DNA of 4,809 nucleotides from a virus. Lineage: Duplodnaviria; Heunggongvirae; Uroviricota; Caudoviricetes. The position numbers were made by a program, and so were the translations under genes. This document shows positions 1-4,809 of this stretch, piece after piece. The stretch lies in the IMG/VR virus record IMGVR_UViG_2660238600_000005; one strand, given 5' to 3'. Under the pieces are notes generated by a model. It had not been told where the DNA came from. It searched no databases and saw only the letters and a list, made by a program, of their open reading frames with translations. How positions within the stretch are numbered: position 1 is the first letter of the stretch; every line of letters begins with the position of its first letter.

Positions 1-711
1 TTACGCCTTCTTTATATCCTCCATAATTCCAGAGTGGGACATATTTGGGACATTATCACCAAAAATGTCGTCTATTTTCCTCGCATGCTCTGTCAAATGA
101 TTAGGCGCAAGGTGAGCATACCTACGAACCATTTCTATGGACTCCCATCCGCCCATTTCCTGAAGCACTGATAATGGGACGCCTGACTGAATCAGCCAGC
201 TTGCCCAGGTGTGTCTGAGGTCATGGAAACGGAAATCTTCAATTCCTGCACGACGACAAGCTGATAGCCATGATGTCTTGCTGTCGATGCGCATCTTCCT
301 GACTGCAGGCGTTGATGTTCCATCTGCTCGCTTAGCCGCCTTGGTATGTACAAACACCCATTTGTGATGCTTGCCTATTTGATCACGCAACACTTTACAG
401 GCGGTATCGTTCAGCGCCACACCAATGGCGCGGTTTGATTTGCTCTCTTCTGGATTCACCCAGGCAACTCGTCGCTGCATGTCGATTTGTTGCCATTCCA
501 GATTTATGATGTTCGACTTTCTCAGACCAGTTGCCAGCGCAAACTTGACGACAGATTTCAGTGGTTCGGGGCACTCATCAATAAGGCGTTTTGCTTCCTC
601 CTTTTCCAGCCATCTGACTCGCTTGTTTCTGACCGCTGGTATCTTGATGACAGGCGCTTTTTCCAGCCACTTCCAGTCGCGTTCTGCAGCACGGAGAATG
701 GCCTTTATCAT
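1..711 (-). CDS. int: Tyrosine recombinase / phage integrase, catalytic domain only; N-terminal arm-binding and core-binding domains absent, so possibly a truncated remnant
   Basis: 236-aa ORF with ATG at 711-709 and TAA at 3-1. Tyrosine-recombinase active-site pattern is present: Arg in [12 protein letters not shown]-x-x-R in [15 protein letters not shown], and the Tyr in VRRYAHL. Reading the same frame upstream of the Met gives only 24 codons before a stop at 786-784, and no integrase-like N-terminus is seen in another minus frame. Confidence 0.85.
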
Positions 712-778
712 GGCAAGATGCTTTGCCTTTGTCTGAGTTGATACCGCCGGGCTGCCAAACGTCAGCGAGCTGGTTGAT

Positions 779-1096
779 ATGGTTTACGAGTATTGCCGGA
801 AGCGTGGTCTGTATCCGGATGCAGAGTCTTATCCGTGGAAATCAAACGCGCACTACTGGCTGGTTACCAACCTGTATCAGAACATGCGGGCCAATGCGTT
901 GACTGACGCGGAATTACGGCGCAAGGCTGCCGATGAACTGTCCTGTATGACCGCGCGAATTAACCGTGGTGAGGCGATACCTGAACCAGTAAAACAACTT
1001 CCTGTCATGGGCGGTAGACCTCTAAATCGTGCACAGGCTCTGGCGAAGATCGCAGAAATCAAAGCTAAGTTCGGACTGAAAGGAGCAAGTGTATGA
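779..1096 (+). CDS. Hypothetical phage protein, 105 aa; possibly the 3' remnant of a larger gene
   Basis: ORF from ATG 779 to TGA 1094-1096. No convincing Shine-Dalgarno upstream. The frame stays open back to a stop at 734-736 with no alternative start codon. Its stop overlaps the next gene's start (ATGA at 1093-1096). No family recognised. Confidence 0.45.
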
Positions 1097-1386
1097 CGGG
1101 CAAAGAGGCAATTATTCATTACCTGGGGATGTATAAGAGCTTCTGTGCGCCGGACGTTGCTGCGGTAACAGGCGCAACAGTAACCAGCATAAATCAGGCT
1201 GCGGCTAAAATGGCGCGGGCAGGAATCTTAGTCATTGATGGTAAGGTCTGGCGAACGGTGTATTACCGGTTCGCTACCAGGGAAGAACGGGAAGGGAAGG
1301 TGGGCACGAACCTGATTTTTAAGGAGTGTCGCCAGAGTGCCGCGATGAAGCGGGTGTTGGCGGTATATGGGAGGACTACAGCATAA
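1093..1386 (+). CDS. Hypothetical protein, 97 aa; possible helix-turn-helix / winged-helix DNA-binding protein
   Basis: ATG 1093 is preceded by AGGAG (1081-1085) at 7-nt spacing and overlaps the upstream stop (ATGA). The segment PDVAAVTGATVTSINQAAAKMARAGILVIDGKVW looks like an HTH followed by a beta wing, by eye only. Confidence 0.55.
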   Translation: MTGKEAIIHYLGMYKSFCAPDVAAVTGATVTSINQAAAKMARAGILVIDGKVWRTVYYRFATREEREGKVGTNLIFKECRQSAAMKRVLAVYGRTTA

Positions 1387-1724
1387 GCATAACTTATGGA
1401 TTATATGGAAAACTGGTAATTATGCTCTTTTCTTATGAAAATAAAGAGAAGTTTTCGCTGGCGTTTTATTTCTTCTGTTTTTTCTTGCGGGTTATTCTGA
1501 TTTGTTTTGATTTGATTTTTTCTGACAAAAGTAGGGAAAAAATATGTCGCAAGTACTTTCTGTCTTTACCTCCTAAATTACATTCTCTATCAAATGTTGC
1601 CATAGTTATGACCCCAGTTTTATATAGTGTTTCAGCAATTTTTCTGTAGTTTTTTTCTCGCAAAATTGAAGAGTTTTTCTTTGCTGTATTTTCAAGGCTA
1701 TCTCCTTGTGGTTTAAGACTATTT

Positions 1725-1778
1725 GGGCCAAAAAACGTTGTGGATACTGCTGCACTTGTTGTCCGTTTTTTTTGGCCC
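1725..1778. repeat. Imperfect ~54-bp palindrome (GGGCC-A6-CG / CG-T8-GGCCC arms around a 26-nt loop) in the AT-rich spacer between convergent gene blocks; candidate bidirectional terminator or protein-binding site
   Basis: Left arm GGGCCAAAAAACG (1725-1737) is complementary to right arm CGTTTTTTTTGGCCC (1764-1778) with two extra T. It lies 86 bp beyond the stop of the leftward Mnt-like gene and downstream of the rightward genes ending at 1386. Confidence 0.55.
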
Positions 1779-1863
1779 ATTTGGATAGTACTTGGGAGAG
1801 GCATGATTTTAATACGCATATAAATAACTCCTCTATCAATTGGATTTTGAGAAAATATTAACA

Positions 1864-2181
1864 TTAATCATGATTAAGGAGTAATTTTAAATCTTCCAAT
1901 AAAATTTGTTTAAACTCTTGTGTTCTATGATCGATATACAACGCAAGTTTGCTTGCATTATCTTCCAGGTCACGTATCTCTCTGTCACCTCGAATAAACC
2001 CAACTAAATTTAAACGTTTAGATAGTTCAGAACTTCCTTCTATGGCATCTTGGAGTATTTGAATGATTTCTGAATTCATTGAGCGCCCGTTTCGTTTGGC
2101 TCGTTCAGCTATAGTTTCACGCATCCCATCAGGGAAACGGAGGTTAAACTTATCGTAGTCTTTTACTTGTTTGTCAGCCAT
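1864..2181 (-). CDS. Mnt/Arc-family ribbon-helix-helix transcriptional repressor, 105 aa, with a C-terminal extension that could be a coiled-coil oligomerisation region
   Basis: N-terminus MADKQVKDYDKFNLRFPDGMRETIAERAKRNGRSMNSEIIQILQDAI matches the Arc/Mnt signature as I recall it (FNLRxP ... NGRSxNSE ... Q). Start chosen at ATG 2181-2179, preceded by a G-run; the track ORF extends to 2211 but the extra 10 residues have no ribosome-binding site and do not fit the family N-terminus. Stop TAA at 1866-1864. Confidence 0.8.
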   Translation of the reverse strand: MADKQVKDYDKFNLRFPDGMRETIAERAKRNGRSMNSEIIQILQDAIEGSSELSKRLNLVGFIRGDREIRDLEDNASKLALYIDHRTQEFKQILLEDLKLLLNHD

Positions 2182-2280
2182 TGGACCCCCCAAAAAAATG
2201 AATGGTGCCATATTGCCACATCAATTCAATGGTGGCATTATGGCCTCATGGTGTCATTGTGGCCTCATGAGGTTATGTCA
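2182..2280. promoter_or_regulatory. Divergent promoter/operator region between the Mnt-like and Arc-like genes
   Basis: Candidate rightward promoter: -35 TTGCCA (2213-2218), 17-nt spacer, -10 CATTAT (2236-2241). Direct repeats TGGCCTCATG at 2241-2250 and 2260-2269 (19-bp register). Perfect 10-bp palindrome CCTCATGAGG at 2263-2272 overlapping the ribosome-binding site of the rightward gene. Further repeats AATGGTG(C/G)CAT at 2200-2210 and 2228-2238. Confidence 0.5.
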
Positions 2281-2439
2281 ATGGAAAAGAAAGAGGTAAA
2301 AATTACCCTTCGCTATCCGCAAAAAGTGAAGGATGAATTCAAGCGAATTGCTCAGGAGGAAGGGATGTCTGAGAACGCAGCTATTGTTCAGGCGCTTGTA
2401 TGGGCATTGAAATTTAGAACACGGATACATGCTCGCTAG
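2281..2439 (+). CDS. Small ribbon-helix-helix (Arc/CopG-like) DNA-binding protein, 52 aa
   Basis: MEKKEVKITLRYPQKVKDEFKRIAQEEGMSENAAIVQALVWAL fits a beta-strand / helix / helix RHH pattern. Start ATG 2281 has GAGG (2269-2272) at 8-nt spacing. The 5' extension of the track ORF (from 2167) translates the operator region and is not accepted. Confidence 0.6.
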   Translation: MEKKEVKITLRYPQKVKDEFKRIAQEEGMSENAAIVQALVWALKFRTRIHAR

Positions 2440-2446
2440 AAACAGC

Positions 2447-2478
2447 GAAGCCCCACTGGCGGCAACCTTAGGGGCTTC
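2447..2478 (-). terminator. Hairpin in the arc-like/ant-like intergenic region; possible terminator of a leftward antisense RNA, by analogy with P22 sar
   Basis: GAAGCCCC (2447-2454) pairs with GGGGCTTC (2471-2478) around a 16-nt loop. On the minus strand the stem is followed by GCTGTTTCT (T-rich); on the plus strand there is no T-run. Confidence 0.3.
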
Positions 2479-2509
2479 TATCGAAAATAACCGCGAAGGA
2501 AATATCGAC

Positions 2510-3178
2510 ATGAGTATTGTAGCAACATCAGATCTGAACTTCCAAGGTGAAGCACTAGTGCCAGTGGCAAATATTGCCGGAATATGGCTAACTTCATCCA
2601 ACCTAGCAAGAGCACTGAAGTATTCGAATAGTCGCGCAGTCACGATGATTTACAACAAATATGCTGACGAATTTTCCAGTAGTATGACTAGAGTGCTTGA
2701 AGTCAGTACCTTAGAGAATGATGTCGAGGTACTTGATCTGAGTACCTCGAAAAGTACTCGAAACTTGAAGAAGAAAGTACGCGTTTTCTCTCTCCGCGGA
2801 GCCCATTTGATCGCCATGTTCGCCCGCACTCCTGTAGCCAAAGAGTTCCGCCGTTGGGTTCTGGATATTCTCGATCGAGAAGTTCAACAATCCCCAATCA
2901 TAAAACAATTCACTGATAACGAACTTTGCACACTTGCTTGGTTGTGGCGAGCTGGGGATGCGATGTTAACCGCCTGCCAGAACGTTACTCCTCTTCTTCA
3001 GGTTGCGGAGCATCGTGAAGCTGGTCGCTTCACTTCTATCGAGCAAGAATATCCCCAGATACTCAATAAGGCACAGGCAATCCTTGCCAGAGAAACGGCA
3101 CATGTAAAATTCCGGCCGTGGCAGGATGATAAGTGGAGTCGAGTTTTGCCGCATTTACGTTCGGATCGATTACAGTAG
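2510..3178 (+). CDS. Bro-N domain protein, antirepressor-like (Ant/Roi-type), 222 aa
   Basis: N-terminal region (FQGEALVPVANIAGIWLTSSNLARALKYSNSRAVTMIYNKYADEF ... VFSLRGAHLIAMFARTPVAKEFRRWVLDIL) matches the Bro-N pattern as I recall it, including the ...AK.FRRWV... motif. Start ATG 2510 has GAAGGA at about 9-nt spacing. The track ORF start at 2429 overlaps the upstream gene and lacks a ribosome-binding site. Stop TAG at 3176-3178. The C-terminal ~95 aa are unassigned. Confidence 0.8.
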   Translation: MSIVATSDLNFQGEALVPVANIAGIWLTSSNLARALKYSNSRAVTMIYNKYADEFSSSMTRVLEVSTLENDVEVLDLSTSKSTRNLKKKVRVFSLRGAHLIAMFARTPVAKEFRRWVLDILDREVQQSPIIKQFTDNELCTLAWLWRAGDAMLTACQNVTPLLQVAEHREAGRFTSIEQEYPQILNKAQAILARETAHVKFRPWQDDKWSRVLPHLRSDRLQ

Positions 3179-3241
3179 ATTCCAATTAACAATGAGAAAC
3201 ACATAGCCACCCCGTGGTATTGAAACCATATAATGTTGGAT

Positions 3242-3270
3242 TTGAAAACAGATCTTTTTCCATGTATTAA
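3242..3270 (+). promoter_or_regulatory. Candidate sigma70 promoter facing the 118-aa gene and nin region
   Basis: -35 TTGAAA (3242-3247), 17-nt spacer, -10 TATTAA (3265-3270) with TG immediately upstream. The spacer contains an imperfect palindrome centred on AGATCT. Confidence 0.3.
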
Positions 3271-3438
3271 TAACTACATCCCCGCGAGTGATTCAAAAAG
3301 GAGGGCCCAATTTTGTCCGAGTTTTTGTATTCCCCCGCATGCCGCTGCGGAGCACTACATCTGAGTGTCTGACTAGGGGATAAAATTAGACTGGATAGTG
3401 AGAAGAAAGTGGCGTGCTAGGCTGTGCCGAGTGCTACC

Positions 3439-3562
3439 AGTACACCCTGGGGGTGTGCAGCTTTCGCCGAGACTGTAGTGGGTATCGGTTAATGCACGAA
3501 AAACCGAGAGGTCAGACAACCAATTTGCCGTAGGATTGTTTCCGGTGCGATACCGGTGTACT
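3439..3562 (+). other. Nested long-range complementarity in an ORF-free region; candidate structured RNA/leader or DNA site of unknown function
   Basis: AGTACACC (3439-3446) is complementary to GGTGTACT (3555-3562), and GGTATCG (3481-3487) to CGATACC (3548-3554). The two 3' partners are contiguous, giving a 15-bp interrupted helix enclosing internal segments. No ORF of 60 aa or more on either strand between 3211 and 3639. Confidence 0.25.
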
Positions 3563-3639
3563 AACTGAAAGCAATGCGAAAAAGCATAAACTCGGTCCTT
3601 CAGTCGCCCTACACACTATTTACTAAGAAGGGCTAAAGC

Positions 3640-3996
3640 ATGGATACAATTATCACATGGATGGGAGATCGTCTGTTGGGGTGGATAACAAACAAATCCG
3701 ATCTGCGGCAGAGGGCAATCACTGGATTAACTCCTGCGATTTGTTCAACAATTTTATATACTGAAAAATTAAAACGTGGTGAGCCTAATAACCCAAACGA
3801 AGAAGAAAAACTTTATAGGCTTTGGTATGAAGCGTCTTCCCAAGTCGTAGACTTTGATCGAGAGCTGGCTAAAAGATGTTTAGATAAATCAGAATATTGG
3901 CTTCATTCTGAATTATATAGCCCTGAGAAAGTTGAAGAGCTAAACATTTCTTTGGTTGGTATGAAGGCAACGCTTGAAGGAATAAAGCACAATTAA
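3640..3996 (+). CDS. Hypothetical protein, 118 aa; orphan accessory (moron-like) gene
   Basis: ATG 3640 has GAAGG (3628-3632) at 7-nt spacing. The ORF is visibly more AT-rich than its flanks. No recognisable motif. Confidence 0.6.
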   Translation: MDTIITWMGDRLLGWITNKSDLRQRAITGLTPAICSTILYTEKLKRGEPNNPNEEEKLYRLWYEASSQVVDFDRELAKRCLDKSEYWLHSELYSPEKVEELNISLVGMKATLEGIKHN

Positions 3997-4085
3997 AACC
4001 TTTGATTTGCGATAATCAACTCGCCATAATCATGTCATCGGAGCCTGAACAACTCCGGTGACTTCTGCGCTAAACGGGGACGTTT

Positions 4086-4187
4086 ATGCGCACACACAAT
4101 CCAAACTCTCTTCTCCCTCCACAGATGCAGAAATGCACCTGCGATATATTGTATCCAGCGTTTCACCTCTACGGAGGTGAAGCGTGA
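4086..4187 (+). CDS. 33-aa micro-ORF coupled to the NinB-family gene; possibly equivalent to ylcH, the small ORF that precedes ybcN in DLP12-type prophages
   Basis: ATG 4086 has GGGGA at 5-nt spacing. Peptide [33 protein letters not shown]. Its TGA (4185-4187) overlaps the GTG start of the next gene (GTGA). The ylcH assignment rests on length and position from memory, not on a sequence match. Confidence 0.4.
4161..4182 (+). promoter_or_regulatory. Hairpin sequestering the NinB-family gene's Shine-Dalgarno; likely translational-coupling element
   Basis: CACCTC (4164-4169) pairs with GAGGTG (4174-4179) around loop TACG, extendable by T-A pairs to 8-9 bp. GGAGG at 4173-4177 lies in the 3' arm, and GTG 4184 follows. 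Confidence 0.35.
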
Positions 4188-4639
4188 ACCTACCACAAGA
4201 TGGCATCAAACTGCATCGCGGTAACTTCATCGCTATCGGCCAGCAGATCCAGCCTTATCTGGAGAACGGAAAATGCTTTCGCATGGTGCTTAAACCGTGG
4301 CGTGAGAAACGCAGTCTTTCCCAGAATGCACTCAGCCACATGTGGTACAGCGAAATCAGTGAATACCTCATCAGCAGGGGTAAAACGTTCGCTACTGCAG
4401 CATGGGTAAAAGATGCTCTCAAACACACATACCTCGGTTATGAAAGCAAAGAACTGGTTGATGTCGTAACCGGTGAAATCACTACTATCCAGTCGTTACG
4501 CCATACCTCCGATCTTGATGCCGGAGAGATGTATGTCTTCCTCTGTAAGGTTGAAGCCTGGGCGATGAATATTGGCTGCCACCTGACTATTCCGCAGAGC
4601 TGCGAGTTCCAGCAGCTCCGCGACAAGCAGGAGGCGTAA
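4184..4639 (+). CDS. ninB: NinB/YbcN-family phage recombination protein, 151 aa
   Basis: GTG start at 4184 with GGAGG upstream. Contains the ...[24 protein letters not shown]... segment with the S-x-x-Q-N motif I associate with the NinB family; length and position immediately before ninE match DLP12 ybcN. Stop TAA at 4637-4639. Confidence 0.88.
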
Positions 4640-4809
4640 TGGCTACACCGCTTATTCGTGTCATGAACGGACACATCTACAGAGTACCAAATCGTCGTAA
4701 GCGTAAACCTGAGCTGAAGCCTTCCGAAATACCAACACTGCTCGGATATACCGCCAGCCTGGTTGATAAAAAATGGTTGCGACTGGCAGCAAGGAGGAAT
4801 CATGGCTGA
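4639..4809 (+). CDS. ninE: NinE-family small protein, 56 aa
   Basis: Not in the ORF track (below its length cut-off); found by hand translation. ATG 4639 overlaps the ninB stop (TAATG). Peptide [56 protein letters not shown] has the KRKP and YTA.L.D..WLR motifs I recall from NinE. TGA at 4807-4809. Confidence 0.8.
   Translation: MATPLIRVMNGHIYRVPNRRKRKPELKPSEIPTLLGYTASLVDKKWLRLAARRNHG
4802..4809 (+). CDS. 5' end of the next nin-region gene, running off the window; possibly ybcO-like
   Basis: AGGAGG (4792-4797) followed by ATG 4802 (ATG GCT GA...), out of frame with and overlapping the ninE 3' end. Only 8 nt are visible. Confidence 0.3.

Follow-up and report, generated by a model that had tools for sequence, protein, structure and literature searches.

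A probable P22-type immunity-I module, carrying a Bro-N antirepressor-like protein, in a DLP12-type defective prophage of Escherichia coli

The 4,809-nucleotide stretch of DNA analysed here (the window) belongs to a defective E. coli prophage of the DLP12 type at the argU tRNA gene. Between ren and ninB/ybcN it contains three open reading frames, at 1864-2181 on the minus strand and at 2281-2439 and 2510-3178 on the plus strand. These are the coordinates and orientations given in the first-pass annotation, which also described the surroundings as a degraded prophage beside a nin region, a description borne out by Pfam and by the RefSeq annotation. The three genes had been likened to the P22 immI region (mnt leftward, arc and ant rightward), and gene order, orientation, protein families and spacing all agree with this likeness. 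A fourth component was overlooked at that stage, namely a sar-like antisense RNA at approximately 2436-2509 on the minus strand. The match to immI is stronger than could be known at first pass because a sar homologue and its candidate promoter lie at the P22 positions.

The leftward gene (1864-2181, minus strand) encodes an Mnt-type ribbon-helix-helix (RHH) repressor of 105 amino acids, longer than the 83 residues of P22 Mnt, as had been noted. Its proposed membership in the Arc/Mnt family is upheld by a match to Pfam Arc (PF03869; E=5.2e-20, 71.5 bits compared to a cutoff of 20.4). The protein is 47% identical to residues 2-50 of P22 Mnt over 49 amino acids (BLASTP, E=1e-14), and its top sequence match in the PDB is 1mnt, which is P22 Mnt. 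The N-terminal Arc/Mnt DNA-binding domain is joined to a different, helical C-terminal half, in which AlphaFold2 predicts one long helix at residues 72-104 (pLDDT 85-90). This half is unrelated to the Mnt tetramerisation domain PF11423, which Pfam detects in P22 Mnt and not in the window protein. The C-termini of Mnt-like proteins are variable across the family, and the start at 2181 is consistent with the homologues.

Downstream of the mnt-like gene and co-oriented with it, the ORF list and RefSeq place a 117-amino-acid ORFan (1466-1819, minus strand) with a GC content of 30-37%, compared to approximately 51% in the flanks. Only four clusters among 1.84 billion representatives are related to it, one of them full-length at 52% identity. 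P22 immI likewise has a small ORF downstream of mnt, and the ORFan, which occupies the position of P22 orf59a, could be prophage-expressed cargo; its position suggests that it may belong to the module. We considered whether the leftward RHH protein and this ORF instead constitute a type II toxin-antitoxin pair, or a stability pair, that plays no part in controlling the rightward genes. Antitoxins are commonly RHH proteins, the Mnt-like protein has weaker Pfam matches to FitA-like_RHH and HicB, some sources name its relatives "plasmid stability protein", and the ORF, which is co-oriented, follows 44 nt downstream of the mnt-like gene. Nevertheless, the best match of the RHH protein is Mnt itself, the ORF matches no toxin, defence or other family in Pfam, PHROG or PADLOC, and the gene that follows mnt-like varies among cassettes while the arc-sar-ant side is constant and the RHH gene invariably points away from arc-ant. 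A toxin-antitoxin pair is therefore very improbable. A defence-system or toxin role was likewise rejected for this ORF and for ORF 3640-3996, neither of which has a PADLOC or Pfam match.

The first gene of the rightward operon (2281-2439, plus strand) encodes an Arc-type RHH repressor of 52 amino acids. The small RHH protein proposed at this position scores 22.0 bits against Pfam Arc (cutoff 20.4), shares 36% identity with P22 Arc over 45 amino acids, matches Arc repressor entries in the PDB, and belongs with PHROG 582, "Arc-like repressor" (4e-9). GAGG lies 8 nt ahead of its ATG at 2281, and the distance from the arc stop codon to the ant ATG is 70 nt, compared to 68 nt in P22.

Between the start codons of the mnt-like and arc-like genes lies a divergent control region of 99 bp (2182-2280), compared to 90 bp in P22 immI. 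The motif TGGTGNCA occurs three times in the whole window, and all three copies are inside this region. The region contains three operator-like units, read on the plus strand. U1 (TGGTGCCATATTGCCACA, 2203-2220; repeat families D4 and I2) overlaps the -35 element of a candidate Pant and is kept in the relatives L016 and L092 and in Stx phage WGPS8. U2 (TGGTGGCATTATGGCCTCA, 2230-2248; repeat family D1) overlaps the candidate Pant -10 element. U3 (TGGTGTCATTGTGGCCTCA, 2249-2267) is in tandem to U2, downstream of the candidate Pant start, and occupies the place of Omnt in P22. U2 and U3 are exact matches to a 19-nt pattern for which 0.02 matches would be expected in the window, a pattern built from these same sites. 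U1 and U3 may function as operators; P22 has two dissimilar operators (Oarc and Omnt) in place of three similar 19-bp units. We were unable to assign the units to the Mnt-like or the Arc-like protein by comparing the window, WGPS8 and SPN3UB, whose modules agree in one repressor subtype and differ in the second, as the differences among them do not discriminate.

The candidate Pant (2213-2241, plus strand), identified by promoter scan, consists of TTGCCA, a 17-nt spacer and CATTAT with an extended TG. Its -35 element is 297 nt from the ant ATG, compared to 298 nt for the annotated Pant of P22, and the end of its -10 element is 40 nt from the arc ATG in both. In 17 of 19 modules tested, the top promoter-like site lies at -297 to -326. 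On the opposite strand, a candidate Pmnt (2211-2238, minus strand; ATGCCA, 17-nt spacer, CAATAT with TG) was read by eye from a 48-bp dyad at 2202-2249 (I2); its agreement with the consensus is weak (4/6 and 3/6) and falls under the promoter-scan threshold. The two candidates would overlap such that the -35 element of each lies over the -10 element of the other, a P22-like geometry. The overlapping divergent promoters of P22 immI would have their counterparts in these candidates, at equal distance from arc and ant. LexA control of the module was rejected because there is no LexA box nearby; the only two sites with one mismatch (809 and 938) are no more than expected by chance.

The sar-type antisense RNA (2436-2509, minus strand) comprises two stem-loops. 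Rfam RF00262 matches it at 2444-2508 with a score of 34 bits (whole-window E=3.8e-4), under the gathering score of 43, and the sar homologue of SPN3UB reaches 48 bits, over that score; the variant in the window is missed by current Rfam thresholds. Our own covariance model, R1, gives the window sar 92.8 bits, and its fold has a minimum free energy of -25.7 kcal/mol (z=-2.95). Complementarity to the ant ribosome-binding site lies in the 5' part of the RNA, which stops beside the ant ATG, and the 3' stem-loop is predicted to be a terminator in the arc-ant spacer. In a set of 25 distinct sequences, pairing holds for 95.9% of cells, compared to 27-58% for slid controls, and compensatory double changes are found in nine stem pairs, a count from an alignment that was fitted to the model itself.

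A candidate Psar (2516-2545, minus strand; TTGGAA, 18-nt spacer, TACAAT with TG), a sigma-70-like site found by promoter scan, lies within the first codons of ant. Its -10 element ends 6 nt inside ant, the same offset as that of P22 Psar (15097-15125), and both hexamers are positionally conserved in five distinct family sequences and P22. The DNA of sar and Psar has 82% mean column identity to that of P22, even though the N-terminal domains of the Ant proteins are unrelated.

The third gene (2510-3178, plus strand) encodes an antirepressor-like protein of 222 amino acids. The predicted Bro-N domain (nucleotides ~2582-2869) is recovered as PF02498 (E=7.6e-9, 36.5 bits compared to a cutoff of 25.6), with a conserved core RVFSLRGAHLIAMF..AKEFRRWVLDILDRE. 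The C-terminal domain of about 95 amino acids, initially described as unassigned, is P22_AR_C (PF10548, E=1.8e-16; nucleotides ~2903-3109), a domain in common with P22 Ant, to which the C-terminal ~97 amino acids align. The protein belongs with PHROG 245, "anti-repressor Ant" (1.9e-48), and is 93.7% identical to its counterpart in Escherichia phage PhiR5_1. In P22 Ant the N-terminal domain is P22_AR_N, which Pfam does not detect in the window protein, where Bro-N takes its place. AlphaFold2 models the Bro-N domain confidently and the C-terminal domain as helical with lower confidence. A sequence search of solved structures gave nothing at E<=1, and a Foldseek search of the model against the PDB gave nothing at E<0.1; a resemblance to DdrC in the Foldseek results is weak and was not considered meaningful.

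Only the P22-type Ant, with P22_AR_N, is an experimentally established antirepressor, and for the Bro-N form this activity is predicted by analogy. An alternative interpretation is that an immI-like front end here drives a protein that merely shares a domain with P22 Ant and acts as a non-antirepressor regulator or other "Bro network" effector, such as a DNA-binding regulator, a satellite derepressor, a host-takeover factor or an anti-defence factor. Consistent with this, the N-terminal domain is unlike that of P22 Ant, Bro-N proteins form a domain-swapping network with varied partners (PMC10111431), and the model resembles no solved structure. We consider this alternative unlikely, given that the P22_AR_C domain shared with P22 Ant is a significant match, that in Stx phages the same mnt-arc-sar front end is coupled to an authentic P22-type Ant, and that close homologues of the window protein lie behind the C4 antisense RNA, another classical form of antirepressor control. 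The matched PHROG families are also labelled anti-repressor, although this is annotation only.

RefSeq starts the ant gene at an ATG at 2429, giving a protein of 249 amino acids with an in-frame upstream extension of 27 codons (2429-2509, plus strand). This ATG overlaps the last codons of arc, and 22 of 26 distinct modules have an ATG at -27 or -28 codons, whereas P22 has none. Conservation of the extension is confined to the parts that specify the sar terminator stem and the ant ribosome-binding site, and C4-controlled Ant homologues lack it. It is probably not part of the conserved protein, with the RefSeq start over-extended by 27 codons; the start at 2510 chosen in the first-pass annotation is the better supported, and the 249-amino-acid form was judged less likely than the 222-amino-acid form. 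A further reading, to which we give little credence, is that the upstream ATG is a second, arc-coupled start, producing a long Ant isoform or a leader that modulates sar, and that the control system is an exchangeable front end. Were this true, the second start would add a layer of control lacking in P22. The Bro-N/P22_AR_C effector family does sit behind two unrelated control systems, the P22-type Mnt/Arc/sar and the P1-type C4 RNA. Beyond the effector gene, no terminator-like hairpin was found after ant, the 461-bp spacer at 3179-3640 has no structured RNA matching Rfam, and the folding of 3360-3640 is no better than that of shuffled sequences on either strand.

With homology of all four parts, conserved spacing, RNA covariation and recurrence of the cassette demonstrated, we consider it likely that the segment at approximately 1864-3178 is an intact homologue of the immunity-I region ("ant moron") of phage P22. 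The two have in common gene order and orientation, the Mnt- and Arc-type RHH proteins, the offsets of sar and Psar, and the P22_AR_C domain. They differ, beyond their operators and the domains already described, in location: the window module is in a lambda-type nin region (ren-ninB), compared to the late operon beside the tailspike gene in P22.

The arrangement of Mnt-like (minus), Arc-like (plus), sar (minus) and Bro-N/P22_AR_C Ant (plus) genes is common to PhiR5_1, SPN3UB and the Klebsiella phages ST11-VIM1phi8.1 and KP12. In PhiR5_1 the cassette again occupies the ren-ninB site, with Mnt and Ant proteins 99% and 94% identical to those of the window. In Salmonella phage SPN3UB, where the cassette is gp19-gp21, and in Klebsiella phage ST11-VIM1phi8.1, it is flanked by the major tail gene and the tape-measure gene. 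These cassettes and the window vary in operator sequence and in the C-terminus of Mnt. PhiR5_1, SPN3UB and the Klebsiella phages carry their own repressor gene, which the prophage in the window lacks. A different combination is found in O157:H7 Stx-converting phages such as Stx2a_WGPS8, 2851 and YYZ-2008, in which the Mnt-like RHH domain is 76% identical to that of the window, the control-region repeat units are near-identical, and sar and an Arc-like gene are present. However, their Arc-like protein is of another subtype, their Ant is P22-type (P22_AR_N and P22_AR_C, ~300 amino acids), and the module is located among tail genes.

Other antirepressor systems share fewer features with the window. 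In P1/P7-type immI the effector is homologous, and the C4/isrK-controlled Ants of IdasGreatGrand, PhiR26_1, Aaphi23 and phiSTEC1589 are 34-73% identical to that of the window, but these systems have neither RHH repressors nor sar; conversely, no C4 or isrK RNA matched the window at E<=1 in Rfam. The LexA-controlled antirepressors of Gifsy and N15 (PMC3121763) also act in trans and lie outside the immunity region, downstream of replication genes, but they are small, unrelated proteins under LexA rather than under RHH repressors and an antisense RNA.

The first-pass annotation had called such an arrangement unusual, whereas the cassette is common to several phage genomes and is often annotated as Arc-like/Arc-like/Ant. 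In 42 of 88 related ant sources, R1 places a sar RNA directly against the ant ATG; a divergent pair of RHH genes (minus and plus) accompanies it in 38 of these 42, and an RHH gene is absent from 45 of the 46 sources without sar. The Ant family comprises 3,912 protein clusters at E<=1e-10. Given its presence in PhiR5_1, SPN3UB, Klebsiella phages and O157 Stx phages, the cassette is a mobile "ant moron" that is common and has been annotated before. The module is of a well-known phage kind with a swapped effector domain, and not a new system. In the part of the literature that was covered, we found neither this Bro-N form nor an immI within a nin region described.

The host prophage lacks its own immunity region and replication-initiation genes. 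With the repressor region lost, the module is orphaned and could act only on co-resident prophages, and the earlier suggestion that it might control induction of this prophage does not hold. The full module is retained at this site in only 5 of 5,426 complete E. coli genomes; listed genomes without it match only from approximately position 2868 of the window onward. In the DLP12-type prophages that we examined, the annotated 107-amino-acid "P22AR C-terminal domain-containing protein" corresponds to a fragment of this ant gene. The rarity of the full module and the missing immunity and replication genes make it possible, though we do not favour it, that the module is an inert relic, intact through recent acquisition and neither expressed nor selected in a grounded prophage. 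On the other hand, no ORF, candidate promoter or RNA of the module is disrupted, and identity to the PhiR5_1 counterparts is 94-100%. This interpretation concerns present use rather than identity, and is compatible with homology to P22 immI.

Earlier work describes both the circuit of P22 and the name "ant moron" (PMC2629481), and P22 Ant is active against the C2, L, lambda and 21 repressors (PMC3121763). By homology with P22, the Mnt-type repressor, expressed leftward from a weak promoter, would in a lysogen occupy the repeated 19-bp sites in the 99-bp region and shut off the strong rightward Pant, which overlaps the repressor gene's own promoter. Upon infection or loss of the Mnt-like protein, Pant would fire and the 52-amino-acid Arc-type repressor and the antirepressor would be transcribed, after which the Arc-like protein would close both promoters. 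Translation of ant may be limited by the sar-type RNA of ~70 nt, transcribed leftward from the promoter inside ant and pairing with the ant ribosome-binding site. The Ant protein, combining Bro-N with the P22 antirepressor C-terminal domain, would inactivate prophage repressors of the cI/C2 type by binding, without cleavage. As an orphan, the module may be silenced by its Mnt-like repressor or may act in trans on other resident lambdoid prophages. Promoter activity, the pairing of each protein with its sites, and the activity and targets of the antirepressor are all predicted here by analogy.

The understanding of such circuits is unchanged by the present results. They show that the complete P22 immI circuit, including its antisense RNA, travels as a cassette with interchangeable Ant N-terminal domains, and that this cassette is found at varied positions in temperate phages, both lambdoid and non-lambdoid, of E. 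coli, Salmonella and Klebsiella. Coupling of prophage induction has been proposed for P22 Ant and shown for the Gifsy antirepressors. Expression of the orphan antirepressor, should it occur, could likewise couple the induction of co-resident prophages.

Homology, spacing, RNA covariation and recurrence, all shown here, make the cassette at 1864-3178 most probably a module of the phage P22 immI type, and the overall interpretation given in the first-pass annotation was correct; the module is of an ordinary, already annotated phage kind. All three open reading frames on which that interpretation was built were found in place. The leftward gene (1864-2181, minus strand) encodes a 105-aa Mnt-like RHH protein (Pfam Arc, 5.2e-20) that shares 47% identity with P22 Mnt over the latter's DNA-binding half, including the helix NGRSMNSE(I/L)(I/L)QI(L/V)QDA, and its closest solved relative is Mnt (PDB entry 1mnt). 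The rightward gene (2281-2439, plus strand) encodes a 52-aa Arc-like protein that exceeds the cutoff of the Pfam Arc profile; it shares 36% identity with P22 Arc, and its PDB matches are Arc entries. Across the family, Mnt-like proteins have the RHH domain in common and very different C-terminal halves. The P22 tetramerization domain PF11423 is absent from the window protein, in which AlphaFold2 models residues 72-104 as a single long, confident helix, a prediction that fits, without proving, a role in oligomerization.

The C-terminal domain of the Bro-N protein had been described as unassigned, but the Ant-like protein (2510-3178, plus strand) combines Bro-N (7.6e-9) with a C-terminal P22_AR_C domain (1.8e-16). 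P22 Ant consists of P22_AR_N and P22_AR_C; therefore, the two proteins have the C-domain in common and differ in the N-domain, and their BLASTP alignment is limited to the last ~97 residues. In the AlphaFold2 model, Bro-N is confident, residues 68-86 form a disordered, window-specific insertion, and the C-domain is helical with lower confidence. No solved structures resembling the protein or its model were found.

The sole Rfam match in our scan of the window is a sar-type RNA (RF00262; 2444-2508, minus strand), located in the 70 nt that separate the arc-like stop codon from the ATG at 2510. Its score of 34 bits (E=3.8e-4 over the whole window) is less than the family gathering score of 43. 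P22 sar occupies the same place (15021-15090, with the ant ATG at 15091). The predicted fold of the window sar has two hairpins (-25.7 kcal/mol, z=-2.95). Its candidate sigma-70-like promoter, Psar (2545-2516, minus strand), consists of TTGGAA, an 18-nt spacer, and TACAAT with TG; the -10 element ends 6 nt inside ant, an offset identical to that of P22 Psar (15125-15097). Over sar and Psar, mean column identity between the window family and P22 DNA is 82%, far above that of the flanking genes.

RefSeq starts ant at 2429, an in-frame ATG that overlaps the end of arc. Of 26 distinct modules, 22 have such an ATG 27-28 codons 5' of the start that abuts sar, and P22 does not. The position of sar and the conservation across sar and Psar place the start instead at 2510, which is preceded by GAAGGA. 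Because the extension peptide (2429-2509) is conserved only where its DNA also specifies RNA elements, namely the terminator stem of sar and the RBS of ant, and is absent from homologues under C4 control, we favor the short protein over the RefSeq form.

Ant-like homologues were gathered from phage records and viral contigs, and 88 sources were scanned with a covariance model made from five sar regions. The model found sar in 42 sources, always on the strand opposite to ant and with its end adjoining the ant ATG. In 38 of these 42, the minus strand carries a divergent RHH gene and the plus strand a small one whose end lies 71-77 nt ahead of ant. By comparison, 45 of the 46 sources without sar have no RHH gene; the exception, L088, has the RHH pair with no sar match at E<=0.01. 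Among 25 distinct sar sequences, 95.9% of pair cells hold standard pairs, compared to 27-58% when partners are slid. Both-side changes occur in 9 of 21 pairs in an alignment fitted to the model, which favors structure; compensatory changes are nonetheless visible by eye, as where A-U in one of the window and strain S1-KEN-04-A corresponds to G-C in the other. Ant homologues without sar have P1-type C4/isrK antisense RNAs upstream instead. For example, upstream of close homologues in IdasGreatGrand, PhiR26_1, Aaphi23, and phiSTEC1589 are C4 antisense RNA, isrK, and c4-a1b1 elements (L007 2754-2951, L008 2754-2951, L010 2707-2953, and L011 1828-2023), a P1/P7-type control in place of the Mnt/Arc/sar control of the window.

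The mnt-like and arc-like start codons are 99 bp apart, compared to 90 in P22. Between them, a candidate arc-ant promoter, Pant (2213-2241, plus strand), is a good match, with TTGCCA, a 17-nt spacer, and TG-extended CATTAT. The end of its -10 element lies 40 nt from the arc ATG in both the window and P22, and its -35 element lies 297 nt from the ant ATG, compared to 298 in P22; in 17 of the 19 modules examined, the best promoter-like site lay between -297 and -326. A 48-bp imperfect dyad (2202-2249) implies a weaker leftward candidate promoter whose -35 lies over the rightward -10 and vice versa, which is the Pant/Pmnt geometry of P22 as read in the window only by eye. Every TGGTGNCA motif in the window falls among three 19-bp units, at 2203 (TGGTGCCATATTGCCACA), 2230 (TGGTGGCATTATGGCCTCA), and 2249 (TGGTGTCATTGTGGCCTCA), which are conserved in diverged relatives and O157 Stx phages and are likely operators. 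The units resemble one another, whereas P22 Oarc and Omnt are distinct, and our attempt to assign them to the Mnt-like or Arc-like repressor did not separate the sites.

The window comes from an E. coli lambdoid prophage, defective and of the DLP12 type, that sits beside the argU tRNA-Arg gene. Strain 99COLEC has the same DNA (99.9% identity across 1400-4100) between intD/ren and ybcN-ninE-ybcO-rusA-Q, and among complete genomes of the collection there was no single-piece, end-to-end match to the window, the best being 91% in two pieces. From left to right, the window has the 3' part of an integrase gene (1-711, minus strand), the final 105 codons of a lambda P-type gene (779-1096), and ren (1093-1386); NinB/YbcN (4184-4639) and then NinE lie to the right of the module. 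BLAST piece boundaries place the junction of the 5'-truncated integrase gene with the P-type codons near 741/742, and thus the prophage no longer has xis, O, or the cI/cro immunity region. Downstream of mnt-like is an AT-rich 117-aa ORFan (1466-1819, minus strand; GC 30-37%) with no family match; a search of 1.84 billion representatives gave just four related clusters, of which one is full-length (52% identity). Because the gene at this position varies from cassette to cassette, the ORFan may be variable cargo expressed from the prophage. On the other side, a 118-aa protein that is conserved but of unknown function (3640-3996, plus strand; PHROG 12412, 3e-69), without a match in Pfam and PADLOC searches, lies 3' of ant across a 461-bp spacer both here and in IdasGreatGrand. 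Within the spacer there is neither an ORF of at least 60 aa nor an Rfam match, nor any excess of structure.

The entire region is present at this site in only 5 of 5,426 complete E. coli genomes. Phage PhiR5_1 has the cassette at the same ren-ninB position (Mnt-like 99% and Ant 94% identical), and a further E. coli prophage and Klebsiella phage KP12 also carry it. Tail genes surround it in Salmonella phage SPN3UB, where RefSeq names the genes Arc-like regulator, Arc-like repressor, and anti-repressor Ant, and in Klebsiella phage ST11-VIM1phi8.1. Separately, PhiR5_1 has a strong STnc100 sRNA family match downstream of Q (L003 10046-10251, 143 bits). At E<=1e-10 the Ant family comprises 3,912 clusters, which carry the names P22AR C-terminal domain-containing protein or BRO family protein. 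Among the matches listed, partial DLP12-type matches begin at ~2868 (L002 7988-9233), downstream of emrE-ylcJ-ybcK, a breakpoint that falls where the Bro-N domain ends and at the conserved RRWVLDILDRE motif. The 107-aa "P22AR C-terminal domain-containing protein" of those prophages is 94% identical to Ant residues 125-222, and is therefore an ant fragment without the Bro-N domain. The cassette and its relatives are the "ant moron" of Casjens and colleagues (PMC2629481) in other insertion sites; in the literature searched, we found no description of the Bro-N form or the nin-region location.

O157 Stx phages have the same front end with an Ant of P22 type. The mnt-like N-terminus and control region (2044-2263) match ~270 E. 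coli genomes at ~84% identity, many of them O157:H7 among the matches listed. In Stx2a phage WGPS8 (L091 2226-3821), the repeat units are near-identical to those of the window and sar is present, and Ant is of the P22_AR_N type. Cross-regulation between Stx-phage and window-type modules is conceivable.

By homology with P22, from which we infer binding sites, promoter activity, and antirepressor activity, the Mnt-like protein would hold Pant off in the lysogen. Firing of Pant would produce a burst of Arc and Ant, Arc would then shut both promoters, sar would block translation of ant, and Ant would inactivate cI-type repressors. Since the prophage is without a repressor of its own, the module can matter only in trans, a mode of action that has been suggested for P22 Ant and demonstrated for the antirepressors of Gifsy phages (PMC3121763).

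Follow-up and report, generated by a model that had tools for sequence, protein, structure and literature searches.

A P22 immI-type antirepressor module with three like predicted operator units in a defective DLP12-like prophage

Gene content and genomic context

The window, that is the whole stretch of 4,809 nt analyzed here, carries a leftward gene for a Mnt-like RHH protein and a rightward gene for an Arc-like RHH protein, set apart by a 99 bp spacer (2182-2280) that holds all the repeats described below ( Table 1 ). That both flanking genes encode RHH proteins, the second of them Arc-like, had been proposed in an earlier note made from the sequence alone; Pfam and structure matches agree with this and identify the first protein as Mnt-like. 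When compared with solved structures, the Mnt-like protein finds its top match in P22 Mnt (1mnt, 1.7e-8), followed by AmrZ (3qoq). Its β-ribbon reads DKFNLRFP, which gives the residue triad K-N-R, and is followed by a C-terminal extension of about 55 aa. The ribbon of the Arc-like protein reads VKITLRYP (triad K-T-R).

Beyond the Arc-like gene a sar-like antisense RNA is predicted, whose match spans the full length of the Rfam model and covers the ribosome-binding site of the antirepressor gene (ant); a promoter-like TTGGAA-18-TACAAT with TG, recovered by promoter scan at 2545-2516 on the minus strand, is placed to start this RNA. With the start at 2429, as annotated in RefSeq and in the PhiR5_1 record, the antirepressor gene overlaps the last part of the arc-like gene. 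The location of the sar-like RNA, together with an AAGGA Shine-Dalgarno at 2497-2501, suggests the ATG at 2510 as the start. Judging from its sequence, the locus is a P22 immI-type antirepressor module residing in a defective DLP12-like prophage, given that the Mnt-like gene, the Arc-like gene, the sar-like RNA and the antirepressor gene stand in P22 order. Their orientations are also those of P22 immI (mnt / Pmnt-Pant / arc / sar / ant).

A query of 801 bp (1800-2600) is 99.3% identical to Escherichia phage PhiR5_1, and near-identical copies of the same stretch were found in five E. coli chromosomes; in the one chromosome that was examined, the module lies in a DLP12-type defective prophage adjoining intD at tRNA-Arg. 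Its position, between ren and ninB of a defective lambdoid prophage of the DLP12 kind, is unlike that in P22-like phages, where the module occurs in the late-operon 'ant moron' (PMC2629481).

An intD-like integrase ORF (1-711, minus strand) encodes 236 aa, the N-terminal part of the 387 aa full-length IntD being absent. This ORF adjoins a C-terminal piece of replication gene P (779-1096), after which comes ren. This junction indicates that the immunity and replication regions were deleted and that the immI-type module was thereby orphaned in a defective prophage. In one piece, the intD/P-fragment junction (1-1386) occurs in none of the complete E. coli genomes of the collection. The mnt-like gene is immediately followed by a low-GC ORF (1466-1864, minus strand) that could encode up to 132 aa, has no Pfam match and is variably annotated, as two small ORFs in PhiR5_1 and as 117 aa in strain 99COLEC. 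The 460 bp at 3179-3639 contain no convincing ORF and gave no Rfam match; a structured RNA was considered for this region and rejected, on the missing Rfam match and on a fold of 3330-3620 that is no better than those of shuffles (z = -0.7). A longer ORF is annotated for the region in PhiR5_1, suggesting an indel difference.

Table 1. Features of the antirepressor module and of its control region, in window coordinates.
Feature	Position	Strand	Basis or placement
Mnt-like RHH repressor gene, 105 aa	1864-2181	-	Pfam Arc 4e-20; "Arc family protein" in RefSeq
Predicted operator unit A, AT-GGTGCCA-TAT-TGCCACA-TC	core 2204-2220, extended 2202-2222		over -35
Weak mnt promoter candidate: -35 ATGCCA (2238-2233), 17-nt spacer, TGgCAATAT (2218-2210)	2210-2238	-	by eye
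Candidate -35 TTGCCA of arc-ant (Pant-like) sigma-70 promoter	2213-2218	+	promoter scan, 9/12 matches, 17-nt spacer
Predicted operator unit O2, AT-GGTGGCA-TTA-TGGCCTC-AT	core 2231-2247, extended 2229-2249		over extended -10
Candidate extended -10 TGgCATTAT (hexamer CATTAT 2236-2241)	2233-2241	+	promoter scan, TG before hexamer
Predicted operator unit B, AT-GGTGTCA-TTG-TGGCCTC-AT	core 2250-2266, extended 2248-2268		about +3 to +19
Arc-like RHH gene, 52 aa	2281-2439	+	Pfam Arc 1.4e-4; P22 Arc structures matched at 1e-4 to 1e-3
Predicted sar-like antisense RNA	2444-2508	-	Rfam RF00262, 34 bits, E = 3.8e-4; gathering score 43 not reached
Antirepressor gene, Bro-N and P22AR C-terminal domains	2510-3178	+	Pfam P22_AR_C 1.2e-16, Bro-N 5.9e-9

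Repeats of the spacer form three copies of one unit

The repeats listed in the earlier note are present as reported. TGGCCTCATG occurs exactly twice in a 19-bp register (2241-2250 and 2260-2269), at least two matches being obtained in 5 of 200 shuffles, and the pair AATGGTG(C/G)CAT lies at 2201-2211 and 2228-2238, a count reached by 1 of 200 shuffles. A repeat finder returned, in addition, a 19 bp tandem repeat (2229-2247 / 2248-2266, 89% identity), longer than the one reported before, and a pair of inverted arms (2202-2219 / 2232-2249) that are 83% complementary. Also, CATGGTGTCAT at 2247-2257 is a degenerate third copy of the AATGGTG(C/G)CAT motif. The pattern GGTGNCANNNTGSC, with at most one mismatch, has four matches in the 4809 bp, all of them in the spacer, where 0.5 would be expected and where none of 200 shuffles yielded at least four.

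All these elements can be described by a single pseudo-palindromic unit, ATGGTGNCA-N3-TGSCCNCAT, with a 17-bp core of 7-3-7 geometry and three occurrences, in which AATGGTGSCAT is the left arm and TGGCCTCATG the right arm. The six arms of units A (GGTGCCA, TGTGGCA), O2 (GGTGGCA, GAGGCCA) and B (GGTGTCA, GAGGCCA) all fit G-R-K-G-N-C-A, and are heterogeneous in that GCCA, GGCA and GTCA types occur side by side. The three units likewise fit the 7-3-7 / GNC-N5-GNC form, with inverted half-sites about 10-11 bp apart across an A/T-rich centre. Most likely, the repeats represent three copies of one repressor-binding site of 17-21 bp over the antirepressor promoter. The unit centres are spaced 27 and 19 bp apart, out of helical phase, and the O2-to-B distance ranges over 18-20 bp in relatives, a variability that speaks against a fixed cooperative array.

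Candidate promoters beneath the units

The repeats had been suggested to overlap divergent promoters, and this stands for the rightward direction, where a sigma-70-like site was recovered by scan and from which we infer a transcription start near 2248. A promoter-like sequence occupies the same position in about 60 related loci (TTGACA, a spacer of 16-17 nt, then TAAATT or CATAAT), the -35 at the matching position in P22 is also TTGACA, and 40 nt lie between the -10 and the arc ATG both in the window and for P22's annotated Pant. The centre of unit B follows the last base of the -10 at 17 nt, the corresponding distance being 14-18 nt in about 45 related loci. For the leftward direction, a strong promoter of the mnt-like gene on the minus strand was rejected, as none reached the scan threshold, and only weak candidates were picked out by eye. 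The one listed in Table 1 matches at 7/12 positions plus TG, below the scan threshold, and mirrors the Pant-like promoter inside O2 and A; by likeness to the overlapping Pant/Pmnt of P22, it is a weak candidate for the divergent mnt promoter, much weaker by consensus than that of P22. For the -10 CATTAT, as for the mnt promoter, the assignment is a guess from the consensus.

Mirrored, overlapping divergent promoters combined with a local duplication might by themselves account for the repeats, with no dedicated repressor binding, considering that A and O2 each hold a -35-like hexamer on one strand and a -10-like hexamer on the other and that Pant and Pmnt of P22 overlap likewise. This explanation seems to us hardly credible. 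Unit B lies outside both promoter cores and yet has the same arms, the arm positions outside the hexamers vary with the ribbon of the Mnt-like protein, and the geometry is that of the P22 palindrome and of the AmrZ site.

The palindrome over the Shine-Dalgarno

CCTCATGAGG at 2263-2272 is a perfect 10-bp palindrome that includes the GAGG Shine-Dalgarno (2269-2272), separated by 8 nt from the ATG at 2281, as had been pointed out previously. It is composed of the end of the right arm of unit B (...CCTC), the AT flank of this unit and the GAGG Shine-Dalgarno of the lineage. The symmetry is absent from the ~92%-identical locus of E. coli SCU-113, which has CCTCACAAGGAG instead, and is also lost in Edwardsiella phage GF-2, in the Stx phages and in all more distant relatives; the Shine-Dalgarno of relatives is AAGGAG. 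Among the eight closest spacers the right half varies as well (CACAAGGAG, CCTTAAGGAG, TTTAGGAG, CCAAATAAAGGAG). On this comparison, the palindrome is a strain-specific accident confined to its lineage, and the proposal that its perfect symmetry marks a functional site is not supported, for lack of conservation. An RNA hairpin at the same place was considered and rejected: the segment 2248-2310 folds at -12.4 kcal/mol (z = -0.8), and 39 of 200 shuffles fold at least as well. The block to translation initiation that had been attributed to the palindrome is not upheld either, the site being one of DNA and the RNA of the 5'-UTR folding no better than shuffles.

Variation of the units in related loci

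To place the units in a wider frame, related loci were gathered by DNA similarity, through Mnt-like and Arc-like proteins in IMG/VR and through an alignment of Mnt-like proteins in GTDB genomes, which gave a comparative set of about 60 loci. When the eight closest spacers are aligned, the columns without variation coincide with the arm blocks, namely ATGGTGCCATATTGC in unit A and TCAATGGTGGCA plus ATGGCC in O2, while GG-G-CA and TGGC are invariant in unit B. Conservation in the spacers of relatives centres on the repeat blocks, in agreement with the earlier view of the repeats as a regulatory element. The form N5CA-N3-TGN5 fits repeated sites in every group of related loci, and units A, O2 and B change together from locus to locus.

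These observations bear on the model of the earlier note, in which the two motifs formed two operator classes, one for each RHH repressor, and the palindrome blocked both transcription and translation. The spacer is flanked by two RHH genes, P22 is generally known to have two different operators, and both TGGCCTCATG and AATGGTGSCAT are statistically unusual, all of which speaks for two classes. The model is nevertheless very improbable, as the motifs always abut as the arms of one unit, a third copy of each exists, and both vary together in relatives. Also, neither the palindrome nor the RNA fold holds up in the comparisons given above, and a repressor bound to DNA does not act on a ribosome-binding site in mRNA.

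Across the roughly 60 loci, the arm sequence sorts by the ribbon triad of the Mnt-like protein, with the exception of one sub-group ( Table 2 ). In this sub-group (L020, L022, L084 and L091) the outer arm is GGGATTA and not GGGGCCA, despite an unchanged K-N-R ribbon (DKFNLRFP) of the Mnt-like protein. The Arc-like types differ among these four loci, and in the two with a confidently called start (L022 and L091) the Mnt-like protein has A or T, not S, as its second residue.

Table 2. Operator arms associated with each ribbon triad of the Mnt-like protein.
Mnt-like ribbon triad	Arm	Remark
K-N-R	GG(T/G)G(C/T)CA	
K-V-R	GATGGCA	full site GATGGCA-TAT-TGCCATC, layout as in AmrZ site
R-N-R	AGCACCA	
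R-T-R	RRCATCA	
K-M-R	ATGTCA or CTATCA	
K-T-R	AAGGCA	
H-N-R	AGGTCCA	P22

Natural exchanges of the two repressor genes point in the same direction. Arms of the K-M-R class are kept with three Arc-like ribbon types (S-Q-R, K-M-R, Q-Q-R), also in a Duganella locus; locus L059 and the Stx phage locus L003 agree in their Mnt-like type as well as in units A and O2, their Arc-like genes being unrelated; and the Arc-like type TTLRYP is combined with three different Mnt-like classes and with three types of arm. Together, the class table and these exchanges favour the Mnt-like protein as the binder. A pairwise permutation test on the fixed-offset arms of 46 distinct loci did not discriminate between the two proteins: DNA identity averaged 0.63 where the Mnt-like triad alone was shared, 0.59 where the Arc-like triad alone was shared and 0.43 where the pair had neither triad in common. 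The modules are inherited together. We consider it probable that A, O2 and B are three copies of one operator over the arc-ant promoter, each copy being bound, as we infer, by a dimer-of-dimers of the Mnt-like protein; the exceptional sub-group, the mixed arm types of the window and the outcome of the pairwise test count against this reading.

In search of a separate operator for the Arc-like protein, loci with the same Arc-like but different Mnt-like type were compared, and the reverse; neither the promoter spacer nor the stretches upstream of A and downstream of B contained any element tracking the Arc-like type. This could mean that both repressors use A, O2 and B, either in competition or by binding side by side, the GCCA arm suiting the Asn ribbon of the Mnt-like protein and the GGCA arm the Thr ribbon of the Arc-like protein. 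In the window the arms are indeed GCCA/GGCA in A, GGCA/GCCA in O2 and GTCA/GCCA in B, and GGCA arms occur in K-T-R or K-V-R loci, AmrZ (K-V-R) being a reader of GGC. Moreover, the two proteins agree in their triad in many loci, as listed for L003 (K-N-R/K-N-R), L072 (K-M-R/K-M-R), L094 (P-G-R/P-G-R), L100, L104, L108 and L115, with Q-K-R/Q-K-R also represented, and the members of such pairs may read the same half-sites. We nonetheless regard shared use of the units as unlikely, considering that GGCA arms are retained in the Stx phage locus L003 in spite of a K-N-R ribbon in its Arc-like protein, and that R-T-R ribbons pair with ATCA arms and not with GGCA, so that the code is not simple. Also, we know of no mixed RHH tetramers in natural systems. 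That the clade has no separate operators at all, both RHH repressors reading three hybrid units and the switch being thrown by competition or by mixed dimers-of-dimers, is a decidedly unlikely arrangement.

Comparison with known RHH operators

The spacer of P22 holds a perfect palindrome, AGGTCCA-CGG-TGGACCT, which we take to be the 17-bp mnt operator (Omnt). It is a 7-3-7 site whose centre follows the -10 at 15 nt, which is where unit B sits in the window. In P22 there is one Omnt, and an Arc operator of another kind lies within the promoter spacer, whereas the window has three copies of one unit over the -35, the -10 and the start. The P22 Arc operator is presumably the 21 bp ATGATAGAAGCACTCTACTAT with its TAGA boxes; no TAGA-box pair resembling it occurs in 2182-2280. 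From this comparison, the control region appears as a variant of the P22 immI switch in which three like operators are present and no Arc operator can be recognised, and a literature search on the operators of this clade returned no specific description. The locus of Erwinia tracheiphila (L087) shows a P22-like layout in the first 90 nt upstream of its Mnt-like gene, with a near-perfect palindrome AACCCCA-CGG-TGGGGTC downstream of the -10 and a half-copy, GGTATTA-CCG-TGGGGCT, in the promoter spacer, where P22 has the Arc operator; its Arc-like gene looks degraded.

A second point of reference is AmrZ, which binds GGC-N5-GCC as a dimer-of-dimers, residues K18, V20 and R22 of the ribbon reading the half-sites across an A/T-rich linker (PMC3325190). 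The units of the window resemble the amrZ1 site of the Pseudomonas aeruginosa complex (PDB 3QOQ) in having the form G(C/G/T)C-N5-G(C/G)C with linkers ATATT, ATTAT and ATTGT. The central ribbon residue differs, being Val in AmrZ and Asn in the Mnt-like protein, and AmrZ, which has two sites at its own promoter, is a chromosomal virulence regulator and not a phage immunity protein. In the multi-site RHH arrays of MetJ (met-boxes), omega (heptads), ParG and CopG, each ribbon reads a short sub-site (PMC3413123). Like the window, these arrays place several adjacent RHH units over a promoter, but their units are of 7-8 bp and in strict phase, while those of the window are of 17-21 bp and spaced at 27 and 18-20 bp.

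Proposed mechanism and significance

In P22 lysogens Mnt keeps the antirepressor off (PMC12922286). By the preferred reading of the units as three copies of one operator of the Mnt-like protein, a Mnt-like dimer-of-dimers would sit on each of them, placing one β-ribbon per 7-bp arm in the major groove, across the A/T-rich centre, and occupation of A, O2 and B would exclude RNA polymerase from the arc-ant promoter, so that the antirepressor stays off. Unit B alone may block the rightward promoter, leaving the weak leftward candidate uncovered, while A and O2 would additionally shut the leftward promoter, a hierarchy of B versus A and O2 that is presumed here. Feedback on this region by the Arc-like protein is presumed as well, by analogy with P22 Arc, which acts on both Pant and Pmnt (PMC2724298).

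Antirepressor modules decide prophage silence and can act in trans on other prophages. The defective prophage in which the present module resides lacks an immunity region near it, and close relatives of the module occur in Stx-converting phages. Nothing in the established picture is overturned; rather, the P22 paradigm is extended to an arrangement of three like operators with no recognisable Arc operator. If both repressors did share the units, a simple ribbon-to-arm recognition code would be readable from natural module swaps. The comparative table is, in any event, a natural data set of RHH ribbon residues against half-sites, which could aid the prediction or engineering of specificity, and the defined operator units are targets for testing how expression of the antirepressor is held off.

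Follow-up and report, generated by a model that had tools for sequence, protein, structure and literature searches.

A probable diverged homologue of the P22 sar antisense RNA at the arc-ant junction of a DLP12-like Escherichia coli prophage

The closest described relative of the element presented here is sar (RF00262) of phage P22, which is encoded in the arc-ant interval on the opposite strand. P22 sar has been detected by small-RNA sequencing (PMC13397905) and is described as base-pairing to block Ant translation (PMC13397905; PMC2629481), a function that is known for P22 only (PMC13397905). A sar-like element is also located at the arc/ant junction of phage epsilon34 (PMC2629481). In P22, the 5' end of sar adjoins the start codon of ant (sar starts at 15090 and ant at 15091 in the P22 annotation), the promoter is embedded in the first ~12 ant codons and displays a TG-extended -10 element, and the RNA is composed of two hairpins, with an anti-Shine-Dalgarno sequence in the loop of the 5' hairpin and a GAAGCCC...GGGGCUUC terminator, the tail of which reaches the arc stop codon. 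At the level of sequence, all of these features are predicted to recur at the locus analysed here. The same logic, a short terminator-ended antisense RNA that restrains an antirepressor or a lysis-lysogeny regulator, is found in the c4 RNA of the P1/P7 immI region, in the anti-Q and gene-23 antisense RNAs and in the lambdoid oop RNA; these RNAs have neither a sequence nor a structural relationship to the present element. The c4 RNA acts on upstream sites after being processed from a longer transcript and is not known to target the ant ribosome-binding site directly.

The window, i.e. the whole stretch of 4,809 nucleotides that was analysed (IMG/VR record IMGVR_UViG_2660238600_000005), belongs to a DLP12-like E. 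coli prophage and contains a complete P22-type immI module with mnt-like, arc-like and ant-like genes. Homologues of P22 mnt, arc and ant flank the sar-like element in the order and orientation known from P22 (BLASTP, Pfam), and divergent mnt and arc-ant units encode ribbon-helix-helix repressors and an antirepressor. The mnt-like repressor gene (1864..2181, minus strand; 105 aa; Pfam Arc PF03869, E = 4e-20) is divergent from arc, and its product shares 47% identity with the N-terminal domain of P22 Mnt (BLASTP, E = 1e-14). The arc-like repressor gene (2278..2439, plus strand; 53 aa; Pfam Arc PF03869) ends with the stop codon TAG at 2437-2439 and encodes a protein with 36% identity to P22 Arc (BLASTP, E = 4e-9). 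The ant-like gene (2510..3178, plus strand) encodes an antirepressor of 222 aa with the Pfam domains Bro-N and P22_AR_C. While the C-terminal domain resembles that of P22 Ant (BLASTP), the N-terminal domains differ, Bro-N in the window taking the place of P22_AR_N in P22 Ant. A repeat search delineated a divergent control region with operator-like ATGGTGnCAT repeats (2196..2266), and a promoter scan located a Pant-like promoter (TTGCCA, 17 nt, TG-n-CATTAT) at 2213-2241 on the plus strand; by analogy, the control region may serve as the counterpart of P22 Pant/Pmnt. Within its lambdoid or DLP12-like element, the module maps to the nin region, with ren and ninB on either side, in contrast to that of P22, which resides in the late operon beside the tailspike gene.

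Between the end of the arc-like gene (2439) and the ATG of the ant-like gene (2510), the minus strand carries an element spanning 2509-2440, which occupies the P22-type position and covers the ant Shine-Dalgarno sequence. The Rfam sar model (RF00262) matches this segment at 2508..2444 (minus strand) over all 68 model positions with 34.0 bits (E = 3.8e-4). Since the gathering cut-off of RF00262 is 43 bits, the window is not filed as a threshold-passing Rfam member but as a diverged homologue. The match is significant and full-length, and intermediates connect it to P22 in a graded series, in which elements at the same arc/ant junction score 97.8 bits (P22), 48 bits (SPN3UB), 44.8 bits (TL-2011b), 37.6 bits (ST11-VIM1phi8.1), 34.8 bits (KP12), 30.2 bits (Edno5) and 29.5 bits (phage 2851), the lowest score among the relatives being 27 bits. 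Apart from sar, scanning the window against Rfam gave a single match, a weak hit to BSnc120 at 1390-1467 that was rejected as chance (E = 7.7); no C4, oop or anti-Q family appeared at E <= 10. A further covariance model, R1, was built from 20 relatives with the classes of the window and of P22 left out. Its sole strong match in the window is located at 2509..2439 (minus strand; 53.8 bits, E = 4e-11), and on P22 sar it scores 57.8 bits. In a pairwise alignment, the window element and P22 sar have a mean column identity of 76%. An earlier note on this DNA had suggested a sar-like RNA at the position equivalent to that of P22 sar, and all sequence elements that define P22 sar are indeed present at matching places. 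In conclusion, the minus strand from 2509 to about 2440 very likely represents a diverged homologue of P22 sar, for which an antisense RNA of ~70 nt over the ant ribosome-binding site is predicted.

The predicted RNA (2440..2509, minus strand; RF00262, model R1 and fold) folds into two hairpins with a minimum free energy of -24.6 kcal/mol. Its 5' end is placed at G2509, based on P22 and on the spacing to the -10 element, and its 3' end would fall at about U2442-U2440. The length of ~60-100 nt expected in the earlier note is thereby narrowed to a predicted ~68-70 nt. The 5' stem-loop (2480..2509, minus strand) is formed by a GUCGA/UCGAU stem and presents in its loop the anti-Shine-Dalgarno sequence UUCCUU (2501-2496), where P22 sar has CUCC; either UUCC or CUCC is found in this loop in every class. 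On the plus strand, the target site (2496..2512) comprises the Shine-Dalgarno sequence AAGGA (2496-2500) and the start codon ATG (2510-2512) of ant, in keeping with the proposal that a leftward RNA would be antisense to the ant ribosome-binding site. The ant ATG adjoins the 5' end of the sar element in 61 of the 70 homologous loci. The linker between the two hairpins measures 1 nt in the window as compared to 4 in P22 sar.

The 3' hairpin (2447..2478, minus strand) is homologous to the annotated terminator of P22 sar. It contains the 8-bp G+C-rich stem that had been described at these positions, an inverted repeat GAAGCCCC-N16-GGGGCTTC found exactly there; a 3x3 internal loop separates this outer stem from an inner one of 3 bp. 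The internal loop distinguishes the hairpin from that of P22 sar; as it is common to the whole class of the window, it represents a lineage trait rather than a private lesion. Likewise in agreement with the earlier observation, a T-rich tract follows the hairpin on the minus strand only (GCUGUUUCU, 2446-2438, overlapping the arc stop codon TAG), the plus strand being A-rich (UAUCGAAAAUAACC). This U tract is weak, with three consecutive U, or five U among nine positions. Most relatives carry the tail GCUGUUUUU, P22 carries AACUUUAC and the window GCUGUUUCU; the UUUCU of the window is thus shorter than the UUUUU of most relatives, but the experimentally known P22 sar terminator has an equally poor tail. 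The putative intrinsic termination signal consists of the hairpin and this weak tail and was not called by the generic terminator scan, because a 16-nt loop and the U count lie outside the rules of the scan. On its own, the hairpin is within chance and was dropped as evidence by itself: when the window is dinucleotide-shuffled, 9% of the shuffles contain a perfect 8-bp stem that has 6 or more G/C pairs and encloses up to 20 nt. The fold of the 74-nt minus-strand segment has a z-score of -2.3. Significance rests on the element as a whole.

A convincing leftward promoter had not been recognized by eye; the promoter scan of the minus strand, however, reveals a candidate at 2545-2516 (TTGGAA, 18 nt, TG-n-TACAAT) with its +1 at about G2509. 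The predicted -35 hexamer of this Psar (TTGGAA, 2540..2545, minus strand) is located inside ant codons 11-12, and the predicted extended -10 element (TGcTACAAT, 2516..2524, minus strand) extends over ant codons 3-5. Relative to ant, the promoter occupies positions +7 to +36, closely resembling the annotated Psar of P22 (+7 to +35). The expectation that the transcript starts inside the 5' end of the ant-like gene consequently holds for the promoter but not for the start itself, which is predicted at G2509, one base upstream of the ATG. The TTGGAA hexamer and the 18-nt spacer set the window apart from P22 sar. The hexamer is retained in the closest relatives (L004, L010, L023 and L048), and the spacer length counts against the assignment as sar. 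Promoter-like sites occur in the region at chance level (5 found versus 3.2 expected), and the terminator was uncalled; the generic scans were thus rejected as evidence and served only to locate the -35 and -10 elements. Across 52 distinct upstream sequences, the motif TTGcTAtAcT is conserved at -16 to -7. These sequences encode differing Ant N-termini from three N-terminal domain families, and in the -10 region the third position of ant codons carries the highest information (1.63, 0.95 and 0.90 bits). At the level of sequence, a leftward promoter is therefore predicted in the 5' end of ant, with its start beside the ant ATG.

Base pairing was evaluated in a covariance-model alignment of 70 homologues, in which 96% of the cells are paired as compared to 30-47% in slid controls, the alignment being fitted to the model and leaning towards its structure. 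Moreover, the outer terminator stem was prescribed by the pattern with which most homologues had been retrieved, so that unbiased evidence comes only from the 5' helix and from the inner pairs of the terminator. Compensatory changes are found in 13 of 21 pairs and in both helices: all seven pairs of the 5' helix show them, and six inner pairs of the terminator covary across the family. The number of compensatory cells is 105, versus 20 ± 3.8 in shuffles, and none of 500 shuffles reached the observed value. A MAFFT alignment of 52 homologues was discarded for pair counts, since differing linker lengths rendered the register of the 5' helix inconsistent.

Watson-Crick helices are strand-neutral, and plus-strand RNA can form the outer 8-bp stem just as well. 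The conserved structure might hence act solely in the rightward arc-ant transcript, as a stability, processing or attenuation signal, with no antisense RNA being made. Wobble pairs, however, discriminate between the strands: 302 G·U cells are opposed by only 7 A·C cells, which indicates that the helices are maintained on the minus (sar-sense) strand, and pairing drops from 96% on this strand to 76% on the mRNA strand. In addition, the plus strand lacks a U tract after the hairpin, its fold is unremarkable (z = -1.05), and the conserved leftward promoter, with its extended -10, keeps a fixed spacing, which restricts the choice of synonymous codons in ant. A signal confined to the mRNA is thus very improbable. 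Conservation of the segment by protein constraint is scarcely credible either. According to RefSeq, ant starts at ATG 2429, which would turn 2429-2509 into an N-terminal extension; the frame is open from 2429, the long form is called by PGAP and in several phage annotations, and it remains open across sar in 42 of the 70 loci. The other 28 loci, however, have an in-frame stop codon upstream of the ATG, on which ground a coding function of 2429-2509 was rejected, and the segment changes by compensatory base-pair substitutions and not by codon-like ones. The short form has a Shine-Dalgarno sequence ahead of ATG 2510 and its Bro-N domain begins near residue 25, whereas the long form overlaps arc by 11 nt and no ribosome-binding site is apparent by eye upstream of 2429. 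The RefSeq start of ant is therefore probably wrong.

Decay of a once functional element has to be considered as well, since the window is part of a DLP12-like remnant whose int-proximal and P genes are truncated. A descendant of sar might no longer yield a functional RNA, either because promoter and terminator have become too weak or because the module is silent in a defective prophage. The 18-nt spacer, the 3x3 internal loop, a tail weaker than the UUUUU of the relatives and the Rfam score under the cut-off would all be consistent with such a fate. On the other hand, none of the three reading frames (mnt-like, arc-like and ant-like) is disrupted, and an identical cassette is present in 15 retrieved loci and in the isolated phage PhiR5_1 (99.7% identity). 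Furthermore, the internal loop is shared by the whole class, and the functional terminator of P22 has no better tail. Taken together, a decayed relic appears unlikely.

We thus favor a functional sar homologue, for which the following mode of action is proposed. A sigma-70 promoter in the first 12 ant codons would fire leftwards, with G2509, the base directly preceding the ant ATG, as the transcription start. This would yield an RNA of ~70 nt that exposes the anti-Shine-Dalgarno sequence UUCCUU in the loop of its 5' hairpin and continues into the G+C-rich terminator hairpin, the tail of which adjoins the arc stop codon. Such an RNA would show full complementarity to the rightward arc-ant mRNA between the two cistrons, and pairing with the ant ribosome-binding site and a block of Ant translation would be expected from this complementarity. 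The RNA may thereby provide a post-transcriptional brake on top of the transcriptional control exerted by the Arc-like and Mnt-like repressors. From the sequence features and the comparison with P22 we infer that the RNA is produced, that it has approximately these ends and that it represses ant.

The same cassette is found at the same arc/ant junction in SPN3UB, TL-2011b, epsilon34, Stx phages (e.g. 2851) and the Klebsiella phages ST11-VIM1phi8.1 and KP12. From the arc stop codon to the ant ATG, the copies of the Klebsiella phages are ~95% identical to the window (88-91% in BLAST over a slightly longer stretch), whereas the Arc and Ant proteins share only 42% and 48% identity, respectively. 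In other enterobacterial phages, the flanking arc and ant genes are likewise strongly diverged from those of the window, and the sar-like copies are mostly unannotated, several of them also falling under the Rfam cut-off. The N-terminal domain of the partner downstream of the cassette is P22_AR_N, Bro-N or ORF6N, and an arc-like gene is missing from some loci. Distant BLAST searches with the junction gave matches in 324 of 5,426 complete E. coli genomes, including Shiga-toxin phages; these matches are mostly partial, and 20 cover at least 80% of the junction. A locus search seeded with the 53-aa Arc-like protein yielded 10 near-identical loci only. Scanning species-representative genomes with a 17-base pattern mostly produced chance matches, their scores of 32-45 bits stemming largely from the pre-selected hairpin, and was abandoned; the taxonomic breadth is accordingly kept to examples from Enterobacterales (Pectobacterium, Enterobacter) and some G+C-rich viral contigs. 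Tentatively, and with considerable doubt, the promoter and RNA of sar could be regarded as a self-contained, horizontally exchanged unit, more widespread than the Rfam threshold suggests, which stays near-invariant while the flanking repressor and antirepressor genes are swapped, and which in the DLP12-like remnant might still gate an antirepressor with the capacity to target repressors encoded by other resident prophages.

The predicted sar-like RNA of the window is a further case of a known regulator that standard annotation has overlooked, and its mechanism is not new. As the homologue scores under the Rfam cut-off, the RNA is left out by genome pipelines, which also stretch the antirepressor frame across it, the RefSeq ant from 2429 overlapping arc. 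The practical value of the assignment accordingly lies in annotation, and the known mechanism stays unchanged. Antirepressors influence prophage induction in Shiga-toxin phages. Once recognized, the RNA provides a point of post-transcriptional control that can be tested in antirepressor-driven induction, and possibly in the cross-induction of other prophages. Furthermore, the locus provides a clear example of a predicted promoter lying within codons 3-5 of a gene, whose synonymous sites it constrains. Downstream of the ant-like gene, at 3279-3614 on the plus strand, the window contains an unannotated structured RNA without an Rfam match, which measures about 340 nt and shows covariation.

From the ORF list and Pfam scans, the window opens with the C-terminal part of a tyrosine integrase (1–711, minus strand), the C-terminal end of lambda replication protein P (779–1096, plus), ren (1093–1386, plus) and an ORF of unknown function (1466–1864, minus). 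These are followed by two Arc-domain proteins, mnt-like (1864–2181, minus) and arc-like (2278–2439, plus), and by an ant-like Bro-N/P22_AR_C protein (2510–3178, plus); beyond a gene-free gap of 460 nt (3179–3639) lie another ORF of unknown function (3640–3996, plus), ninB/ybcN (4184–4639, plus) and ninE (from 4639, plus). Gene order and orientation of the mnt/arc/ant-like module are those of the P22 immI region. The mnt-like protein shares 47% identity with P22 Mnt over the DNA-binding domain (E = 1e-14) and the arc-like protein 36% with P22 Arc (E = 4e-9), and the similarity of the ant-like protein to P22 Ant is confined to the C-terminal domain. Situated between the divergent mnt-like and arc-like genes are a Pant-like promoter (2213–2241, plus; TTGCCA, 17 nt, TG-n-CATTAT) and operator-like repeats in 2196–2266 (three copies of ATGGTGnCATTrTGGCCTC; inverted pair 2202–2219/2232–2249), putative sites that are likely bound by the two ribbon-helix-helix repressors.

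By megablast, the window falls within a DLP12-type prophage that, in a small number of E. coli genomes, sits beside tRNA-Arg and intD. NZ_AP027748 matches with 100% identity over 91% of the window length in two pieces, which is the best cover in the collection; none of its complete E. coli genomes holds the whole window in one piece. Other genomes match from 742 onward only, and features annotated under the match include replication protein P and an IS1A transposase. The int-proximal junction (712–778), where the integrase fragment meets the P' fragment, is thus variable or rearranged among strains. The isolated phage PhiR5_1, 97.5% identical to window positions 1800–3160, carries the same mnt/arc/ant-like module between ren and ninB.

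At the arc-like/ant-like junction, an inverted repeat, GAAGCCCC-N16-GGGGCTTC, occupies 2447–2478, exactly where the earlier note had placed a hairpin that would terminate a possible leftward, sar-like antisense RNA. That note further claimed a T-rich tract on the minus strand only. The direction is right, since the minus strand continues into GCUGUUUCU and the plus strand into the A-rich UAUCGAAAAUAACC, but the U tract is weak; a generic terminator scan gave no call for this hairpin. Moreover, 9% of dinucleotide-shuffled versions of the window contain a perfect 8-bp stem with 6 or more G/C pairs, so that the hairpin by itself is not improbable. A putative leftward promoter, which had escaped inspection by eye, was located by a promoter scan on the minus strand at 2545–2516 (TTGGAA/18 nt/TACAAT).

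The predicted −35 element (2545–2540) and −10 element (2521–2516, with TG at 2524–2523 in front) lie on the minus strand inside the ant-like gene, and G2509, 7 nt downstream of the −10 element, adjoins the ant ATG (2510–2512). The fold of the predicted RNA (−24.6 kcal/mol, z = −2.3) comprises a 5' hairpin (2509–2480, minus), in whose loop UUCCUU (2501–2496) faces the ant Shine-Dalgarno sequence AAGGA (2496–2500), and, after a 1-base linker, the terminator hairpin (2478–2447, minus), followed by the tail GCUGUUUCU overlapping the arc stop codon TAG (2437–2439). The P22 record lists sar at 15021–15090 (minus), with its promoter at 15097–15125 (minus) and its terminator at 15021–15058; arc ends at 15022 and ant starts at 15091. 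The promoter thus spans +7 to +35 of ant in P22 and +7 to +36 in the window. P22 sar adopts the same fold, with CUCC in the 5' loop. However, the linker comprises 4 nt in P22, the terminator of the window has a 3x3 internal loop unlike that of P22, and the anti-Shine-Dalgarno sequence and the −35 hexamer differ. These differences account for a low score with the Rfam model.

In a permissive search of the whole window with Rfam 15, the sar family (RF00262) matched 2508..2444 (minus) over 68/68 model positions with 34.0 bits (E = 3.8e-4), below the curated cut-off of 43 bits. BSnc120, the sole other match in the window, was at chance level (E = 7.7). Applied to the corresponding arc/ant junction in ten related phages, the sar model gave a continuous series of scores at the same position: P22 97.8 bits, SPN3UB 48.0, TL-2011b 44.8, ST11-VIM1phi8.1 37.6, KP12 34.8, PhiR5_1 34.0, Edno5 30.2, phage 2851 29.5 and ST899-OXA48phi17.1 27.1. 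For a test independent of P22, 120 viral contigs were retrieved by the pattern GAAGCC-N6-GTT-N3-GC-N6-GGCTTC, and a covariance model, R1, was built from 20 of their sequences, leaving out the P22 class and that of the window. With filters off, R1 matched the window at 2509..2439 (minus) with 53.8 bits (E = 4e-11), the runner-up being the same hairpin on the opposite strand (12.9 bits); P22 sar itself scored 57.8 bits. By sequence, the window carries a sar homologue that has an intact promoter signal and a predicted 5' hairpin and terminator, and that is fully complementary to the region where ant translation initiates.

The pattern retrieval yielded 94 distinct sequences. In 80 of them, the reverse complement of a start codon lies 33–41 nt upstream of the hairpin, and each of the 80 also has a hairpin that begins at the following base and carries UUCC or CUCC in the loop. 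The retrieval pattern specifies none of these features. In an alignment of 70 distinct homologues (E < 1e-6), which was made with R1 and is thus fitted to that model, standard pairs make up 96.0% of cells. Compensatory changes occur in 13 of 21 pairs, among them every one of the 7 pairs in the 5' helix; the terminator's outer 6 pairs are set by the retrieval pattern. Compensated cells number 105, compared with 20.0 ± 3.8 after shuffling (0/500 shuffles as high), and sliding the 3' partners by 1–3 columns lowers pairing to 30–47%.

The promoter is likewise conserved. In 52 distinct upstream sequences, the consensus T-T-G-c-T-A-t-A-c-T stands at −16 to −7, and TG at −34/−33 together with A at −30 marks the −35 region. 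The −16 to −7 segment coincides with codons 3–5 of antirepressor genes that encode differing N-terminal peptides (MNSIAIL, MKSIAKA, MTSLAIA, MNIVAKS, MSIVATS, MNSVQNN, MHDNSTA) and N-terminal domains of three Pfam families, P22_AR_N, Bro-N and ORF6N. Information is highest at third codon positions (−9, 1.63 bits; −12, 0.95; −15, 0.90) and lower at first positions (−7, 0.99; −10, 0.42; −13, 0.55). This is the reverse of the expectation under protein constraint; what is conserved is the promoter DNA rather than the encoded peptide. In a comparison of the window with Klebsiella phage ST11-VIM1phi8.1, Arc and Ant share 42% and 48% protein identity, and BLAST-detectable nucleotide similarity is limited to 2429–2521; in the alignment, the segment from arc stop to ant ATG is about 95% identical and both flanks are scrambled.

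A structure acting in the mRNA only is very improbable. Over the helices, G·U occurs in 302 cells and A·C in 7, so that 96% of cells pair on the sar-sense strand versus 76% on the mRNA strand, an asymmetry that argues against a purely mRNA-borne structure, as do the missing U tract on the plus strand and the conserved leftward promoter; the plus-strand fold is unremarkable (z = −1.05). Still less credible is that the segment merely encodes part of a longer Ant, since relatives have in-frame stops and compensatory substitutions come pairwise. RefSeq and several phage records do start the antirepressor at an upstream ATG (2429 in the window), overlapping arc and running through the sar region. 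However, an ATG adjoins the sar 5' end at the same offset in 61/70 loci, an in-frame stop lies upstream of it in 28/70, ATG 2510 has a Shine-Dalgarno sequence in front, and the Bro-N domain starts near residue 25 of the short form, which makes 2510 the better call. The rival hardest to exclude, and itself unlikely, is a sar-derived relic that is no longer expressed; against it, the mnt-, arc- and ant-like genes are all intact and an isolated phage carries the identical cassette.

As a functional sar, the RNA would be transcribed from G2509, end near 2440–2442 and pair with the arc-ant mRNA across the ribosome-binding site, which may lower Ant synthesis. This type of element is textbook knowledge, P22 sar dating from 1987 and having an Rfam family. 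What is new here is modest: a diverged copy under the Rfam cut-off, located within the nin region of an E. coli prophage of the lambdoid or DLP12 type, paired with a Bro-N-type antirepressor, and unannotated, its presence leading to a start codon that is probably mis-called. In P22, sar acts as a small antisense RNA, base-pairing with the ant mRNA and blocking its translation (Liao et al. 1987, Wu et al. 1987, via PMC2629481, PMC13397905). It was seen again by small-RNA sequencing of P22-infected cells (PMC2629481, PMC13397905), and sar genes are on record for further P22-like phages, e.g. epsilon34 (PMC2629481).

In some other IMG/VR loci (L109, L084, L085, L120, L123), the small gene ending beside the sar terminator is not Arc-like, examples being Cys-rich, zinc-ribbon-like proteins of 63–74 aa; the one scanned, from L109, had no Pfam match. 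The sar-ant cassette thus also occurs without an arc partner. G+C-rich variants (L080, L104, L113, L136, L047, L075) keep the same layout, with a TGCTATGAT-type −10, CAT, a 5' hairpin whose loop contains UUCCUC, and a GAAGCCC...GGGGCUUC terminator; in L113, the one scanned, the variant lies upstream of an ORF6N-type gene. The sequences suggest that the sar architecture may reach beyond enterobacterial phages.

Unrelated to sar, an element of about 340 nt (3279–3614, plus) lies in the unannotated gap downstream of ant. Of 5,426 complete E. coli genomes, 159 carry it, and all 12 records sampled lack an annotated feature there; roughly 60 viral contigs, falling into at least 6 sequence classes, have it too. 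Most classes have a −10-like box just upstream and a clear intrinsic terminator ending the element directly after CAGUCGCC; the window instead has the ribosome-binding site of ORF 3640–3996 in place of that terminator. RNAalifold on 14 sequences predicted 86 pairs, 13 with compensatory changes. By pair counting, 97.5% of cells are paired (34–48% in slid controls), with 67 compensated cells versus 25.9 ± 4.0 shuffled (0/500). The single-sequence fold is not exceptional (z = −0.97), no Rfam family matches the element, either in its window copy (E ≤ 10) or in copies from four further sequence classes (E ≤ 5), and an exact-string literature search returned nothing relevant. Downstream genes are varied and of unknown function. 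The element looks like an undescribed structured RNA and merits study of its own.

Two further hairpins were observed. One, whose perfect stem measures 10 bp or more, lies inside ant (2724–2750), and a perfect hairpin at 4162–4181, TTCACCTC-TACG-GAGGTGAA, just before the GTG start (4184) of ybcN/ninB, would sequester the GGAGGTGA ribosome-binding site of that gene.

Follow-up and report, generated by a model that had tools for sequence, protein, structure and literature searches.

A conserved structured RNA in the accessory-gene region of lambdoid prophages of Enterobacterales

The plus strand of a phage-derived stretch of DNA (hereafter the window, meaning the whole 4,809-nucleotide stretch that was analysed) carries at 3278-3606 an element that is probably an autonomous gene for a structured non-coding RNA, doubling here as the 5' leader of a gene for a 118-aa protein. 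Covariation across 28 sequences shows that the predicted RNA, read from the plus strand, has a conserved fold with two domains and about 18 helices, which bears out an earlier proposal, made in a preliminary description of this DNA, that the region forms a structured RNA with several helices. The RNA belongs to a new, uncatalogued family, and it is in the family that the newness lies; no claim is made for a mechanism.

Location, variants and spread of the element

The element falls within a segment (3180-3640) that the preliminary description had singled out as gene-free, and this proves correct in that the segment contains no ORF of at least 50 aa, only ORFs of 19-48 aa. Apart from the first 12 codons of a TTG mini-ORF, no ORF in 3180-3640 is kept across relatives, and codon periodicity is absent from the element (variable columns per phase 52/110, 64/109 and 57/110; p = 0.23). 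A protein-coding gene or pseudogene was rejected as an explanation on these two grounds, the lack of codon periodicity and of a shared ORF.

The features of the element and its surroundings are as follows.

3225-3241 (+): box abutting the -35 hexamer upstream, CCATATAATGTTGGATT here and ACCATATGTTGTATAG in most relatives
3242-3271 (+): promoter-like element, with -35 TTGAAA at 3242-3247, a 17-18-nt spacer and -10 TATTAA/ATTAAT at 3265-3271
3278-3606 (+): conserved structured RNA core of about 330 nt, identified by comparative sequence evidence
3298-3304 (+): Shine-Dalgarno-like AAGGAGG, partly within the stem 3303-3306/3315-3318
3313-3372 (+): TTG mini-ORF of 19 codons, encoding LSEFLYSPACRCGALHLSV
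3607-3639 (+): linker to the 118-aa ORF, with a weak GCCCU/AGGGC pairing
3640-3996 (+): 118-aa ORF, presumably co-transcribed with the RNA in the window

All aligned variants measure 339-341 nt (33 distinct variants of this length) at 71-100% identity, L098, L103 and L116-118 being the more divergent members of the family, and at 71-82% identity the element is nearly indel-free. Its carriers are prophages of E. coli, Klebsiella, Enterobacter and Obesumbacterium, together with viral and metagenome contigs. Among complete E. coli genomes, 159 of 5426 (2.9%) hold the element, in a single copy every time; it is also present in four isolates, two E. coli phages and two Klebsiella phages, out of 50,697 phage records, and a search of a plasmid collection gave zero matches. 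Since a three-anchor pattern run against species-representative genomes returned a single match, a chance one in a Mycobacterium MAG that shares no BLAST similarity, the taxonomic breadth of the family is under-sampled, and the sampled relatives come from few clades only.

The genomic slot is an accessory module of lambdoid (pro)phages of Enterobacterales, bounded by replication/ren genes on one side and ninB on the other. Genes both upstream and downstream of the RNA vary from phage to phage, and the RNA family transfers among phages independently of the genes flanking either side.

An Rfam scan, which had been proposed in the preliminary description, matched no known family: with Rfam 15, positions 3230-3660 gave zero matches at E<=10, the whole window at E<=1 gave only sar, at 2444-2508, and five relatives searched at E<=5 gave nothing inside the element and two weak matches outside it. 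The literature, searched by topic as well as by sequence, likewise yielded no paper with the sequence or a description of the element.

A conserved two-domain fold joined by a kissing loop

The structural model, in which helices are given as paired strands, consists of the following parts.

3276-3383 and 3389-3605 (+): the two domains, connected through a kissing loop and a probable long-range helix
3276-3283/3376-3383 (+): closing helix of the 5' domain, from the RNAalifold consensus and pair counts
3284-3291/3331-3338, 3294-3299/3322-3327 and 3303-3306/3315-3318 (+): long hairpin of the 5' domain, from the same sources
3343-3351/3360-3367 (+): second hairpin of the 5' domain, from the same sources
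3353-3358 (+): kissing-loop strand A (CACUAC), in the loop of hairpin 3343-3367, pairing with 3475-3480
3475-3480 (+): kissing-loop strand B (GUAGUG), in the loop of hairpin 3466-3474/3481-3489
3368-3374 (+): 5' strand of the probable long-range helix (UCUGACU), pairing with 3510-3516
3510-3516 (+): 3' strand of the probable long-range helix (GGUCAGA), partner of 3368-3374
3389-3394/3600-3605 (+): closing helix of the 3'/central domain, from covariation
3405-3410/3460-3465 (+): central helix with sub-helices 3411-3412/3437-3438, 3415-3416/3432-3433 and 3420-3422/3426-3428, from covariation
3441-3447/3451-3457 and 3466-3474/3481-3489 (+): central-domain hairpins, from covariation
3503-3508/3591-3596 and 3526-3528/3571-3573 (+): central-domain helices, from covariation
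3542-3546/3552-3556 (GCGAU loop) and 3574-3577/3584-3587 (+): hairpins, from covariation

The final model comprises 98 base pairs, which are 95.9% paired across the 28 sequences. Substitutions gather at compensatory pairs, one position taking as many as five pair types: 28 pairs show double changes against 4-9 in slid controls, and the double-change (compensatory) cells number 187 against 9-28. Shuffled alignments gave 19.1 +/- 1.8 double-change pairs and reached the observed 28 in none of 500 cases, although shuffle controls overstate significance owing to the few clades and the many unrelated column pairs that covary, so that the slid controls are the fairer comparison. All-against-all column covariation was too noisy with so few clades in the sample, and a helix-level search with slid controls was used in its place. 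The RNAalifold consensus contains 84 pairs, 13 of them compensatory. Canonical pairing of the model amounts to 96.0% on the plus strand versus 85.2% on the minus strand, and the G-U pairs (272 cells) make the fold specific to one strand. Single-sequence folding energy does not stand out from that of shuffles (z = -0.3 to -0.5, and near 0 on both strands); folding of single sequences is thus uninformative, and the case for structure rests on the comparative evidence, which is strong.

The most pronounced covariation in the RNA is found in the 3'/central domain (3389-3605), where pair 3407:3463 is GC in 15 and AU in 13 sequences, 3415:3433 is AU in 15 and CG in 12, 3416:3432 is CG in 15, GC in 10 and GU in 3, 3546:3552 is AU in 18, CG in 7 and UA in 3, and 3473:3482 takes five pair types. 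The 5'-domain helices are less covariation-backed than the central domain because most of their pairs either never vary or vary in one partner only.

Covariation also shows that the two domains are linked by a predicted 6-bp loop-loop kissing interaction. Four different hexamer pairs, all perfectly complementary, occur among the 28 sequences: pair 3354:3479 is AU in 16 and GC in 11, pair 3355:3478 is CG in 23 and UA in 4, and pair 3356:3477 is AU in 11, CG in 10 and UA in 7. Moreover, variant L103 joins the 5' part of one type to the loops of another, a mosaic that speaks against simple co-inheritance. The domains are probably linked also by the 7-bp long-range helix, which forms a pseudoknot relative to the closing helix of the 5' domain and is 99.5% paired; it varies only in the L098 clade, four sequences of which have U-A in place of a C-G pair, and this counts as one inherited event and hence as weak evidence. 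Like the 5'-domain helices, the long-range helix is near-invariant, so that covariation barely tests either.

The preliminary description had proposed two other long-range helices and a comparison of homologues for compensatory changes. Such changes do occur, in the 98-pair model; the two helices themselves are not conserved. Both complementarities, AGTACACC/GGTGTACT and GGTATCG/CGATACC, are present in the window, but across 22 relatives they are 72% paired (79% and 64%), and they clash with the covariation-backed hairpins 3441-3447/3451-3457, 3466-3474/3481-3489 and 3542-3546/3552-3556. The two helices are peculiar to the window's own sequence.

Flanking signals and the genes downstream

Promoter-like and terminator signals flank the element in the expected order. 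The promoter candidate of the preliminary description (3242-3270) holds insofar as the hexamers TTGAAA and TATTAA, with a 17-nt spacer, exist and are kept in all relatives, while the spacer itself and the 5-6 nt past the -10 diverge; a consensus promoter scanner, on the other hand, makes no call at 3242-3271. The -10 hexamer is a weak one, since most relatives lack its consensus A at position 2. The box at 3225-3241 is kept among variants despite different upstream genes and may serve as an UP element or bind a regulator. A sigma-70-type promoter at 3242-3271 would drive the RNA, with a candidate start near A3278 that follows from spacing only.

In many relatives a strong intrinsic terminator stands directly 3' of the element, where the RNA would end as a discrete molecule of about 365 nt; the terminator hairpins of four relatives have folding z-scores of -3.6 to -4.8, versus -0.5 for the same position here. 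Because a simple terminator scanner misses these terminators, a scan of our own combined with folding was used, and it found no intrinsic terminator at 3607-3639 of the window. With the terminator missing, the RNA would run on into the 118-aa ORF and form the 5' part of its transcript. In most loci a same-strand ORF begins 28-51 nt past the RNA or its terminator, which leaves no space for a promoter of its own and would also fit a cis-regulatory role.

What follows the RNA differs widely. At least five unrelated genes are found behind it, and their products are proteins of 118 aa, 178/191 aa (two transmembrane helices), 183 aa, 177 aa and 95 aa, and DUF1367; in L117 and L053, which lack any accessory gene, RNA and terminator are followed directly by ninB or a DUF1367 gene. 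The 118-aa protein belongs to PHROG 12412 (annotated as function unknown), has no match in Pfam, PADLOC or NCBIfam, and is predicted to be a four-helix bundle (AlphaFold2 pLDDT 77); a fold search with it gave insignificant matches only, HEPN toxins among them at E about 0.4. Its homologues at 69-79% identity follow the RNA too, one at 51% identity occurs without it, and at 26 loci with a truncated 118-aa ORF the RNA is about 98% intact. Homologues of the downstream proteins in general also occur without the RNA. By eye, the 183-aa protein contains an R-x4-H motif and the 177-aa protein a PIN-like N-terminus, both readings unconfirmed by models.

The preliminary description had suggested a leader of the 118-aa gene. 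Physically this is what the RNA is in the window, given that a terminator is absent and the ATG lies about 30 nt on; it is not a dedicated regulator of that gene, since it is followed by at least five unrelated genes or none, remains intact at broken ORFs, and is missing beside one homologue. A more general version, in which a cis-acting 5' leader gates whichever accessory gene follows, through terminator read-through or occlusion of the ribosome-binding site, we consider unlikely. In its favour, every locus with the RNA ahead of a 118-aa gene, the window included, lacks a terminator and has its ATG 28-31 nt past the element, the start codon elsewhere follows the terminator by about 25-45 nt without space for a separate promoter, and the weak GCCCU/AGGGC pairing of the linker could mask the ribosome-binding site of the 118-aa ORF. 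However, the downstream genes are mutually unrelated, absent as accessory genes in two relatives and broken in places where the RNA survives, and homologues of their products exist without the RNA. Furthermore, the terminators of the relatives differ in sequence, so that no conserved antiterminator is possible, and an RNA of about 330 nt with a pseudoknot is much bigger than known leaders of Enterobacteria. Unrelated or absent downstream genes argue against a riboswitch as well.

The reading that we favour, an autonomous RNA gene, would make the folded RNA itself the selected product, most likely acting in trans on a partner conserved across hosts or phages; action in trans is suggested by the contrast between long near-invariant stretches in the RNA and its variable neighbouring genes. 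Any accessory gene downstream would in addition receive transcription by read-through from the RNA's promoter. A bolder version, which we regard as doubtful, casts the folded RNA, ribozyme-sized, as the constant part of a modular prophage cassette, in which the RNA senses a state of the cell and gates read-through into interchangeable, possibly toxic accessory genes. The state sensed could be infection, a shut-off of transcription or translation, or a phage factor, and the ribosome-binding-site-like motif with the mini-ORF may join in sensing. If true, the RNA would gate a defence or exclusion system whose effectors are swappable and which works without a dedicated protein partner.

Further readings, known RNA families and significance

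It is improbable that the element is the antitoxin or sensor RNA of a toxin-antitoxin or abortive-infection cassette, type III-like with interchangeable effectors. The order of promoter, RNA, terminator and promoterless gene in many relatives does reproduce the layout of ToxIN, AvcID and AbiF/RCd22 (PMC12373285; PMC10511110), and the setting is again a prophage accessory-gene region with phage-specific genes. One downstream product has two transmembrane helices and a 41%-identical homologue that UniRef labels as a SLATT effector, and the by-eye motifs of the 183-aa and 177-aa proteins point the same way. The SLATT label is not reproduced by profile searches, however, and the fold matches of the two-transmembrane-helix protein are generic four-helix bundles. 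The downstream proteins, mutually unrelated, have no match among the toxin and defence models of Pfam, PADLOC and NCBIfam or among PDB sequences, it is unlikely that one RNA would bind as many as five unrelated proteins, RNA and genes each occur alone, and the window has no terminator. The repeats of type III systems are missing here, as Tandem Repeats Finder (minimum score 30) detects none in 3100-3700; ARAGORN finds no tRNA or tmRNA gene in the window, and reverse transcriptases occur neither among the window's ORFs nor in the contexts of the relatives. The preliminary description had reported the same three absences, and it rightly discounted the retron, tRNA and type III toxin-antitoxin explanations. 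A type I toxin-antitoxin mRNA of the hok kind was also rejected: the conserved part of the mini-ORF product, SEFLYSPACRC, is not hydrophobic, and Rfam hok/Sok models gave zero matches to the element.

The Shine-Dalgarno-like motif and the TTG mini-ORF, both present as earlier described, raise the question of a dual-function transcript whose mini-ORF is translated as a micro-protein or as an RNA-remodelling leader peptide (attenuation), which we judge very unlikely. A near-consensus AAGGAGG lies 8 nt ahead of the TTG, 26 of 28 variants retain both, and in none is the frame of the first 12 codons interrupted. Over these codons, however, conservation is at the nucleotide level and third positions are equally invariant, whereas the C-terminal half is variable, with a stop at codon 13 in the E. 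coli type L092/L012/L013 and frameshifts in L070 and L089; substitutions are mostly non-synonymous. The GGAGG core is lost in L070 (GTTGG) and L098 (GGTGG), the ribosome-binding site and start codon sit inside a predicted stem-loop, and the element is, as noted, devoid of codon periodicity. Such a pattern fits constraint at the RNA level and not a conserved peptide. The attenuator formerly proposed is unlikely for a further reason, namely that a terminator is absent here and elsewhere is variable in sequence and about 240 nt past the mini-ORF.

No better are the prospects of a processive antitermination RNA like put of phage HK022, acting in cis on its own RNA polymerase to pass the terminator behind it. 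Put RNAs, known in lambdoid phages, measure about 70 nt, consist of two stem-loops and act in cis on RNA polymerase. The likeness lies in a structured RNA directly after a promoter in the same group of phages, with terminators and then genes without promoters of their own downstream. The element, at about 330 nt, was set apart by put's description, with no resemblance noticed, and the window and all RNA-118-aa loci lack the terminator that would have to be passed.

The last reading takes the element for a DNA-level site or the remnant of a decaying gene, and its similarity for a result of recent horizontal spread. It would suit the narrow distribution, the few clades and the unremarkable folding energy, but is barely credible for an element that is nearly indel-free at 71-82% identity, gathers its substitutions in compensatory pairs of up to five types per position, folds strand-specifically through G-U pairs and is flanked by promoter-like and terminator signals in order.

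Comparison with known RNAs also sets the family apart. A sponge of the CsrB type, which has about 18-22 GGA motifs, was rejected, as only three such motifs are conserved here (3300, 3393 and 3532; alignment by eye). ROOL and GOLLD RNAs are roughly 500-800 nt long, versus about 330 nt here. They are alike in being large (pro)phage non-coding RNAs with an intricate covariation-backed fold and loop-loop contacts, in having no known function and in showing no bond to a single neighbouring protein gene (bioRxiv 10.1101/2024.12.08.627333); the element differs in matching neither by sequence or structure (Rfam, E<=10) and in residing in Enterobacterales hosts, in the nin region of lambdoid phages. 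DicF, AgvB, AsxR and Pas are likewise accessory non-coding RNA genes of lambdoid E. coli prophages with their own promoter and terminator, as the element would seem to have, but they act by base pairing, measure roughly 50-150 nt and have simple hairpins (PMC4104026; bioRxiv 10.64898/2026.05.13.724894), whereas the element is about 330 nt long and pseudoknotted, conserves shape instead of a seed sequence, and matches none of the Rfam models of such prophage sRNAs.

It is rare to find a large RNA with a complex tertiary fold. E. coli and the lambdoid phages are among the best-studied genomes, yet RefSeq annotates nothing under the element in any of the 159 complete E. coli carriers. If fold and transcript are confirmed, the element would represent a new class of RNA, in a host amenable to genetics, and its four complementary kissing-loop variants offer a ready-made design for compensatory mutation. 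In addition, within the nin region the element marks a boundary of recombination, beside a slot that holds phage-specific accessory genes, and this boundary may aid the mapping of prophage accessory-gene cargo.

Conservation and boundaries of the RNA

As the preliminary description had it, the 460-bp gap at 3180-3640 holds no ORF of at least 50 aa, and its exclusion of repeats, a tRNA and a reverse transcriptase stood, none being found on checking. In a Klebsiella phage, a 78%-identical block covers 3252-3606, directly followed by a terminator, with different genes on both flanks. About 100 loci, with 33 distinct RNA variants and further, more divergent members (71-89% identity), came from two sources: viral and metagenome contigs scanned by pattern, and contigs that encode homologues of the downstream protein. 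In every variant the RNA measures 339-341 nt. It is a conserved module that moves independently of its flanking genes.

The conserved region begins about 55 nt upstream of the RNA core (3278-3606, + strand) with a conserved box and TTGAAA, followed by a variable stretch of 17 nt, a second conserved hexamer resembling T(T/A)TAAT, another 5-6 nt that vary and an invariant AUCCCCGCGAG. Because the hexamers are kept around a variable spacer and lead into this invariant stretch, the pattern is the signature of a putative promoter with a predicted start site near 3278. The hexamers of the promoter candidate proposed earlier are present, although a standard consensus scan does not call them. Conservation ends sharply after CAGUCGCC (3601-3608), and in many relatives a strong hairpin and U-run lie 2-7 nt further on (folding z = -3.6 to -4.8), as at L087 1486-1512 and L117 1045-1072; no terminator hairpin follows the RNA in the window (z = -0.5). 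These terminators are clear by folding, which was used because a consensus scanner misses them, the upstream A-run letting the stem absorb the T-run. The relatives L086 (5552-6808) and L067 carry about 1.25 kb of inserted DNA, with two IS3-like transposase ORFs, between the -35 and -10 elements at the equivalent of window position 3267 or so; the RNA core is unaltered. In L045 the 3' end from model position 313 is replaced by an element with a 296-aa ORF, whose N-terminus is transposase-like by our own reading of the sequence.

Fold and covariation

RNAalifold predicted 84 pairs from 22 sequences, 13 of them compensatory, with 97.7% pairing and 109 double-change cells versus 5-17 when partners were slid. 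A helix-level search found a 6-bp interaction joining two hairpin loops (3353-3358 with 3475-3480) and a long-range helix (3367-3374 with 3510-3517). The final model (28 sequences) comprises 98 pairs in 18 helices, with 95.9% of cells paired, 28 double-change pairs versus 4-9 in slid controls, and 187 double-change cells versus 9-28. Shuffles gave 19.1 ± 1.8 such pairs, none of 500 reaching 28, a statistic inflated by the few clades in the sample; the slid controls and a mosaic variant are better evidence. This variant, L103 2631-2971 from Obesumbacterium proteus, joins a 5' part like the L053 type to kissing loops like the E. coli type and a 3' hairpin like the Klebsiella type, implying recombination within the RNA gene.

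The kissing loops pair as CGCAAC/GUUGCG (n = 11), CACUAC/GUAGUG (n = 7), CACCAC/GUGGUG (n = 4) and CAUCAC/GUGAUG (n = 4), and as many as five pair types occur at individual hairpin positions. Canonical pairs make up 96.0% on the + strand versus 85.2% on the - strand, G-U pairs rendering the fold strand-specific. Covariation barely tests the helices of the 5' domain or the long-range helix, which hardly vary at all. Two predicted hairpins (3542-3556, CCGGU-GCGAU-ACCGG; 3574-3587, AUGC-GAAAAA-GCAU) have purine-rich loops suggestive of lambdoid boxB-type GNRA-like loops, and no boxA-like sequence lies near them. Substitutions in the RNA show no codon periodicity, and single-sequence folding energies are unremarkable. 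The multi-helix fold anticipated earlier is thus borne out by compensatory changes far above slid controls, in other helices than those proposed: 3439-3446/3555-3562 and 3481-3487/3548-3554 are complementary, but only 72% paired, and collide with covariation-supported hairpins.

Prophage setting and neighbouring genes

The window comes from a defective lambdoid prophage of E. coli, of which it covers the nin-region end:

1-711 (-), integrase C-terminal fragment
779-1093 (+), replication protein P fragment (C-terminal 105 aa)
1093-1386, ORF presumed lambda Ren-like; no match in a Pfam search
1390-1900, AT-rich insert 3' of ren
1466-1864 (-), 132-aa ORF in this insert; no Pfam match
1864-3178, P22 immI-like module, lying within the nin region
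1867-2181 (-), Mnt-like gene, Arc domain
2281-2436, Arc-like gene
2444-2508 (-), sar-like antisense RNA in the arc-ant gap (Rfam RF00262; 34 bits, below the gathering score of 43; E = 3.8e-4)
2510-3175, Ant gene, Bro-N and P22_AR_C domains
3180-3640, gap containing the RNA
3640-3996 (+), 118-aa ORF, then ninB and ninE

The integrase fragment adjoins the P fragment, and their junction (about 712-778) has the look of a deletion spanning xis through O, which probably makes the prophage a cryptic remnant. The identical sequence is present in many chromosomes of E. coli and in two E. coli phage isolates.

The same-strand gene 3' of the RNA differs between loci:

118-aa ORF, no intervening terminator
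178/191-aa protein with two transmembrane helices, intervening terminator
183-aa protein, intervening terminator
177-aa protein, no intervening terminator
95-aa protein, no intervening terminator
ninB (L117 698-1700) or DUF1367 gene (L053 1823-2900), no accessory gene, terminator after the RNA

The accessory proteins have no matches in Pfam, PADLOC, NCBIfam or PDB sequences, and structure prediction gives generic helical bundles. In Enterobacter and Obesumbacterium, proteins homologous to the 118-aa one (69-79% identity) also follow the RNA; a homologue at 51% identity does not, and the two-transmembrane-helix protein has homologues (33-53% identity) that occur without it. A truncated 118-aa ORF accompanies an RNA that is about 98% intact at 26 loci. 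Given these varied or absent genes, RNA-free homologues and intact RNAs beside broken ORFs, the RNA is the dedicated partner of no single protein. Two RNA-less nin regions (L099 55-656, L108 2266-3037) have a DNA polymerase III theta-like (HolE/Hot-like) gene upstream of homologues of the 118-aa and two-transmembrane-helix proteins, indicating that alternative upstream modules occupy the same slot.

Nature of the RNA

The reading we favour, with moderate confidence, is an autonomous structured non-coding RNA gene that in the window would also form the 5' leader of the 118-aa ORF. The leader role suggested in the preliminary description holds physically there, but not as dedication to one protein. 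A general cis-regulatory leader is possible though unlikely; in its favour, the next gene has no other plausible source of transcription in most loci. An RNA antitoxin or sensor with interchangeable effectors is improbable, some loci having no accessory gene, although the element resembles type III and AbiF-like cassettes in layout. Still more doubtful is a put-like antiterminator.

Equally hard to credit is a translated mini-ORF or attenuator. AAGGAGG at 3298-3304 and the 19-codon TTG ORF at 3313-3372 were correctly located, 26 of 28 variants retain GGAGG, and codons 1-12 are invariant. This invariance includes third positions, the remainder is variable with a stop or frameshift in several variants, and a predicted stem-loop encloses both the motif and the start codon, so that RNA-level constraint fits better than a conserved peptide, though the ORF may still be translated. 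A non-functional remnant is very unlikely beside the compensatory changes.

Relaxing the threshold to E ≤ 10 brings up no Rfam family, RefSeq leaves the element unannotated in 159 genomes, searching the literature by topic and by sequence turned up no account of it, and none of the known families tested was matched in its full set of defining features; on these grounds the RNA is rated a candidate new class. In kind it is comparable to ROOL and GOLLD, as a large, ornate, phage-borne RNA without an assigned role. As an autonomous RNA gene, it would act through a conserved trans partner, to which its long, almost invariant stretches point, rather than through its variable neighbours.

Follow-up and report, generated by a model that had tools for sequence, protein, structure and literature searches.

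A structured RNA and a small accessory gene in a variable slot of a lambdoid prophage

What is the role of a small gene of low GC content located between the anti-immunity and nin genes of a lambdoid prophage, and how is it related to the structured region that precedes it? This question is raised by a stretch of viral DNA of 4,809 nucleotides (IMG/VR record IMGVR_UViG_2660238600_000005, Caudoviricetes), the whole of which is referred to here as the window. A first-pass annotation, made from the sequence alone, described the gene, named ORF118 here, as an orphan in a moron-like position and considered it, together with the upstream structured region, the best candidate in the window for an uncharacterised function. 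We find that the upstream RNA is the more remarkable part of the locus, while ORF118, which belongs to an uncharacterised family, is of moderate interest when taken alone. Coordinates are collected in Table 1.

Table 1. Features of the window discussed in the text (nucleotide positions, position 1 being the first letter of the window).
Feature	Position	Strand	Remarks
Integrase	1-711	-	Abuts replication protein P fragment
Replication protein P, C-terminal fragment	779-1096		
ren	1093-1386		
AT-rich ORF	1466-1864	-	
Arc/Mnt-like gene		-	Followed by Arc gene; P22 immI-like module
Ant gene	2429-3178		Bro-N and P22_AR_C domains
sar-like antisense match (RF00262)	2444-2508	-	Over ant start
Putative -35 hexamer of RNA promoter, TTGAAA	3242-3247	+	From conservation only
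Putative extended -10, TGtATTAAT	3263-3271	+	From conservation; implied transcription start near 3278
Structured RNA, about 335 nt	3278-3609	+	5' domain 3278-3381; 3' domain 3389-3605
Possible 19-codon micro-ORF	3313-3372	+	In RNA 5' domain; UUG start, encodes MSEFLYSPACRCGALHLSV, UGA stop
Pseudoknot 5' arm, UCUGACU	3368-3374	+	Pairs with 3510-3516
Pseudoknot 3' arm, GGUCAGA	3510-3516	+	Pairs with 3368-3374
ORF118 ribosome-binding site, AAGAAGGG	3625-3632	+	ATG 7 nt downstream; read from sequence
ORF118	3640-3996	+	ATG start, 118 aa, TAA stop; acidic (pI 5.4), all-helical; PHROG 12412 member
Cassette right boundary	4002-4062	+	Putative -35/-10 (4002-4030) and inverted repeat (4034-4062) before orf33, orf151

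ORF118 and its slot in the prophage

The window is 100% identical to a region of the E. coli 99COLEC chromosome beside tRNA-Arg and intD, and the element that carries it is a defective DLP12-like lambdoid prophage at the tRNA-Arg/intD site. The first-pass annotation placed ORF118 between an anti-immunity module and the nin genes, and this placement holds: the Arc/Mnt-like, Arc and Ant genes are located upstream, with a gap of 460 nt between ant and ORF118, and phage 82-type orf33, orf151 (ybcN, NinB-like) and ninE are located downstream. The anti-immunity module resembles immI of P22 (mnt, arc, ant, sar RNA) in its Arc-family pair, in an Ant protein with Bro-N and P22_AR_C domains and in the sar-like match. 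Unlike immI, it lies between ren and the nin genes, and its match to sar RNA (RF00262) is below the Rfam gathering score (34 vs 43 bits, E 3.8e-4). We know of no counterpart of either the RNA or ORF118 after ant in P22.

ORF118 is a real gene under purifying selection. Homologs of exactly 118 aa at 50-97% identity were found in Escherichia, Enterobacter, Obesumbacterium and metagenomes, and dN/dS across six divergent copies is 0.06-0.30 with saturated synonymous divergence. This conservation of length and sequence, together with the dN/dS values, argues against a chance frame. The initial call of the gene and its coordinates is confirmed, and the frame is intact on the plus strand from ATG to TAA. 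The same gene is annotated as WP_021550624.1 (hypothetical protein) in the identical region of E. coli 99COLEC. With a GC content of 0.381 and a GC3 of 0.32, the composition of ORF118 is distinct from that of its neighbours, as had been claimed; GC is 0.51 in the upstream RNA region, 0.47 in ant and 0.50 in ybcN, which has a GC3 of 0.59. The ribosome-binding site described as good is indeed present 7 nt before the ATG in the window, but it is lineage-specific, since the motif AAGAAGGG is not kept in homologs of 69-79% identity.

The description of ORF118 as an orphan proved wrong. The HMM of PHROG 12412 matches it from end to end (E 3.1e-69), with residues 1-118 aligned to profile positions 1-118. 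It also has hundreds of remote relatives, described below, and among 5426 complete E. coli genomes 158 (about 3%) contain any match to it. It is also present in the cultured phages Turner and IdasGreatGrand, where the cassette is 98.6-98.9% identical, and a tblastn search with ORF118 matched only three of 50,697 phage records. Every E. coli copy of ORF118 is accompanied by the C-terminal part of ant, and phage Turner keeps only that fragment of ant. The gene is full-length in 96 of the 158 carrier genomes and the remainder (about 40%, or about 60 genomes) carry a truncated allele, which is cut after nt 193 and is 92-93% identical. PHROG 8527 is the counterpart of this 66-aa allele, and there is a match at E 1e-6 to a more distant entry, PHROG 28881; no function is attached to these two entries or to PHROG 12412. 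The adjoining RNA stays at least 98% identical in the E. coli genomes with truncated ORF118. The truncated alleles beside intact RNA act as an internal control: they show that ORF118 is dispensable and that the RNA is under selection of its own, independent of ORF118.

The slot between the RNA and ninB is variable among related lambdoid phages. In other phages the RNA is followed by a 183-aa ORF, a 178-aa ORF or a 93-aa ORF, or NinB comes next. Of these cargos, the 183-aa ORF belongs to PHROG 27260 and the 93-aa ORF to PHROG 23640, and neither had a match in Pfam or PADLOC. The 178-aa cargo has hydrophobic N- and C-termini; its possible relationship to ORF118 was rejected (hhalign probability 0.1). 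On the right side of the slot, megablast homology to phage 82 and many lambdoid phages resumes at 3998-4001, directly after the ORF118 stop. Record X92588, from phage 82, marks the signals of this boundary together with a “possible regulator-binding site”, the promoter scan flags 4002-4030, and the hairpin at 4034-4062 has a fold z of -4.65. No terminator of ORF118 itself was found between 3996 and orf33, the hairpin at 4034-4062 being without a U tract.

Lambdoid morons, such as bor and lom of lambda, are accessory genes inserted between conserved modules. ORF118 is like them in its position at a module junction, its foreign base composition, its patchy presence among close relatives and its dispensability. 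Unlike them, it has no detected terminator, and the promoter-proximal 335 nt form an independent pseudoknotted RNA module. The reading of ORF118 as moron-like cargo is partly supported: it gains from its foreign composition, from the variable slot and from relatives in other moron slots, and the TIR, membrane or hydrolase modules fused or adjacent to other relatives would fit a part in host interaction, exclusion or anti-defence.

The RNA upstream of ORF118

Two Klebsiella phages share with the window only positions 3278-3613 (about 80% identity, megablast) and not ORF118. Further copies of this segment were collected by pattern scans of viral and metagenomic contigs and from contigs with ORF118 homologs, giving about 100 loci and 32 distinct full-length copies. 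RNAalifold analysis of 31 distinct copies (alignment A5) gave 80 base pairs, 13 of them with compensatory changes. Pairing is kept in 98.4% of alignment cells, in comparison with 32-50% when the partners are slid, and the covariation score is 0.206 versus 0.045-0.06; none of 500 shuffles reached the observed value. The model was then refined with 21 more diverse copies. It contains 86 pairs, of which 96.6% are paired across the copies and 22 have changed on both sides, including one in a pseudoknot (again 0 of 500 shuffles). The many G-U pairs assign the RNA to the plus strand. Since minimum-free-energy folding is unexceptional (z -0.56 and -0.89), the case for RNA structure rests on covariation among related sequences.

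The 3' domain of the RNA is closed by a long-range helix, GACUGG/UCAGUC, and a pseudoknot connects the two domains. All seven positions of the pseudoknot pair in all 21 sequences of the refined model, with a C-G to U-A change in the two more divergent copies that brought this pairing to light (L141 and L143) and an end position that alternates between U-G and C-G. RNAalifold proposed a local hairpin as an alternative to the pseudoknot; this hairpin is broken in the same two copies.

No match to the RNA was found in Rfam 15 at E<=1 for the whole window, apart from the sub-threshold sar match, or at E<=10 for positions 3230-3660. ARAGORN detected no tRNA or tmRNA at this region, and PGAP annotates nothing at the RNA site in 159 complete E. 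coli genomes. We found no description of this RNA in the literature searched, although it may be among the unnamed candidates of large screens. On the evidence of covariation, this is a conserved structured RNA with a long-range pseudoknot that matches no Rfam 15 family. ROOL and GOLLD are large phage-associated structured RNAs with no assigned function (PMC12286853, PMC5737381). The RNA described here is similar to them in being prophage-borne, large for a bacterial noncoding RNA and composed of multiple helices with long invariant unpaired stretches. It differs in having no Rfam family match, in its length (about 335 nt vs more than 500 nt) and in having been seen so far only in temperate phages of Enterobacterales.

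The 5' domain may contain a micro-ORF preceded by an invariant GGAGG at 3300-3304. Its frame is open and of constant length in 20 of the 21 distinct copies, the sole indel being located in the spacer between the Shine-Dalgarno sequence and the start. Third codon positions hold no excess of the variable sites in this candidate frame, and some of these sites co-vary as RNA pairs. Small ORFs annotated within the RNA in phage Turner were rejected: one has its start in non-conserved sequence upstream of the RNA 5' end, and the GTG-initiated frame, at 3288-3383 in the window, is broken by a 2-nt indel in three copies (L065, L070 and L071). A scan of genome contigs with the 18-mer GAGAGGTCAGACAACCAA gave 10 matches in unrelated phyla with similarity over only 18-22 nt, which we attribute to chance.

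The distance between promoter-like hexamers and the conserved AUCCCCGCGAG is constant, although their spacer and all sequence farther upstream differ. The -35 variants TTGAAA, TTGAAT, TTGATA and TTGTAT keep this distance from the RNA 5' end across differing lineages, and 17-18 nt after them TGnTTAATA, TGnTAAATA or TGnATTAAT is found in E. coli, Enterobacter and Obesumbacterium and AGnTAAATT in Klebsiella. A consensus promoter scan did not flag the hexamers in the window or in three other loci, and for this reason the promoter is given here as putative: the RNA would have a weak promoter of the sigma-70 type with a start near 3278.

At the other end, at least six lineages, the Klebsiella type among them, have a strong GC-rich hairpin with a U tract 6-10 nt after the last RNA helix. 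The stem sequence of this terminator varies while its pairing is kept, with fold z values of -3.7 to -5.5 and a match in the scan. In the lineages with ORF118, the ATG follows the RNA after 30-32 nt with no hairpin between, and in the window neither the scan nor folding of 3600-3645 (z -0.33) revealed a terminator-like hairpin between the RNA and ORF118. Since there is no terminator in between, ORF118 is probably co-transcribed with the RNA.

The RNA and ORF118 are nevertheless separable. In prophages of E. coli, Enterobacter and Obesumbacterium, ORF118 copies of 69-100% identity all have the RNA next to them, and the RNA occurs without ORF118 in at least six lineages. Because the gaps upstream of remote homologs are long (300-700 nt), the RNA was sought there with nhmmer and with a 5'-domain covariance model; it was found neither upstream of the 51%-identical homolog nor upstream of any remote homolog examined, and one of these gaps holds a tRNA. 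Both searches matched the RNA solely at the expected loci. The upstream structured region of the first-pass annotation is therefore a conserved structured RNA and not simply a leader of ORF118, as it is an autonomous module that also occurs alone. No tandem repeats of the kind expected for the RNA of a ToxIN-like type III toxin-antitoxin system were found in 3100-4200.

The protein family of ORF118

The first-pass annotation saw no motif in ORF118 that it could recognise, and none emerged from databases of known families: no match was found in Pfam, NCBIfam, PADLOC or PDB sequences, the last being searched with both the single sequence and a profile. Remote homology search, structure prediction and a survey of gene neighbourhoods had been proposed as checks, and all three were carried out. 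A profile built from close homologs was searched against 1.84 billion representative proteins (E<=1e-3, clusters at 50% identity) and yielded 349 clusters of remote relatives. Among the best 148 of these 349 clusters, 119 have proteins of up to 150 aa and 18 have proteins of at least 200 aa. Alignments of 39 and 75 members have in common the motif A..AL..A..ET..Y ... E..L..LW..A ... D..LA.RC..K..YW, with invariant residues T37, Y40, E55, W62, C80 and W87.

In some of the long relatives, the domain is N-terminal to a TIR domain (Pfam TIR_2, E 3.8e-18, and several PADLOC TIR models). Others are fusions with Hydrolase_4, and still others have hydrophobic C-terminal stretches that are membrane-spanning by sequence. 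A Rhizobium plasmid carries an alpha/beta-hydrolase fusion. When 55 relatives were compared with Pfam and PADLOC profiles, only the fused domains were matched and never the shared domain. The wider family, with its TIR, membrane and hydrolase fusions, is thus not captured by Pfam, NCBIfam or PADLOC.

The structure of ORF118 was confidently predicted as an up-down helical bundle (pLDDT 92.8, pTM 0.81), and structure searches with this model matched only generic bundles. We considered two known helical folds. Weak Foldseek matches (E 0.4-1.5) pointed to HEPN toxins, but the Rx4-6H motif is absent and there is no invariant His. A phosphotransfer domain of the HPt or CheA P1 type would have a conserved phospho-accepting His on helix B, which is also absent. 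Both readings were rejected because these defining residues are missing. As modelled, ORF118 is a soluble helical bundle without a catalytic signature.

Most ORF118 relatives are solitary small genes in mobile elements, and a minority are fused to effector-like modules. At one locus (L109), a homolog starts 18 nt downstream of a gene encoding TIR_2 and ORF6C domains; the ORF6C domain is also found in anti-repressor-type proteins. Another relative is located in an island with HigB, an M78 peptidase, a P4 cII-like gene and transposases, and yet another in an integrative element with integrase, HNH, methylase, TraG and RepA genes. One relative adjoins a tRNA, one is found between a theta-subunit-like gene and a prophage excisionase/integrase (L111), and a Klebsiella phage has one placed between its lysis genes and terminase (L145). 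The neighbourhood survey thus returned mobile-element and moron slots and a link to TIR, but also several stand-alone relatives among ordinary metabolic genes. Taken as a whole, these contexts mark the family as a small accessory domain that travels with mobile elements and is repeatedly linked to effector-type modules; the linkage of relatives to TIR, membrane and hydrolase modules suggests a recognition or adaptor role in conflict.

Such a role has a parallel in single-protein immune systems with TIR or membrane effectors, which act by abortive infection and carry N-terminal sensor or regulatory modules. The likeness is that the ORF118-type domain is found N-terminal to TIR, hydrophobic or hydrolase modules or beside a TIR gene. 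The difference is that ORF118 has no effector part and most family members are stand-alone. No defence family described in PADLOC contains the ORF118 domain.

Possible functions of the locus

Our preferred reading, to which we give an even chance, is that positions 3242-3996 form a two-part accessory cassette, composed of an autonomous RNA gene and the cargo gene ORF118, with a non-catalytic role in conflict. It occupies the variable slot that separates the replication and anti-immunity genes from the nin genes in a lambdoid prophage. Its first part would be an autonomous RNA gene with a weak putative promoter of the sigma-70 type; the two domains of this RNA are tied by the pseudoknot. Its second part, ORF118, would be horizontally acquired AT-rich cargo that occupies the place of the RNA terminator and most probably forms the 3' end of the same transcript. 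ORF118 is a stand-alone copy of the domain that elsewhere precedes TIR, membrane-spanning and alpha/beta-hydrolase modules or is encoded beside a TIR gene. It would not be needed for phage growth, and it may serve in non-enzymatic recognition or as an adaptor, by partner binding, in exclusion, defence or counter-defence. A non-enzymatic role in phage-host or phage-phage conflict appears most likely because the protein is a predicted helical bundle without catalytic signature and its domain is linked to TIR, membrane and hydrolase modules. On the opposite side, the consensus scan does not detect the promoter, and read-through from PR could transcribe both the RNA and ORF118 in an intact phage. 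The domain itself is matched by no PADLOC model, only a minority of relatives have effector fusions, several stand-alone relatives are found among ordinary metabolic genes, and the free-energy z-score of the RNA is unremarkable.

A less likely possibility is that the RNA acts in cis as a sensory leader, like an attenuator or riboswitch and similar to long leaders that contain a micro-ORF, and gates the following cargo, ORF118 being the regulated product in this lineage. It would fit with the several lineages in which the structured domain is followed 6-10 nt on by a strong terminator and then by an ORF on the same strand, with the RNA running straight into the ribosome-binding site in ORF118 lineages, and with the invariant GGAGG and UUG-initiated 19-codon frame embedded in the 5' domain. 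In addition, pairing is possible between GCCCU at the 3' end of the RNA (3606-3610) and AGGGC of the ribosome-binding site (3629-3633). However, the downstream genes are mutually unrelated and one of them is the core gene ninB, which is atypical for a ligand-sensing leader. No conserved antiterminator was found, the candidate pairing GUCGCC/GGCGGU failing in two copies (L003 and L143), 335 nt is large for an aptamer, and the RNA stays conserved where ORF118 has decayed. The adjacency without a terminator that is kept in all ORF118 copies of 69-100% identity could also point to an obligate pair, either a ribonucleoprotein or an RNA-controlled module of the toxin/antitoxin type. We consider this very unlikely, since each partner occurs without the other (the RNA in at least six lineages, ORF118 in the 51%-identical and all examined remote homologs), about 40% of carrier genomes have a truncated ORF118 beside intact RNA, ToxI-type tandem repeats are missing and the protein is acidic (pI 5.4).

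The remaining alternatives concern the protein. ORF118 could be an ordinary early accessory of lambdoid phages, a modulator of replication, recombination or anti-repression with no part in conflict, as may be suggested by its place in the early-right operon between ren/ant and ninB, by its constant linkage in E. coli to the C-terminal part of ant, phage Turner included, and by the TIR-linked homolog that follows an ORF6C-domain protein (L109). Most lambdoid phages are without ORF118, as the three matches among 50,697 phage records attest, the gene is often pseudogenised, its relatives occupy unrelated slots and non-phage elements, and its composition is foreign, all of which makes this role quite unlikely. 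A chance or decaying frame without function is hardly credible: truncated alleles are indeed common and no family annotation exists, but these are outweighed by the dN/dS of 0.06-0.30 at saturated synonymous divergence, by motifs invariant across 75 remote relatives and by the confident predicted fold.

A more speculative and unlikely view is that the RNA constitutes a new functional class of phage RNA that, in temperate phages of Enterobacterales, marks an exchangeable slot for conflict genes and either controls it or partners with it. ORF118 would be an effector-less copy of an immune sensor or adaptor domain. The phage could employ it as a decoy or inhibitor of host proteins in which this domain is joined to TIR, membrane or hydrolase effectors, or else to trigger the exclusion of rival phages.

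What makes the locus more interesting is the RNA, which is well supported, missing from Rfam 15 and without a description in the literature searched. It is present in cultured E. coli phages and about 3% of complete E. coli genomes and yet missing from Rfam and from annotation. Large new RNA classes are rare in well-studied enterobacterial phages, and regulatory, scaffold and anti-defence functions are candidates for this one. Assigning a recognition target to the ORF118 domain would annotate hundreds of protein clusters and could uncover a new sensor or a decoy that phages use against it. The cargo hot spot between the RNA and ninB may also prove useful as a place to mine for defence and counter-defence genes.

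A defective prophage and its local signals

The window is part of a defective DLP12-like prophage at tRNA-Arg. At window 1-1386, an integrase immediately adjoins a C-terminal fragment of lambda P, covering profile positions 93-162 of 162, and then ren, and the entire immunity and early-left region is absent. In a defective prophage of this kind any expression must therefore come from local promoters. The features described here are listed in the table. To the right of ORF118, the 118-aa gene under study, a promoter-like site precedes an inverted repeat with a fold z of -4.65. The phage 82 record has both features ahead of orf33 and orf151, where the annotation gives putative -35/-10 signals together with a "possible regulator-binding site". 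The match to sar (Rfam RF00262) scored 34 bits (E 3.8e-4; gathering score 43), and an antisense RNA in this position fits a P22 immI-like module, here located between ren and the nin genes.

Features of the window with their coordinates
Feature	Position	Strand	Remarks
AT-rich ORF, 132 aa	1466-1864	-	GC 0.33; adjoins Mnt-like gene
sar-like antisense RNA	2444-2508	-	over ant start
GGAGG, Shine-Dalgarno-like	3300-3304		invariant; ahead of 19-codon frame
19-codon frame, UUG start	3313-3372		would encode MSEFLYSPACRCGALHLSV; within 5' domain of structured RNA
TTGATT-17-CATAAT, promoter-like, then strong 10-bp inverted repeat	4002-4062

Small and AT-rich reading frames

The AT-rich ORF is a second gene of foreign composition without an assigned function. 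RefSeq annotates a shorter, 117-aa form, and searches of Pfam, PHROGs, PADLOC and NCBIfam returned nothing for the product. Among 21 distinct copies of the structured RNA directly upstream of ORF118, the 19-codon frame is open and of the same length in 20, and the sole indel across this region falls in the spacer between the Shine-Dalgarno-like sequence and the start. The substitution pattern of the frame gave no clear coding signal.

Alleles, relatives and replacements of ORF118

A common allele of ORF118, the counterpart of PHROG 8527, has lost ~137 nt through a deletion and retains only 60-66 aa. It is present at L005, L009, L011, L015 and related loci and in ~60 complete E. coli genomes. 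This remnant shares 92-93% identity with intact ORF118; the adjoining RNA is at least 98% identical.

Elsewhere the slot downstream of the RNA holds alternative cargo genes (L003, 5385-5936; L102, L078 and L089, after the RNA; L027). The first encodes a 183-aa protein (PHROG 27260) whose sequence RLRHNLLH can be interpreted as an Rx4H motif. The other products are a 178-aa protein, hydrophobic at both its N- and C-termini, and a 93-aa protein (PHROG 23640). None of the three matched Pfam or PADLOC.

On the metagenomic contig L109 (4496-6438), a gene for a 495-aa TIR_2+ORF6C protein is followed after 18 nt by a 145-aa ORF118-family member, and the pair possibly represents a two-gene system. Another contig, L108, carries one remote ORF118 homolog and, 2 kb downstream of it, a second ORF of equal length (127 aa; 6001-6384 and 8401-8784) that may be a paralog. 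Genes typical of mobile elements abound in this region: HigB, an M78 peptidase, a P4 cII-like gene and transposases.
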